Below are positions 1-64,000 of a stretch of 64,000 nucleotides of DNA, piece after piece. The stretch's first letter is position 1. Each line of letters opens with the position of its first letter. The stretch comes from Bdellovibrionales bacterium (lineage in GTDB: Bacteria > Bdellovibrionota > UBA1018 > CAIMNF01): contig JBEIJY010000006.1 of assembly GCA_040380025.1 (NCBI GenBank), positions 1 through 64,000 of the forward strand. The letters run 5' to 3'. Below the pieces are notes generated by a model that searched no databases, had not been told where the DNA came from, and worked only from the letters and a program-made list of their open reading frames with translations. The position numbers were made by a program, and so were the translations under genes.

Positions 1-282
1 CGCTTGCCCCTGTGTCCTAACACCACCTTTTTTCCCCTTACCCCCCTCCTCCTCCTGCCACTTTTTCCCATCCTTGCAATTACCTCTCCGCCCAAACTCC
101 TTTTTTTCTCTCACACATCCGCACTCGAGTGGTTCTCATGAATCTCAACTCGGCTGAGGTCCATCAGTTCCTTTTGGCCTCCGCCGGAAACGCGGCGAAT
201 CCGCCCGATTTTCCTCAATTTCTGGCGCGGTTCGGCCGAAAAATTAAGCGGAGTGTTGGAACCAAACCGTCGCCCATCGCAG

Positions 283-2115
283 ATGCCCTTGATCCGGACC
301 GCTTCCCGAACCTTCGGGGTGCGAACGGGCGTGGTTTTGCTCCTTGTCGCCCTGAGCGTGCTTCCCGGCTGTACCCCCCAGATTCTCGGACTCCGTCCAT
401 CCCAACGCGCGGCCCAGACACCCTCGAACCGCCTCGTGTTTACGACCGCCCCCTCGAACTCGACCACCGCGGGGAGCACCCTCGCAACCCAGCCCGTGGT
501 CACAGCCGAAGACCCGCAGGGGAACACCCTCACCGCCTTCACCGACAATGTCGCGCTCTCTGCGTACACTGACAGTTCGTGCTCCACCGCAATTTCCACC
601 ACCCCTAATGGGTCGAATCCCCTCGATGGCATCACGACCGAATCGGCCGTTCTGGGAGTCGCGACATTTTCAACAATTCAGATCAACCAGGCTGGAACCG
701 TGTACATAAGAGCGGAGGCCACGGGACTTACGAGCGCCTGCTCGGGAGCGATCACAGTAAGCGCGGATACACCTCGAAATTCAGAATCGACAACCAGTGT
801 TTCTAAAAGCATCGTGCTTGCGAACGATACCGCCACGTCGATCATCACCGTAACCCTCAAAGACACCTTCGGGAACCCTGTACCGAGCACCGCTGTTAGC
901 CTCACCTCCTCGCGCGTTGGCCTCGACACCATCACCCCCGCTTCCGGTACGACCAACTCCAGCGGACAAACCACCTTCACCGTAAAGTCGGGCACGGTAG
1001 GCACCTCGACCTTCACCGCAAACGATGACGACAACTCAATCAGCCTCGCGGACACGGCATCAGTTGGGTTTTACAACCAGGGTTTCAGTATTTTGTATGA
1101 GATCACCGACTACAACCTGGGCGGATCCACTTCGGCGCTTACGCTTTTGGATGGTGTTTTTTATGGAACGAATCACAGGGGCCCCACAGGGCAGGGGTCA
1201 GTATTTCGAATCGAACCAAACGGCACCGGATTTCAAACCATTTTATTCTTCAACGGTACAAATGGCGAATCCCCCCAGAATCCCCCCCTCGCCCTGAACG
1301 GAAGCCTTTACGGCACCACATCAAGCGGCGGCGACAATAACTTGGGAACAATCTTCAAACTCGAACCCGACGGCACGCTCACCACGCTTCATTCCTTTGA
1401 TGGCACAGATGGAAGCTCCCCTTACTCATCGCTCACCCTCTTGGGAGGCGCTCTCTACGGAACAACTGCTTCGGGAGGCTCAAGCAACCTGGGCACGGTT
1501 TTTAAAATCAACTCCGATGGGTCAGGATTTTCTTCCCTTCACTCCTTTGACGGAGCCAATGGAAGCAATGTTCGAGGCTCGCTGACCGTGAGCGGTGGCT
1601 CGCTTTACGGAACCACGAACGCTGGAGGAACTAATAATTTCGGGACCGTCTATAAGATCAATCCGGACGGATCCGGATTTTCGTCTCTGCATTCGTTCGA
1701 TGGAACCAACGGAAAGTACGCCACAAACTCTTTAACCGTAGCAGCAGGAGCTCTATACGGAAGCACCACAGGAAGTGGAGTCGGGGATTACGGAACGATA
1801 TTTAAAATCAACACAGATGGCACCGGCTTCATGAACCTACATTCATTCAACGATGCCAACGGGAGAACCCCCCATTCATTGCTTCTTTCTGGCGGTTCAA
1901 TTTTTGGTGCCACGAGCAGTGGAGGCGCAAGTAGTTTGGGAACGTTGTTCTCGATCGGAACCGACGGACTCAGCTTCACGAGCCTGCACTCGCTGGACGG
2001 AATCGTCGCCGGGGTACCTTCCTCAGGACTCGTCGAGTACGATGGAGTATTCTATGGGACAACTTCGGGCACAGTCGGCATCCGAAATCCCACCGTCTTC
2101 ATCTACATCCCATAG
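283..2115 (+). CDS. Lipoprotein with Ig-like (Big_1/invasin-type) domain(s) and seven GloVer-type repeats (probable beta-propeller)
   Basis: Lipobox-like LPGC after a hydrophobic stretch; Ig-like motif ITVTLKDTFGNPVP; seven ~48-aa repeats GxLYGTTxxGG...GTVFKI. ATG 283 preferred over GTG 253. Confidence 0.8.
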   Translation: MPLIRTASRTFGVRTGVVLLLVALSVLPGCTPQILGLRPSQRAAQTPSNRLVFTTAPSNSTTAGSTLATQPVVTAEDPQGNTLTAFTDNVALSAYTDSSCSTAISTTPNGSNPLDGITTESAVLGVATFSTIQINQAGTVYIRAEATGLTSACSGAITVSADTPRNSESTTSVSKSIVLANDTATSIITVTLKDTFGNPVPSTAVSLTSSRVGLDTITPASGTTNSSGQTTFTVKSGTVGTSTFTANDDDNSISLADTASVGFYNQGFSILYEITDYNLGGSTSALTLLDGVFYGTNHRGPTGQGSVFRIEPNGTGFQTILFFNGTNGESPQNPPLALNGSLYGTTSSGGDNNLGTIFKLEPDGTLTTLHSFDGTDGSSPYSSLTLLGGALYGTTASGGSSNLGTVFKINSDGSGFSSLHSFDGANGSNVRGSLTVSGGSLYGTTNAGGTNNFGTVYKINPDGSGFSSLHSFDGTNGKYATNSLTVAAGALYGSTTGSGVGDYGTIFKINTDGTGFMNLHSFNDANGRTPHSLLLSGGSIFGATSSGGASSLGTLFSIGTDGLSFTSLHSLDGIVAGVPSSGLVEYDGVFYGTTSGTVGIRNPTVFIYIP

Positions 2116-2177
2116 CGCAATCGACTCCCCCCCTCCTTCAGCTTTTCAATCGCGCTTTACTCTGACACTGTCGACGT

Positions 2178-3695
2178 ATGAGCAAATCCGCATCCGGCAC
2201 CGTGACCCTCATTCTGGGCGATCAGCTTTTTGCAGACTGGACATCCCGCGAGCCCTTGCGACTTTCTTCGAACGACTTGGTCGTGATGATCGAAGACCCG
2301 ACCCTTGCGTCGCGCTTTCGCTACCACAAACTTCGAATCGTGCACAACTTTGTCGCCATGCGGGAGTTTCGCGATCAGCTGGTGGCGAAAAAAATCCCGG
2401 TGGAATATCTCGATCTCGCCTCGAGCAAAAACGAGGGGTTCTTCCCGCGCTTGAAAAAGCATCTTCCGCGCGGATCGCGGCTTCGAGTGGCCGAGATCGC
2501 CGATCGAAGCTTTCGAGCCGCGGTGACAGAATTCTGCGCGCGCTCCGGGGTCGAGCTCGAGGTTCTGCCCTCGCCGCACTTTCTTTGCTCGCATGAGCAG
2601 TTCCGCGCGTATCTCTCAAAATCGAAGCGCCCGTTCATGAAGACCTTTTACGAAAAAGAACGAAAACGACTGAATCTGCTTATGGATCGCGACGGGAACC
2701 CCATCGGGGGCCAGTGGAGCTTTGATGTCGAGAACCGAAAGAAGCCTCCCAAGGACTACCACGAGCCCGCGCTTCCCAAAATCAAAGCAAGCTCACATGA
2801 GGCCGAGGTGCGGGCCCTCGTCGAGCGGCATTTTGCCGATCACCCGGGCACAGCGGGGGCGCTGTTTCTCCCGGCCACACGAGCCAGCGCTCTGGATTGG
2901 CTCGAGAAGTTTCTCTCCGAAAGATTCGCGGATTTCGGTCCCTACGAGGATGCCCTTTCGACCCATTTCGAGACCATGAATCACTCCCTCCTCTCGCCGC
3001 TCATCAATTTGGGCCTCCTCTCACCCAAAGAAGTGCTCGATCGCGCGGTTGAATTCGGGCAAAAAAATCGTGTCTCTCTGCCCTCGCTTGAGGGGTTCGT
3101 GCGCCAAATCGCCGGCTGGCGCGAGTTCATTCGCGGGATCGACGAGAACTTCGGCGAACAGCAATCAAAAGCGAATTTTTTTGGTCATCACCGCACACTC
3201 ACCAAAGCCTGGTATGAGGGCACGACAGGAATTCCCCCGCTCGACGATGCGATTCATCGGGTACAACGCCGCGCTTACCTTCATCACATCGAGCGGCTCA
3301 TGGTCGTCAGCAATTTGATGCTCCTGAGCGAGGTTCATCCCCACGAGGCCTACCGCTGGTTCATGGAGATGTTCCTCGATTCGTATGAGTGGGTCATGGG
3401 CCCGAATGTGTTTGGCATGGGACTCATGAGCGACGGCGGGATCTTTGCCACGAAACCTTACATTTCAGGCTCGAATTACATTTTAAAAATGAGCGACTAC
3501 AAAAAAGGCCCGTGGTGCGAGACCTGGGACGGCCTTTACTGGAGCTTCATTGACCGGAATCGTGAGTTCTTCTTGAGGAACCCGAGACTTTCCATGATGG
3601 TCAAGCTCCTCGATAAAATGCCAGAATCAAAGCGCAAGACGCTTTTTGACGCCGCCCGGGAGTTCAAAGAAAAGCACACCCAAGCACCATCCTGA
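2178..3695 (+). CDS. Cryptochrome/photolyase family protein, PhrB/CryB-related (6-4)-type, lacking Fe-S cysteines
   Basis: LILGDQL N-terminus, GGQWSFDVENRK, FGPYEDA, HSLLSPLINLGLL, YLHHIERLM, TKPYISGSNYI. Confidence 0.9.
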   Translation: MSKSASGTVTLILGDQLFADWTSREPLRLSSNDLVVMIEDPTLASRFRYHKLRIVHNFVAMREFRDQLVAKKIPVEYLDLASSKNEGFFPRLKKHLPRGSRLRVAEIADRSFRAAVTEFCARSGVELEVLPSPHFLCSHEQFRAYLSKSKRPFMKTFYEKERKRLNLLMDRDGNPIGGQWSFDVENRKKPPKDYHEPALPKIKASSHEAEVRALVERHFADHPGTAGALFLPATRASALDWLEKFLSERFADFGPYEDALSTHFETMNHSLLSPLINLGLLSPKEVLDRAVEFGQKNRVSLPSLEGFVRQIAGWREFIRGIDENFGEQQSKANFFGHHRTLTKAWYEGTTGIPPLDDAIHRVQRRAYLHHIERLMVVSNLMLLSEVHPHEAYRWFMEMFLDSYEWVMGPNVFGMGLMSDGGIFATKPYISGSNYILKMSDYKKGPWCETWDGLYWSFIDRNREFFLRNPRLSMMVKLLDKMPESKRKTLFDAAREFKEKHTQAPS

Positions 3696-3771
3696 GCGTT
3701 CTCGAACGACTTCTTCTGCGATACGGCTTTTTGTTTCTGGCGGGCACAGGTACACTGAACCGGGGGCATGA

Positions 3772-5622
3772 ATGAAGGGTCATCAGAGTCTGTCTCGAGC
3801 TTTTCGGGTCTTTCTGTTCTGCCCTCCATTGCTGAGTGGTTGTTTTTTCGAGAACGAAAAGCTCTCCGCCGTGAACCCCGAATCGATCCAACCGGAGCCA
3901 TCGCGCTCGGAACGCGCTCCACCTTCCCCCTCTCATTTGGTTTTCAACGCCGCTCCCGCATTCTCAAGCCGGGCGGGAGGGGTTCTCGCCGCCCTCGGGG
4001 TTGCAATAAAGAACGATCAAGATGAAACCGTGATCTCTTCCCCGGCGAACGTCACTCTTCATGTGTATTCGGACCGGTCTTGTTCGACCGAAATCCCCGC
4101 TCACACTCCGAACGGATCCGCCTCCGTGAGTGGCACCTTAACCCGGTCAGCCGCTTCGGGGGTCGCGACGTTTACTGACATCGTGTTGAATCGAGCCGGG
4201 GTGGTCTATCTGGGGGCATCGAGTGCGGATCTTGCGAGCGCATGCTCCGGTCCGATTGCGTTTTCTTCCGGCATACCCAGTAGCATTGAATCTTCGGCAC
4301 GATCCTCAAAAAGCATCGTCCTCGCCAATGGCGCTGCCACATCGACCATTACGGTAACGATGAACGATGCATACGGCAATCCGGTGCCCGATCTCACGAT
4401 CAGCCTGGATTCGTCGCGAGGGGCAAAGGTCGACACGATCATCCCATCCTCAGGAGTCACAGATGCGAGCGGGCAAGTCGCATTCGCCGTAAAATCAAGC
4501 TCGCTGGGTACTGCTACCTTCACCGCAACCGACACGGGCAATTCGTTCACCCTCCGCGACACCACCTCGGTTGGATTTTACCATCAGGGATTCAACATCT
4601 TGCATGAGCTCACGGATTACAGCGTCGGAGGAAGCACCTCTTCGCTCACGTTTTTCGAGGGCTCTTTGTATGGCACTCACTCGTACGGAATCACCTCTTT
4701 CGGGGCCGTGTTCCGGATCGACCCGAGTGGGGCGGGATTTCAGACCGTTTATTCTTTTTCGGATGCAAGCACCGGCGATCGGCCCCTGGGCGGCCTGATC
4801 GCCCGGAACGGAAGTCTCTACGGAACCACATCGAACGGTGGCGCCCACCACTCAGGAACGATTTATAAAATGAATCCCGATGGCACGCTCCATCGCATTC
4901 ACGATTTCAGCAGTACAAACGGCTGCGAACCGCAAGGCACACTGACCCTCTCGGGAGATGTGTTGTATGGTGTCACTGCCTCGGGCGGTTCAGACAATCT
5001 TGGTTCGGTGTTTCGAATCAATGTCGATGGTTCCGGATTCGCCACGATCCATTCGTTTTCGGGGTTGAACGGGCAAGGCCCTCATGGCTCCTTGGTGATG
5101 AAGGACGGCGTGCTCTACGGAACGACTTTTTCCGGCGGCCTCCACGGTTTCGGGACGGTCTTTAAGATCAACACCAATGGAACGGATTTCTCGGTTCTTC
5201 ATTCGTTCGATGGAAGAGCCGGGGTTTATCCTGCGAGCTCTTTGAGCATCGACGGAGGAATCCTCTATGGCGCCACCGAGGGCGACGACGGCGAAAACAG
5301 CTACGGCAGTATCTTTGCAATGAACCCGGATGGCACCGGTTTCACAAATCTACACTCGTTCAATAACGAGAACGGAAGAGAGCCTCGCCCGCTCCTCCTT
5401 TCGGGAGGCTTGATTTTTGGGGCCACACACAGGGGAGGACCCACAGGCGGCGGAAGCTTGTTTTCGATCAAACCCGACGGCTCGAATTTCACGAGCCTGC
5501 ACCACTTCGAGGGTCCGGCGGTGAGCATGCCGTCATCGGGAATGGTCGAGCACGACGGGGTGTTCTACGGGGCGGCAAGCGTTCCCTATTCGCAGCCCTT
5601 GCTCTACGTTTACATCCCTTAG
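3772..5622 (+). CDS. Paralogue of 283..2115: Ig-like plus seven-repeat beta-propeller lipoprotein
   Basis: LSGC lipobox; colinear motifs (SKSIVLAN, ITVTMNDAYGNPVP, SVGFYHQGF), seven repeats, same YIP C-terminus. Confidence 0.8.
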   Translation: MKGHQSLSRAFRVFLFCPPLLSGCFFENEKLSAVNPESIQPEPSRSERAPPSPSHLVFNAAPAFSSRAGGVLAALGVAIKNDQDETVISSPANVTLHVYSDRSCSTEIPAHTPNGSASVSGTLTRSAASGVATFTDIVLNRAGVVYLGASSADLASACSGPIAFSSGIPSSIESSARSSKSIVLANGAATSTITVTMNDAYGNPVPDLTISLDSSRGAKVDTIIPSSGVTDASGQVAFAVKSSSLGTATFTATDTGNSFTLRDTTSVGFYHQGFNILHELTDYSVGGSTSSLTFFEGSLYGTHSYGITSFGAVFRIDPSGAGFQTVYSFSDASTGDRPLGGLIARNGSLYGTTSNGGAHHSGTIYKMNPDGTLHRIHDFSSTNGCEPQGTLTLSGDVLYGVTASGGSDNLGSVFRINVDGSGFATIHSFSGLNGQGPHGSLVMKDGVLYGTTFSGGLHGFGTVFKINTNGTDFSVLHSFDGRAGVYPASSLSIDGGILYGATEGDDGENSYGSIFAMNPDGTGFTNLHSFNNENGREPRPLLLSGGLIFGATHRGGPTGGGSLFSIKPDGSNFTSLHHFEGPAVSMPSSGMVEHDGVFYGAASVPYSQPLLYVYIP

Positions 5623-5625
5623 CCT

Positions 5626-5646
5626 CAAGCCAAAGAACCCGGCTTG
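5626..5646. terminator. Short hairpin between convergent genes
   Basis: caagcc-N9-ggcttg in the 34-bp gap; no U-tract. Confidence 0.25.
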
Positions 5647-5656
5647 GATACAACCC

Positions 5657-8563
5657 TCACTCCACAGGACCGCAGCTACACACCAAGTTCCGATCTCCGT
5701 ACACGTTGTCGATCCGGGCGACCGACGGCCAGAACTTCCTCTGCCGGAGCTCCGGAAGCGGATACGCCGCCTCCTCGCGGGAATAGCCGAAGGCCCACTC
5801 GGTCGCGGTGACCATCTCGGCCGTATGGGGCGCGTTCTTGAGCGGGTTGTTTTTGCGATCGAGCTTTCCGGTTTTGATTCGCTCGATTTCTTCGCGAATC
5901 GACACGAGTGCGGCGATGTAGCGATCGATCTCGGGCTTCGACTCGCTCTCGGTCGGCTCGATCATGATCGTGCCCGCCACGGGGAACGAAACCGTCGGTG
6001 CGTGGAATCCGTAATCCATCAGGCGTTTCGCCACATCTTCGACCTCGACTCCCGTCTCGGCCTTGATCGGACGAAAATCCAGAATGCACTCGTGCGCCAC
6101 GAAGCCCGCTTCGCCGCGATAAAGCACCGGGAAGTGCGGCTCGAGCTTTTTTGCCATGTAGTTCGCGTTCAGAATCGCGACTTCGGTCGCGCGCTTCAGG
6201 CCTTCGGCTCCCATGAGCTTCATGTACACCCACGAAATCGGAAGAATGCTCGCGCTTCCCCACGGTGCGGCCGATACCGCACCCATGGGCTTCTCGCCGC
6301 CCACGGGCGCACCCGAAATCTTCGCGAGCGAATGACCCGGCAAAAACGGGGCAAGCTGTTTTTTGACCGCGATCGGGCCCATTCCGGGGCCGCCTCCACC
6401 ATGCGGAATGCAAAAGGTCTTATGCAGGTTCAGATGGCACACATCGGGTCCGAACTCACCGGGCCGGCAAAGGCCGATCTGCGCGTTCATGTTCGCGCCA
6501 TCCATGTACACCTGTCCGCCATGACGGTGAATGATCTCGCAAATCTCGCGAATCCGCGCTTCGAACACACCGTGGGTCGAGGGGTAGGTCACCATCAGTG
6601 CGCCCAGGCGCGAAGAATGCTCCGTCGCACGACGCTCGAGATCGGCCACATCGACGTTTCCGTCGCGGTCGCATTCGACCACCACCACCTGGAACCCCGC
6701 CATCACGGCCGATGCCGGGTTCGTTCCGTGCGCCGACTTCGGGATCAAACAAACATTCCGATGCGAATCCCCGCGCGACTCATGATACGAGCGGATCGCA
6801 AGAAGCCCCGCGTATTCGCCCTGTGAACCCGCGTTCGGTTGCAACGACACGGCATCAAACCCCGTCACATCGGCGAGCATCGATTCGAGATCACGGAACA
6901 GCTCCAAATACCCCTCAACCTGCCCCTTCGGCGCGGCCGGATGGATCTTCGAGAACTCGGGCCAGGTCACGGGGATCATCTCGACGGTCGCGTTCAGCTT
7001 CATGGTGCACGAGCCGAGCGGGATCATCGAAGTGTTCAGCGAGAGGTCTTTCTTTTCGAGCATCGACATGTAGCGAAGCATCTCGTGCTCCGAATGGTGC
7101 CGATGGAACACCGGGTGGGTCAGGACGTCGTCTTCGCGAACGAGCGCATCCGGAATCCGCACATGCAGTTCCTCGCGCGCAAGCGCGCGGGCATCGAGCT
7201 TGCCGTGCGAAAGCAAGCCCACGATTTTTGCAACCTCATCGAGCGTGGTCACCTCATCGAGTGCGATCGTGAGCGTCGATCCCTCATGACGGATGTTCAT
7301 GTCGTGCTTCAAGAACTCAAGCACCCAGCGCTTCGCATCGAGCTCGGAGCCGACCGCGAAGGTCACGGTATCGAAAAACTCGCGATGGGCAAGCGTGAAT
7401 CCGCTTTGCTCGATCGCACGGGCAAGAAGGGCGGCAAAGCCGTGCACGCGTTTGGCGATGCGGGTAAGGCCCGCAGGCCCGTGATAAACCGCATACATCG
7501 AGGCCATGACCGCAAGAAGCACCTGCGAGGTGCAAATGTTGCTCGTGGCTTTTTCGCGACGGATGTGTTGCTCGCGCGTCTGGAGCGCAAGACGGATCGC
7601 GGGCTTTCCGCGCAGATCTTTCGAGAGCCCCACAATTCTTCCCGGCATGGTGCGCTTGAAGTCTTCTTTGCACGACAAGAACGCGGCACTCGGCCCGCCG
7701 AATCCCATCGGCACCCCGAAGCGCTGAAAGCTTCCGACCGCGACATCGGCCCCGAGGGATCCGGGGCTCTTCAGGAGCAAGAGCGCGAGCGGATCGGTTG
7801 CGACCGTCACCATCAGGCCCTGCTCTTTTGCTTTGCGGATTTGTCCTTCGATGCCGCCCGCAATTCCACCGTGGGTGTCCGGGTACTGAAAAATCGCGCC
7901 GAACATCGAAGCATCAGGCGAGAACTCGCCCGCCGAAAACTCGCGCACCGTCACTCCGAGCGGCTCCGCACGGGTGCGGATCACTTCGCGGTTCTGCGGG
8001 TGAAGGCCTTTCGAGACATAAAAAGTTTTGCGGGCCGGGTCCTGCGAGAGCGCAAGGCTCATCGCCATCGCCTCGGCGCAAGCGGTGGCCTCATCGAGCA
8101 ACGATGCGTTCGCCACGGGAAGCCCCGTGAGGTCGATCGTCATCGTCTGAAAATTCAACAATGCTTCGAGTCGACCCTGCGCGATCTCGGCTTGATAGGG
8201 CGTGTACTGGGTGTACCATCCCGGATTCTCGAGAATGTTCCGGAGAATCACATTCGGGGTGATGCAATCGTAAAATCCGAGTCCGAGCAGAGAACGATGA
8301 ACGGTGTTCTTGGATGCAATTTTTTTCAGCGAGACGAGCACGTCGGTCTCGTTCGCGGCGGGCGTGATCGCAAGCGGGCTCTTGATCCGGATCGACTCGG
8401 GCACCGTCTTCGCCACGAGCTCATCGAGCGACCGCAAACCGAGGGTCTTTAGCATCTCGAGCTGGTCGGGAGCGGTGGGACCGATGTGACGGTCCGAAAA
8501 AGAGTGCGACTCGGCAAATGAGATTTTCTCAAGGATTTCAGCTTTTTTCGATGGCTTTTCCAT
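5657..8563 (-). CDS. gcvP: Glycine dehydrogenase (decarboxylating), glycine cleavage P protein
   Basis: [52 protein letters not shown]. Confidence 0.98.
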
Positions 8564-8671
8564 AGTGGCACTTTAATCGAGAACCGCGCGGAGAGAAAGC
8601 GCTTCCAAAAAATTATTTCTTTCGGTACCTTCGCCTCTCAGCCGTCTTTTCGGGGAAAACTTGAGCAACAC

Positions 8672-9001
8672 ATGAATCCGCACCTTCGTTTACACGATTT
8701 CACGACATCGTATCAATCCGACGATTCCGCCCGCGACGCCCGTGAGTGGGTGAGCGCGTTCAACACCTCGATCCTCACCACCCGTGCCGCCGAGGCGAGT
8801 GCCAAGAAGGGCCCCGATCTCTCGGCCCTCATGCAGACTCCCGAAATCAAATGCCTGATTCTCGCCGCGCAAGATCTCTCGAATACTCTCGGAATCAGCA
8901 AAGAAGAAGCAACCGAGCGCATGATCATCGCATTCCGGAACTTCGACGCCGCGTGGACCCAGCTCGTGATTCGACGGGGTCTTCAGTCCATGCTCGAGTA
9001 A
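8672..9001 (+). CDS. Hypothetical small helical protein
   Basis: 109-aa ORF filling the gap, divergent from gcvP; no motif recognised. Confidence 0.65.
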   Translation: MNPHLRLHDFTTSYQSDDSARDAREWVSAFNTSILTTRAAEASAKKGPDLSALMQTPEIKCLILAAQDLSNTLGISKEEATERMIIAFRNFDAAWTQLVIRRGLQSMLE

Positions 9002-9008
9002 ATTCTGA

Positions 9009-9869
9009 TCAGGTGCGCAAGATGAAATCCCAACGAATCTGAACCACTCCCGATGAGTCGATCAGGCCTTTGGGCGGATTCGGGTACGGTCCCGCTTTGT
9101 TCAGGGCATCTACCGCCGCCTGATCCAGATCGAACGTCCCCGACTCTTCGATCAATTGCACGCGCAGGATTTCACCTTTCTCGTTCAACGTGACCAGCGT
9201 GCGCGTGATGTAATCCGAATTCGAGGCAAGGTGCCGCCCGGACTTCATGAGCCTCTGCACGTTGGCGCGCAAGATGGGCTGCCAGGCCGAATCGAGCTGG
9301 CGCCGGACACGCTCAAAGTACGAGTAAAATACGAATTCCTTGGTGTTCAGGGCCGAGAACTCGCCCTCTTTCATTCCCACGATGTACTGCCCGCCTCGGA
9401 GCATCTCGCCCGTCTGCGGTTCGGCCCAGTTCTTTTGCGTTCTAGGATCTGCCCGCGCCTGATGCGAAAGCTTCAATCCGAGATCGGCAAGCTTCACCCT
9501 CTTCGGCGCTGGGGCCTCCACTGCGGGGGCACCCGATCCCGGATTCAAAGAGCCCCGGAGCTCGCCCGGAGAACTCGCCGAGCGCTCTTCCTTCACCACG
9601 CGGGTGCGATCGCTCAGGTACGAATCCTTTTTGGCCTGATCGGATTCGCGGCCCGCCGAGCGCTGGACCACGGTCTTCCGGACATTCTGATTTTTTTGGA
9701 TTTCTTCGATCGTGACTTCGACCGGCTCTTCATAAAAGCGCAGGTTCGGAACATGGGCCGACAACCAGTACCCCATCAGCAAAATCAGCAGATGGAGAAC
9801 CAACGATCGCCGGAATGAGTTTTCTAAAACCCGAGTATCCACACCATGCCCTATCGACAAAACAGGCAT
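9009..9869 (-). CDS. TonB/TolA C-terminal domain protein (energy transducer family)
   Basis: N-terminal TM with SLVLH motif; C-terminal ESGTFDLDQAAVDALNKAGPYPNPP; start uncertain. Confidence 0.8.
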   Translation of the reverse strand: MPVLSIGHGVDTRVLENSFRRSLVLHLLILLMGYWLSAHVPNLRFYEEPVEVTIEEIQKNQNVRKTVVQRSAGRESDQAKKDSYLSDRTRVVKEERSASSPGELRGSLNPGSGAPAVEAPAPKRVKLADLGLKLSHQARADPRTQKNWAEPQTGEMLRGGQYIVGMKEGEFSALNTKEFVFYSYFERVRRQLDSAWQPILRANVQRLMKSGRHLASNSDYITRTLVTLNEKGEILRVQLIEESGTFDLDQAAVDALNKAGPYPNPPKGLIDSSGVVQIRWDFILRT

Positions 9870-9968
9870 CCTGCCTGAGCCCATTCTACACCAAGTGCAA
9901 CCCGTCAAACGGAGTCTGTTTTTCTGATCAAAGTTTCGCCCAAAATAACGCCAAGCGCAAGACCTGCG

Positions 9969-12473
9969 TCAATCTTCTCGCAGGGTCTCGTCATCGGCGT
10001 CCTCGATCCGTGCCGGCGCACCCCTCGGGGCCGAGGTCTCGAGCTTCATTCCCGGCTCAGTGCCCGCAATGAAGGCTTCGCGGATCGAACGGGGGCCGGA
10101 TGCCAGTCTTCCTGATTTCGGGTCCACGTTCACGAAGGCGATGCCCTCGGGCACGAGGAAGTCCTGATTCGGATAATCCTTCAGGACATTCGTCATGTAA
10201 CGCACCCAGATCGGAAGGGCCGTATTCGCCCCGGTCTCGCCCCGGCCCATCGACTTTTGGTCGTCATATCCGACCCAAACCCCGGTCACAACGCGCGGCG
10301 AAAACCCGATGAACCAGCCGTCCCGAAAGTCCTGCGTCGTTCCGGTTTTTCCGGCAACCGGACGCCCCACGCTATTCGCCTTGGCGGCTGTTCCGAATTG
10401 AACGACCTCTTTCATCAGGTATGTCATCACATAGGCAACGCGAGGGTCTAGACGCATTCCGGGAACCACCGGCGAATAGGGCGACAAGAGAGGATCCACC
10501 TCGAGGTTCGCCTCGCCCTTCTCGACCGGAAGATCCGCCGAGGTCTCGAGCACCCGCCCGTCGCGATCGCGAATCGACTGGAACACGTTGGCGCGGAAGG
10601 GCTTCCCTTGGAGCGGATACGCCGTGAACGCATGAACGAGATCCTGAACCGAGGTCACCGCCGAGCCGAGCGAGATCGAAAGATCCGGAATGAACTCCGA
10701 GTCGATCCCGAGACGCTTGGCCTGTTGGATCACCGTCTGGACCTTGATGTCCTGGACGATCTTCACTGTCGGAATGTTCCGCGAATTGATGAGCGCCTGC
10801 CGGAAGGTGGTGTCGCCGTAGAATTTTTCTTCGTAGTTCTCGGGTTTCCAGACGCCGTTCTCTTTGTCCTCGAAGACCACGGGCGAGTCGACGATAATGC
10901 TTCCCGGGGTATAGCCCTTTTCGATGGCGGCCGAATAAATGATCGGCTTGAAGGTCGAGCCCATCTGGCGCTTTGCTTGGACGGCGCGATTGAACTCGGA
11001 GGTTTCAAAGCTGTACCCGCCCACCATCGCAAGGATCTGTCCGGTCTCGACATCGACCGAGTACAGCGCGCCCTGGATTTCGGGCACTTGGGTCAGGCGT
11101 GCCTTCCAGAGTCCGGCCGAATATCCCTGCACATGCACCCACACCACATCACCGGGATGAAGCACATCGGCCACCGTCTTCGGTGCCTTGTACGGATTCG
11201 CGGCCGGCGCCGCCCACTTCATGCCTTCCAACGACAACTGCACGGGGACAAGACCGATCGAGGCCTGTGCGGATTTCAGGTCGGGCGAAATCCGCGTCAC
11301 AACGGCCTTCAGGCGCTTTCCACGCAGGCTTTTTTCGTAGGTGGGATCATACGAGGCGACCGCCTCTTCGAAGCTCAGCTCGCCATCCGGGGTGAGGTAC
11401 CGGAACGGAAAATTCTCTTTGATGACTTCCTTTTTCAGTGTCTGCTGAAACTCCGCCCACTCCGACTCCGGAATGTTCCGGATCGGACCGCGGTATCCCT
11501 TGCGCTGGTCGACTTCTTCGAGCCCCGCCTCGACCGCCTCCTGGGCATAGCGCGAATACTTCGCGGCCGACGGAATCATCACACTCATCCCGTCCTCGTA
11601 CAAAAGCTTCTCGCCGTACTTTTGAATGAGATGCCGGCGGATGTACTCGACAAAATGCGGGGCAAGATTCCGCTCGGTGCCGTCATCGACAAAAATCCGC
11701 ACTTCCTCGGTGCCGGCGCTCTTTTGCTCGGCCTCGGTGATGTGGCGGTTTTCTTTCATGCGCTTCAGCACGTACAGTTGTCGCTCTTTCGCCTTTTTCG
11801 GGTTCAAAAGCGGCGAATATTTTCCGGGGGCGGTGGGAAGTCCCGCGATGAGCGCCATCTCCGCCGTGGTAAGGGTTTTCAGATCCTTATGAAAATACGT
11901 GCGGGCCGCGGCCTGGACTCCGTACGCGCCACTCCCGAGATAAATCTGGTTCAGATACAAATACAGGATTTCTTCTTTGGTCAGATTCCGTTCGAGCGCG
12001 AGCACGAGCAAGAGCTCGCGGATCTTGCGAAGAAGATTCCGTTCGGGGCTCAAGTAAAGCGATTTTGCGATCTGCTGGGTGATGGTGCTCCCGCCCTGCA
12101 CCACCTGGCCCGCAAGGAAGTTCGCGATGGCCGCGCGCAGGATCGCGAACACATTCACGCCCTGATGCTCGAAAAAAGTCGAATCTTCGGCCGAAAGGAA
12201 CGCCTGGATCAGCTTCGGCGGAATCTGGTCATACGGGGTCAGATAGCGGCGTTCTTTATAAAACTCCGCCATGACTTTTGTCTCGCCGTTCTCGACCGAC
12301 AAGACCTGCGTCACGCCCAAGGGGCGGTAATCCGAAACGCGCTTGATCTCGGGGACCTCGCTCGAGAGACGCCGGAACGAAACCCAAGCACGGCCGCCTC
12401 CCGCGACAACCAACCCGACTGCGATGATGACGATGGCCTTGGCGCCGATTTTCAGATTTCGAAGAAGCTTCAT
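9969..12473 (-). CDS. mrcA: Penicillin-binding protein 1A
   Basis: Transglycosylase AEDxxFFEHxG and GGSTITQQ; transpeptidase STFK, SRN, KTG; ATG at 12473. Confidence 0.93.
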   Translation of the reverse strand: MKLLRNLKIGAKAIVIIAVGLVVAGGGRAWVSFRRLSSEVPEIKRVSDYRPLGVTQVLSVENGETKVMAEFYKERRYLTPYDQIPPKLIQAFLSAEDSTFFEHQGVNVFAILRAAIANFLAGQVVQGGSTITQQIAKSLYLSPERNLLRKIRELLLVLALERNLTKEEILYLYLNQIYLGSGAYGVQAAARTYFHKDLKTLTTAEMALIAGLPTAPGKYSPLLNPKKAKERQLYVLKRMKENRHITEAEQKSAGTEEVRIFVDDGTERNLAPHFVEYIRRHLIQKYGEKLLYEDGMSVMIPSAAKYSRYAQEAVEAGLEEVDQRKGYRGPIRNIPESEWAEFQQTLKKEVIKENFPFRYLTPDGELSFEEAVASYDPTYEKSLRGKRLKAVVTRISPDLKSAQASIGLVPVQLSLEGMKWAAPAANPYKAPKTVADVLHPGDVVWVHVQGYSAGLWKARLTQVPEIQGALYSVDVETGQILAMVGGYSFETSEFNRAVQAKRQMGSTFKPIIYSAAIEKGYTPGSIIVDSPVVFEDKENGVWKPENYEEKFYGDTTFRQALINSRNIPTVKIVQDIKVQTVIQQAKRLGIDSEFIPDLSISLGSAVTSVQDLVHAFTAYPLQGKPFRANVFQSIRDRDGRVLETSADLPVEKGEANLEVDPLLSPYSPVVPGMRLDPRVAYVMTYLMKEVVQFGTAAKANSVGRPVAGKTGTTQDFRDGWFIGFSPRVVTGVWVGYDDQKSMGRGETGANTALPIWVRYMTNVLKDYPNQDFLVPEGIAFVNVDPKSGRLASGPRSIREAFIAGTEPGMKLETSAPRGAPARIEDADDETLRED

Positions 12474-12493
12474 GAGGCTCCATCCTACCTCGT

Positions 12494-13246
12494 TTACGGG
12501 AGTGTCGTCCAATGGATCAAGTACTCGGTATTGCCGTCTCCACCGGTGATCGGAGAAACCATCCAGCCCCGGGATGCGAGTCCGAGTGTCTCTTCGGCCC
12601 AAACGAGCGTTTCGCGGAGCGTCCGGCGCGCCCGTTCTTGATCGAGAACAATTCCGCCCTCGCCGACGCCGTCGCGGCCCACTTCGAACTGCGGCTTGAA
12701 GAGCACGACCAGATCGGCACCCGGCACGAGACCGGTCAGAAGCGGTCCGAGTAAAAGCCGAATCGAGATGAACGACACATCCATGACCAGCAATTCAAAG
12801 CGAGTGGCGAAATCTTCCGCCCGAAAATTCCGGGCATGGTATTTTTCTCTCACCCGCACCCTCGGGTCCTCCCGAAGCTTTACGGCGAGCTGACCGCTTC
12901 CGACATCGAGCGCGGTGACTTCTTTGGCTCCGCGCTCGAGCAAAACCTCGGTGAACCCGCCGGTCGAGGCGCCGACATCGATCGCCACCCGGCCCTCGAT
13001 CTTGACCTGAAACCGCTCGAGCGCGGCAATCAGCTTGTGCGCTCCCCGCGAGACATACTCCCGACCCAGGGGGATCACCTCGATCGCGTCCTCGGGCGAG
13101 ACCTCCTCGCTTGGTTTTTCGATCACCCGACCCGATACCCGCACACGCCCCTCGCGAATCCACTCTTGCGCACGCGTACGCGACCCGGAAAGGCCTCGCC
13201 TGACCAGCTCCTGATCGATGCGGGTTTTTGATTTTTCGCGGGTCAC
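12494..13246 (-). CDS. tlyA: TlyA family rRNA 2'-O-methyltransferase (S4 + FtsJ-like)
   Basis: YVSRGAHKL, DVGASTGGFT, DVSFIS, KPQFE; GTG start overlaps xseB stop. Confidence 0.92.
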   Translation of the reverse strand: MTREKSKTRIDQELVRRGLSGSRTRAQEWIREGRVRVSGRVIEKPSEEVSPEDAIEVIPLGREYVSRGAHKLIAALERFQVKIEGRVAIDVGASTGGFTEVLLERGAKEVTALDVGSGQLAVKLREDPRVRVREKYHARNFRAEDFATRFELLVMDVSFISIRLLLGPLLTGLVPGADLVVLFKPQFEVGRDGVGEGGIVLDQERARRTLRETLVWAEETLGLASRGWMVSPITGGDGNTEYLIHWTTLP

Positions 13247-13473
13247 GATTCGGTCGGAAAGGGCTTCGTCTCGACCGCATCGGCACCGGCTTTGATCAGA
13301 AGCTCGACCCTTTGCTCTGCCTGCGAGAGCACGCTCTGACATTGCTTGACGAGGCCGATTCCTTCTTGGAACGCCCCAAGGGAATCTTCGAGCGACAAGG
13401 TCCCGGACTCGAGATTCTTGACGATGGCTTCAAGCTTCTGGATCGACTGTTCGAAGGTTTCCGAAGAGATCAT
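13243..13473 (-). CDS. xseB: Exodeoxyribonuclease VII small subunit
   Basis: FEQSIQKLEAIVKNLESGTLSLEDSL...AEQRV. Confidence 0.93.
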   Translation of the reverse strand: MISSETFEQSIQKLEAIVKNLESGTLSLEDSLGAFQEGIGLVKQCQSVLSQAEQRVELLIKAGADAVETKPFPTES

Positions 13474-13476
13474 GCC

Positions 13477-15294
13477 TTAAGGAGATACCACATGGATCAC
13501 CCTCGGCGAAACGGGGATCAGTTCGGTCAGGATGGTTTCTTTGTCTTCTTTTACGATCCTCACCTGACTCAACCCCTCCGAAACCTGAACCGCCATGTAG
13601 CGGGGAAGATCGCCTTCGAGAGGTTCGACCTCCGAAATGGTCCCGTCCCAAAGAACCGAATAATTGAGCGGCTCGAGCCCGAGCTTTTGCGTGAGCGGCT
13701 GGACCCGCGCGGTATGGAAGCTTCGAAACCCGTCGATTTTTTTGCGGTCGACCGCACCCACGATCATGGCGCCCTGGTCGCTCAATCCCTGCTTCACCTG
13801 ACTGAGCCAATGATGAAGCGAGGGCTCGGCGATCTGATTCACCACGTACTTTCCTTTCGAGTCCGGCGCGCGGAGCTCATAGCGGTACGTATATCCTGGT
13901 CCGAGTTCTGACTTCGAACTGACATCGACAAATACCGGATACCCCCGCACCGAGCGCACCCCGCGAAGAAGGGCTTCACCATCGCTCCGGGTGATGGCAT
14001 GAATGCCTGCATGGGTCGACAGGCCCACAGTGAGTCCCGCGACATCGGAATCATTCGGAACGGCGTTCTTGACCACCTTGACGGTCAGATCACGTTCGAC
14101 CGGCGGAGCAAGATCGAGATACGTGAACACGTCCTCGAGCACGGGCACGAACACCGTGGTGCTTTGGTCGGGGCGCTGGTCCGGCACGAGCTCGATCACG
14201 CCGGGCCCGGGCTCGGCGTTCAGGATCATGAAGTAGCTTCGCCGGTTGGCGGTGAAGTACTCGGTGTCCTCGGAACGGCCGGTGAATTCGACCTTGTAGC
14301 CCTTCGGCAAAATTCCGACAATCGCACCGGTTCCTTTGGTGATGTGCAGGCCCTTGCGAATCGTGATCGAGGCCAGGATCATGTCATCCATGAGCAAGGT
14401 CGCACCGCCGTTCGGGGCGGGGAATCGCGCCAGCGTCGGGCGATGAAACGAGCTCTCGACCCGCATCCATCCCTGCTGATCGCCCCGATTCGAGACCCAC
14501 ACGGTGCGCTCGGGACAAGCCGTCAGGGATTCTCCCACAGCCGGGTCGAGACTGACCCGCTCAAACGCCTGGGCCGAGTTGCCACTGCACGAACCGAGCA
14601 CATACTCATCGACCTTCACTTCAGACCGAACCGCCACCTCGCGGAGCGCGAGCTCCTCACCCTGATTCTGCCGGTCGAGCATGCTCACGATCTGCTCGGC
14701 GCGCTCTGCGGGCGGCGTCCGAGGCGGCGTCCGGGGCGTGCCCCCCAGAAGAATCGCCGCAACTTGTTTTTGCTGTTCTGCGCTCAGCGCTGACGATAGC
14801 GTGATGCGAGCGGAGTCCACCGTGTCGCCCGGTTTCGTCGCCGGAATTTGAGTACTCAGTGCATTCGCCACCACCAGCGGACGAGTACTCATTCTGGAGC
14901 CCGCATTCGAACGGTCCGCCTCGATCAGCTCGCGGTACAGCCTTTCGAGCTTGGCGAGATTCGAGGGACCGGATTGGAATCCAGTTGGTTTCTTTTCGGG
15001 TGTTACCGGCTTTTCGGGAGGAAGGGTGAAGGGAGGAAGAACGAATCCCTGCAGCTCTGGCTCGACCGCCACCGAGTTCACGGCAGCCGGATCGCGGATC
15101 GCGCGAAGCGCACCCTCGGCAAGCCACGCGAGCGGATGCGGGGACTGGTGAGACCGAGCTGGATCAGATCGCGAAGAAAAATCGATGTGATAGCCCGCAA
15201 CGACCCCGCCGACGAAGCTGAAGCCAGCGGCAAAGTGCGCCCAGGGCAAGAGGATACTGCGTAATGGGAGGCCTCGAAAAATCCGCTTCATCAT
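13477..15294 (-). CDS. Hypothetical membrane-anchored/exported protein (605 aa)
   Basis: Long ORF with N-terminal hydrophobic segment, Pro-rich linker, beta-rich C-terminal half; ends 3 bp before xseB. Confidence 0.75.
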   Translation of the reverse strand: MMKRIFRGLPLRSILLPWAHFAAGFSFVGGVVAGYHIDFSSRSDPARSHQSPHPLAWLAEGALRAIRDPAAVNSVAVEPELQGFVLPPFTLPPEKPVTPEKKPTGFQSGPSNLAKLERLYRELIEADRSNAGSRMSTRPLVVANALSTQIPATKPGDTVDSARITLSSALSAEQQKQVAAILLGGTPRTPPRTPPAERAEQIVSMLDRQNQGEELALREVAVRSEVKVDEYVLGSCSGNSAQAFERVSLDPAVGESLTACPERTVWVSNRGDQQGWMRVESSFHRPTLARFPAPNGGATLLMDDMILASITIRKGLHITKGTGAIVGILPKGYKVEFTGRSEDTEYFTANRRSYFMILNAEPGPGVIELVPDQRPDQSTTVFVPVLEDVFTYLDLAPPVERDLTVKVVKNAVPNDSDVAGLTVGLSTHAGIHAITRSDGEALLRGVRSVRGYPVFVDVSSKSELGPGYTYRYELRAPDSKGKYVVNQIAEPSLHHWLSQVKQGLSDQGAMIVGAVDRKKIDGFRSFHTARVQPLTQKLGLEPLNYSVLWDGTISEVEPLEGDLPRYMAVQVSEGLSQVRIVKEDKETILTELIPVSPRVIHVVSP

Positions 15295-15376
15295 CCTTGA
15301 TTCGCTTTGGCAATCTTTGCCAGGTACATCCCGTACCTTTGATTATTCGCGAATCAACGAAGAAGGACAACAGAAT

Positions 15377-15784
15377 TCATGATCTGCCAAACGACTGACG
15401 GATCATCGCGCGCTGGAGCTTGAGCTGGTACTTCTTGAAGCTCGACGGATCCAACGAAGCATCCGTCAGCATCTTCTCGGCCTTCTGCTGGGCCGCGCGC
15501 GCGCGAGAGAGATCGATCTCGTGCGCAAGCTCGAGCGTCTCGGCGATCACCTTCACCGAGCCGTTTTCGACATTCACGAACCCGCTCGAGATCACGCCCT
15601 TTACCGGGGCCTTGCCCACGGGAGTGTACTCAAAGCGCCCCGTGAACAGGGTCGCCACGAGATTGGCGTGACCGGGAAGAATCTCCAGCTCCCCCAACTC
15701 GCTCGTCACGAGGAAGGAGGTCACCGCCTCATCCTCGGTCAGGCGCCTTTCGGGAGCAAAAATGCTCAGATTGAACGATTCCAT
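15377..15784 (-). CDS. atpC: ATP synthase F1 epsilon
   Basis: GELEILPGHA, SSGFVNV, RARAA; operon position. Confidence 0.93.
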   Translation of the reverse strand: MESFNLSIFAPERRLTEDEAVTSFLVTSELGELEILPGHANLVATLFTGRFEYTPVGKAPVKGVISSGFVNVENGSVKVIAETLELAHEIDLSRARAAQQKAEKMLTDASLDPSSFKKYQLKLQRAMIRQSFGRS

Positions 15785-15805
15785 GATTGCGTCCGTCCTT
15801 CAGGA

Positions 15806-17242
<1,437 letters not shown>

Positions 17243-17254
17243 TTAATTTGAAAT

Positions 17255-18148
17255 TTACGCTTGGACCTTTTGCGATTCGCTTCCCGAGATGATCTCCAGA
17301 AGCTCCTTCGTGATGGCCGCTTGTCTTTGTTTGTTGTACTGAAGCGTGAGCTTGCGAATCATGTCGCCCGCGTTCCGCGTGGCGTTCTCCATCGCGCTCA
17401 TCCGCGCACCGTGTTCCGAAGCCTGCGCCTCCAAAAGCGCCTTGAACACTTCGGTCACAAAGTATTTTGCCGAGAGCGCCTCATAGAGGGCCGTCTTGGA
17501 CGGTTCGAACAGCGTGATCTCGTCCTGGAGGGCCGAGTCCGGCGTCTTTTCGGGCGTCTCCGCCGCGACGCCCTCTTCGCTCATCACCGGCAGGATCAGG
17601 TCCGCAACGCTCTCTTGCGAGATCGCATTCCGGAAGCAGCTGTACACGAACACGACTTCGTCGACTTCGCCGGAATCGTACAGCGGAAGGATTTTCTTCG
17701 CGAGCTCGGAGGCCTTTTTGAACGTGATCTTCGCACCAAACTCTTCGAAGTGAATCACGTCGAGCTGAATCCGGTTTCGCAAAATCTCGAGCGCCTTCTT
17801 GCCGACGAACGCAGTCTTGACCTTCCGGCCCTCGCCCGCCTTCTCGGTCAAAAACTGAAGCGCCGTCCGGCTCACGCTCGAATTATACCCGCCACAAAGC
17901 CCGCGATCGGAACTCACGACCACCAAAAGAGTCGCGGGCTTTCGCACGATCTCAGAAGAGGCATGAGCCCCCTTGCCGACCACGAGGCTCATCATGCGCG
18001 CGATCTCGTGCGCATAAGGTCTTTGGCTCAGAATCGCATCGGTCGCGCGACGAAGCTTCGCAGCCGAGACCATTTTCATGGCCTTCGTGGTTTGCTGCGT
18101 GTTCTTCACCGAGACGATTCGGTTCTTGAGGTCCTTGATGCTTGGCAT
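17255..18148 (-). CDS. atpG: ATP synthase F1 gamma
   Basis: TKAMKMVSAAK, DRGLCG, RQAAITKELLEIISG. Confidence 0.97.
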   Translation of the reverse strand: MPSIKDLKNRIVSVKNTQQTTKAMKMVSAAKLRRATDAILSQRPYAHEIARMMSLVVGKGAHASSEIVRKPATLLVVVSSDRGLCGGYNSSVSRTALQFLTEKAGEGRKVKTAFVGKKALEILRNRIQLDVIHFEEFGAKITFKKASELAKKILPLYDSGEVDEVVFVYSCFRNAISQESVADLILPVMSEEGVAAETPEKTPDSALQDEITLFEPSKTALYEALSAKYFVTEVFKALLEAQASEHGARMSAMENATRNAGDMIRKLTLQYNKQRQAAITKELLEIISGSESQKVQA

Positions 18149-19653
18149 TAGCGGAACACCTTCTCAAACGCCTTCAGCGCTTCCATCAGGCGGGCCTTGG
18201 TCGCATCGTCGATCGCCTTCTTGGTGGCGATCGTCTCGGCGATGTCGGCGTGGTTCTTCGCCAAGTAATCCTTCAGCTGGGCCTCATAGGCGCCAAGACG
18301 GTTGGTCGGAAGATTATCGAGGAACCCGTTCACGCCCGCGAAGATGATCAGAATCTGATCTTGAACCTGCATGGGCTGGTATTGGGGTTGCTTCAAAATT
18401 TCAACCAGACGCTGACCACGGGCCAACTGGCGCTGGGTTGCAGGATCGAGATCCGATCCGAACTGGGCGAAAGCGGCCTTCTCGCGATACTGGGCGAGGT
18501 CGATCCGGAGGGTCCCCGCAACTTGCTTCATCGCCTTGATCTGAGCGGCACCACCAACCCGAGAAACCGAAAGACCCACGTTCACCGCCGGGCGAACGCC
18601 GCTGTAGAAGAGGTCCGACTCCAAGAAGATCTGACCGTCGGTGATCGAGATCACGTTGGTCGGAATGTAGCCCGAAACGTCACCGGCCTGGGTTTCGATG
18701 ATCGGAAGAGCCGTGAGGCTTCCCGCGCCGAGCTTGTCGCTGAGCTTCGCCGCGCGCTCGAGAAGGCGCGAGTGCAAATAGAACACGTCGCCCGGATACG
18801 CCTCACGTCCCGGAGGACGGCGAAGGAGAAGCGAAAGTTGGCGATACGCCTGGGCCTGCTTCGTCAAATCGTCATACACGATGAGTGCGTGCATTCCGTT
18901 GTCGCGGAAGAACTCTCCCATGGTCACGCCGGTATACGGCGCAAGGAACTGCAGAGGAGCCTGTTCGGACGCGCTCGCCGCGACCACCACCGTGTACTCC
19001 ATCGCGCCCGATTTCTTGAGGCGGTCGACCACTTGGGCAACAGTCGATTGCTTTTGCCCGATGGCGACGTAAATACAAAACACGTCTTTGCCTTTTTGAT
19101 TGATGATCGTGTCGATCGCAATTGCGGTCTTTCCGGTCTGGCGGTCACCGATGATCAGCTCGCGCTGTCCGCGTCCGATCGGAATCATCGCATCGATCGC
19201 CTTGATGCCGGTCTGAAGCGGCTCATGAACCGACTTCCGCTCGATGATGCCGGGAGCCTTCATCTCGACGCGGCCGTATTTGCTCGCCTTGATTTCTCCG
19301 AGGCCGTCGATCGGCTGGCCGAGCGAGTTCACCACGCGCCCGAGGAGCTCTTTTCCGACCGGAACCTGAACGATCTTGCCGGTACGCTTGACGGTCCCGC
19401 CTTCTTTGATCAGGGTTTCATCGCCCAGAATCGCGGCACCCACGGCCATTTCCTCGAGGTTCAATACCATTCCCGTGACGCCGCTGCCGAAGTCGACGAG
19501 CTCGCCCGCCATTGCCTTCTCGAGGCCGTAAATTTTTGCAACCCCGTCACCGACCGCAAGCACGGTTCCGGTCTCGGACACATCCAACCGCGCATCGAGG
19601 TTCGCCAGCTGGCTTTTCAGTACTTCTGCAATTTCATTCGCTTTCAGGCTCAT
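18148..19653 (-). CDS. atpA: ATP synthase F1 alpha
   Basis: [20 protein letters not shown]. Confidence 0.99.
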
Positions 19654-19673
19654 TTGTTTCTCCTTGAGATCTT

Positions 19674-20207
19674 TCAGGCTTGGTTTGCAAGTTTATCAAG
19701 TTTCGAGCGGACGGTTCCGTCGTAGGTGACTCCGCCGATCGTGACCTTCATGCCGGCGATGAGGGAGGCATCGACCTTCGCGCTCAACGACACGGGCTTC
19801 TTCATCTGTTTGGTGAGCGCTTCGGTCAGACCCGAAAGGACCGCGCCGTCGAGCGCCACCGCGCTGACCAGCTCACCGACCACTCCCCCTTTGCGCTCGA
19901 TCTGAAGGACTTCGACTTCCTTCAGAATTCCGGGCAAAAGAGACAATCTTCCGCGCTTGTTCAGCATCGACAGGAATCTCGCCGCAACCGGACCAATTCC
20001 GGCTTTTTCGCAAAGAAGCTTCAGAGCCTTTTGCTTTTCGTCCTCGGACACGACCGGGCCACCGAAGGTCTTCAGAACCAGATCGCTCGACTCGAGCAAG
20101 GCACGGAACAACTCCAGTTCAGTCACGAGCTTCACAAGATCGAGCCCCGAAGAAGGAGCAAGGGCGACATCGACCAGAACTTGGGCATACAGCCGGACTG
20201 CCTTCAT
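19674..20207 (-). CDS. atpH: ATP synthase delta
   Basis: RLYAQ N-terminus, VDASLIAG...YDGTV; position. Confidence 0.9.
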
Positions 20208-20680
20208 ACCGCACCTCTTTCGAATTCCGCCGAGAGACCGCGAGCGATCCGCTTGTGCACTTCGGGATTCAGCTGTTGCGTGATTTTTTGCTCGGCCTGC
20301 GCCAGGACCGCCTTGCGGAATCCGCGCTCAATCGCGATGCGGGTCTGGGACTCGAGCGTCTTCTTGCTTTGCTCGGCTTCTTTTTTCATTTGCGCAACCA
20401 CACGAACCGACGACTCGCGGATGGCGTGCGCTTGTTGCGATTCTTTTTCTTTCCACTCGGCGAAAATGGCGCCCTTCTCGGCTTCAAGACCGGCAAGCTT
20501 CGCTTCGACCTCCTTGCGGCGACGTGCGATTTCTTGCGCTTGCGCGCGCGAACGGTTCAAGCCGTCGAAGATCTCGGCGCGGCGTCCGCTCACGAACTGC
20601 AAAAAAGGAGTGCGGGTCTTGTAGAAAATGAATCCGACAAGTCCGAAGAGGTTGATTGCGGGCCAGATCAGCTTTTCCAT
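20204..20680 (-). CDS. atpF: ATP synthase Fo subunit b
   Basis: N-terminal TM (AINLF) plus coiled coil; position. Confidence 0.85.
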   Translation of the reverse strand: MEKLIWPAINLFGLVGFIFYKTRTPFLQFVSGRRAEIFDGLNRSRAQAQEIARRRKEVEAKLAGLEAEKGAIFAEWKEKESQQAHAIRESSVRVVAQMKKEAEQSKKTLESQTRIAIERGFRKAVLAQAEQKITQQLNPEVHKRIARGLSAEFERGAV

Positions 20681-20686
20681 GATTGC

Positions 20687-21127
20687 TCAGCTCCCTGCCA
20701 GGACCTTTTGAACCAAAGAGTCCGATACCGCGTTCAGCTGGAGCTTGAGCTCCGACTCGACCTTCAACTTTTCGTCTTGCAGGTGCTGGGCGGCTTTTTG
20801 GTAATCTTTTTTGATTTCTTCTTTGACGGCCTGGATGGCCGCTTCTTCTTGCGCACGAACTTGGGCCAGATTCGCTTCGAATTTGCGCGAGGCCTCGAGA
20901 CGAGTTTCGGTGATCGCCTTCTCGTAATCGGCGATGCGGGTCTCGATCGTCTTCAGCAGCTCGACCGAGCTTTGAACATCATCCTTCAGCTTGTGGTTTC
21001 GCTTTTCAATCAGGTTCTGTACGGGCTTCAGATAAAGCGCCCGCAGGACGAAATAGAACGTCCCGAACAGTACGAACTGATAAAAAAAGGTCTGATTGAT
21101 CTCAAGTTGCTCGAGAATTGCACTCAT
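20687..21127 (-). CDS. ATP synthase Fo subunit b'
   Basis: INQTFFYQFVLF...YLKPV...EKR plus coiled coil. Confidence 0.85.
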   Translation of the reverse strand: MSAILEQLEINQTFFYQFVLFGTFYFVLRALYLKPVQNLIEKRNHKLKDDVQSSVELLKTIETRIADYEKAITETRLEASRKFEANLAQVRAQEEAAIQAVKEEIKKDYQKAAQHLQDEKLKVESELKLQLNAVSDSLVQKVLAGS

Positions 21128-21218
21128 TCTTGCGGGCCCTTTTTGGTGAGCTTGGCTGGAAAACCGGTTTTAAATTTGACCAATTGGCTATCACGGGGCG
21201 CGAAGAATGGTCAAGCGG

Positions 21219-21578
21219 TTATGTCATTTTGTTCGTGCCTTCGAAGATCACTCCGTCTTCGACCTTGAGGCTGGGAGTGCTCATTTCTCCCTTGAAAACC
21301 GCCGGTTTTCGAATCTCAACCCGGTGCCGGGCATCGATCACGGCCTCCACGCGGCCATAGATGATCACGACTCCGGCCTTGATTTCGCCTGTGACCCGGC
21401 CGGTTTCGCCCACCACGAGCATGTCCGGGGTGTTGATTTTTCCGTGAACGACCCCGTTCACATGAAAACACCCGCTGTAGGCCAGGTTTCCACGAAACTC
21501 CACCGAAGCCTCCAGAACGCCGGTCACCTTGGTCGAAACGACCTCGGGCGAAGCAAAGTCCTCGATCCGGTAATTCAT
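21219..21578 (-). CDS. Bactofilin (polymer-forming cytoskeletal protein)
   Basis: Beta-helix pattern FRGNL, VNGVVHGKI, VTGEIKA, GVIFEG. Confidence 0.88.
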   Translation of the reverse strand: MNYRIEDFASPEVVSTKVTGVLEASVEFRGNLAYSGCFHVNGVVHGKINTPDMLVVGETGRVTGEIKAGVVIIYGRVEAVIDARHRVEIRKPAVFKGEMSTPSLKVEDGVIFEGTNKMT

Positions 21579-21582
21579 GGAA

Positions 21583-22680
21583 TCACTCTCCGAGCAAGGT
21601 GCCGACCACCCGATACAGCTCGTCCTTGGACGCATACTGGATCATGATCTGGCCGTTTTTCGGGCTTCCTTTGATCTCGACCTTCGACATGAACCGACGG
21701 GTGAGATCCTGGGTCAGGCGCGCGAGCTCGGGGTCAACCGCCGGGGTTGATTGCTTTTGCAGGGGATTTCCCGGGTTTTGCGCCTGGGTCTTCTTTTCTT
21801 GCGCGACCTTCTCGGTCTGGCGGACGCTCAGGCTTTTTTCGAGCACCTCGCGAGCGAGCTTTTCGCGATCGGCAACATCGTCGACCGACAGGAGCGCCTT
21901 CGCATGACCGCGAGAGAGACTCCCCTTCTTCAGTTCGACCAGGATGAAATCAGAGAGCTTGAGCACCCGAAGGGCATTCGCAATCGTTGCGCGATCCTTG
22001 CCCATCTTTTTTGCCAGATCTTCTTGCGAAAGCTGGAATTCTTGCATGAGACGAAAATATGCGAGCGCCTCGTCCACACAGTTCAGATCCTCGCGCTGGA
22101 TATTCTCGACAATCGCGAGCTCGAGCGATTCGCGGTCCGTGCTTTTTCGCACCACCACCGGAACCATCTTGAGTCCCGCAAGCTTACTCGCACGAAGCCG
22201 CCGCTCACCTGCGATCAATTCGTATCCGTCTGGCGATTTTCGCACAACGAGCGGCTGAATCAGGCCGTTTTCGCGAATCGATTGCGCGAGCTCCTCGAGC
22301 CCCTGGGCATCGAAATCCCGGCGCGGCTGGAACTCATTGGCTTTGATTTCGGAAACATCCAAAAGGGCGATTCCGGGGGTGCGGTCTTTGTTCACCGTAA
22401 GCACCGGGCCCGCGCTCGCAGCAGGGGCGGCCGCCGATGCAGAGGCCGGCGCCGGGGTCACCGGTCCGGCCTGAACGGCACCCGCGGCAGGAGCATCTGT
22501 TTTAGCGGGTTCTTTCGGAGATTCCTTGATCGCCTCCTTGGCTGGCTCTTTCGCCGCCTCTTTTACAGGCTCTTTTACTGGCTCTTTTGCAGACTCCTTC
22601 ACTGGCTCCGCAGCGGGGATCGGCGGAAGAAGGGAAGCAAGACCTTTGCCCAAAACGGATTTCGACTGCGGGTTGCTCAT
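21583..22680 (-). CDS. parB: Chromosome partition protein ParB
   Basis: LGKGLASLL, QPRRDF, ELIAGERRLRA, ENIQREDL, HTH. Confidence 0.96.
   Translation of the reverse strand: MSNPQSKSVLGKGLASLLPPIPAAEPVKESAKEPVKEPVKEAAKEPAKEAIKESPKEPAKTDAPAAGAVQAGPVTPAPASASAAAPAASAGPVLTVNKDRTPGIALLDVSEIKANEFQPRRDFDAQGLEELAQSIRENGLIQPLVVRKSPDGYELIAGERRLRASKLAGLKMVPVVVRKSTDRESLELAIVENIQREDLNCVDEALAYFRLMQEFQLSQEDLAKKMGKDRATIANALRVLKLSDFILVELKKGSLSRGHAKALLSVDDVADREKLAREVLEKSLSVRQTEKVAQEKKTQAQNPGNPLQKQSTPAVDPELARLTQDLTRRFMSKVEIKGSPKNGQIMIQYASKDELYRVVGTLLGE
22501..22608 (-). repeat. Degenerate 12-bp tandem repeat (~9 units) encoding E-x-x-K in the ParB linker
   Basis: EPVK ESAK EPVK EPVK EAAK EPAK EAIK ESPK EPAK. 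Confidence 0.85.
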
Positions 22681-22686
22681 CTTTGC

Positions 22687-23526
22687 TTATGCTCCTGGGG
22701 TGTGCTCGTGCGGCATGTCAGGCCCGCGCGAGGGAATGGGTTCTGCGACCTGATCTTTTTTGTAGCGCTCCAGAATCTCGCGCGCGAGATCGAGATACGC
22801 GATACAGCCCTTTGAATTCACATCATACAAAACGATGGGTTTTCCGAACGAAGTGCACTCGCTCAATTTGATATTGCGCGGAACTACCGTCCTGAAAACC
22901 TGGTCGCCAAAATGCTTCCGCACCTCGCTCTCGATCTCGTGACTCAACTTCAGCTGCGAGTTGAACATGGTCAAAGCGATTCCTTCGATCTGAAGCGCGG
23001 GGTTCACGCTCTGTCGAATCAGGCCGATCGTGGTCATCAGCTGTCCCAAGCCCTCAAGAGCGAAATACTCGGCCTGGAGCGGAACGATCACCGAATCAGA
23101 CGCCGTCAAGGCATTTACGGTCAGAAGCCCGAGGGTCGGCGGGCAATCAATGAAGATAAAGTCATACCGGTCTTTGATCTCTGCGATCGAAGTCTTGAGC
23201 TTCGCTTCACGGGCGAAAGAACTGACGAGCTCAATTTCGGCCCCGGCAAGGTGCGGATTTGCCGGCGCGAGATCGAGGTGATCAATCCCCGTCGAAAGAA
23301 TGACCTTCGACATGGGCACCTCGCCCAAAAGCGCATTATATATGGTGAGGTTCGCCTCATCCAAGGACTGCGCCATGCCCACCGCCGAGGACGCATTCCC
23401 CTGGGGATCAAAGTCGATCAGCAAGACCTTTTGATCTGCCAACGACAAAGACGCAGCCAAATTAACGGTCGTCGTTGTTTTGCCGACGCCGCCCTTCTGA
23501 TTCACAACTGCAATTACTTTTCCCAT
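22687..23526 (-). CDS. parA: Chromosome partition ATPase ParA/Soj
   Basis: NQKGGVGKTT, DFDPQGN, DCPP, EYFALEG. Confidence 0.97.
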   Translation of the reverse strand: MGKVIAVVNQKGGVGKTTTTVNLAASLSLADQKVLLIDFDPQGNASSAVGMAQSLDEANLTIYNALLGEVPMSKVILSTGIDHLDLAPANPHLAGAEIELVSSFAREAKLKTSIAEIKDRYDFIFIDCPPTLGLLTVNALTASDSVIVPLQAEYFALEGLGQLMTTIGLIRQSVNPALQIEGIALTMFNSQLKLSHEIESEVRKHFGDQVFRTVVPRNIKLSECTSFGKPIVLYDVNSKGCIAYLDLAREILERYKKDQVAEPIPSRGPDMPHEHTPGA

Positions 23527-23583
23527 AGTTTCCGCCCGCTGAGAGTTGAGTCCGGTGGAATTTTTTTAACCTAGTTTCATAAA

Positions 23584-23727
23584 ATAAAAAAGGGGGTAAC
23601 ACACGGGTTGTGTCAGCCCCCCTTTTCTCGTCAGATTGTTCTGTCGCGCTATCTTGCGAATAGCTTGTGTGGTTGCGGTGGAGAACAATTCTTGCGAATC
23701 GAAAGAGTCAAACTTGGTACTGCAATT
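23584..23727 (-). ncRNA. Candidate structured sRNA or cis-regulatory leader of parA
   Basis: Two GCAA-tetraloop hairpins (gattc-GCAA-gaatt; gctattc-GCAA-gatagc), 8-bp attgttct/agaacaat stem, terminator at 3' end, promoter-like motif upstream. Confidence 0.4.
23586..23626 (-). terminator. Intrinsic terminator-like hairpin upstream of parA (possibly bidirectional)
   Basis: Minus strand gggggctgacaca-acccg-tgtgttaccccc then T6; G-U pair favours the minus strand. Confidence 0.7.
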
Positions 23728-23733
23728 GCCCTC

Positions 23734-23761
23734 AGAATATCCTGAATACTCTGGATATCAA
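23734..23761 (-). promoter_or_regulatory. Putative sigma70-type promoter
   Basis: TTGATA-16 bp-TATTCT preceded by a T-tract. Confidence 0.4.
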
Positions 23762-23793
23762 CAAAAAAAGATTATCCAATTTCGGATTCGTTT

Positions 23794-24017
23794 CAAACTG
23801 CGCCCTTTGATTGCGCTTTTATGTGTGGGTGGCATGGGGAAAGGAATTCGGAGTGATTCGGTTTTCCCCTCCGAGCCGCGTCCTGCGGCCTCGCTGGCGG
23901 CAGTCCTGCCTCGCGAGAGTCGGGGAAAACCGAATCACTCCGAATCCCTCTCTCCATGCCCCTCTCCCATCAAACTCCCAAAAAAGGGGGGCCGTTCGCA
24001 ATCAAAGGGGGCAGCCT
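23794..24017. repeat. Long palindromic element, copy 1
   Basis: 39-bp inner arms 23831-23869/23922-23960; outer arms ctgcgccctttgattgcg/cgcaatcaaagggggcag. Confidence 0.9.
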
Positions 24018-24022
24018 GGAAG

Positions 24023-24201
24023 CAAACTGCCCCCTTTCATTGTGCTTGATGGGGCAGTGAGATGAAGATAAGGGACTGGGATGATTCGGTTTTCCCCGAC
24101 TCTCGCGAGGCAGGACGCGGCTCGGAGGGGAAAATCGAATTATTCCAATCCCTTATCTTCATCCCGCGGCACAAAAAAGCACAAGCAAAGAGGGCAGTTT
24201 G
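24023..24201. repeat. Long palindromic element, copy 2 (inverted relative to copy 1)
   Basis: 37-bp inner arms 24061-24097/24127-24163; ~25-bp outer arms; loop is the reverse complement of the copy 1 loop minus 23 bp. Confidence 0.9.
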
Positions 24202-24229
24202 GTCTGGACGTCGCCTTAAGAAAGAATAC

Positions 24230-24883
24230 TCATTTGGCAGGGGTTTTCCGACTCAAAACCACAATCAGGCGACAACGATCTGACGTTGAATAATCATGAA
24301 TATGAGTAACCGTCAATTTTTTGCCGTATTTTGTGGTTCGCGCCTCGGCCCACTCGGCTTCCCAGCCGCGACTCTTGAATAAAATGAGGGTGTTCCACGT
24401 GGAACACTCCCAAATCCACGCCGCAATCTTATCTACGGTTCCAACGGCTCGTGCGATCACTGTGTCGGGTCTTGTGATTGGGGCGATCTCTTCTGCTCTT
24501 TTGTGGAACACGGAAGCTCTCTGGACTCCAAGCTCCCCTTTTGCGCGCTCGAGATACTCGGCCTTTCCCTTCTCGGAGTCTGTAAGAAACCACACGCGAT
24601 CAGAATCTCTCGAGATCGCGCTCGCGAGGAGTCCGGGCACGCCTGATCCGGTCCCGATATCAAGCACTCGTTTGCCGAGCTGCGGGACTTTCAAAAGCTC
24701 GAGCACGTCCACAAGGTGTCCGCTCACGAACTCCTCTGCGCCCAAGATTCGGGTGAGGTTCTGGCTCTCGTTCTCGCGATGAAGAATCTCGGCGAAATGG
24801 GCCGCGCTCCTCGCCCGCTCTTCGCTCAGTTCCAGATTGTGGCTGCGGATGCTTTGAAAGAACTCGGCTTGCTTAGGCGCCAT
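24230..24883 (-). CDS. rsmG: 16S rRNA m7G527 methyltransferase
   Basis: NLTRI, H-x-x-D, LDIGTGSGVPG, RAEE, ARAV. Confidence 0.93.
   Translation of the reverse strand: MAPKQAEFFQSIRSHNLELSEERARSAAHFAEILHRENESQNLTRILGAEEFVSGHLVDVLELLKVPQLGKRVLDIGTGSGVPGLLASAISRDSDRVWFLTDSEKGKAEYLERAKGELGVQRASVFHKRAEEIAPITRPDTVIARAVGTVDKIAAWIWECSTWNTLILFKSRGWEAEWAEARTTKYGKKLTVTHIHDYSTSDRCRLIVVLSRKTPAK
24391..24406. promoter_or_regulatory. parS centromere site inside rsmG
   Basis: Perfect palindrome TGTTCCACGTGGAACA matching the parS consensus, ~0.9 kb from parA. Confidence 0.9.
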
Positions 24884-26777
24884 TTTGAGGGTCCCTTGTT
24901 GTCGTGTTCCCGCTCTGGTGCTTGTTCTTCAGGTAAATCATTAAATTCGCCACAGCGGCCGGGGTCACGCCTTGAATTCGCGAGGCCTGGCCCAGGTTTT
25001 CGGGGCGGGTTTCTTTCAGTCGGCCCTTGATCTCGTTCGAAAGCCCCGCAATTCCATCGTAATCAAGCCCGGTCGGGATTCTTAGCCTCTCAGCGGAACG
25101 AACTCCTTCCAAAAGCTGAAGATCCTTCTCGATGTAGCCCTGATACTTGATCTGGATCTCGATTTGCTCAAAACAGTCGTGATCGATAAGGTCGGTGCTC
25201 CACCCTAAGGCCAAAAGTGCCGAGAAATTCACCTCTGGGCGTCGAAGAAGCTCGCTCGCCGAGATTCGGTCCTTGATCGGGTTAATCCCTGCCTCGCGAA
25301 ACCGCTGGTTCGTGGCCTCATTCGGATAAAAATAAAAACCCTCCACCTGGGCGCGAATCTGGGTCAGCACCGCACTTTTCGCCACGAACCGAACCTTCGC
25401 TGACTCGGTAAGAAGCCCGATCTCGATCCCTTTCGGCGAAAGGCGAAGGTCGGCATTGTCTTCGCGCAGGATCAGCCGATACTCGGCCCGCGACGTGAAC
25501 ATCCGGTACGGCTCGTCCGAGCCCTTCAAAATCAGGTCATCAATCATCACGCCGATGTAGCCGTCTAGTCGCGAAAGCACGAACTCATCGCGCCCGAGCA
25601 CCGAGTGCGCGGCATTAATGCCTGCCACCAAGCCCTGCCCCGCTGCCTCTTCGTAGCCTGATGTTCCATTCACCTGCCCGCCAAAAAACAGCCCCGGCAC
25701 ATCCTTGCACTCAAGAGTCCTTTTCAGCTGCCTTGCATCGATCGCGTCGTACTCGACCGCATAGGCATAACGAATGAATTGAGCATTTTCGAGGCCAGGA
25801 ACGGTACGTACGAACTTCTCTTGCACATCAACGGGGAGAGAGGTCGAGATCCCATTCACATAGATTTCAGGAACATCGAGCCCCTCTGGCTCAAGGAACA
25901 GCTGATGCCGGTCTTTATCCCGAAACCGGACAATCTTGTCTTCGATCGAGGGGCAGTACCTGGGTCCGACCCCTGTAATCGCCCCGCTATACATGGCCGA
26001 GAGGCCGATATTTTCCTCGATGATCTGGTGAGTCTGCTCGTTCGTGTAGGTCAAAAAGCAGTTTACTTGGGGCAGCTCTGGGTAAGTATCCCTCGCCCCA
26101 TAAAAAGAAAACGGAATCAGCGAATCATCTCCAGGCTGAGGAATGGTCTTTGACCAATCGATCGAGTCGCGATGAAGCCTAGGAGGCGTGCCCGTCTTCA
26201 GGCGCCGAAGGCGCAGTCCCAGTTTAGTCAGGTCTGAACTCAGGCTATTCGCGGATTTATCCCCAAGCCGCCCCCCCTCTTCTTGCTCTTTGCCGCGGTG
26301 CATAATCGCCCGCAAAAAGGTGCCCGAGGTGATCACAACCGCCTTCGCACGAACCTCCGCACGACCGAGACGGATCCCGACCACTCGGTCGTTCTCGACC
26401 AAAAGCCCGGTCACCTCTCCCTCGACCACGGTAAGCCCTGGAACAGTGCCCAAGAACTCCTGCATGAACTGCGCGTAGCGGTTTTTGTCGCACTGCGCCC
26501 TAGAAGAGCGGACGGCAGGCCCCTTACCCGAATTCAGTCTTCTAAATTGAATCGTGGCGCGATCGGTGATTCGACCCATGATCCCGCCTAAAGCATCGAT
26601 TTCTTTAACTAATTGCCCCTTGGCAAGACCGCCGATGGCAGGATTGCAAGACATCACGCCAATCTTGCTTCGCTCGAGGGTCACCATTGCGGTCTTCGCG
26701 CCCAAACGCGCAGAAGCATGCGCAGCCTCGCAACCGGCATGGCCGCCACCCACGACAATGACATCAAAATCGTTCAT
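24873..26777 (-). CDS. mnmG: tRNA uridine 5-carboxymethylaminomethyl modification enzyme
   Basis: GGGHAG, MSCNPAIGG, KTGTPPR, GPRYCPSIEDK, GTSGYEEAAGQG. Confidence 0.98.
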   Translation of the reverse strand: MNDFDVIVVGGGHAGCEAAHASARLGAKTAMVTLERSKIGVMSCNPAIGGLAKGQLVKEIDALGGIMGRITDRATIQFRRLNSGKGPAVRSSRAQCDKNRYAQFMQEFLGTVPGLTVVEGEVTGLLVENDRVVGIRLGRAEVRAKAVVITSGTFLRAIMHRGKEQEEGGRLGDKSANSLSSDLTKLGLRLRRLKTGTPPRLHRDSIDWSKTIPQPGDDSLIPFSFYGARDTYPELPQVNCFLTYTNEQTHQIIEENIGLSAMYSGAITGVGPRYCPSIEDKIVRFRDKDRHQLFLEPEGLDVPEIYVNGISTSLPVDVQEKFVRTVPGLENAQFIRYAYAVEYDAIDARQLKRTLECKDVPGLFFGGQVNGTSGYEEAAGQGLVAGINAAHSVLGRDEFVLSRLDGYIGVMIDDLILKGSDEPYRMFTSRAEYRLILREDNADLRLSPKGIEIGLLTESAKVRFVAKSAVLTQIRAQVEGFYFYPNEATNQRFREAGINPIKDRISASELLRRPEVNFSALLALGWSTDLIDHDCFEQIEIQIKYQGYIEKDLQLLEGVRSAERLRIPTGLDYDGIAGLSNEIKGRLKETRPENLGQASRIQGVTPAAVANLMIYLKNKHQSGNTTTRDPQNGA

Positions 26778-26792
26778 AAGAGGATGCGAATC

Positions 26793-27218
26793 TTAGCGCA
26801 CCGGAGCGTTTTTGTCGATATAATTGATGATCTCTTCGAGCGAGGTTCCGGGGGTAAAGACCATGGCCGTACCTGCTGCCTTCAGACCTTCAAAGTCCTC
26901 TTCAGGGATGATTCCGCCCACCAGCACCAAGGTATCGGTAAGGCCTGCGGTACGGATCCCTTGGATCACCTCGGGAACCAGCGCGTTATGGGCGCCCGAC
27001 AAAACACTGATCCCGATCACATGAACATCTTCTTGAATCGCGGCCTTCACGATCATCTCAGGGGTCTGATGAAGCCCTGTGTAAATCACTTCAAACCCCG
27101 CATCCCGAAGGGCGCGGGCAATCACCTTCGCCCCCCGGTCATGGCCATCTAGGCCGGGCTTTGCAATCAACACACGAATCTTATTGCGGCGGGAGGACTC
27201 GATCACTGCTTCGTTCAT
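26793..27218 (-). CDS. icmB: Acyl-CoA mutase small (cobalamin-binding) subunit, IcmB-like
   Basis: [11 protein letters not shown] (DxHxxG), SxLxG, GGIIP. Confidence 0.85.
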
Positions 27219-27239
27219 ATTTTTCAAAAACCCTTCTGA

Positions 27240-28919
27240 TTAAAACTTGCCTTCTTCGCGGTACTCACCGTAAACGCCACGCAAGGTGTCACAAACCTCT
27301 TGAAGCGTGGCAAACTCCTTAACCGCTTCGACAATCGACGGCATCAAATTTTCGTTGCGCTCAGCGGCATTTCGAACCGAAAGAAGCAAACTCTGCACCT
27401 TTGCCTGATCGCGTCGCGCCTTGATGGCTCGGAGCTTCTCGGCCTGCTTTTTTTCGACCGAGCGGTCAATGTACAGGGTCTCGAGGGTGCGCTTCTTTTC
27501 TTCGACCTGATATTTGTTCACTCCCACCATGACCTTCTCTTTCTTTTCGAGTTGGCGCTGGAAGTGATACGCACTGTTTCCGATCTCGGCCTGCGGGTAC
27601 CCGTTCTCGACGGCCTTGATCATGCCGCCCATTTCATCGATTTTTTTGATGTACGCCAAGGCCTCGGTCTCGACCTTGTTCGTCAAATATTCAACCAAAT
27701 ACGACCCGCCAAGCGGATCCGCAAAGTTCGCGATCCCGCTCTCTTCGGCGATCACCTGCTGGGTTCGAAGGGCGACCATCACCGCCTCATCGGTCGGAAG
27801 CGCAAGCGTCTCATCCATCGAGTTCGTATGCAGGGAGTTCACCCCTCCCAACACTCCTGCCATCGCCTGCACCGCAACGCGAACCACATTGTTCATAGGC
27901 TGTTGGGCCGTCAACGAAACGCCGGCGGTTTGCGCGTGGGTCCGAAGCATCCAGGATTTCGGCGATTTCGCGCCATATCGGTCTTTCATCATGCGCGCCC
28001 AAATGCGGCGGGCGGCGCGGAATTTCGCGATTTCTTCGAAGAAATCATTATGAACGTCAAAAAAGAACGAAAGCCGGGGAGCGAATTCATCGATATCGAG
28101 GCCGCGCTTCAGCGACTCCTCGACGTAGGCCATTCCGTCTGCAAGAGTGAACGCGAGCTCCTGAACCGCCGTCGCACCGGCTTCGCGAATATGGTACCCA
28201 GAAATCGAAACCGTGTTCCAGTTCGGGTAATGCTGGGTTCCGTATTCGATCGTGTCGATCACGCATTTCACTGCGGGAGCGATGGGGAAGAGCCACTCTT
28301 TCTGCGCAATGTATTCTTTTAAAATGTCGTTTTGCAGGGTTCCACGGACCTTTTCTTTCGGCACACCCCGGCTTTCGGCCATCGCATAGTACATGGCCAG
28401 AATCACGATCGCGGGACCATTGATCGTCATCGAGGTCGTGACCTGATCGAGCGGAATGTCCGCGAACAGCTCTTCCATGTCGGCAATCGTCGAGACAGAA
28501 ACTCCGCACTTTCCGACTTCGCCCATGGCTTTCGGGGAATCACAATCGTAGCCCATCAGGGTCGGCATATCGAAGGCGGTCGAAAGACCGGTTTGCCCCT
28601 GTTCGAGCAAGAGCTTGAAGCGCTTGTTCGTCGCTTCCGGGGTCGAAAACCCGGCAAACTGCCGCATCGTCCAGAGCTTACCGCGATACATGTTGTATTG
28701 GACACCGCGGGTGTAGGGGAATTCCCCCGGAAACCCGACATCGCGCTCGTAATCGAACCCGATCTTGTCGAGATCGTCCGGAGTGCAAAGAAGAGGCACC
28801 TCCATGTCACTGAGTGTGGTGAAGCGGGCGGGTCGCTCGGGCACCTTCTTCAGGCTAGCGAGAAGGCGTTCTTCCCAAAGCTTACGCTTCTCTGCGATCG
28901 ATCGGATGTCGTTTCCCAT
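27240..28919 (-). CDS. icmA: Acyl-CoA mutase large subunit, probably isobutyryl-CoA mutase
   Basis: MM_CoA_mutase fold motifs; RQFAG (Phe at the MCM Tyr89 position) and KEYIAQKEW (Gln at the Arg207 position). Confidence 0.8.
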
Positions 28920-28969
28920 GGGGCGCAATATATCCCCAAGGATCATCGAGATCAAATGGCGCGACTCAA

Positions 28970-30130
28970 TTATTTTTTAGCGAGCTCCTGGGCCGCAATC
29001 ACGAGCTTCTGAATCTCGCTCGTTCCCTCGTAAATCTCGGTGATCTTCGCATCCCGGAAGTTCCGCTCCACCACATATTCCTTGGTGTAGCCATATCCGC
29101 CATGAACCTGAATCGCCTTGGTGGTGATCCACATGGCGGCGTCGGCCGCGGCAAGTTTCGCCATCGCGGCCTCTCTCGTAAACGGAAGGCCTTGATCTTT
29201 GCGGCTAGCCGCAAACCAAGTCAAAAGACGGGCGCCCTGAAGACGGGTCGCCATCTCGGCAACATAAAACTGGATGGCCTGGAGCTTCGCGATCGGTGCG
29301 CCGAACTGCTCGCGCTCCATGGCGAATTTCTTCGAGGCCTCGAGCGCACAGGTAGAAATTCCGAGTGCCTGCGAAGCAATGCCGATCCGGCCGCCATCGA
29401 GCGTACTCATTGCGATTTTGAAGCCTTCGCCCTCTTTTCCGAGAAGGCATTCTTCGGGAACAAAGCAATCATCGAAAAAGAGCGACGCTGTCGACGAGGC
29501 CGTGATGCCAAGCTTGTTTTCGAGCTTGTTCACGCTGTAGCCCTTCGATTTGGTATCGACGACGAACGCGCAGATTCCCTTGTGTTTCAGCTCGGGATTG
29601 ATCGTGGCGAACAAAATGCAATAATCGGCTTCGCGTCCGTTGGTGATCCAGTTCTTCGAGCCGTTGATTTTGTACCCACCCGGAACCTTTTCGGCGCGAC
29701 ACTTCAGGCCGGCCGGATCAGACCCGTGACCGGGCTCGGAAAGGGCAAAACACCCGAGTTTCTGGCCCGTGGCGAGGGGCTTCAGGAACTTTTCTTTTTG
29801 GTGGTCATTTCCGAAAGCCTGAATCGGGTAGCACACGAGGGAATTGTTCACCGACATGATCACACCGCTCGATGCGCACGCCGACGATATCGCTTCCATC
29901 GCCATTGCGTATTCGACGGTACCGAGGCCCGCTCCGCCCCACTTCTCTTCGACCATCATTCCCATGAGACCCATCGAAGCCATTTGCGAGACGATTTCGG
30001 TGGGAAACTCGCCGGTCTCGTCATGATGGGCGGCCTTCGACGCCACCACCTCTTGGGCGAACTGATGAATCGAGTCCATCAGCATCGTTTGCGATTCGTC
30101 CAGACCGGGCCAGGATTTCGTGTAGTCCAT
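28970..30130 (-). CDS. Short-chain (butyryl-CoA-type) acyl-CoA dehydrogenase
   Basis: [38 protein letters not shown]. Confidence 0.93.
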
Positions 30131-30163
30131 TGATGTGTCCTTTGCTGATGCTTATAGCACCGT

Positions 30164-30961
30164 TCAAATTCCTTTGAAAGCGGCGGGGCGCTTTTCCAGA
30201 AACGCCGTCATGCCCTCTTTTTGATCGGCGCCACCGAAAAGCCCCGAAAACCGGTGAGTTTCGGCGTCCATCTTGGGATGAATCCCGATGGACTCGTCAA
30301 ACTCGTTCATGAGTCCCTTCGCGGCCGAGACCGCGACCGGCGAATTGCGGGCCACCCGGTGCGCGGCCGCCTCGACCTCGGCAAAGAATCCTTCTTGCGG
30401 ATGAACCGCACGGATCAACCCGAGATCTTTCGCTTCCTGGGCCCGAATGCGATCGCCGGTGAACACCAGCTCTTTTGCGCGCGAAATCCCGATCGCCTTC
30501 ATGAGGCGCATCGTTCCGCCGAATCCGGGAATCACACCGAGAGAAACCTCGGGAAGCCCGAACTGCGCCTTCTCGCTTGCCATGATGAAATCGCACGAAA
30601 GAGCGAGCTCCGTGCCGCCTCCGAGCGCGAAGCCGTGAACAGCCGCGATCGTAACCTTCGGCATCTGCTCCAGCAGCAGGCACACGGCGTGTCCCAAGCG
30701 CGAAAACTCGGTGGCTTCGGCGCGATTCATCGCCTGCATCTCGCGGATGTCGGCACCCGCCACGAACGCCTTCTCGCCCGCCCCGCGAAGAATCAACACC
30801 CGCACGGACGAATCCCGCGCGATTTCTTGCAGTGTTTCTTTCAGTTCGCGAAGAGTTGCCAGATTGAGCGCATTCAGCGCCTCGGGCCGGTCGATCGAAA
30901 GCTCGAGAATCCCCGGAGCGACTTCTCTCTTCTGTATGTTTTTCTGTGTGTCCTTAGTCAT
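30164..30961 (-). CDS. Enoyl-CoA hydratase (crotonase)
   Basis: [35 protein letters not shown]. Confidence 0.93.
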
Positions 30962-31805
30962 ATTTGTAAAATCCCCTTCCGGATTTTTTGCCGAGCCATC
31001 CGGCCTGCACATATTGTTTCAAGAGCGGGCAGGGGCGGTATTTCGAATCGCCGAGCCCATCATGGAGGACCTCCATGATCGCAAGGCAAGTGTCGAGGCC
31101 GATGAAGTCCGCAAGAGTGAGCGGCCCCATGGGCTGATTGGTTCCGAGCTTCATCGCGGTGTCGATGTCCTCGATCGAGGCGATCCCTTCGTAAAGAGCA
31201 TATGCAGCCTCGTTGATCATCGGCATCAGGATGCGATTCACGGCAAAACCCGGCATATCCCGCGCGACGACGAAGGTCTTCCCCATCGCTTCGGCGGCCG
31301 AACGAATCGCCGAGAAAGTTTCGTCCGAAGTCTGGATTCCGCGGATGCCCTCGACGAGCTTCATCACCGGAACCGGATTCATGAAATGCATTCCTGCAAA
31401 GCGCTCGGGGCGCTTGGTGGCGGCGGCAAGAAGAGTGATGCTGATGGATGAGGTGTTGGACGCGAAAATCGCATCGGGCTTTGCCGTCGCATCGATTTCG
31501 GTCCAGATTTTCTTTTTCAGTGCCGGATCCTCAGACACGGCCTCGATGATCAGGTCACACGATGCGAGCTCGCGAAGGGTTCCTACCGCCGAAAGATTCC
31601 GCATCACCGCGGCCATCTGATCGGACGAAATCTTCTGCTTCGCCACGAGTTTGTCGAGCTGGGATGCGATCTTTTCGACTCCCTTTCGTGCCGACTCGAG
31701 GCTCACATCGGCCACCACGACCTGAAATCCGCTTTGCGCCGCGGTCTGGGCGATCCCCTGCCCCATTTGTCCTGCTCCCACTACGCCGATCTGTTTGATG
31801 TTCAT
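30954..31805 (-). CDS. hbd: 3-hydroxybutyryl-CoA dehydrogenase
   Basis: [38 protein letters not shown]. Confidence 0.93.
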
Positions 31806-31850
31806 GTTTCCCTTTCTGTGAATTCGCTTGATGCAAAACTCTCTTGTGTT

Positions 31851-33314
31851 TCACTTCCCGATGCAAAAATCCGAAAAAATCTTTCCGAGCACATCATCCG
31901 GCAACGTCTCGCCGATCAGGGGCCCGAGATCATTCATGGCATGACGGAGATCGGCCGCGAACAAAACCGCATCGTGGGCGTTTTCGGCTCGGGTGAGCGT
32001 CTCGATGGCCTGTTCCACGGCGCGCACATGCTCGAAGCGAGTCAGGATCACCTCGCCGGGTTTGCGCGCGAGCAGCCTCACCGCCGCATCGGCAAGGAGG
32101 GCGCCGGCCTCGTGGATGCCCTGCAGGGTCTGCGAAGAAACGGCCAGCGCGGGGATTTCGAACTCATTTTGGAATTCCCGTTGGAACTCGTGCCTAATCT
32201 CGGCCAGAATCCGCTCCGATTCGGGCAACCCGAGCTGATCTTTCTTGGATACCACAAACAAAAACGCGCGATCCTCCCGCTTCGGAATCCGCGCAAGGTA
32301 AGATTTCACGACCGGCAGTTCGGGGTTCAGCCCGTCCACTACGACCACGACGAGGTCGGACTCCCGCGCCGAGAGCAACGAGCGCTCGATACCGATTTCT
32401 TCGATCCGATCGCTCGATGACCGTAGCCCCGCCGTATCGGCGAGCTTCAGGGTCACCTGTCCCCCCTGCCCTTTCAAGTTGAGCCGCTCGCGCACGACAT
32501 CGCGGGTGGTGCCGGCGATGTTCGAGACGATCGAACGGTCTTCTCCGAGGAGCGCATTGAAGAACGAGGATTTTCCCGCATTCGGAAGCCCGAAAATCGT
32601 GACCGGCACCCCGTCACTGAAGCGCTTTCCGCGATCAAAGCTCCCGCGCAGAGAGTTCAGCACTTCCAAAAGCGGCTTCAACCGCCCTTTCAGGCGCGGA
32701 AGCGACACCTCGTCGACATCCTGATCCGAAAAATCGATTCCCACCTCGGACAAAGTGCACAACTGAAGAAGATCTTCCCGCACCCGGGCGACCAGATGGT
32801 GCTGGGTTCCCGAGAGTTTCTCGAGGGCGAGCTCGAGCGAGAAATCATTCTCGGCCGAAATGAGCTCCTTCACCGCTTCGGCCTGGGAAAGCTGCATCTT
32901 TCCGTTTTTCACGGCACGAAACGAGAACTCTCCCGGAAGCGCGAGTCGAGCCCCCTGATCAAAACAGGCATCGAGAACCTTCTGCGCCACCATGGGACTG
33001 CCATGCAAAAAGAATTCGACCGAATCCTCGCCGGTGAAAGAATTGGGCCCGAAAAACGGAAGCACGACCGCATCGTCTATTTTTTTCCCGCTCGAATCGC
33101 GAATCCAGGCCCTTCGGGCCAGTCGATGATCCGTGGCTCCAAATTCATGTCCGGTAAGACTCGAGGCAATCCTGATCGCATCCCCGCCCGAAACCCGGAG
33201 GACGCAAATCGCGCCACCCACAGGCGAGCAGAGCGCCGCAATGGTCCGGTTGGAGAGATACCCGGCCGAATCGATGTGCCTCGTTTTAGAAGCTGGTTGC
33301 CATGCTTGCGGCAT
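31851..33314 (-). CDS. mnmE: tRNA modification GTPase
   Basis: GLPNAGKSS, GTTRD, DTAG, C-terminal FCIGK; start uncertain. Confidence 0.95.
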   Translation of the reverse strand: MPQAWQPASKTRHIDSAGYLSNRTIAALCSPVGGAICVLRVSGGDAIRIASSLTGHEFGATDHRLARRAWIRDSSGKKIDDAVVLPFFGPNSFTGEDSVEFFLHGSPMVAQKVLDACFDQGARLALPGEFSFRAVKNGKMQLSQAEAVKELISAENDFSLELALEKLSGTQHHLVARVREDLLQLCTLSEVGIDFSDQDVDEVSLPRLKGRLKPLLEVLNSLRGSFDRGKRFSDGVPVTIFGLPNAGKSSFFNALLGEDRSIVSNIAGTTRDVVRERLNLKGQGGQVTLKLADTAGLRSSSDRIEEIGIERSLLSARESDLVVVVVDGLNPELPVVKSYLARIPKREDRAFLFVVSKKDQLGLPESERILAEIRHEFQREFQNEFEIPALAVSSQTLQGIHEAGALLADAAVRLLARKPGEVILTRFEHVRAVEQAIETLTRAENAHDAVLFAADLRHAMNDLGPLIGETLPDDVLGKIFSDFCIGK

Positions 33315-34704
33315 TCCCGGGGACTCCGAGCTTCTTGTTGAGGTACTGTTGTTGGACGACACTCGCGATCGCGTTCACGAGCATATACACACAAAGTCCG
33401 GCCGGTGTGGTCAACATGAAAAGCCCGAAAATCAGGGGCATGAACATCATCATCTTTCGCTGGGCCGGATCCATGCCGGGCGAAGGGGGCGTGAGCTTCT
33501 GCTGGAGGAACATCACGACCGACATCAGAACCGGGGTGATATAAAGAGGATCCTTCGCCGAAAGATCGGTGATCCAGAACGCGAAGGGCGCGCCATACAG
33601 CTCCTGGGCGGTGTAAAGAACCCGGTAGAGGGCGAAGAAGATCGGCATTTGAAGCAACATCGGAAGACACCCGGCCATCGGGTTGTATCCGGATTGCTTC
33701 ATCAACTGCATCATCTCGGCATTCAGCGCCGCCTTGTCGTCCTTGTATTTTTCCTGAAGCGCCTTCATTTTCGGCTGGAATTCAGCCATTTTCTTCATGC
33801 CCTTCATGCTCTTCACGACGAGGGGGAAGGTCAGGAGCTTCACGATCAGGGTCAGGATGATGATCGCGATCCCGAAGTTGCCCACATAGCCGTTGATGAA
33901 CTTGAGCGTCCAGAGAATCGGGTACGCAATGATCGTAAAGAACCCGAGATCGACCGTGGTGTCGAGCGAAGGGTCTACTGCCCGCAGGACATCGAGACGT
34001 TTCGGAAGAAAATTCACCTTGAAGCGCGCGCGAAGAGCATTGTCCGTAACCGGCATTTGCAGCGAGGCCTGCGCCTGCTTCTCGCCGGTGCTCCATACCG
34101 TGAGCTTGTCGACGGCGGTCTCTTCGGGTTGGACGGCCAGAATGAAGTAATTGCTCCCTGCTCCGAACCACTTGAGCGGGGTCAATACTTCGGTGGAATC
34201 GATCGAATTATTGATGTTATGCCGCTCGATCTTGCCTTGGGTGAAGTAAAAAAGTTCCTGATCCGTCGAGACTTTCTCGTCCTTGGTCGCAATGGCGGTG
34301 AGGTTCAGGTGAGCCTTCGGTGGCGCCGCTTTTTTGAATCGCACGTTGATCGACACGATGAGCGACTCGCCCGACTTTTCGTAAGTCCTCGAATAATCGA
34401 CATTCGAGTCCGAGAAGGACCATTCGAATTTTTCGGGAGAAATCTCTTTGAATGATCCCGCCGGTTGCTGGTTCAGATACGCGAACTCCGCTCCCGGAAA
34501 GGTGAGCAAAAGTGCCTGATCAGCCCCCGTGACGTCCTTCAGGCTGATCTCTTTCAGGTCCTTCAAGAGCCATTTCTTCAGCCAGAAGGAATTCCCGGCC
34601 ACCTCAAGTTCGGAATACTGGAAGGGAATGCGTGCGGGCTCCGCCTTGGCAGCAGACACACTCAAAAAAGCTGCGAACAAAACAACAAACCATTTTTGCT
34701 TCAT
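33286..34704 (-). CDS. yidC: Membrane protein insertase YidC
   Basis: [32 protein letters not shown]. Confidence 0.96.
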
Positions 34705-34931
34705 ACGGGATCAAAACCTCCTCGACCGGAAAACGGGTGGCACCGGCAGATCCGGGCAATTGCCTTCGCACCGCCCCTCACGACCCCGTGAGTACGGATT
34801 GCCTCTTCTGCATAAACGGAACAAGTGGGCACGAACTTACATCCGGAATAGGGATTTCCGCCAAGGATTTTCACAAAGGCGTGAAAAAAGGGAGAAATCC
34901 AACTCCGGTACACCTTAAAAAGCGGCTTCAT
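34701..34931 (-). CDS. yidD: Membrane protein insertion efficiency factor
   Basis: [19 protein letters not shown]...GGFDPV. Confidence 0.9.
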
Positions 34932-35253
34932 GGGACCAAATGGTTTCGAGCTTTCTGCGAACTGCTCCGGGCGTGCGGTGATCGACCCGGACTCCGCCGG
35001 GGACGACCACATTGTAGTCATACGACTCCATGCCCGGCCGACCGGCACGAAACACCTCGCGAATCTGGCGCTTCAGTTTGTTCCGGTACACGCTGTTCAC
35101 ACGGGCCTTGATCGTAATCCCCAGACGAGGCTCTCCACGAGAGTTCGGGATCCGAAACACGACAACGACCCCGAGCTTGCGGACTTCGCTTCCTTCGAAG
35201 AACTTCAAATACTCCGCGCGGGTCAAAACCCGTGCGGATTTGGGGAAATCCAT
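34915..35253 (-). CDS. rnpA: Ribonuclease P protein component
   Basis: [19 protein letters not shown]. Confidence 0.92.
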
Positions 35254-35272
35254 GAAAAAAAGGGGCGCGCGA

Positions 35273-35422
35273 TTACTTCGCGGCTACGGTAGGAACGAGG
35301 TTCTTGCGGCCGCGGGAACGACGGCGCTTCAGGACCTTTTGTCCGTTTGCGGTGGCCATGCGAGCGCGGAAGCCGTGGGTCTTCGTTCTCTTTTTGCGGG
35401 AGGGTTGAAAAGTGCGTTTCAT
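35273..35422 (-). CDS. rpmH: 50S ribosomal protein L34 (absent from the ORF track)
   Basis: Manual translation [49 protein letters not shown]. Confidence 0.97.
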
Positions 35423-35529
35423 ACTTCAGTCCTTTGGTCTTAAATTTTTTGGAAACCTTGTTTTAACGGATCAGTTGGGTATTTGTCAACCAAACGATCC
35501 ACCAAAACCTTTGTCAGCCCCCGGAGGTC

Positions 35530-37008
35530 ATGCTAGCTTCCTTCTACTCATTCGCAACTAGGACCGAATCATTGATGAATCCGACACAAAACCTTTGGGC
35601 ATCGACGTACCAGCACATCCTGAACCATCACCCGGAACCAAACGAGGTGCGGTTTTGGCTCGATTCATTGGCCTGGAGCCGTGCGGACCGTCTCGGTCCG
35701 GGGCGGATCCAGGTGTTTTTGTCCGCTCCCAATCAGTTTTATAAAAACTTCATTCAAACCACCTTCAAAGGCGAGATCGAAACCGCGATCTGCACGCTCA
35801 TCGGCGAGGCTTGCGAGGTGGTCATCGAGGTTCAACGGGAGGCCGACCGCACCCCCGAAAATACGCCGGTAATTCAAGAGCTTGCGATCGATCCCCTCGC
35901 ACCCCCGACCGAGATCGAATCACGTCCTCCCCCTCCCTCCCGTCCGGTTTCGTCTTTCACCTCTTCTTCTGCTTCGCCTCCGAGAATGGTGCTCGATGAC
36001 CATCTCGATCGGAGCCTCACGTTTGACAACTACATCGTCGGTCCCTCGAACCAATTCGCCTATGCTTCGGCGTATTCCACGGCCGAGAACCCCGCAGTTC
36101 AATTCAATCCCTTGTTCATCTACGGGCCGCCCGCCGTCGGTAAAACCCATCTCCTTCACGCCATCGGAAACCAGATCAAACGGCGGAATCCGGGGATCCG
36201 CGCCTATTTCGTGTCGGCCGAAAAATTCGTGAACGAGTTCATCGAGAGCATCCAGCACAAAAAACCGGGTGATTTTCGTTCAAAATACCGCGAAAACGTC
36301 GACCTCCTCCTGATCGACGACGTGCAGTTCATCGTCGGAAAAGACCGCTCCGAAGAAGAATTCATTCACACCTTCAACACGCTCCACAGCATGAAGAAAA
36401 TGATCGTGCTGACCTCGGACAAAGCCCCGAAGGACATCGACGGGTTGGAGGAGAGGATCCGGACACGGTTCGAGATGGGGCTCGTCGCCGATATCCGCCC
36501 GCCCGAAATCGAGACGCGGATTGCGATTTTGAAGGCGAAAGCCGAGTCCGATGACATCTATCTTCCCGATGAGGTGGCGACCTTTCTTGGCACCTATGTG
36601 AAGGATACGGTGAGGAATTTGCACGGGGCCCTCGTTCGGCTTCAGCAATACGCCTCGCTTACCGGTTCCGAGATCACCCTCGATTTGGCCAAACAAGTCC
36701 TCCAGAACACCATTCCCGAGGAAGGCCAGGAATATACGGTCGAGATGATCCTGAATGCGGTTGCAAAGCACTTCAATATCCGCATGAAGGACCTGAAAGG
36801 CACCTCCCGGGCCAAGAACTTCGCCCTTCCACGGCAAATCGCGATGTCCCTCATTCGAAGGTACACCAAACTCGGGTTCCGCGAGATCGGCGACATTTTC
36901 GGAAAAGACCATTCCACGGCGGTCCACGCCTCTCGCAAAATCGAATCCGAAATCGAAACCGATCTCGAACTGAAGCGGAACGTGGAAGCGATTCGGGAAC
37001 AGCTCTGA
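35530..37008 (+). CDS. dnaA: Chromosomal replication initiator DnaA
   Basis: FNPLFIYG...GKTHLL, LIDDVQF, KDHSTAVHA; alternative start 35575. Confidence 0.97.
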   Translation: MLASFYSFATRTESLMNPTQNLWASTYQHILNHHPEPNEVRFWLDSLAWSRADRLGPGRIQVFLSAPNQFYKNFIQTTFKGEIETAICTLIGEACEVVIEVQREADRTPENTPVIQELAIDPLAPPTEIESRPPPPSRPVSSFTSSSASPPRMVLDDHLDRSLTFDNYIVGPSNQFAYASAYSTAENPAVQFNPLFIYGPPAVGKTHLLHAIGNQIKRRNPGIRAYFVSAEKFVNEFIESIQHKKPGDFRSKYRENVDLLLIDDVQFIVGKDRSEEEFIHTFNTLHSMKKMIVLTSDKAPKDIDGLEERIRTRFEMGLVADIRPPEIETRIAILKAKAESDDIYLPDEVATFLGTYVKDTVRNLHGALVRLQQYASLTGSEITLDLAKQVLQNTIPEEGQEYTVEMILNAVAKHFNIRMKDLKGTSRAKNFALPRQIAMSLIRRYTKLGFREIGDIFGKDHSTAVHASRKIESEIETDLELKRNVEAIREQL

Positions 37009-37015
37009 GCGAACC

Positions 37016-38383
37016 ATGATTGATTCCTCTTTTTATAAAAAAGCCATCCTGATTTCTTTTTTCGCGAAGTGGTTTTTCTACACGATCCACAGTCTGCTTC
37101 CGCTTCATCAAAACCACTTCTGGAGGCAATACGACACGCTCGGGGTGAGTATCCGGTACTTTCAGCGCTTTTTTCTATCGGGCGATCCGGAGCCTTTTTT
37201 TCTGAGATTCCTTCCGGCGGTCTTGCAAAGCGGGGAGTCCACAGGCATCAATCCGATGGAATTCCCGCTTTTGAATCTTGTCTCCGTGTTTTTTTGGGGA
37301 ATGGATTCGAAATGGTCCCGGATTTTGGCAAGTCTGCTGATTGTGACCGCCAATTATGGGCTTTGTTACTTTTTGTACCGGAAACGCGAAAAAAACGAAG
37401 GGATCGCTTATCTTCTGGTCCCCTTCGTCTCCTTTTCGGCTGAATATCTTTATAAATTCCTGCCTGATGTGACCGGCGCCCTGCTCGTCGCCTGTTCCGT
37501 GGTCTTTGCCCTCGAAAAACGACTGTTTTTGGCCTTTCTTTTTTGTTGCACCGGAGCGCTCATGAAGCCGCCTTCGCTTGCGGCCCTGTTTCTGCTTTTG
37601 TACTACCGGGACTCGCTGAAAGAGCTGATCCGGAAAGACTTTTTTTGGAGCGCTGCTGCGGGCGGGGTAGCGTTGTTTTATTATGTTTTCGGCTTGCAGT
37701 GGATGCGGAGTCTTGCTGACGGCGCCACCTTTTTTGTCGGTCCGAGGGATCCGCTCGAATCCTTGCGATCCACATTCTCCGATCCTCTCGGATTTCTATC
37801 TTTCCTGAATTTTCAGGGTGTCTATTGGGGCGGAACATCCCTCGCTTTGGTTCTTCTTTTTTTGATCGGAGTCCGTGGCCGCACTCCGAGACTCCTTGCC
37901 GTTTTTTTCTTGTCTGTCCTGTTCGTGGTAATTCTGGACGGACCGCACTCCTTGGTTCATAGCTACTACTATGCCGGGGCTTCGTTTTCAGTTTGCCTCC
38001 TTGTTCACGAATTGATTTGCTCCTTCAAGCCTGAAGTCCGGATCCAGAACTTGTTCATGGGGGCATTCATGGGCGCGACTCTGGTGATTCACCCGATCGA
38101 GCTTCTCATCCATGACTTCGGAGCGATCGGACAAACGCTCTCTGGCACCACCGAGGAAGACTTTTGTGATGAGCTGAAGCAATCCACCCCCGAATGGCCC
38201 TGGAACCAAAACCATGCCTTTCGGTCAGAGGACCTGCCCTTCCCTCAGCTCGGGGTATGCTTTCGAGAACGGGTCGGGGCAAGAACCTCCAAATTCGGAC
38301 TCTTTTACTCCAACTCACCCCTTCCGGCCGGGTGTTCTATCGAAAAACAGGTCGGAACCATCGTCTTAGCTAAGTGCATCTAA
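37016..38383 (+). CDS. Polytopic membrane protein, ArnT/PMT-like (GT-C) glycosyltransferase
   Basis: HFWRQYDT and MEFPLLN motifs, many TM segments, LPD, KP, HSYY. Confidence 0.65.
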   Translation: MIDSSFYKKAILISFFAKWFFYTIHSLLPLHQNHFWRQYDTLGVSIRYFQRFFLSGDPEPFFLRFLPAVLQSGESTGINPMEFPLLNLVSVFFWGMDSKWSRILASLLIVTANYGLCYFLYRKREKNEGIAYLLVPFVSFSAEYLYKFLPDVTGALLVACSVVFALEKRLFLAFLFCCTGALMKPPSLAALFLLLYYRDSLKELIRKDFFWSAAAGGVALFYYVFGLQWMRSLADGATFFVGPRDPLESLRSTFSDPLGFLSFLNFQGVYWGGTSLALVLLFLIGVRGRTPRLLAVFFLSVLFVVILDGPHSLVHSYYYAGASFSVCLLVHELICSFKPEVRIQNLFMGAFMGATLVIHPIELLIHDFGAIGQTLSGTTEEDFCDELKQSTPEWPWNQNHAFRSEDLPFPQLGVCFRERVGARTSKFGLFYSNSPLPAGCSIEKQVGTIVLAKCI

Positions 38384-38800
38384 GGTTATCCCCCAAATCA
38401 TTCACCAATCGTTGGTGGATTGTTTTTCTCTTTGATTTCAAATGACTAGCCAATCCATCCACCAGACCGGCGGATTGCTAAAAATTATCCACCAACAATC
38501 CACCAGCGATTCACCGCCCTGGTGGATAAATCCGGTGGATAACTTTGTCTGATTTTTTGATTTGAGTAGTCATAAAAAACTTATCCACGCGATTTGGTGA
38601 ATTGACCGGTGGATAAGTCCGAAAATCGGACTCTTTCTCCTCTTTCAGGAGTTATCCCCAAATTCACCATTTTTATCCACCTAGGGTTTTCAACCGGTTT
38701 TGAAACTAAAAACCGAACCGTTCTCTGGGCTTAGAAGGTTATCCCCCACATTCACACCACTAAGACTACTATGATCTTTATATATATCTATTTCTATGTA
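38384..38800. other. oriC: Replication origin oriC
   Basis: ~18 DnaA-box-like 9-mers in both orientations, CTA trio run at ~38760-38774, AT-rich tract, directly upstream of dnaN; gene polarity flips near here. Confidence 0.9.
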
Positions 38801-38828
38801 AGGGTATTTGCCATTCAAGGTGGTGAAC

Positions 38829-39932
38829 ATGAAGTTTGGCATTCAAAGGGATCAACTTTTATCTGCATTGCAAAAAATCTCCTCGGTGGTCGAAAAAAAA
38901 CACACCATGGAGATCTTGGGGAACATCCTCTTTGAAACCAAGAATGACAAACTCACCTTGAGCGGCACCGACCTTGAAGTAGGCATTCAGGTAAATCTCG
39001 ATGCCAAGATCGATGTTCCCGGAAAGCTCACCCTCTCCACCAAAAATATCCTCGATATCACCAAGGAACTTCCGAACCAGGTGATGCACTTCAATCTGAA
39101 GCCGAATCACTGGGTCGAGATCACCTGTTCCAAAGCCCGCTTCAATCTCGTCAGCATCAGTGCCGAGGGGTATCCCGGCCTCCCCTTGTTTGACGAAAAA
39201 ACTTATTCCACAACTCATTCGGAACGCCTGAGCGAGATGATCTCGAAGACGGAGTTTGCCGTATCAACCGATGCGACCCGGTATCACCTGAATGGTGTTT
39301 ACTTCGAGGTTCTTCCGAACGGCCTTTCGAGAATGACCGCAACGGATGGTCACCGGCTTTCGTACATCGATCACGAGATTTTCAGCAAACCGGTCGAATT
39401 GAAGCGCGGAGTGGTCATCCCGAGCAAGGGACTGACCGAGCTTCATAAGATGCTCCAGGGCACGAAGACGATCGGCCTTGCTTTCGAAAAGGGTTATTTG
39501 TACGCCAAAACCGAAAACTCCTACCTGTTCATCCGTCTCATCGAGGCGGATTATCCCGACTATCGCCAGGTCATCCCCCAGAGTCTCGACAAAGCGGCTC
39601 TTCTGAGACGCGAAGACCTTCTGGGAGCATTGAAGCGCGTATCCCTGATGGCCCACGAAAAAAGCAAGGGCGTGAAGCTGAATATTCAAGACAGCATGCT
39701 CACGGTTGCTTCCTCGAATCCCGAAATGGGAGAAGCCCGCGATGAGATCAATGCGAGCTACCAAGGGGAGTCCTTCGAGATCGGCTTCAATGCCAAGTAC
39801 ATCCTCGATTGCCTCGAGGTCATGCGCGAGGACGACATCGAGTTCCAGTTCAAGGACAAAACCAAGCCCGGCATCATTCAATCGGTGGCGAACAAGAACC
39901 ACTGCTATGTGATCATGCCGATGCGAATCTAG
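38829..39932 (+). CDS. dnaN: DNA polymerase III beta clamp
   Basis: GTDLE, ATDGHRL, YPDY, IGFNAKY, VIMPMRI. Confidence 0.97.
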   Translation: MKFGIQRDQLLSALQKISSVVEKKHTMEILGNILFETKNDKLTLSGTDLEVGIQVNLDAKIDVPGKLTLSTKNILDITKELPNQVMHFNLKPNHWVEITCSKARFNLVSISAEGYPGLPLFDEKTYSTTHSERLSEMISKTEFAVSTDATRYHLNGVYFEVLPNGLSRMTATDGHRLSYIDHEIFSKPVELKRGVVIPSKGLTELHKMLQGTKTIGLAFEKGYLYAKTENSYLFIRLIEADYPDYRQVIPQSLDKAALLRREDLLGALKRVSLMAHEKSKGVKLNIQDSMLTVASSNPEMGEARDEINASYQGESFEIGFNAKYILDCLEVMREDDIEFQFKDKTKPGIIQSVANKNHCYVIMPMRI

Positions 39933-39940
39933 CCTTCGGC

Positions 39941-43524
<3,584 letters not shown>

Positions 43525-43536
43525 GAGGAGCCTTTC

Positions 43537-44547
43537 ATGTTGAGAACCAGAATCGTTTCTACCGGAATGCATGTCCCGCCCCGGATCGTCACCAATGATG
43601 ACCTGGCGAAGATCATGGATACCTCGGATGAGTGGATCCGCCAGCGCACGGGGATCCGTCAGAGACACTGGGTCGAAGAAGGCGTCTCGACTTCGGACCT
43701 GGCCAAAGAAGCGGCCGAAAAAGCCCTGAAGAATGCGAGCCTCGATCGGTCCGCGATCGACATGATCATTCTGGCAACCCTCTCGCCCGATCATGAGTTT
43801 CCCGGCACCGCCTGTTTTTTGCAAAAAAAGCTCGGCATCCCGGGCATCCCGGCGCTCGATGTGCGCCAACAGTGCACAGGCTTCATTTACGCGATGTCGA
43901 TTGCCGATCAGTTCATCCGGAACGGCGTATACAAGACCATTCTCGTGGTGGGAGCCGAAGTTCACTCCAAAGGTCTTCAAAAAACAAACGACGGCCGCGA
44001 TGTCACCGTTTTGTTCGGAGATGGCGCAGGAGCGGTGGTGCTCGGTGCGACCGAGGTGAAGGATCCGAAAACGGATTCTCACATTCTCTCGACCCATCTT
44101 CATGCCGATGGTTCGTTCGCCGAGGAGCTCTGGACGCCCGCCCCTGGCACGGCGAATTCCGCCGAACGTCTGGGTGCGCTCGAGATCGCCGAGAACCTGC
44201 ATTTCCCGAAGATGAACGGAAAAACCGTGTTCATGCATGCCGTGAAGCGGATGCCCGAGGCTCTGCAAGAGGCCCTCGAGCAAAACAAGATTCGACCCGA
44301 AGAAATCGACCTTTTCGTGTTCCATCAGGCAAACCTCCGCATCAATGACATGATCGCGAAGCAGTTCGGGATTCCGGAGCACAAGGTGTTCAACACGATC
44401 GAGCAATTCGCGAACACGACTGCCGCGACGATTCCGATCGGACTCAACGAGGCTGTGCGTGCCGGGAAGCTCAAAAAAGGAATGCTCGTGGCTTCGGCCG
44501 CATTCGGAAGCGGATTCACTTGGGGATCCGCTCTATACCGGTTTTAA
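43537..44547 (+). CDS. fabH: 3-oxoacyl-ACP synthase III family protein
   Basis: WIRQRTGI, QCTGF (Cys), FGDGAGA, HQAN (His), ANT (Asn), FGSGFTWG. Confidence 0.92.
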   Translation: MLRTRIVSTGMHVPPRIVTNDDLAKIMDTSDEWIRQRTGIRQRHWVEEGVSTSDLAKEAAEKALKNASLDRSAIDMIILATLSPDHEFPGTACFLQKKLGIPGIPALDVRQQCTGFIYAMSIADQFIRNGVYKTILVVGAEVHSKGLQKTNDGRDVTVLFGDGAGAVVLGATEVKDPKTDSHILSTHLHADGSFAEELWTPAPGTANSAERLGALEIAENLHFPKMNGKTVFMHAVKRMPEALQEALEQNKIRPEEIDLFVFHQANLRINDMIAKQFGIPEHKVFNTIEQFANTTAATIPIGLNEAVRAGKLKKGMLVASAAFGSGFTWGSALYRF

Positions 44548-44574
44548 GCGGATTCAGGAAGATCAGGGATCAAC

Positions 44575-47052
44575 ATGGATACACCCAGCCAACCAACACC
44601 CGAAAACAAGAATGTGGTTCAAGTGAACATCGAAGAAGAGATGCGTGGTGCGTATCTCGACTATGCGATGTCGGTCATCATCGGCCGCGCACTCCCCGAT
44701 GTGAGGGACGGATTGAAGCCCGTGCACCGGAGGGTCCTGTATGCGATGCACGACCTCGGGAACACGTACAACAAGCCCTATAAAAAATCCGCCCGTGTGG
44801 TCGGGGATGTGATCGGTAAGTATCACCCCCACGGCGACAGCGCCGTGTACGACACGATCGTCCGGATGGCGCAGGATTTCTCGCTTCGCTACCCGCTTAT
44901 TGATGGGCAAGGAAACTTCGGATCGATCGACGGCGATTCCGCGGCGGCCATGCGGTACACCGAAATCAGAATGGACCGGATCACCGATGAGATCCTCTCG
45001 GATCTCGAAAAAGAAACGGTCGACTTCGGGCCGAACTACGACGGGTCCCTGCAGGAGCCGCTGGTTCTTCCGACCAAGGTGCCGAATCTTCTCGTGAACG
45101 GATCGACCGGAATTGCGGTTGGGATGGCGACGAACATTCCTCCCCACAATCTCGGAGAAGTGATCGACGCGGTCACGGCCCTGATCCGCGATCCGTCCAT
45201 CACCATCGATGCCCTCATGGAACATGTGAAGGGCCCGGATTTTCCGACGGGCGGAATCGTGTTCGGGAACGCTCTGAAGCTCGCGTATAAGACCGGAAAA
45301 GCGGTGATCACGATCCGGGCGAAAACCGAGATCGAGACTTTCAAGAATGATCGCGAGCGGATCATCGTCACCGAGCTCCCCTATCAGGTGAACAAGGCGA
45401 AGCTGATCGAGCGGATCGCGGATCTCGTGAACGACGACAAGCTCGAGGGGATTTCGGATATCCGCGATGAATCCGACCGCTCGGGCATGCGGATCGTGAT
45501 CGAGATCAAGAAGAACGAAAGCTCGAATGTGGTGCTGAATCGTCTGTACAAGATGACCCAGCTCCAGGACAGCTACGGGATCGCCCTGCTGGCGATCGAC
45601 CACCAGCAGCCGAAGCTCTTCAACCTGAAGGACATGCTTCAGGCCTTTATCGAGCATCGAAAAGACGTGGTGATCCGCCGGACGGTGTTTGAGCTCAAGA
45701 AGGCCGAGGCACGGCTTCATATTTTGGAAGGCTTGAAACGCGCGGTTGAGCATCTCGACGAGGTGATCGCATTGATCCGCGGAAGCGCGAACGCACCCGA
45801 GGCTCTTGCCGGCCTGATGTCGAAGTTCTCGTTCACACAGATCCAAGCGCAGGCGATTCTCGATATGCGCCTTCAGCGACTGACGGGCCTCGAGCGCGAC
45901 AAGATCGTCCAGGAGTACAACGAAGTGCTCGGCGTGATCGCCGACCTGCGCGACATCCTCGCCCGTGAATCCCGCGTGTACGAGATCATCACGACCGAGC
46001 TTCAGGACATCCGCGAGAAATTCGCCGATCCCCGCCGGACTGAGATCACGATCGACGAGAATATCGAGATCGACATGGAGTCGCTCATCACCGATGAGCC
46101 CACACTCGTGACGATCACCCGGAGCGGTTACATCAAGCGGCAGGATCCGGCGCAGTTCAAATCGCAAGGCCGCGGCGGCAAGGGCATCATCGGCATGAAT
46201 ACCGATGATGAGGATTTTGTCACGCAGATCTTCCGCACCACCACGCTGAGCCAGCTTTTTTGCATCACCGACAAGGGCCGCCTCCATGCGGTGAAGGTGT
46301 ATCGCATACCCGAGGGAACGCGCACCTCGCGCGGTCGCGCCATTGTGAATCTTGTCATGCTCCAGCCGGACGAAAAGGTGATGATGATCCTCCCGGTGAA
46401 AGAAATGAACGAAAGCAATTTCCTCGTCATGGCGACACGGACCGGGATCGTGAAGAAGACCTCGCTTGCGGAATATCGGAATATTCGTGCGAATGGGATC
46501 AATGCGATCTCGATCGAAGAAGGCGACGAGGTGATCGGGGCTGCCATCTCGAACGGACAGGACGAGATCTTCCTCACCTCGGCGAGCGGAATGAGTATTC
46601 GCTTCCCTGAAACCGACGTTCGCGCCATGGGAAGAACCGCTTACGGTGTGTACGGAATGTCGCTCGACGAGGGAGATACGGTCGTCGGAATGGATCTGAT
46701 CTCATCGTCCGAAACCGCGAGCGAGATTCTCGTTGTTTCGGATCAGGGTTACGGAAAGCGGACGCCGGTAGGCGAGTACCGGATCCAGACCCGCGGCGGA
46801 AAGGGCATCATCACGCTGAAAGTGACCGATCGCACCGGAAAGCTCATGTCAGCGCGTCGGGTTTTGCCGACCGATGATCTCATGCTCTTTTCGAGCCGTG
46901 GCAAGCTGATCCGGATTCGGATTGGAGATATCCGTGAAACCGGAAGGAATACTCAGGGAGTGCGTTTGATGAATGTCGATGCCGGCGAGAAAGTCGTCGC
47001 CGTCGAAAGCCTCCCCGATGACGGATCCGCAGGCACCGGGATCACCCAGTAG
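44575..47052 (+). CDS. gyrA: DNA gyrase subunit A
   Basis: [15 protein letters not shown], GyrA-box QGRGGKG. Confidence 0.98.
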
Positions 47053-47862
47053 ATGCCCTTCCGGTCTTTGCTCGCTTTGCTTGTGATTCTGTCGGCCTGT
47101 ACCGTTCAATCTTCGGTGTCGAGCCATTACCTTACGGCCGAGAAGCTTTGGACCGAGAAGAACTACCGCGCGGCCGTTTCAGAGTTTGATCATGTAGTGA
47201 AGGAGTCGCCCAACACCCCGATCGGACTTCAGGCTCTTTGGCGGGCGTCGATGACCCGGGATCTCTTTTTGGGCGAGTCCGAAGAAGCCTTGAAGGGATT
47301 CGAGGCCATTTTGGAGCGGGCCGGCAGTTCCGAACTCGCCCCCCAGGCACAAATCCAGATGGGAGAGATCTACTTCACCAAGCTCGCGCGGTACCCGAAA
47401 GCGATCGAGCATTACGAAAAGCTTCTTCAGGCGGGAAAGTTTTCGGAAGAAGAACAAGCGCGATTCCTGCACCGGATCGGACGAAGCCGGTTTTTGTTGG
47501 GACAGATCCGGAGCGCGATTGAGGTCTTCGAGCAGGCAGCGAAAAAACATCCGACAAGCGCAATGACCCCGAAAATCAAGCTCGACCTCGCGAACTCGTG
47601 GTATGCACTCGGAGATGGCGACAAGTCGTCCTATGGCAAGGCTCTTCGCATCTATGGTGAGGTCGCCGAGTCGACCCAAAACACGAATCCAAGGCTCTAC
47701 GCCGAGGCGGTTTTTGGGGAGGCTGCAACCCTCGAGGAGCTCGACGAGCTCGAAAAGGCCCATGAACGGTTCAAGTCGATCGCAAATCATTACCCTGCTC
47801 CGAACGTGGTTCGGATCCGGATGGTTCGAGTGTCAGAAAGAATGGCGAAGAAACGAAAATGA
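47053..47862 (+). CDS. TPR-repeat lipoprotein (BamD/CpoB-like fold)
   Basis: LSAC lipobox; repeated TPR-like helices. Confidence 0.75.
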   Translation: MPFRSLLALLVILSACTVQSSVSSHYLTAEKLWTEKNYRAAVSEFDHVVKESPNTPIGLQALWRASMTRDLFLGESEEALKGFEAILERAGSSELAPQAQIQMGEIYFTKLARYPKAIEHYEKLLQAGKFSEEEQARFLHRIGRSRFLLGQIRSAIEVFEQAAKKHPTSAMTPKIKLDLANSWYALGDGDKSSYGKALRIYGEVAESTQNTNPRLYAEAVFGEAATLEELDELEKAHERFKSIANHYPAPNVVRIRMVRVSERMAKKRK

Positions 47863-48086
47863 GTCAGGACGAACGATACCGTCAGTTGGCCTTGTTTTCG
47901 GTGATTCTGGCCGAGGTGGTGGCGCTCCCCGCAGTTCTCGGGGGAGTGGTCTGGTATTTGTCCCGCAATCTCGCCTTGCAAGGGGCCCTGAGTGCAATTG
48001 CCGCAGTTTTCGGCCTCGGAATCGCTTTTTACCGGATTTCGTTGATGATGAAGAAGCAAAAAACCGATGACACCAAACGAGAGTAA
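47859..48086 (+). CDS. AtpZ/AtpI-family small membrane protein
   Basis: Two TM helices with GxxxG; first gene of the Fo cluster. Confidence 0.65.
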   Translation: MSQDERYRQLALFSVILAEVVALPAVLGGVVWYLSRNLALQGALSAIAAVFGLGIAFYRISLMMKKQKTDDTKRE

Positions 48087-48456
48087 AGCTTTTTTGAAGG
48101 TGCTCGCCCTCACCGGATTGGCCTGGCTTGCGCTCGGGATCCTCCTTTTTCGCGAGAATCCCGCCGCAACGAACGCATTTGTTTTGTGTTATCAGGCCGT
48201 TATCCTCGATCTGGCGGCGATTATCCTCTTGTTCTGGAAGCTTTTCTTCGGCCGTCAGGACGGGGTTTTTGCAAAATTCACAATCTTCCTGATCTTCACT
48301 TTTAAGTTGGTTTGTCTGGGCTTTTTGGCTATAACGCTGAAAAGATTAAGAAATGATCCTCACTTTCCCGCAGCCCTGGCGGTTTCGTTCATGGGAATCG
48401 GCCCTCTTCTGGCGGGAGTCGCGGCAAAAAAGTGGACCGGATCAAAACAAGGATAG
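48067..48456 (+). CDS. ATP synthase I-like membrane protein
   Basis: Four TM helices, directly upstream of atpB. Confidence 0.6.
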   Translation: MTPNESKAFLKVLALTGLAWLALGILLFRENPAATNAFVLCYQAVILDLAAIILLFWKLFFGRQDGVFAKFTIFLIFTFKLVCLGFLAITLKRLRNDPHFPAALAVSFMGIGPLLAGVAAKKWTGSKQG

Positions 48457-48471
48457 TCCGAGGATCTCTCT

Positions 48472-49194
48472 GTGGAACACGGTTTTAACTGGCTCAGCTT
48501 GCTCCCCTTCTTGAACGACGAACATAATTTGCACCATTACGGGCATGTTTTCATGGCCTCGGTCGTGGCAGTGATCGTTCTGGTGGTGGCGGTGATCGCC
48601 CGGATCCAGCTGAATGCAGCCCGGAAGCGGGAAGACGAGGGAATGGTTCCCGACGAAAAGCTCACGGTCCGAAATTTCTTCGAGATCATCGCAGAAAAAC
48701 TGTACGGACTCGCCGTGAATGTCATGGGCAAGCACGGTGCCGAGAAGTATTTTCCGATCATCGGCGCGCTCTTTTTGTTCATCTTTCTTTCGAACCTCGT
48801 TGGAATCATTCCCGGGTTTTTGCCGCCGACCGACAATCTGAACACCACCTTTGCGCTCGGTTCGTTCGTGTTTTTGTATTACAATTATGTGGGTCTTCGT
48901 GAGAACGGACTGGCCTACCTGAAGCACTTTGCCGGCCCGATCCTGTGGCTTGCGCCGCTCATGCTGATCGTCGAGCTCGCATCGCATGTGTTCCGTCCGA
49001 TTTCCCTCGGGCTCCGCTTGCGCGGGAACATCATGGGCGATCACGTCGTGCTTGGAATTTTTAATGACTTGCTGCCCTACGCGGTTCCTGCTATTTTCTA
49101 CGGAATCGGACTCTTCGTGGCCCTCGTTCAGGCGTTCGTTTTTTGTTTGATGACGATGGTGTACATCTCATTATCCGCAAGTCACGATCACTGA
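48472..49194 (+). CDS. atpB: ATP synthase Fo subunit a
   Basis: NLVGIIPG, RPISLGLRLRGN, QAFVF. Confidence 0.96.
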   Translation: MEHGFNWLSLLPFLNDEHNLHHYGHVFMASVVAVIVLVVAVIARIQLNAARKREDEGMVPDEKLTVRNFFEIIAEKLYGLAVNVMGKHGAEKYFPIIGALFLFIFLSNLVGIIPGFLPPTDNLNTTFALGSFVFLYYNYVGLRENGLAYLKHFAGPILWLAPLMLIVELASHVFRPISLGLRLRGNIMGDHVVLGIFNDLLPYAVPAIFYGIGLFVALVQAFVFCLMTMVYISLSASHDH

Positions 49195-49237
49195 GGATCA
49201 GCAATCTCCGGGTAACCGTTTCGAAACTCAAACCACA

Positions 49238-49573
49238 ATGAAAGGAAAACCAGTCATGAAAATGAAAACAGCTTTGATCGCAATCGCAGGATTGATCGTA
49301 TCGGGTTCGGCGTTCGCACAAGAAGGTGCTGAAGCAGCCGCACACGTGGGCGGCATGGACCTCGCCGGAATGGGCGCGGCCATCGGTCTTGGTCTCGCCG
49401 CAATCGGCGGAGCGCTCGGACAAGGAAAGACCGCTTCTTCCGCTCTCGACGGGATCGCGCGCAACCCTTCCGCTTCTGACAAAATCTTCACTCCGATGAT
49501 CATCGGTCTCGCGCTGATCGAGTCTCTCGTTCTGTACGCGTTCGTGATCGCGTTCCTGAAGATCAAGGGATAA
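49238..49573 (+). CDS. atpE: ATP synthase Fo subunit c with signal-peptide-like N-terminal extension
   Basis: GxGxxxxG motif, ARNP loop, IESL; start may be 49256 or 49262. Confidence 0.95.
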   Translation: MKGKPVMKMKTALIAIAGLIVSGSAFAQEGAEAAAHVGGMDLAGMGAAIGLGLAAIGGALGQGKTASSALDGIARNPSASDKIFTPMIIGLALIESLVLYAFVIAFLKIKG

Positions 49574-49596
49574 TCCCTCTCTTCGGATCCGGATTC

Positions 49597-49634
49597 AAAA
49601 AGCCCTCTCTTCAGATTCGAAGAGGGGGCTTTTT
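49597..49634. terminator. Bidirectional intrinsic terminator between atpE and uvrA
   Basis: aaaaagccctctcttc-agattc-gaagagggggcttttt. Confidence 0.9.
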
Positions 49635-49638
49635 CATT

Positions 49639-52209
49639 TCACTTCACTCCGAGTTTTTCTTTCAAAAAGGGCGCGATCCGGCTCACTTTCGAGCGGGCAA
49701 CCGCCTCGGGCGTTCCCTCGGCGACAATCCGGCCTCCCGCAGTGCCCCCCTCGGGGCCGATGTCGATCAGGTGGTCCGCCGAGCAGATGATGTCGAGGTT
49801 GTGCTCGATCACGAGCACGGAGTTCCCCTGCTCCACCAGGCGATGGAGGATCACGAGGAGTTTCTTGATGTCGTCAAAATGAAGCCCGGTCGAAGGCTCA
49901 TCGAGGATGAACAGGGTTTTCCCGGTCGCACGGCGGGCGAGCTCCTTTGAGAGCTTGATCCGCTGGGCCTCTCCGCCCGAAAGCGTGGTGGCCGATTGGC
50001 CCAGCTTCAGGTACCCGAGTCCCACATCGCTCAAGACCGTGAGCTTGCTCCGGATCTGCGGGACCGGCTCGAAGAACGCAATCGCTTCATCGACCGACAT
50101 CGCGAGCACCTCGGCGATGCTCTTCCCCTTGTAGCGCACCTGAAGCGTGTCGGCGCGATAACGTGCGCCCTTGCAGGTCTCGCAGGTCACATAGGCGTCG
50201 GCAAGAAAGCTCATCGAGATTTTCCGCACGCCGTCGCCCTCGCAGTCGTCGCACCGCCCGCCCTTCACGTTGAACGAAAACCGGCCGGGCTTGAACCCGC
50301 GAAGGCGCGAATCCGGAAGACTCGAAAAAAGAGCACGAATTGGCCCGAAAATCCCAGTGTACGTGGCGGGATTCGAGCGCGGGGTTCGTCCGATCGGGGT
50401 CTGGTCGATCTGGATCACCTTGTCGAGTTCTTTCAGGCCGGATGAAACCTTCGCGGTCATCTCGGGGATTTTGGACTTGTAAAAATGATGAAGGAGCAGC
50501 GGGTAAAGCGTATCGATCACAAGAGAACTCTTGCCGCTCCCCGAGACGCCGGTCACGCAGGTGAAAACCCCGAGCGGCAGTCGCACCGACAGGTCACGAA
50601 GGTTGTGGATATTCACATGCTCCAGCGCGAGCTCTTTTTGGGTATCCGGCTTGCGCCGCTCTTTCGGCGGAGTCACGAGGAGTTCGCCCGAGAGGTAGCG
50701 GGCGGTGATGCTCTCCTTTGATTTCAACACCGATTCGGGCGAACCGGCCGCGATGATCCGTCCGCCAAGCACTCCCGCTCCCGGGCCCACATCGATCAGG
50801 TGATCGCTCGCGAGCATGGTTTCTTCGTCGTGCTCGACGACGATCACGGTGTTCCCGAGATCCCGGAGTCGCTTCAGGCTTCCGATCAGGAGTTGATTGT
50901 CGCGCGGATGAAGCCCGATCGAAGGCTCATCGAGAATGTAGGTGATTCCCACAAGCGAGCTCCCGAGCTGGGAGGCAAGGCGGATGCGCTGGGATTCCCC
51001 GCCTGAAAGGGTGAAGAGCGGTCGGTCGAGCGAGAGGTAGCCGACCCCCACGCGGGTCAGGAACCCAACGCGAAGAAGCGTCTCGCGGATCAGGCCTCCG
51101 GCGATTTTTTGCTCGCGCTCTGTGAGGGAGATTCCGCCGAGGAATGGCTCGAGATTCTCGATGGGAAGCGCGCACGCTTCCGCGATGTTTTTTCCGGCGA
51201 TCCGAAAGCTCAAGGACTCGCGCGAAAGACGGCTGCCCTTGCAGTCGCGGCAGGTCTCCTGGAACCGATACACGGGTTGTTCCTCGTCCTCGCCCTGATC
51301 CTCTTCTTCCTCGATCGAGTACGACTCGAAACCGATTCCGTCACAGCGTTTGCAGGCGCCGAGCGGGCTGTTGAACGAGAACACCCGGGGCTCGGGCGAC
51401 GGAAGATAAATGTCGCATCGACTGCAGGCGAAGTTCTGCGAGAGCGTGCGTTCGGTGGTTTTCTCGCCCTGGTGGTCGAGGATGGTCAGCAGTCCCTTCG
51501 AGAGCTTGAGGGCCAGCTCCACACTTTCGTGGATGCGGCTCTGGAGCGAGGCATCCTGTCGCTTCAGGATGATCCGGTCGATGACGACCTCGATGGTGTG
51601 CTTGATGTTCTTCCCGAGGGGAATCGGCTCGGAGAGGTCGACGATCTTGCCGTCCACCCGCGCCTTCGCGAACCCCTTTTGCCGGAGCGCTAGCAGCTCA
51701 CGCTGAAACTCCCCCTTTTTTTCGCGTGCGATCGGCGCGAGCAACGAGAGGCGTGCTCCTTCGGGGCGCGTCAGGATCAGATCGACAATCTGCCGGGTCG
51801 AAAGAGATTCGATCGGGGCCGAGCAACCCGGACAAAATGCCTTCGAGACGCGTGAATACAGAACCCGCAGATGATCGTGGATCTCGGTTGTGGTTCCGAC
51901 GGTCGACCGCGGATTGTACGAGGTGGTTTTTTGAAGAATCGCGATCGTGGGCGAAAGCCCCCGGAGCTCATCGACGTCGGGTTTTTCGATCTGCTCGAGG
52001 AACTGTCGCGCATAGGTCGAAAAGGTCTCGACGTACCGGCGTTGCCCCTCGGCATGAATGGTGTCGAACGCGATCGAGGATTTTCCCGATCCCGACGGAC
52101 CCGTGATCACCGTGAAGGATCCGTGAGGAATTCCGACGGTGATGTTCTTCAAGTTATGGACGCGAGCGCCCTTGATGAGGATCTCAGTGTCCGGACCGGA
52201 ATTCTCCAT
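49639..52209 (-). CDS. uvrA: Excinuclease ABC subunit A (short; insertion domain missing)
   Basis: Two Walker A motifs (GPSGSGKSS, GVSGSGKSS), two LSGGE, three zinc sites. Confidence 0.96.
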   Translation of the reverse strand: MENSGPDTEILIKGARVHNLKNITVGIPHGSFTVITGPSGSGKSSIAFDTIHAEGQRRYVETFSTYARQFLEQIEKPDVDELRGLSPTIAILQKTTSYNPRSTVGTTTEIHDHLRVLYSRVSKAFCPGCSAPIESLSTRQIVDLILTRPEGARLSLLAPIAREKKGEFQRELLALRQKGFAKARVDGKIVDLSEPIPLGKNIKHTIEVVIDRIILKRQDASLQSRIHESVELALKLSKGLLTILDHQGEKTTERTLSQNFACSRCDIYLPSPEPRVFSFNSPLGACKRCDGIGFESYSIEEEEDQGEDEEQPVYRFQETCRDCKGSRLSRESLSFRIAGKNIAEACALPIENLEPFLGGISLTEREQKIAGGLIRETLLRVGFLTRVGVGYLSLDRPLFTLSGGESQRIRLASQLGSSLVGITYILDEPSIGLHPRDNQLLIGSLKRLRDLGNTVIVVEHDEETMLASDHLIDVGPGAGVLGGRIIAAGSPESVLKSKESITARYLSGELLVTPPKERRKPDTQKELALEHVNIHNLRDLSVRLPLGVFTCVTGVSGSGKSSLVIDTLYPLLLHHFYKSKIPEMTAKVSSGLKELDKVIQIDQTPIGRTPRSNPATYTGIFGPIRALFSSLPDSRLRGFKPGRFSFNVKGGRCDDCEGDGVRKISMSFLADAYVTCETCKGARYRADTLQVRYKGKSIAEVLAMSVDEAIAFFEPVPQIRSKLTVLSDVGLGYLKLGQSATTLSGGEAQRIKLSKELARRATGKTLFILDEPSTGLHFDDIKKLLVILHRLVEQGNSVLVIEHNLDIICSADHLIDIGPEGGTAGGRIVAEGTPEAVARSKVSRIAPFLKEKLGVK

Positions 52210-53575
52210 GACCAAGCTTTCTTGCCGCCTGAGCCAGGGCGGAATCGAATTTCGAGCGAATTCGTTCTAACATTTCGGCAGTTTGCGCCTCAAAGCGCAT
52301 GACAATGACCGGTTGGGTGTTCGAGGCACGGATGAGCCCCCAGTGATCGGGATAATCCACACGAAGTCCGTCGATCGTGGTGAGCTTCGCCTTCGGGTCG
52401 GCCAGAAGCTTCGCCGCTTCTTCGATCAGCGCGAACTTCTTGTCCTCCTCGCAGTCGATGCGGATCTCGGGAGTATTCACCACCGGAGGAAGATCCGCGA
52501 TGAGAGTAGCCAGCGCCTCACCGCGCGAGACGATCTCGTACAAGCGGGCGGAGGAATAAATCGCATCGTCGAATCCGAACCAGCGATCGGCGAAAAAGAT
52601 GTGCCCGGACATCTCTCCGGCGAGCTTCGCTCCCGTTTCTTTCATTTTCGACTTGATCAGCGAGTGGCCTGTTTTCCACATGATGCCATTCCCGCCGTTT
52701 TTCTCGATGTCCTGGAACAAGCGCAGGCTCGATTTCACCTCAGAGATCACGGTGGCTCCCGGGTGGTGCTTCAGCACCTCGCGCGAAAAGATCACCATCA
52801 GTTCATCGCCGTAGATGACTCTTCCTGCCGAATCGACCGCACCGATCCGGTCGGAGTCGCCATCATAGCCAACCCCGAAGTCGGCCCCGTGGGCCCGCAC
52901 CTGCTCGATCAGGGTCTTCAGGTTCGCAGGAACGGTCGGATCGGGATGATGATTCGGGAATCTTCCGTCGAGCTCGCAGTACAAGGGGATCACCTCGGCG
53001 CCGATTTGGTGAAAAAGCTCGGGAGCCACATTCGATGCGGTTCCATTCCCCGCATCGAGCACGACTTTGAGTTTACGCGCTGGCTTGATCTGGCCGCTCA
53101 CGTGGCGGATGTACTCGGGAATGATCGAGCGTTGTTCGAGCGATCCTTCGGGCCGCGGGGAGAACCGGCCTTCGAGCATCACGCGCTTCAGTTCCTGGAT
53201 CTGTTCCCCGTGGAGCGTGTCTTTGCCGATTCCGATTTTGAACCCGTTGTATTCGGCGGGGTTGTGCGAACCCGTGATCATGATTGCACCATCGAGTCCG
53301 TAATGATGAACCGAGAAATAAGTGAGCGGAGTCGGGCAGACGCCGATCTCGATCACATCGACGCCACCTTTGCGGAGTCCCGAGATCAGGGCCTCCGAAT
53401 ACTCATCGCTTGTGAGGCGGCAATCGCGGCCGACCGAAACGCGAAGGCGTGCCGCTCCGGTGCGGCGGTACGCCCATTCGGCATAGGTCAGGCCCAGGTT
53501 TTTTGCAAACTCCGCAGTCAGGTCCTTGCCTGCGATTCCGCGGATGTCATACTCGCGAAAAATGGATGGATTCAT
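52184..53575 (-). CDS. Phosphomannomutase/phosphoglucomutase (AlgC-like)
   Basis: IFREYDIRG, TGSHNP, DGDSDR, GEMSGH, RASNT; true start 53575. Confidence 0.95.
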   Translation of the reverse strand: MNPSIFREYDIRGIAGKDLTAEFAKNLGLTYAEWAYRRTGAARLRVSVGRDCRLTSDEYSEALISGLRKGGVDVIEIGVCPTPLTYFSVHHYGLDGAIMITGSHNPAEYNGFKIGIGKDTLHGEQIQELKRVMLEGRFSPRPEGSLEQRSIIPEYIRHVSGQIKPARKLKVVLDAGNGTASNVAPELFHQIGAEVIPLYCELDGRFPNHHPDPTVPANLKTLIEQVRAHGADFGVGYDGDSDRIGAVDSAGRVIYGDELMVIFSREVLKHHPGATVISEVKSSLRLFQDIEKNGGNGIMWKTGHSLIKSKMKETGAKLAGEMSGHIFFADRWFGFDDAIYSSARLYEIVSRGEALATLIADLPPVVNTPEIRIDCEEDKKFALIEEAAKLLADPKAKLTTIDGLRVDYPDHWGLIRASNTQPVIVMRFEAQTAEMLERIRSKFDSALAQAARKLGHGEFRSGH

Positions 53576-54516
53576 GAGGTTCTCCTTTTTTTGATGAGTC
53601 CGAGCGCGTTCCGGATCGCATAGCGCATGCTTCCGGAGTCGGCCTTGTTTTTTCCTGCGATGTCGAACGCCGTTCCGTGGTCGACCGAGGTCCGCACGAA
53701 CGGGAGTCCGAGAGTCATGTTCATGCTCTCGCTGAAGTTGCTGAGCTTCACGGGAATGAGCCCTTGATCGTGATAGAGCGCGAGAATCAGATGGTGCCGG
53801 GATTTCGCAGGTCGTGCCGCTTCGATCGCAAAAAACGAGTCGGCCGGATGCGGCCCGGTAAGCGTGACCGCCGGAAGCGTCTTTCCGATCGCCTGCAATG
53901 CCGGCACGATCACCTTCGACTCCTCTTTGCCGAGGATCCCGCCCTCCCCCGCATGGGGGTTCAGCGCGAGCACCGCGATCCGAGGATTCTTCACGCCGAG
54001 CATGCCGGTCAGGAAGTCCGAAGAATTGCGGATGGCGACCTCGAGAGACTTGCGATGGATCTTCGCGCTCACCTCGGATAACGGACAATGATTGGTCACC
54101 AGCGCCACGCGGAACAGATCGTTCGCGAGCATCATGGTCACGGGCTTTGCGCGCGAGAGATGGGCCAAAAAATCGGTGTGTCCGTGGAAGGGAAATCCGG
54201 CGCCCTGCAGGCGCTCCTTGCTGATCGGACCGGTCACGAGCACACGCGAGGCGGGTGCGGCGAGCACCATTTGCGTTGCCGTCTCGATGGACCAGCCGGA
54301 CTGGTACCCCGGGCTCGATCGTTCGGGCGGTTCGAAAAAGTCATGATCGATGCCCTTCAGATGCTTTTGGAGTTTCCGGAAGGGAGCGCGCGAACCCACG
54401 ATGAGGGTGTGAACTCCCTGCAACTCGGATCGCAAGGAATCGAGCGCTTTTGCGGTGACCTCAGGGCCGATTCCCTCGGGGTCTCCCGGAGTGATGACGA
54501 GTTCGAAGGGTTTCAT
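53572..54516 (-). CDS. pdxA: 4-hydroxythreonine-4-phosphate dehydrogenase
   Basis: GDPEGIGPE, GHT, NPHAGE, YHDQG, RTSVDHGTAFDIAG. Confidence 0.93.
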   Translation of the reverse strand: MKPFELVITPGDPEGIGPEVTAKALDSLRSELQGVHTLIVGSRAPFRKLQKHLKGIDHDFFEPPERSSPGYQSGWSIETATQMVLAAPASRVLVTGPISKERLQGAGFPFHGHTDFLAHLSRAKPVTMMLANDLFRVALVTNHCPLSEVSAKIHRKSLEVAIRNSSDFLTGMLGVKNPRIAVLALNPHAGEGGILGKEESKVIVPALQAIGKTLPAVTLTGPHPADSFFAIEAARPAKSRHHLILALYHDQGLIPVKLSNFSESMNMTLGLPFVRTSVDHGTAFDIAGKNKADSGSMRYAIRNALGLIKKRRTS

Positions 54517-55472
54517 GGCGAGCGTTGGTTCACTTTCACGTAGTTGAGGGCGCGCTCGCGGTCGAGCCAGAGGCGGACCTGATGGCGGAACTCCCCTTCC
54601 ATGAGGCGGGCGCGGATCGAATCTTTTTCGCGTTCGAAGGCCGAGTCGGTGTCGAACTTGATGTCCCCCACGCGCACGATCAGAAAGGATTTTTTGTCTT
54701 CGATGATTTCGCTCGTTTTTTCGGGCCCGAGCCGGCGGACCTCGGCCTGGATCTCGGGGCTCATCTCGTTGTAAGCAAGGTGGCCGAGATCCCCCCCGAA
54801 CTCCTGGCTCGGATCCTCACTCAGGCGTTTGGCGACCTCTTCGAACGCCTCGCCCTTTTTCAGGGCTTCGAGTGCCTGCCCGGCCTCTTCGCGGGCGGCG
54901 ACGGAGGTCTTATAGTTCGCTTTCGAGATCCGGATCAAAAACAGACGGAACGAACCGCCGAAGGACTTCGAGCCCGAATGGGCGCGATTGTATTCGGCAC
55001 GGAGGTCGTCATCGGAGACTGCGGTTTTGTTCCGGATCTCGCGATCGATCAGGTTCCGCTTCGCGATCGAGATTCGCATCAGTCGAAAGTACTCCTCGAA
55101 CCGGAACCCCTCCCGACCCACGGCGCTCTTCAGCGCTTCGCGATCGATCTTGAGATTGGCCTGGATGGTGTTGATCTCCTGTTCCACCTCGGCATCAGCG
55201 ACCGGGAATTTGTCGATCACCAGAGCCTCGTCGATCAGATAGTTCAGCACGTCTTCATTGGTGGGATTTGCTTTTCGTCCGATGGGCTCGTTCACAAAAA
55301 GCGGGTCGATCTTGGCACGAAGGGGAATGAGTGAGCGGAATCGTTCGAAGTCCGAGAAGAAAATAGGGCGCTTGTTCACGATCGCCTCGACCCGATCCAC
55401 AAGGACGGCATCGACGGAGATCGCAAAGGCGCCCGAAAAGAGGGTCAGAAGCAACGCGGCTCGTAGGTTCAT
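54513..55472 (-). CDS. surA: SurA-like chaperone with parvulin PPIase domain
   Basis: Signal peptide, VDRVEAIVN, AKRLSEDPS..GGDLG; upstream of pdxA. Confidence 0.8.
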   Translation of the reverse strand: MNLRAALLLTLFSGAFAISVDAVLVDRVEAIVNKRPIFFSDFERFRSLIPLRAKIDPLFVNEPIGRKANPTNEDVLNYLIDEALVIDKFPVADAEVEQEINTIQANLKIDREALKSAVGREGFRFEEYFRLMRISIAKRNLIDREIRNKTAVSDDDLRAEYNRAHSGSKSFGGSFRLFLIRISKANYKTSVAAREEAGQALEALKKGEAFEEVAKRLSEDPSQEFGGDLGHLAYNEMSPEIQAEVRRLGPEKTSEIIEDKKSFLIVRVGDIKFDTDSAFEREKDSIRARLMEGEFRHQVRLWLDRERALNYVKVNQRSP

Positions 55473-55532
55473 CACTCCGAAGATTTCTCACAAATCCGGA
55501 GTGATTCCAACGGGAAACGCGCCGGTGTCGGC

Positions 55533-56354
55533 CTAATCGCGAAGGGCTTTCTCGTTGATCGAAACCCGCGCCTTTTCACGCAAACCATTGAGCACGCGAT
55601 TCACCAGCTCCTGGCGGCGGTCGTCGAGAATGAGTGCCTTCACCTTATTGCGGTCTGTATGAATCCATTCCTGCTTCCCGGTCAGGCGAATCAGGTGTAG
55701 GCCGAACGGGGTCTTCACCGGCCCTGCGATGTCGCCGATCTTTCCGATCTTGAGAAGCGCCCTGTAATAAGTCGGATCCAAGCGATCTTTCATGCGGTAA
55801 TCGAGGTCCCCCCCGAGGGCCGCACTCGGGTCTTCCGAGAAGCGCTGGGCCGCCTCGGCGAACGAATATTTGCCCGCCTTGATTTCGCCCAAAATCTCGG
55901 TCAGGCGCTTGGAAGCGCCGGCTTCTTCTTCGGGCTTGGTGTCGGGAGGAAGGGCGATGAAGATATGGCTCGACCGCACCTCGGGGTTCTTCTGATACCA
56001 GTTCCGGGCCTCAGCCTCGGAGAGGGTCATTTTTTCGAACTCACTCCCGATCTTTTTTTCGATCAGATAGGTGTACAGGGCATTGTTCATGCGCTCGATC
56101 GCGACCGGATCCTGATCGAGCTTGGTTCGCTTCGCCTCCTGGATCGCCACTTCGCGTTTGATGAGATCGTCGAGAACCTGCTTTCGCGAGGGAGGAAGAA
56201 GCGGATTCATTCGGGTCGCCTCGGCGACCTTCGATTTCACCTCTTCGATGGTGATCACCTTCTCGTTCACGCGGGCGACTTCCACGCCTGCGTTCGCGGA
56301 ATTCAGAAACAACGTCACTCCGGCCAGGATCAACTGCAGGAACGGTTTGCTCAT
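55533..56354 (-). CDS. PpiC-type peptidyl-prolyl isomerase
   Basis: SHI, SEDPSAALGGDL, PVKTPFGLHLI. Confidence 0.88.
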   Translation of the reverse strand: MSKPFLQLILAGVTLFLNSANAGVEVARVNEKVITIEEVKSKVAEATRMNPLLPPSRKQVLDDLIKREVAIQEAKRTKLDQDPVAIERMNNALYTYLIEKKIGSEFEKMTLSEAEARNWYQKNPEVRSSHIFIALPPDTKPEEEAGASKRLTEILGEIKAGKYSFAEAAQRFSEDPSAALGGDLDYRMKDRLDPTYYRALLKIGKIGDIAGPVKTPFGLHLIRLTGKQEWIHTDRNKVKALILDDRRQELVNRVLNGLREKARVSINEKALRD

Positions 56355-56363
56355 GAAAAAAGT

Positions 56364-59300
56364 TTAACAGCCCGATCCGGCGTTTTCAAATGCTTTGGGC
56401 GCTATTTTTCGGAGAAGTTTTTCGAGTTCAAAAAAATGACTCTTCAGATCGACGAAGGGAATGTGGAACAGCACGCGCGACTCGGGTGTGAGGCGCACCC
56501 GCGGGTCACGAACCGATTTCGGCCCCGCATGGAGCTTCATCACCTCATCGATTTCGACAGGTGAGGTTTTTCTGACACCCATCGAGGTGAGGGATTCGTT
56601 GACCGAGAGCGACTCGATGCCCGTCTTTCTGAGGAGGTTCTTCAGGCGGATCAGTGAGAAAAGGTTTTCGGTTTCGTGCGGAAGCTCGCCGAAGCGGTCA
56701 AGAAACTCGGCACGGAGTCCGTCGATTCTCGCGTCGGAATCGGCCATGGAAATTTTTCGATAGAGCGAAAGGCGGAGCTTCGGATCGGGAACCAGGTCGG
56801 TGCCGATCGCGCACTCGACCGGGACGCGGATCTCGGGCTCGAAATGCCGTTCTTCGACGTCGATTTTTTTGCCCTTCAGCTCGGCGATCGCCTCTTCGAG
56901 AAGTTCCGTGAAGAGATCCAGCCCGACCGAGGCAATGTGCCCGGATTGTTCGCCGCCGAGCAGGTTCCCGCCCCCGCGAATCTCGAGGTCATGGCTTGCC
57001 ACCTGGAATCCGCTCCCGAGCTCGACGAATCGCTGGAGCACGTCGAGCCGCATTCGTGCCTCGGGGGTCAGAGCGCGTTCTTCTTCGGTCAGAAGATATG
57101 CGAAGGACTTGCGATGGCTCCGGCCCACCCTGCCCCGGATCTGATAGAGCTGCGCGAGACCCAGGCGGTCGGCGCGGTGGATGAGGATCGTGCCCGCGTT
57201 CGGCACGTCGATCCCGGATTCGATGATCGTCGTGCAGACCAGGATGTTCGCGTGTCCTTGGTAGAACTCGATCATTTTCGATTCGATTTCGGCTTCGGAC
57301 ATCTGTCCGTGAGCAACGAGGATGCGCGCATGGGGCACGAGCTTCCGGATTTCTTCGGCCCGGTGGTGGATCGTCTCGACACGGTTGTATAAATAGAACA
57401 CCTGGCCGCCGCGGGAGAGTTCGGTCTCGATCGCGGTCTTGACGAGCTCGGGTGAGTATCCCGATACGAAGGTCTTGATGGGTTGCCGGTTGGTGGGCGG
57501 GGTCTTGATCACGCTGATGTCCTTCAGTCCCGAAATGGCGAGATTCAGGGTTCGCGGGATCGGCGTCGCCGTCAGGGTCAGGGTGTGGGTATCGGCCTGG
57601 AGAGCTTTGATTTTTTCTTTGTGTTCGACGCCAAAACGATGCTCTTCGTCGATGATCAGGAGCCCGAGGCGGTTCCAGCCCACATCCTTCGAAAGAAGCC
57701 GGTGGGTACCGATCAGAATGTCGACCTTGCCGTCGCGCAGATCGCGAAGGGTCTCGGATTGCATCTTCCGGGTCTTGAACCGCGAAATCGATTCGATCCG
57801 GATCGGGAAATCCCGCATGCGCCGGCGGAAGGTCTGTTCGTGCTGGAATGCGAGGAGTGTGGTGGGAACGAGCACGGCCACCTGATACCCGCTTTGCACG
57901 GCCTGGAAGGCGGCACGCATCGCGACCTCGGTTTTTCCGAAGCCCACATCGCCGCATACGAGGCGGTCAAGGAGCTTTCCGGTTTCGAGATCCGAAAGGA
58001 CATCCTGGGTGGCGCGCAACTGGCCCTCGGTCTCGGTGAATTCGAACCGGTCGCAGAACTCGAAGTACGAGTCGCTCCGCGTGTCGAATTGCGGCCCCTT
58101 CAGGAGGGCCCGTTTCGCGTGCAGTTCGATCAGATTGATGGCGAGCTTCTTGGCCGAATCCCTCGCCCGCTGCTTCGCTTTTTCGAAGAGTCCTGATCCA
58201 AGCTTATCGAGCGGCGCCCCCTGGCCTGGGTTGATGTAGCGCTGGATCGTGTTCAGCCGGTATACCGGCAGATAAAGCTTGTCCCCGCCTGAGTACTCGA
58301 TCAGCAGGTACTCGCCCGAACCGCTATTTCCCGAGGGGAGAGCCTTGAGTCCCGTATAGCGGCCCACTCCATGAAGGGCGTGGACGATCAGGTCTCCCGG
58401 AGACAGGTCGGAAGCGTTCTGAAACACCGCGGTCTCGTCCGGTTCGAACTTCGGGTGAAGCGGCGTGGATGCTTTGGAGGCACCGCCGAACACACCGAAG
58501 AACAGACTCTCCGAGAGAATCATGTGCTTGTGGGTCAAGAACTCGATCGACTCGCCGGGATCGCCCGAAAGAAGCCGGAGGCCGGGAGCCCGCGCGAGGT
58601 CCTTCAGAAGAAACCGCAATCGATCCTGATGGCTCGTTCCCCGGGTACCGATCCAGATCTCAAACCCGTCGTCGAGCCATTCCCGAATCTCTTTTTCGCC
58701 GATCCGTCGGTTCTCGATCCGTTCGAAGGCGACCGGCACCCGGGCAGAGGCAGATTCGGTTGCCGAGCGCACCACGGCCGTCGCCCGTTTGAGCGCCCGA
58801 TCAAGGCAGTCCTCTAGGCCGGGATACAGGGTTTCGGGATCCGGGGTGATCCAGTAGGGATTCGGGTATCGCTCGAGATCGGTCTTGATCTCGATTTTTT
58901 TGTCGGCAAGCGCGATCTTTTGCTGTTCGGGCTCGAAGAACACCATCCGGACGGTTTCGGGCAGGTGGTGCTCGAGTCTTCCGTCCGAGTCGTACACGAA
59001 GGGAAACCAGGTGCGGTAATGCTCCGGAAGAAATCCGCTCCGGATGGTCTCAAAAATCGGATCGCGGATTTTGCGCGGAATTTGCCGGTGGTCGCAGTAT
59101 TCCTTGATGCGTTCGAGGGTTTCTTCGAGGCGATCCCACGGAAACAGCACCTCTTCGGCCGGCCGGATTCGGAGGTGCCCCGCACTCAGTCCGAATTTGT
59201 CCGTCAGTTGCGTGCCCGGATGAAACGTCCGGATGGTCTCGGGAACCGTATCGAAAAAACTGATCCGGAACGGACGCTCGTGGGCGGGGTCGAAGAGATC

Positions 59301-59810
59301 CAGGATCTCGCCCCGGAGTGCGAATTGTCCGGGCTCCTCGACCAGGTCGGTTTGCTGGTAGCCGGAAGCACGGAGCGTGCGGCGGAGATCCTCGCGGGAC
59401 CCGGCATCGCGGTCGACTTCGAGGAGGATTCCTCGCCTGGTATACGCGTCCGGAGGGATGGTTGGCTGGCACCACGATTCGGTCGTTGCGAGGAGGATTA
59501 CCGAAGCGTTCCGTTCCGCGAGAAGAGAGAGCGCGTGAAGGCGGTCGATTCGCTGGGTGATCGAGGAGGAGATCGGTGAGTACGGGGACTGCTCCCAGGC
59601 GACCCAGCGGGCAAGCTCGATTCGGGTGCCCCGGGCGGCGTGTTCGGCCTCGATCAGGCTTTCGAGCGCCGAAGAAATGTTCTCCATCATTCCGGACTCC
59701 GGAAAGCAAAGCATTTGAATCGAACCCGGACGGGTGGATGCGTGCTTCAGGACCTCGAACGCTTGGGCAAGCGGAGAGGAGAATTTTATCTCTTCGGGGC
59801 CGGGGGCCAT
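56364..59810 (-). CDS. mfd: Transcription-repair coupling factor
   Basis: CarD-like HALHGVGRY, GDVGFGKTE, DEEH, TATPIPR, QIRGRVGR, DLEIRGGG. Confidence 0.97.
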   Translation of the reverse strand: MAPGPEEIKFSSPLAQAFEVLKHASTRPGSIQMLCFPESGMMENISSALESLIEAEHAARGTRIELARWVAWEQSPYSPISSSITQRIDRLHALSLLAERNASVILLATTESWCQPTIPPDAYTRRGILLEVDRDAGSREDLRRTLRASGYQQTDLVEEPGQFALRGEILDLFDPAHERPFRISFFDTVPETIRTFHPGTQLTDKFGLSAGHLRIRPAEEVLFPWDRLEETLERIKEYCDHRQIPRKIRDPIFETIRSGFLPEHYRTWFPFVYDSDGRLEHHLPETVRMVFFEPEQQKIALADKKIEIKTDLERYPNPYWITPDPETLYPGLEDCLDRALKRATAVVRSATESASARVPVAFERIENRRIGEKEIREWLDDGFEIWIGTRGTSHQDRLRFLLKDLARAPGLRLLSGDPGESIEFLTHKHMILSESLFFGVFGGASKASTPLHPKFEPDETAVFQNASDLSPGDLIVHALHGVGRYTGLKALPSGNSGSGEYLLIEYSGGDKLYLPVYRLNTIQRYINPGQGAPLDKLGSGLFEKAKQRARDSAKKLAINLIELHAKRALLKGPQFDTRSDSYFEFCDRFEFTETEGQLRATQDVLSDLETGKLLDRLVCGDVGFGKTEVAMRAAFQAVQSGYQVAVLVPTTLLAFQHEQTFRRRMRDFPIRIESISRFKTRKMQSETLRDLRDGKVDILIGTHRLLSKDVGWNRLGLLIIDEEHRFGVEHKEKIKALQADTHTLTLTATPIPRTLNLAISGLKDISVIKTPPTNRQPIKTFVSGYSPELVKTAIETELSRGGQVFYLYNRVETIHHRAEEIRKLVPHARILVAHGQMSEAEIESKMIEFYQGHANILVCTTIIESGIDVPNAGTILIHRADRLGLAQLYQIRGRVGRSHRKSFAYLLTEEERALTPEARMRLDVLQRFVELGSGFQVASHDLEIRGGGNLLGGEQSGHIASVGLDLFTELLEEAIAELKGKKIDVEERHFEPEIRVPVECAIGTDLVPDPKLRLSLYRKISMADSDARIDGLRAEFLDRFGELPHETENLFSLIRLKNLLRKTGIESLSVNESLTSMGVRKTSPVEIDEVMKLHAGPKSVRDPRVRLTPESRVLFHIPFVDLKSHFFELEKLLRKIAPKAFENAGSGC

Positions 59811-59848
59811 TGACTCACCCTTTCTTTATCAAGTACCTTCTGCAACAG

Positions 59849-60073
59849 ATGGATCGGAAACGAATTTTGCCTTTTGAGCTCAAAACAACCCAGTTCACCC
59901 AAGCGGTGAATAATCTGTGGGTTGCCTTGCTCGTGGTGCTCCCCGTGTTTGTGGGGGAGCGGGTCCGGTCCTTGCCGTATTTAATCGCGATTCTTCCGAT
60001 GATGATAGTGTTTTTGTCATTCTTTCTGACCACACGGAACTCAATCAGGAAGGATGAGAATGACGGGATTTAG
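59849..60073 (+). CDS. Small two-TM protein in the nuoA position
   Basis: ATG 59849, hydrophobic, overlaps the next gene; identity inferred from position only. Confidence 0.45.
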   Translation: MDRKRILPFELKTTQFTQAVNNLWVALLVVLPVFVGERVRSLPYLIAILPMMIVFLSFFLTTRNSIRKDENDGI

Positions 60074-60440
60074 ACCGGCCCTGAAATACGTTCGCGTGGG
60101 AGTTTCTTGCTGCGGGGATGACTGGATCCAGACCGAGTCGAGTCGCTATGATCTCGAGCGGCTCGGATGTGTTCCCGCCATTCGCCCGGAAGAAGCGAAT
60201 TTGCTCGTGATTCAGGGATTCATGAATGGAATGCTCCGGGAAGAGGCCGAGCGCTTTTATCGCGAGATGCCCGAGCCCCGATTTGTCATGGCGCTCGGAA
60301 CCTGCGCCTGCGGTGGCGGTTTGTTTCCGGCCGAAGGATCCGGAGCAGAGATTCCGGTCGACGTGTATGTGACAGGTTGTCCGCCCCGACCGGAAGCGAT
60401 CATGAATGGCGTGATCTCTCTTCGGGAGGTACGCAAGTGA
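60054..60440 (+). CDS. NuoB-like Fe-S subunit (short)
   Basis: SCC, RYDLERLG, MPEPRFVMALGTCACGGG, VDVYVTGCPPRPEA. Confidence 0.88.
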   Translation: MRMTGFRPALKYVRVGVSCCGDDWIQTESSRYDLERLGCVPAIRPEEANLLVIQGFMNGMLREEAERFYREMPEPRFVMALGTCACGGGLFPAEGSGAEIPVDVYVTGCPPRPEAIMNGVISLREVRK

Positions 60441-61450
60441 TTCAAGAAACGCTCGAAATGGGACCCATCCACCCGTGGTTGCCCGGACCGATGAAGGTTC
60501 GGTTGGGTATGATCGGAGATCGGATCGCGAGCATCGAGACCGGGTTCGGGTTCGCCGCACGCGAGATCGAGAAGCGGGTTTGCGGGCGCACTCTGGAGAT
60601 GGCCCCCTTTCATTCCGGCCGGATCGAGCCGGAGAGCGCTTTTTTGCTCGATCGCTTGTTCGGTGAGGCGGCCGAACGGATTCTCGGAGTTCAAGTGCCC
60701 GCCCGGGCGGCTTGGATCCGCGACATTTGCTTCGAGTTGAGCGAGTTCGGAGCGCAGCTGAAGTTTCTTGCCCGCATGGCATCGCGAATGGGTCTGGGTG
60801 TTTTGTATCATTCCATCCTGAAGCAGCGGGAGTCCCTTTTGGACCTGGTCGAGCTTTTGACCGGTTCTCGGTACGGATACAATTACATCCGTGCCGGAGG
60901 CGCACGCTATGATCTCACCGATGGGTTTCAGGAGCGCCTGGACGCGTGGATGAGAGGATTTCTGGCGGATCATGACCAGATCTACGAGCTTTTTTGCTGG
61001 ACTCATCCGTTTCAGAACAGGCTGAAGTCGATGGGGTTGGTGGTCGACTCGGGTGATTTCGGGTATGTGAGTGAGGCCGCGGCCGAGAACACCCGATTCG
61101 GTCGGGTGAGCCATGTGGAATCCCGTCTTCTGCATGCCCTCGGATCATGCAAAGAGATCTGCACTGAACTCAGGATGCTTCTCGACTCGCCCGTGAAGGG
61201 CGCGTTCTTCGAGCGGGTCCCGGATGCTCCGGCCGCCGGCCGGGCTCGTGCCGAGATCGACACGATTCGCGGCTCGTGGTCGTTCGATCTCGAGCTCGAT
61301 CAGAAGCAAAGAGTCGGCGCCCTGGCGGTCACCACTCCTTCGGATCGCATCCGGAACGCCATTTTGCCCGCGCTTGAGGGTGAGTCGATCGAGGATCTGC
61401 CGCTGATCCTCGAGAGCCTTTCCCTTTCGATTCCGGAGATCGACCGATGA
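60437..61450 (+). CDS. NuoD-like subunit (degenerate, ~337 aa)
   Basis: MGPIHP, EIEK, VPARAAWIR, TGSR..NYIRAGG..DL, C-terminal EIDR; GTGA overlap with the nuoB-like stop. Confidence 0.85.
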   Translation: MIQETLEMGPIHPWLPGPMKVRLGMIGDRIASIETGFGFAAREIEKRVCGRTLEMAPFHSGRIEPESAFLLDRLFGEAAERILGVQVPARAAWIRDICFELSEFGAQLKFLARMASRMGLGVLYHSILKQRESLLDLVELLTGSRYGYNYIRAGGARYDLTDGFQERLDAWMRGFLADHDQIYELFCWTHPFQNRLKSMGLVVDSGDFGYVSEAAAENTRFGRVSHVESRLLHALGSCKEICTELRMLLDSPVKGAFFERVPDAPAAGRARAEIDTIRGSWSFDLELDQKQRVGALAVTTPSDRIRNAILPALEGESIEDLPLILESLSLSIPEIDR

Positions 61451-62232
61451 TGGAGTGGGTTCTGTCGGCCATTTCGATTTTTCCCTTGTCGTTTTTGATG
61501 TTCGCGCTGAGCGAGCGGATGATCGCTCGCCATGAGTCGCGGGTCGGAAAACACATCGGGATCGCCGGCTATGTCTGGCAAACCTGGATCGACACCCGGG
61601 TCGATCTGACAAGGCTTGAGGGGCGGATTTGGGCGTTGTTTTTGTTCCAGTTGTCGATCGTGTTCCTTTACGGGATCGATGCCGAATATCTGGTGTTTCC
61701 GTATCTTGCGACGAACGGATTTCTTCTGGCGATGCTTTCGCCATCCCACGGTGAAGTCCTGAAGAAAATCACGTTCGATCGCGAGCAGGTGGCCTTTTCT
61801 GCCGCAAGCGCTATGGCGGCCCTGTGTCTGCTCGGGGCGTTCACGCTTTCAGGAACCGCGAACCTGAGAGCGATCGAGTTTCATTTCGGGCATCTTTTTT
61901 TTGTGATCCCCTTCCAGCTCGCCGGAATGATCTTGTTCGGAGAACATCCCTTCGCGGGGTTTCTCGAAAAGCGCACTTGGATCGAATCCGCGCGGTTTTA
62001 CGCATGGAGCATGGTGACCGCTCGGGTATTCCTCGGGGGCGGCTCGGTTTTTTTTGATTTTCATCTGAAGGCGGCCGTCCTGTATCTCGCCTTTCGTCTG
62101 CTCGGGGCGTATTTTCCGGCATTCCGCCAGAAGGATTTTCTCAGAATCGTGGTTCTGTACGGGTTTCCGCTGACGGGAATTCTCTGGTTGGTGGTCATGA
62201 TGGTGAACGCCTGGTTCAACGGAGGGGTTTAG
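61447..62232 (+). CDS. NuoH-like membrane subunit (degenerate)
   Basis: ERMIARHESRVG resembles NuoH ERKxxAxxQxRxG; polytopic; ATGA overlap. Confidence 0.7.
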   Translation: MMEWVLSAISIFPLSFLMFALSERMIARHESRVGKHIGIAGYVWQTWIDTRVDLTRLEGRIWALFLFQLSIVFLYGIDAEYLVFPYLATNGFLLAMLSPSHGEVLKKITFDREQVAFSAASAMAALCLLGAFTLSGTANLRAIEFHFGHLFFVIPFQLAGMILFGEHPFAGFLEKRTWIESARFYAWSMVTARVFLGGGSVFFDFHLKAAVLYLAFRLLGAYFPAFRQKDFLRIVVLYGFPLTGILWLVVMMVNAWFNGGV

Positions 62233-62236
62233 AGTG

Positions 62237-62626
62237 ATGAAACGCGTGATCGGGCATTTTTTGAATCACGATGGGGCCAGAAAGGTAGACACCGAGTTTT
62301 ACCCCGATCCGGTTTCTTCGCGGAGCAAGGATGATTTTCCGGCCCGGGCGCGGGGTCTGGTCTTCAACGAGATCGAAAAATGCACCGCCTGTGGCGACTG
62401 CCAGAAAGTCTGTCCCACCGCTTGCATCACGGTTGAGTCCGTGGAGCGGGAGCGGAACAACCGTCCTTGGGTGTCGAAGTTCGACATTGATTTCTCGAAC
62501 TGTGTTTTTTGCGGATTTTGCGTCGAAGTGTGCGAGCCGAATTCGTTGGTGCAGACCAAGGAAGTCCAGGCGGCCGTGTTCGATGCCCGGGACCTGATCA
62601 CGGATTTCGGAAGGGGGCCCCTGTGA
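62237..62626 (+). CDS. NuoI-like 2x[4Fe-4S] subunit
   Basis: YP...RARG, CTACGDCQKVCP, FDIDFSNCVFCGFCVEVC. Confidence 0.88.
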   Translation: MKRVIGHFLNHDGARKVDTEFYPDPVSSRSKDDFPARARGLVFNEIEKCTACGDCQKVCPTACITVESVERERNNRPWVSKFDIDFSNCVFCGFCVEVCEPNSLVQTKEVQAAVFDARDLITDFGRGPL

Positions 62627-62976
62627 CCGCTGTCTTCGATTTGTTGCTTCTGGCGGGAGTCTCGGTTTGTTTCTCGATCCGGAATCTGTATCAAGGTATG
62701 GTGATTTTCTCGCTCGGGCTGGTGTTCCTGTTTCAGGCCCGGCGATCCCGTCTCCTGACCGGATGGTCTCCCGCGCCCCTGCCTCTCGGCCGGAGAATCC
62801 GGGCGGCCGTGTGCGCGGTCCTGCTCGCAGGAGGGGCTGCCCCCCTTTTGACCGAATCGGTAGTGCCCGGGGTGGATGCGCCGACGGAGGATTTGCTGTT
62901 TCCGGTCGTGGTATCGGTGATCCTGTTGTCCGGTATGCTTTTGCTCGGACTCGGGGTGGAGAGGCGGAAACGATGA
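62623..62976 (+). CDS. Membrane protein in the nuoJ position
   Basis: GTGA overlap, ~4 TM, LFP..VSVILL resembles the NuoJ C-terminal helix. Confidence 0.5.
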   Translation: MTAVFDLLLLAGVSVCFSIRNLYQGMVIFSLGLVFLFQARRSRLLTGWSPAPLPLGRRIRAAVCAVLLAGGAAPLLTESVVPGVDAPTEDLLFPVVVSVILLSGMLLLGLGVERRKR

Positions 62977-63212
62977 TCCACGCGGGCTTGGTTTTGTTCG
63001 CATTCTCGCTCTATCTTGCCTTCCTTAGCGAAGATGCGATCGAGTTCGGAGTCGCTCTCTTGCGGGTAGCGTTCACGGTTTTGCTTCTGGTGTTTTTCTC
63101 TTTGGAAGATCAAGCCGTGCTGGAGGGGGCGGTGTTGGCGTATTCCATTCTTGTTTTGGCGTTTCTGGCGTTGATCCGGAATGAAGTTCAGGTGGACCAT
63201 GATCCATCTTGA
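62973..63212 (+). CDS. Three-TM small protein in the nuoK position
   Basis: ATGA overlap, 79 aa, hydrophobic. Confidence 0.5.
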   Translation: MIHAGLVLFAFSLYLAFLSEDAIEFGVALLRVAFTVLLLVFFSLEDQAVLEGAVLAYSILVLAFLALIRNEVQVDHDPS

Positions 63213-64000
63213 GCTCACCCGCTTCGACCAGACGGCGGTTCTTCTGATTCTGGTGAGTGCTCTTGCGCTGATCCGGGAGCGACGGGTTCTTCCGTTCGGA
63301 ATGGTTCTTCTCGGTGCCCTGGTTCAGGGCCAGATTGTGATGATTCTGCTGGCTGCCCTGACCGCTTGGCACCGCCTTGATCGCGCGGCGTCGCGGTGGA
63401 TTCAGCTCAAGGATCTTGCGGGGGTTTTTTTGGTCATGGCCGCGTCGATGTCAGCCGATGCGCTGCAGGCCTTTTTTCTGCTGACCGGCGTGTTCCTGAT
63501 CACCGTGAATCTCGGAGGCGGAATGCTAGGCCCCTTGCCGGCGCTTCTTTTGCTTCGTCAGGCTCACCCGAACCCTGAGTTTTTCGAGGTTGTTCTCGGG
63601 GCGGGCGCCTCGTACTGGTTGGTTGCCGAGATTTTGCGTTTCACGAAGTCCAAGCACGAGGGACAGATTCTGGCCTGGCTCGAGGCGCTTAGTGCGATCG
63701 CGATTCTTGCAAGCTTTCGTGGTGAGGCCGAGAGAATCGCGGATGAGCCCCTCTATCTCGGAATCGTGTGCGCGGGTGTCGCATTGGTTCTTTCTCTGGC
63801 ATTCTGGAAGCGAATTCGAACCCTCGGGTTTTGGTCTTTCCGGATTTCAGGTCGGATTGCTGTAGCGAATGGTTTGCTCGCGGGAAGGGCTTGGGTATCG
63901 GGGGCAGATCGTCTGACTTCGGATCAGCCCTTGGCGCAGGACCCGGATTTTCGCGTTGCGATCGATTCACTGATTTATTGGGTTTTCGGAATTGTCTTGT
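63199..64000 (+). CDS. Polytopic membrane protein in the nuoL position (runs off the window)
   Basis: Manual translation MIHLELTRFDQTAVLLILVSAL..., open to the window end. Confidence 0.55.
   Translation, partial: MIHLELTRFDQTAVLLILVSALALIRERRVLPFGMVLLGALVQGQIVMILLAALTAWHRLDRAASRWIQLKDLAGVFLVMAASMSADALQAFFLLTGVFLITVNLGGGMLGPLPALLLLRQAHPNPEFFEVVLGAGASYWLVAEILRFTKSKHEGQILAWLEALSAIAILASFRGEAERIADEPLYLGIVCAGVALVLSLAFWKRIRTLGFWSFRISGRIAVANGLLAGRAWVSGADRLTSDQPLAQDPDFRVAIDSLIYWVFGIVL

Follow-up and report, generated by a model that had tools for sequence, protein, structure and literature searches.

The 64,000 nucleotides analysed here (the window), from an uncultured bacterium related to Bdellovibrio, carry trmE-yidC-yidD-rnpA-like genes, dnaA, an open reading frame (ORF) of 455 residues, a gap of 445 bp, and then dnaN, recF and gyrB, in this order; apart from dnaA and dnaN, the gene names are our interpretation of the translations. 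The dnaA gene occupies positions 35530..37008 of the forward strand, with a possible later start at 35575, and encodes 492 amino acids. Its product matched TIGR00362 with 459.8 bits against a cut-off of 343.9, and a profile search placed PF00308 and PF08299 above cut-off, identifying a full-length DnaA with an AAA+ domain and an HTH domain IV. It is the only gene of the DnaA ATPase family found in the genome, in which Hda gave no match. Just upstream of dnaA, at 35483..35504 of the forward strand, are two degenerate box-like sites, both ending in C and each followed by A, and from their sequence and position it is possible that dnaA is autoregulated through them. The hydrophobic 455-residue ORF (37016..38383, forward strand), which separates dnaA from the origin, has seven non-self homologues; the profile search assigned it to no family above cut-off, and it lies outside the mechanism described below.

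The gap between this ORF and dnaN (38384..38828; dnaN itself is at 38829..39932, forward strand) is likely to be the chromosomal origin. It is a non-coding cluster of DnaA boxes close to dnaA and dnaN, as is characteristic of DnaA-dependent origins, and the position of the cluster immediately 5′ of dnaN is the same across the class. The cumulative GC-skew minimum, calculated on a single contig of 102 kb, lies roughly 2 kb from the origin, at 40729. Two adjacent boxes at 38739 and 38748, together with an AT-rich tract, would constitute a module resembling a basal unwinding region (38739..38799, forward strand), and relatives have a similar layout; by eye, imperfect CTA repeats resembling a DnaA-trio run from about 38759 to 38775, followed by the AT tract to 38799.

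Five exact copies of TTATCCACC (the ACC box) are present, at 38485..38493 and 38673..38681 on the forward strand and at 38521..38529, 38534..38542 and 38608..38616 on the reverse strand, and there is no exact TTATCCACA (the ACA box) within 38384-38828, all exactly as given in a preliminary description of this DNA. That description also counted 15 of about 18 boxes as ending in C. The majority stands, and the count becomes 14 of 17 box-like sites (two others end in A) when sites in 38384-38790 are anchored on box positions 4-8 only. The canonical R-type box, TTWTNCACA, has A at position 9. The base following the 14 C-ending sites is A in 10, G in three and T in one. In 5000 base shuffles of the sequence, the mean was 2.8 sites, with 0.6 ending in C and a maximum of 5, and more than one exact ACC box was never reached. 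The whole genome (2.35 Mb) contains only seven exact ACC boxes, five of them in oriC, and two ACA boxes; its densest cluster of T[CT]CACC is oriC, with 12 per 400 bp compared to at most five on each of the other contigs. The observation is genuine, and it most probably represents an ordinary origin with a variant recognition code.

Domain IV and its counterpart in E. coli

The obvious comparison is with E. coli domain IV bound to the R1 box TTATCCACA (PDB 1J1V). The HTH domain is shared, and the best sites in the window are identical to the R1 box at positions 1-8. Arg427 (36808..36810, forward strand) corresponds to R399, the conserved reader of the minor groove, and the start of the recognition helix, DHSTAVH (36907..36927, forward strand), retains D433, H434 and H439 but carries the changes T435S, V437A and L438V. 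The principal differences are the C at the end of the boxes, mostly with A as the next base, and the codon CGC at 36880..36882 (forward strand), which encodes Arg451 at the position of Pro423. In the alignment to 1j1v, Arg451 falls on the Pro of "slpeig", which is P423 according to the residue spacing in the available text of PMC2533591. This Arg had been correctly placed in the preliminary description, as had the equivalents of V437A and L438V, whereas T435S, an R432K change and a one-Gly deletion in the turn had been missed. A structure model made from the single sequence has Arg451 as residue 2 of a helix at 54-61 (pLDDT 74), the first helix of the HTH, and its top fold matches were 3pvp, 8btg and 1j1v.

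P423 is listed among the six residues of DnaA that make base-specific contacts (PMC2533591; PMC5043019, both in excerpt). In E. coli, L422 and P423 also act in Hda binding, where the portion of PMC5742627 concerned numbers them 423 and 424. A further difference from E. coli lies at the other end of the box: positions 1-3 are looser in the family of the window genome, with 55/53/63% consensus compared to 81/91/80% in genomes with Lys at residue 423 (E. coli numbering is used for this position throughout). Relaxed 5′ positions are also a feature of oriC in the related lineage of Bdellovibrio bacteriovorus, for which excerpts of PMC5124646 give the consensus NN(A/T)TCCACA. The same excerpts describe positions 4 and 6-9 as conserved among the bacteria compared there; position 9 is changed here.

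Residue 423 and box position 9 across the class

We located dnaN in 107 of 125 genomes of the class and obtained 100 origin stretches, which covered no more than 900 nt on the 5′ side of dnaN or, in four genomes, lay downstream of dnaA. Boxes were picked on positions 1-8 only, with a tolerance of one mismatch, and the base at position 9 was then counted. This gave 89 scored genomes. Of the 11 that were dropped, 10 did not reach four boxes ending in A or C, and one (G426) lacked the residue at scoring; it was later found to have Gln, with boxes A11/C0. One genome (G424) carries four dnaA-like genes, and the full-length Lys copy was scored.

The ratio C/(A+C) exceeded 0.5 in 16 of 22 Arg genomes, and in none of the 45 Lys, 15 Pro and seven other genomes. 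The highest value among the 67 non-Arg genomes is 0.25. Pooled boxes show the same, at A75/C139 for Arg, A535/C29 for Lys and A172/C7 for Pro. Arg at residue 423 is thus linked to C at box position 9. In this comparison of relatives, of the kind proposed in the preliminary description, C-majority origins were found only alongside Arg (16/22 vs. 0/67), and the contrary case that it had named, Pro relatives using ACC boxes, does not occur among the 15 Pro genomes, all of which are at or below 0.25.

The clearest individual case is G029, which has Arg at 423 and 16 C-ending boxes to two A-ending, while being identical to E. coli at R399, D433, H434, T435 and H439; G026, which groups with it in a supported clade and has Lys, has 14 A-ending boxes and no C-ending ones. 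Both G029 and G034 combine Arg with a recognition helix identical to that of E. coli (DHTTVLHA) and have 85-89% C. V437A and L438V, which the preliminary description had included in the matching change, are therefore not needed, because the helix of G029 has neither and yet its boxes are 16 C to two A, and they are ruled out as drivers.

Base composition provides one alternative, in which GC pressure throughout the genome turned A9 into C9 and Arg, having a GC-rich codon, was a by-product. The window genome has 58% GC, and the small C fraction of non-Arg genomes does track local GC (rho 0.54). However, ACA persists in Lys genomes whose four-fold-site GC is 0.75-0.87 (C fraction 0-0.25), and the C-type genomes G003, G034 and G008 have four-fold-site GC of 0.35, 0.37 and 0.27. 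These values largely refute the explanation, to which we give almost no weight.

Another alternative is that Arg makes a backbone contact and only removes discrimination at position 9, with C then spreading by drift, by copying among neighbouring boxes and through local GC. In favour of this, the C fraction varies widely among Arg lineages (0.12-1.0); within family f1 it increases with the GC content of non-box sequence (rho 0.54, p 0.036); and the Arg origins in which A persists are richer in AT (0.33 vs. 0.41). However, G and T have not risen alongside C: they are flat in Arg genomes, at G6 and T16 compared to C139, and the change is therefore not a general relaxation. Family f12 reaches 85-89% C at a four-fold-site GC of 0.37-0.46, which also counts against this alternative. 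On this and the evidence given below, we consider loss of discrimination rather unlikely.

Arg at 423 is not sufficient for a C-type origin, because four genomes outside the C lineages have Arg and mostly A-ending boxes (C fraction 0.12 in G050 and G077, 0.21 in G021 and 0.31 in G084). A held-out Arg genome, G1144, is at 0.31, and two members of f1 retain many A-ending boxes despite Arg (0.38 in G005 and 0.50 in G004). This insufficiency speaks for an alternative in which some other residue or protein sets the preference for C, with Arg451 as a correlate or in need of a partner. The best candidate partner was D304 (own numbering), in the AAA+ domain, which is common to f1, G029 and G058 and rare elsewhere; as a second site it failed in two held-out genomes, G034 (C-type, with Leu) and G1144 (A-majority, with Asp). 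Moreover, a rare residue in common is seen in 11% of random triples, and from residue 151 onward no further column is both common to the three C lineages and present in fewer than 25% of A-type genomes. A separate determinant is in our judgement improbable.

A tree was made from DnaA domain III, DnaN and GyrB (105 rows). Pro is found in the outgroup and basal families and Lys in most of a clade of 86 rows, and Arg represents six changes; within the order, Arg appears to have arisen from Pro by way of Lys, and not directly. C-majority origins are confined to f1, f12 and G058. A single clade of C-type origins was not rejected without RecF (AU p=0.13, 31 rows) and was rejected with it (p=0.006, 27 rows). 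Grouping G058 with f12 was rejected (p=0.010), as was grouping it with f1 (p=0.026); a single clade of f1 and f12 was not (p=0.20). C-majority origins have arisen two or three times, and at least twice. Branches with Arg make up 9.8% of the tree length at risk, so that the chance of finding all C-majority origins on them is about 0.01 for two origins and about 0.001 for three. The number of independent pairs is only 4-6, for which p<0.05 is unreachable; none of them goes against the C-majority trait.

The following base and a distant datA-like site

The base after the box (+1, position 10) also differs. We note that this signal was found post hoc. The median frequency of A at +1 is 0.61 in Arg genomes and 0.25 in others, and 7/7 Arg units lie above the non-Arg median, including the units that keep A9. 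Position +2 is unchanged, with A at 0.42 in Arg genomes and 0.41 in others. After C9, the next base in Arg genomes is A in 87 cases, G in 33 and a pyrimidine in 19 (n=139), again a post hoc tally, and in non-Arg genomes A in two and G in 22 (n=39). In the held-out Arg genome G1144 the +1 base is A in 13/17 and G in 4/17; this genome resembles G084, with the same downstream gene, and is therefore probably not independent. A preference for A at +1 would not be expected from a lost contact, and so speaks against loss of discrimination at position 9. It fits instead with Arg reading a 5′-YpG step, and the purine that such a step requires after C9 on the top strand is what is seen, post hoc, in Arg genomes. 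Arg on 5′-YpG-3′ hydrogen bonds to G and stacks on the pyrimidine, a mode whose users include HTH proteins (PMC3074128, in excerpt).

A second locus, far from oriC, carries three boxes, of which the second is at +21/22 and the third is 78 bp further on, beyond an IHF-like motif. This pattern matches 74/125 genomes of the class, counting matches within origins, and none of the controls; in the window genome it is at G000:C3:173-281. The layout resembles that of E. coli datA, in that the locus of the order has three co-oriented boxes, the second and third separated by an IHF-like motif (PMC5742627, in the section concerned). The likeness is one of layout, and the IHF-like motif is imperfect, matching strictly in 8/31.

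In 9/9 genomes of f1 and f12 the middle box of this datA-like site is TTATCCACC followed by A (Arg confirmed in seven). By hand count, where residue 423 is known and is not Arg, the middle box ends in C in none of 49 genomes (48 A, one T). It is ACA in three Arg genomes (G050, G077 and G084), one of which has A next, and G422 has a C-ending middle box in an assembly from which dnaA is absent. The middle box has thus switched at a distance from the origin, and we therefore conclude that the change of code is genome-wide, as expected from a changed reader protein. A switch in so distant a box is also evidence against loss of discrimination followed by local copying.

The third box bears on the suggestion in the preliminary description that initiator and origin may form an orthogonal pair. 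In such a pair, this DnaA would no longer bind TTATCCACA and a canonical DnaA could not use the origin. Several f1 origins have no A-ending box (0/17 in G017, 0/6 in G018), and there is a precedent in the boxes of Thermotoga maritima and E. coli, which are mutually incompatible (PMC13643167, in excerpt). However, the third box of the datA-like site ends in A in 7/8 genomes of f1 and f12, including the window genome; the origin in the window itself has two A-ending sites; other Arg genomes run ACA origins; and the remaining five base-reading positions are canonical except for T435S. Exclusion of the canonical box by a genome's own boxes, as in T. maritima, was thus not found. Since A-ending boxes have been kept in C-type genomes, an orthogonal pair is very unlikely.

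Proposed reading of the box 3′ end and its wider context

These results lead us to propose that Arg451 reads base pairs 9 and 10, favouring C-A and tolerating A, which we think probable on the comparative sequence evidence. It is likely that Arg reads the changed base directly, at the box 3′ end. C9 and the next A would present a 5′-TpG step on the bottom strand, where the Arg could hydrogen bond to G and stack on T in the manner of 5′-YpG-3′ recognition. On TTATCCACCA, the expected contact of Arg451 is with O6/N7 of G9*, stacked on T10*. The change from Lys to Arg would have come first and been permissive, and boxes would then have been rewritten in some lineages and left in others.

Precedents for such a change are partial. 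The box variants of the Epsilonproteobacteria are likewise a lineage-specific change ascribed to residues of domain IV, but involve position 5 and helix 5, and variation at 423 (Pro/Leu) is judged probably not responsible in the portion of PMC5043019 concerned. In T. maritima DnaA (PDB 2z4r) an Arg aligns at the 423 position, and its 12-mer box ends in CCACC (PMC10316083, PMC13643167, both in excerpt). By analogy, this parallel would weakly support a link between Arg and C. According to the same excerpts, however, T. maritima has a rewritten recognition helix (helix 5) and is orthogonal to E. coli, and its consensus, as redefined, is a 9-mer that omits the last C.

Outside the order, we used a DNA pattern for Arg-type dnaA that recovers 18/21 known Arg genomes of the order. 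At this sensitivity, it detected no Arg-type dnaA in 315 further genomes from the phylum, nor in 301 genomes each of the phyla of metagenome loci L019 and L017. A scan for pairs of ACC boxes matched 46/335 genomes of the phylum outside the class; in the 39 of these inspected, no pair was beside dnaA or dnaN, with a sensitivity of 3/10 known C-type origins. The corresponding metagenome scan gave at least 119 loci, many of which are Tyr-Pro-Pro coding repeats. Among the matches listed, five loci include dnaA domain IV, none with Arg (0/5), and two of the five have dense clusters: L171 (Lys, A15/C3) and L207, which has Gln and mixed boxes (C8/A6/T4). C can therefore rise without Arg outside the class. 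Locus L185, chosen by its ACC pattern, has eight boxes, of which seven end in C and 8/8 are followed by A. The relatives of its NusA are named Babeliales or Dependentiae; for Chromulinavorax, a canonical box is reported (PMC6561590, in excerpt). Viral homologues of domain IV (80 loci and seven pattern matches) gave no usable cognate box clusters.

A bolder form of the proposal is that residue 423 is a one-letter switch in DnaA: with Arg there, the box would acquire C-A at its 3′ end, as would have happened repeatedly in the order and also in Dependentiae, and a single substitution could retarget any DnaA. We offer this tentatively, as a possibility somewhat short of even. We found no report of the link between Arg423 and C9 in the literature searched, whose scope did not extend to key structural papers. 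In earlier work, box position 9 counted as conserved and changes at residue 423 as probably of no consequence for specificity; here the two are linked by a natural experiment that has been repeated. If the link is true, origin finders could use the DnaA sequence to predict the box, and DnaA could be retargeted more mildly than by the domain swap with T. maritima. The finding also suggests a route by which an essential initiator and some 15 sites may change their code without a lethal gap, with a tolerant Arg arising first and the rewriting of the boxes following later.

The insert next to oriC and a distant datA-like module

In the window, dnaA and oriC are separated by a hydrophobic ORF of 455 amino acids (37016–38383), which has few homologues; several relatives carry other, larger inserts at the same site. 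Away from oriC, a datA-like module occurs across the order, consisting of three DnaA boxes in the same orientation and at constant spacing, with an IHF-like motif placed after the second box. In the window genome it lies outside the window (G000:C3:173–281), and it is also seen in the retrieved loci L581–L586 and L590–L610. In five genomes that have both on one contig, it is approximately 185–500 kb from oriC. The window genome has four genes of the HU/IHF family, and no match to Hda was found in it.

Variation in DnaA and its boxes within the order

Three or four dnaA-like genes are present in each of several genomes from the order (G424, at L389 and L392–L394; also G041, G057 and G051). Some of these genes are short (260–350 amino acids); among the copies, one has Arg at the position of E. 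coli Pro423 and one adjoins the origin. In genomes G048 and G049 (L107, L112), DnaA reads DYST rather than DHST, replacing His434 by Tyr, and a canonical box cluster was not found in the stretch upstream of dnaN in G049. The variant TTATCCCCA, with C at position 7, is common at the origins of many of the order's genomes, such as G050, G065, G066 and G084, and makes up the majority of boxes in some of them.

Box endings in other retrieved origins and box arrays

Four metagenomic box arrays with no dnaA in view (L169, L133, L225 and L159) contain ACA and ACC endings in similar numbers. At locus L207, the origin (2739–3268) is upstream of a dnaA whose product has Gln at position 423 and Asn at the His439 position; its box endings are mixed (C in eight, A in six and T in four), and G usually follows the C-ending boxes. 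A Dependentiae-like origin (L185:1495–1735), flanked by a uracil-DNA-glycosylase-like gene and nusA, has two 11-bp arrays facing opposite ways, in which seven of the eight boxes end in C and all eight are followed by A. The DnaA acting at this origin is predicted to have Arg at position 423.

Follow-up and report, generated by a model that had tools for sequence, protein, structure and literature searches.

A complex I-like operon that retains its iron-sulfur ligands and lacks quinone-site and pumping residues adjoins the canonical nuo operon in Bdellovibrionota class UBA1018

The Nuo11 enzymes are complex I-like enzymes of 11 subunits (PMC3144371, PMC11238625). In the Mbx/Mbs and Ehr complexes and in the Nuo of Nautiliales, Desulfurobacteriales and Sulfolobus, NuoD lacks the NiFe site as well as His38, Tyr87 and Asp139; in passages of PMC4758237 such triad-less complexes are described as ancestral, some of them with vestigial NiFe cysteines, and Tyr87 is reported to be kept in the FpoD subunit of Fpo. 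For Peredibacter and other Bdellovibrionota, a second nuo cluster, designated nuoAHJKLMN, has been reported; its account contains, in the passages and main text consulted, no residue analysis and no mention of a degenerate or miniaturised form or of UBA1018 (PMC13147790). In this work we analyzed a window of 64,000 nucleotides, the whole stretch from position 1 to 64,000 of contig JBEIJY010000006.1 of an uncultured Bdellovibrionales bacterium, the end of which carries a degenerate complex I-like operon. Like the Peredibacter cluster, this operon is an additional nuo cluster that is inherited vertically and occupies a fixed place in the chromosome. A published description of this copy was not found in the literature; subscription papers or supplements could hold one.

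The operon starts at position 59849 and shows, within the window, eight ORFs without internal stop in the order nuoA-B-D-H-I-J-K-L, the last of which crosses the window end. The features of the locus are the following:

56364 to 59810, minus strand: a gene that we take to be mfd from reading of its sequence, divergent from the operon; a locus landmark kept across the phylum
59810 to 59839, plus strand: promoter-like motif, TTGACT and TACCTT with an 18-nt spacer, lying 9 nt ahead of the first ATG and overlapping the called mfd start
59849 to 60073, plus strand: NuoA-like, 74 aa against 120 in the canonical protein, without Asp79/Glu81; assigned by position and size (hhalign 0.1%)
60060 to 60440, plus strand: NuoB-like, 126 aa, N2 ligands C17, C18, C82 and C107 retained, quinone-chamber lining altered
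60437 to 61450, plus strand: NuoD-like, 337 aa, His38/Tyr87/Asp139 replaced, no NiFe CxxC
61447 to 62232, plus strand: NuoH-like, 261 aa, without the acidic TM5-6 loop (deleted) and without Glu157
62237 to 62626, plus strand: NuoI-like, 129 aa, two CxxCxxCxxxC motifs
62303 to 62320, plus strand: PDPVSS motif in the NuoI-like gene, with a 5-residue insertion, family-specific
62623 to 62976, plus strand: NuoJ-like, 117 aa, Tyr59 absent; named by position and size (hhalign 17%)
62973 to 63212, plus strand: NuoK-like, 79 aa, Glu36/Glu72 absent; named by position and size (hhalign 6%)
63199 to 64053 (window end at 64000), plus strand: NuoL-like, 284 aa (canonical 618), about half an antiporter-like subunit
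64043 to 65035, same contig, past the window: NuoM-like, 330 aa, charged axis absent (hhalign 92%)
65032 to 66393, same contig, past the window: NuoN-like, 453 aa, charged axis absent (hhalign 96%)
66427 to 79454, same contig, past the window: complete canonical nuoA-N operon

An earlier note, made from the window alone, had described eight tightly coupled ORFs without frameshifts, mostly joined by ATGA/GTGA overlaps. The ORFs are intact and four of the seven junctions in the window are of this type (two are 14-nt overlaps and one is a 4-nt gap), but the operon has ten genes, the M- and N-like genes being found past position 64000, where the note had proposed to look for them. Its remarks that nuoC, E, F and G are missing between the genes and that the membrane subunits are shortened (e.g. 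NuoA-like and NuoL-like) agree with what we observed, and the separate canonical operon that it suggested searching for begins 33 bp downstream of the degenerate one. Genome-wide, nuoEFG was found only in this canonical copy and a second set was not found. The promoter-like pattern is present upstream in 13/13 same-genus loci that carry the operon and in 18/40 loci overall, and its placement suggests that the transcript may be leaderless; a generic sigma-70 promoter scan did not report the motif at 59810 to 59839.

Subunit identities were established at different levels. HMM scans, one of the checks proposed earlier, matched the B, D and I products to PF01058, PF00346 and NuoI/Fer4 models, respectively, all scoring under the NCBIfam equivalog cut-offs listed. 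No Pfam match above cut-off was obtained for A, H, J, K and L. NuoH-like was identified by profile-profile comparison to the order-level profile (hhalign 98%) and by Atlas matches to PF00146 clusters at 0.92, and NuoL-like by its fold, with NuoL/M/N/Mrp-type proteins in nine of the ten best VIA rows at Z of only 8.0-8.7; its AF2 model has a pLDDT of 76, and Foldseek returned no matches for it. The NuoD-like model (pLDDT 94.8) retains the Nqo4 fold, with TM 0.89-0.91 to Thermus Nqo4, and both by sequence and by fold it matches complex I subunits best, Mbh and Mbs ranking lower. When NuoI-like representatives were used for a profile search, 38 proteins came up at E up to 1e-30, and a NuoD homologue search returned mainly close relatives; neither was used to establish the range.

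Compared with canonical complex I (E. coli Nuo, Thermus Nqo), the degenerate copy shares the NuoD fold, the gene order and the ligands for N2, N6a and N6b, all of which are retained in the window operon; in contrast, it has no NuoC/E/F/G, no quinone triad and no E-channel or antiporter charges. The four NuoD substitutions that had been read by eye are exactly those given by phmmer against Thermus Nqo4 (2fug_4, E 2e-22): His38 to Pro, Tyr87 to Pro, Asp139 to Arg and GYLHTG to GFAARE, with His34 retained; a proper alignment thus restores neither His38 nor Tyr87. Both His38 and Asp139 are absent in 47/47 degenerate NuoD and kept in 43/43 canonical ones. Tyr87 is absent in 15/15 degenerate NuoD of the window genome's family and still present in 11/32 outside it, the position being occupied by Pro, Tyr, Ser or Asn. 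The NuoB residues that line the quinone chamber are changed, and the missing acidic TM5-6 loop of NuoH, also reported earlier, corresponds to a deletion of about 15 residues. The N-terminal RVG...D junction/entrance motif of NuoH (R32, G34, D49) is retained, as is the N2-side arginine (Arg274 equivalent) in 13/15 NuoD of the family. From these residues, quinone reduction may be absent. Since short-chain quinones still react in Tyr87 mutants, as stated in passages of PMC4758237, loss of this residue is no proof of lost quinone reduction.

The residues scored for pumping make up the axis along which E. coli complex I pumps (10.64898/2026.01.27.702182, in part), and they are lost across class UBA1018. 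None of the degenerate rows scored has NuoK Glu36/Glu72, NuoA Asp79 or NuoH Glu157, and NuoM Glu144, Lys234 and Glu407 are kept in no more than 2/45; NuoN Lys395 is retained in 15/24 rows from the order. The axis expected of a Nuo11 enzyme, which also comprises Glu-TM5, Lys-TM7, Lys/His-TM8 and Lys/Glu-TM12, is thus not intact. An apparent NuoL Glu144 in 9/13 members of the window genome's family comes from an alignment that is unreliable because L has half its length there, and a crude count of charged residues in the TM cores predicted failed to tell the groups apart. Judging from these positions, the degenerate complex would not pump.

The ligands of the clusters show the opposite fate. The tandem CC typical of complex I, C and C in NuoB-like and the two CxxCxxCxxxC motifs in NuoI-like are present as the earlier note had them, and conservation extends to 46/47 NuoB-like proteins and, for all eight cysteines, to 46/46 NuoI-like proteins; the complex may bind its clusters. 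Retention may also serve only the folding of B and I. In one genome (G140), three N2 ligands are lost at separate sites and the eight NuoI cysteines are intact with the operon still present, suggesting NuoI as the working end. NuoI-like is also the most conserved degenerate subunit in the window genome's genus; of its 129 aa, 15 are conserved in a family-specific manner, whereas B, D and H have 4-7 such positions, several of which come from Nuo11. The PDPVSS insertion is a gap in the canonical and Nuo11 NuoI rows aligned, and the insertion pattern was found in 14/14, 25/25 and 7/7 degenerate NuoI. In a family of another class (f22), in two of the three genomes examined, the other paralogue is a B-CD-I remnant without quinone site that keeps both NuoI cluster motifs and appears to be a product of decay.

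A NiFe hydrogenase identity was rejected, CxxC being absent in 47/47 degenerate NuoD, as the earlier note had argued from the window. The distinction that it drew from Nuo, Fpo and Ech also stands, given the lack of NuoEFG, triad and CxxC, the replacement of Tyr87, and a score of 93 bits against the FpoD model (cut-off 600). Among known systems Nuo11 comes nearest, and with it the degenerate copy shares the absence of an N-module, the A-B-(C)-D-H-I-J-K-L-M-N gene set, the mfd locus and a NuoD segment of 68 aa (63 aa in 14-subunit copies), and of which an intact second copy is present in other Bdellovibrionota classes. In those copies His38, Tyr87, Asp139 and the pumping residues are intact, whereas the degenerate one has none of them, has ten of the eleven genes (A, B, C, D, H-N) for lack of NuoC, is about one third smaller overall and carries its unique NuoI insertion. 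In the NuoM tree, from which the window genome's family was left out as too short, the degenerate copy is sister to Nuo11 (94/89), and pairwise scores, the shared indel and synteny also favour descent from Nuo11. A B+D+H tree with hydrogenase outgroups places it outside both intact groups, possibly by long-branch attraction; the trees held no Ehr or Mbx sequence. Recent duplication of the adjacent canonical operon was rejected (p-AU 1.6e-6 against grouping). Unlike the triad-less complexes described as ancestral, this copy likely lost its triad secondarily, from a quinone-reactive ancestor; its pumping residues are gone too.

The tandem of degenerate and canonical operons occurs throughout class UBA1018, with matches in 65/67 genomes of the order. 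Most order members carry all eleven genes; nuoC was lost repeatedly, including in the window genome's family, to which miniaturisation of the membrane arm is specific. Shrinkage is progressive, NuoL passing from a median of 635 to 281 aa, and in the window genome's genus the 68-aa NuoD segment is shortened to 40 aa by deletion of 28 residues. In two unsaturated pairs of close relatives, dN/dS was 0.00-0.07 for every degenerate gene and 0.01-0.12 for the canonical genes, the window genome's own pairs being saturated and its branch outside the measurement. These values, obtained by a check that had been proposed beforehand, indicate that the operon is not in decay, and together with the kept ligands they bear out the earlier view of selective retention. 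A clade of four genomes shows a clean deletion of the degenerate operon, which is therefore dispensable there.

Kept Fe-S ligands, purifying selection and loss of the quinone and pumping residues point to a likely membrane-anchored Fe-S module and not a respiratory pump, in support of the repurposed module proposed in the earlier note, which may serve as a sensor, a scaffold or a wire. The explanation that we favour, tentatively and with less confidence than the word probable would imply, is that a non-pumping, quinone-less chassis in the membrane would present the ferredoxin-like NuoI module to a partner. With equal caution, the whole complex may have turned into a pseudoenzyme, a 'ghost' complex I maintained by selection throughout the class, which would perform no NADH oxidation, quinone reduction or pumping and would act as an Fe-S redox sensor or regulator through the new NuoI surface. 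On either view the complex would be expressed and assembled, and a partner would exist.

The search for such a partner yielded candidates that did not hold. A 629-aa FAD/Fe-S protein occurs in 19/19 family genomes, also in those without the operon. A synteny screen of the window genome's genes against 1.18 Mb of the ~2.7 Mb deletion genome G005 showed 26 gaps and no evident redox partner among them; the one candidate followed up from these gaps, a CBS-domain protein, has CBS frames of similar length in deletion genomes G008 and G014. Known quinone pathways were not found in the window genome; a link to quinone auxotrophy was not shown, as UbiA-family genes vary in number over the class and the operon is present almost everywhere in it. 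Against the favoured reading stand the missing partner, the lack of a POR-family ferredoxin reductase and of a flavodoxin match in the window genome, the Tyr87 kept outside the family, the NuoN Lys395 kept in part of the order, the four genomes that manage without the operon, and the cost of a seven-subunit membrane arm as a sensor anchor.

An uncoupled electron valve, unlikely in our estimate, would pass electrons from a soluble donor or borrowed canonical NuoEFG through N6a, N6b and N2 to quinone at a loosened site, relieving over-reduction without pumping. The full wire, the N2-side arginine, the NuoH entrance motif and the quinone activity of Tyr87 mutants fit it, as does the loss of all coupling residues expected of an uncoupled enzyme, and for a genome with one nuoEFG and two sets of the other genes it has been suggested that two isozymes are built (PMC4453560, in part). 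However, all three residues of the quinone site have changed along with the NuoB chamber lining and the NuoH acidic loop, nuoC and 28 NuoD residues are deleted in the window genome's genus, G140 keeps the operon without N2 ligands, and neither a POR-family ferredoxin reductase nor a flavodoxin matched in the window genome.

Equally doubtful is a purely structural pseudo-complex, i.e. an assembly template, stabiliser or membrane shaper for canonical complex I or a respiratory supercomplex, with clusters for folding only. The retained gene set and order with every catalytic feature gone, the progressive shrinkage and the lack of a dedicated redox partner would agree with it; so would probable co-transcription with the canonical operon, the 33-bp gap holding a Shine-Dalgarno-like run and no match in a terminator scan, but a TATAA motif just before canonical nuoA in many order members suggests separate transcription. 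Ligand retention is, moreover, near-perfect, and compensatory change was not seen in canonical subunits A-L of the deletion clade, which show 0-4 changes each at otherwise conserved sites, like control lineages (canonical M, with 4 comparison rows only, is uninformative).

Electron transfer to a new acceptor, a small molecule or a protein bound in a remodelled NuoD pocket as in Mbx/Mbs-type complexes, seems improbable: the NuoD fold is fully retained and triad-less NuoD is known from Sulfolobus, Nautiliales and Desulfurobacteriales (PMC4758237, in part), yet the family-specific NuoD sites are few (seven) and include no cysteine or histidine, the Tyr87 position varies, and CxxC occurs in 0/47. 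That the operon is a redundant, now functionless copy in slow decay is very improbable and was rejected, for although this copy evolves faster (mean identity in B/D/I/H 40-58% vs 64-78% in the canonical one), has lost nuoC repeatedly and is wholly deleted in one clade, its ORFs are intact, strong NuoD matches in 12 same-genus genomes are free of internal stops, dN/dS is low in every gene of both pairs and nearly the whole order keeps the operon.

Dead paralogues are familiar for single enzymes. If the favoured reading is true, the chassis of complex I would serve a second purpose outside bioenergetics, and a complex of 10-11 subunits would have been stripped of its quinone site and pumping axis yet held under strong purifying selection across a class. 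The natural series that runs from intact Nuo11 through residue-stripped full-size and miniaturised NuoC-less forms to clean deletion separates the parts needed for architecture from those needed for catalysis, and a minimal B-D-H-I core is offered for structural studies of coupling. Through the deletion clade the partner should be findable by whole-genome co-loss, and the lineage as a whole would offer an intact ancestor, graded dismantled forms and a natural knockout clade.

The eight nuo-like reading frames that begin at position 59849 on the plus strand are genuine, intact and tightly coupled, with ATGA/GTGA overlaps at four of the seven junctions, 14-nt overlaps at two and a 4-nt gap at one. 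Reading past position 64000 adds a NuoM-like gene (64043-65035) and a NuoN-like gene (65032-66393), and the same genome has a complete canonical nuoA-N operon that begins 33 bp after the degenerate one; the ten degenerate proteins sum to 2190 aa, versus 3287 aa for their eleven canonical counterparts. As the earlier note had described, the NuoB-like protein carries the CC/C/C ligands, the NuoI-like protein (NuoI') two CxxCxxCxxxC motifs, and the NuoD-like protein is devoid of CxxC. The NuoD substitutions read by eye in that note were reproduced by a phmmer alignment to Thermus Nqo4 (His38 to Pro, Tyr87 to Pro and Asp139 to Arg); a proper alignment had been named there as a possible refutation, and it does not restore His38 or Tyr87. 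His34 is retained, and the predicted model of the protein (pLDDT 94.8) superposes on Nqo4 with a TM of ~0.9. No Pfam model scored above its cut-off with the membrane genes of the operon. Profile comparison with full-size orthologues supports the NuoH-, NuoM- and NuoN-like assignments (98, 92 and 96%, respectively), that of the NuoL-like protein has only a modest fold match behind it (among the ten top VIA rows, nine are antiporter-like subunits of complex I or Mrp, with Z 8.0-8.7; Foldseek with its model gave no match), and the NuoA-, NuoJ- and NuoK-like proteins were named by position.

A promoter-like motif, presumably functional, is located 9 nt ahead of the first ATG and recurs at all 13 loci of the genus that have the operon. 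The adjacent housekeeping run is conserved:

49639-59810, minus strand: mfd, two peptidyl-prolyl isomerase/SurA-like genes, pdxA, a phosphomannomutase-like gene and uvrA (names by sequence reading).

At the junction between degenerate nuoN and canonical nuoA (loci L036-L061), many members of the order show TATAA ~7-12 nt before canonical nuoA, and degenerate NuoN ends in a conserved Trp-stop; in the genus of the window genome a Shine-Dalgarno-like run takes the place of the TATAA motif. Among the canonical subunits, NuoG is short throughout the class (~470 aa; C6:70875-72287 in the window genome), and in the window genome the Lys247 position of NuoN (C6:77997-79454) is occupied by Thr and the His248 position of NuoM by Tyr.

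All four N2 ligands are present in 46 of 47 NuoB-like sequences, and both cluster motifs in 46/46 degenerate NuoI sequences. The exception, with three of the four N2 ligands replaced at separate sites, comes from genome G140 (locus L147), where all eight cysteines of NuoI are intact. A five-residue insertion is also found in 46/46 degenerate NuoI and is absent from every intact sequence that the alignments show, and family-specific conserved positions number 15 in NuoI' versus 6, 7 and 4 in B, D and H. Since retention of the NuoI ligands is absolute, the new NuoI surface is conserved and one lineage dropped N2 while keeping N6a/N6b, we tentatively favor a non-pumping, quinone-less chassis: the complex would anchor the ferredoxin-like NuoI' at the membrane, without quinone reduction or pumping, and would offer it to a putative partner. 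We infer that the complex is expressed, is assembled, binds its clusters and has a partner.

Residues were scored in E. coli numbering in 15 rows from the family of the window genome, 25-26 from the rest of the order and up to 7 from the second order of the class, after length filters had removed partial proteins at locus ends; their functional roles follow passages of 10.64898/2026.01.27.702182 and PMC4758237. The quinone-site loss claimed from the single sequence holds throughout the family: NuoD His228 and Asp329 are each found in 0/15, 0/25 and 0/7 rows, and Tyr277 in 0/15, 4/25 and 7/7, versus 43/43 for each of the three in canonical copies. The pumping axis, beyond what was noted first, is gone too. 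NuoK Glu36 and Glu72, NuoA Asp79 and Glu81, NuoH Glu157 and NuoJ Tyr59 are missing from all degenerate rows; NuoM Glu144 and Glu407 are each present in 0/13, 1/26 and 0/6 rows, NuoM Lys234 in 0/13, 1/26 and 1/6, and NuoN Glu133 and Lys217 in 0/11, 2/24 and 0/7. Two residues depart from this pattern: NuoN Lys395, kept in 15/24 rows of the order, and NuoL Glu144, apparently present in 9/13 rows of the family, where the alignment is unreliable. An uncoupled valve passing electrons to quinone is an unlikely alternative to the chassis.

The degenerate copy lies directly upstream of canonical nuoA in 37 of 41 annotated loci (the window genome and 40 relatives), and the other four stop at a contig edge. 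NuoI' profile matches (E up to 1e-25) occur in 65/67 genomes of the order and 7/8 of the second order, where the seven loci examined all show the same tandem; the class would be UBA1018, because FG-1, one of the names borne by related loci, is placed there (proposed name Bdellonasia) in the relevant passage of PMC13200544. A purely structural role as partner of the neighboring canonical complex I is also unlikely. In one locus (L160, genome G300) canonical nuoB, C/D and F are fragmented beside an intact degenerate copy, probably through assembly errors.

Full-size degenerate copies with eleven genes are the rule outside the family of the window genome; within it nuoC is gone and A, H, J, K, L and M are shortened stepwise, so that the NuoL-like protein measures 414, 384 and 458 aa in three divergent members and ~280 aa in the others. 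Three further genomes (G027, G036 and G052) are also devoid of degenerate nuoC. A 68-aa NuoD segment, which we take to contact NuoC, is reduced to 40 aa in the genus of the window genome; its connection with the loss of nuoC is loose, because three genomes with shortened forms still have nuoC. As a further alternative, a wire to some new acceptor within the NuoD pocket is improbable. Decay, for which a dN/dS near 1 had been proposed as the sign, is very improbable, with values of 0.00-0.07 for each of the ten genes of the degenerate copy, compared with 0.01-0.12 for the canonical ones (counting method; the two least saturated of 55 pairs, both with G016, those with the window genome itself being saturated). 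The operon is real, conserved and under selection.

Regarding its origin, in three families of other classes (f18, f19 and f27) two membrane-arm clusters A-H-J-K-L-M-N stand in tandem, with mfd adjoining in 3/4 loci, B-C-D-I and B-C-D-E-F-G-I elsewhere in the genome, and the quinone triad and pumping residues kept in both copies. By sequence, the degenerate copy resembles the first of these, the eleven-subunit Nuo11, more than the canonical copy, because of pairwise scores, a NuoD indel common to degenerate and Nuo11 copies, and the NuoM tree. In each of the three test genomes with a full-size copy, the B, D, H, I, M and N proteins score higher on average against Nuo11, those of the window genome being too diverged to discriminate; the NuoM tree, built without its family, unites degenerate and four Nuo11 rows at 94/89 and places the long Nuo11 row of G225 elsewhere. 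Grouping with the canonical neighbor was rejected (p-AU 1.6e-6). Against this resemblance, the degenerate clade falls outside the two groups of intact copies in a quick B+D+H tree with E. coli Hyc/Hyf as its root, which could be due to long branches. In family f22 the pattern is apparently reversed, as if the other paralogue had decayed in parallel:

L215, L216 and L217 (G068, G082 and G225): isolated degenerate B-CD-I without E, F, G, His38 and Asp139, cluster motifs kept, intact Nuo11 elsewhere.

In G068 and G082 the NuoI of this quinone-site-less remnant retains the cluster motifs; in G225 only the D-like gene of the remnant was detected.

The window genome is 98% complete. Two of its genes match subunit I of heme-copper oxidases, and two small ones resemble [2Fe-2S] ferredoxin genes; no match to a POR-family enzyme, flavodoxin, MenD or MqnA/D was found, nor any tblastn match for E. 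coli ubiA, C, D, E, H, I, J or menA, C, D, F. Its single UbiA-family gene (C8:77800-78693) lies beside oxidase genes and is likely heme O synthase; 12/19 family genomes have only one such match. Ubiquinone, classical menaquinone and futalosine pathways are thus not recognizable in this genome despite complex I and heme-copper oxidases, which suggests that it scavenges quinone or uses an unknown route. A Nuo11-type enzyme fed by a low-potential ferredoxin circuit is proposed for Desulfitobacterium in part of PMC11238625; without a POR-family enzyme or flavodoxin, no ordinary circuit of that kind is evident here.

In four genomes (G005, G008, G014 and G015; L209, L210, L211 and L212) mfd directly adjoins canonical nuoA on unbroken contigs, with housekeeping order unchanged and only one NuoB-like gene. 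Because they form one clade within the genus (SH-aLRT 100), the whole operon was lost in a single clean deletion, and is therefore dispensable. In place of the usual sequence before canonical nuoA, all four carry a different, ATTATGATACTGTAAA-like one that is conserved among them. No compensating change was seen in their canonical subunits, and a synteny screen of 1.18 Mb of G005, under half of one genome, revealed no evident co-lost redox gene. A pantothenate/CoA-type gene block (by sequence reading; C27:3413-7786 in the window genome) is missing from its syntenic position in G005. An FAD/Fe-S protein was rejected as partner, being present throughout the family and not co-lost with the operon:

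C3:108241-110127 of the window genome (L202:4242-6128): 629-aa protein with 4Fe-4S dicluster and 2Fe-2S-like domains, in 19/19 family genomes; its gene adjoins one with an FAD-binding-type N-terminus.

Eleven-subunit complex I-like enzymes are well described (sections of PMC3144371, PMC4453560 and PMC12361115, whose main text does not mention Bdellovibrio). A second nuo cluster across Bdellovibrionota is noted in a portion of PMC13147790 that holds no residue analysis, and NuoD proteins without the triad are already known and read as ancestral in part of PMC4758237. Our literature search, covering articles without supplements, did not turn up any copy described as lacking quinone and pumping residues alike. 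The degenerate copy does not qualify as a canonical complex I, a group 4 hydrogenase or an Fpo; it is built like Nuo11, but by its residues would fail as a functional one. It is possibly a whole-complex pseudoenzyme.
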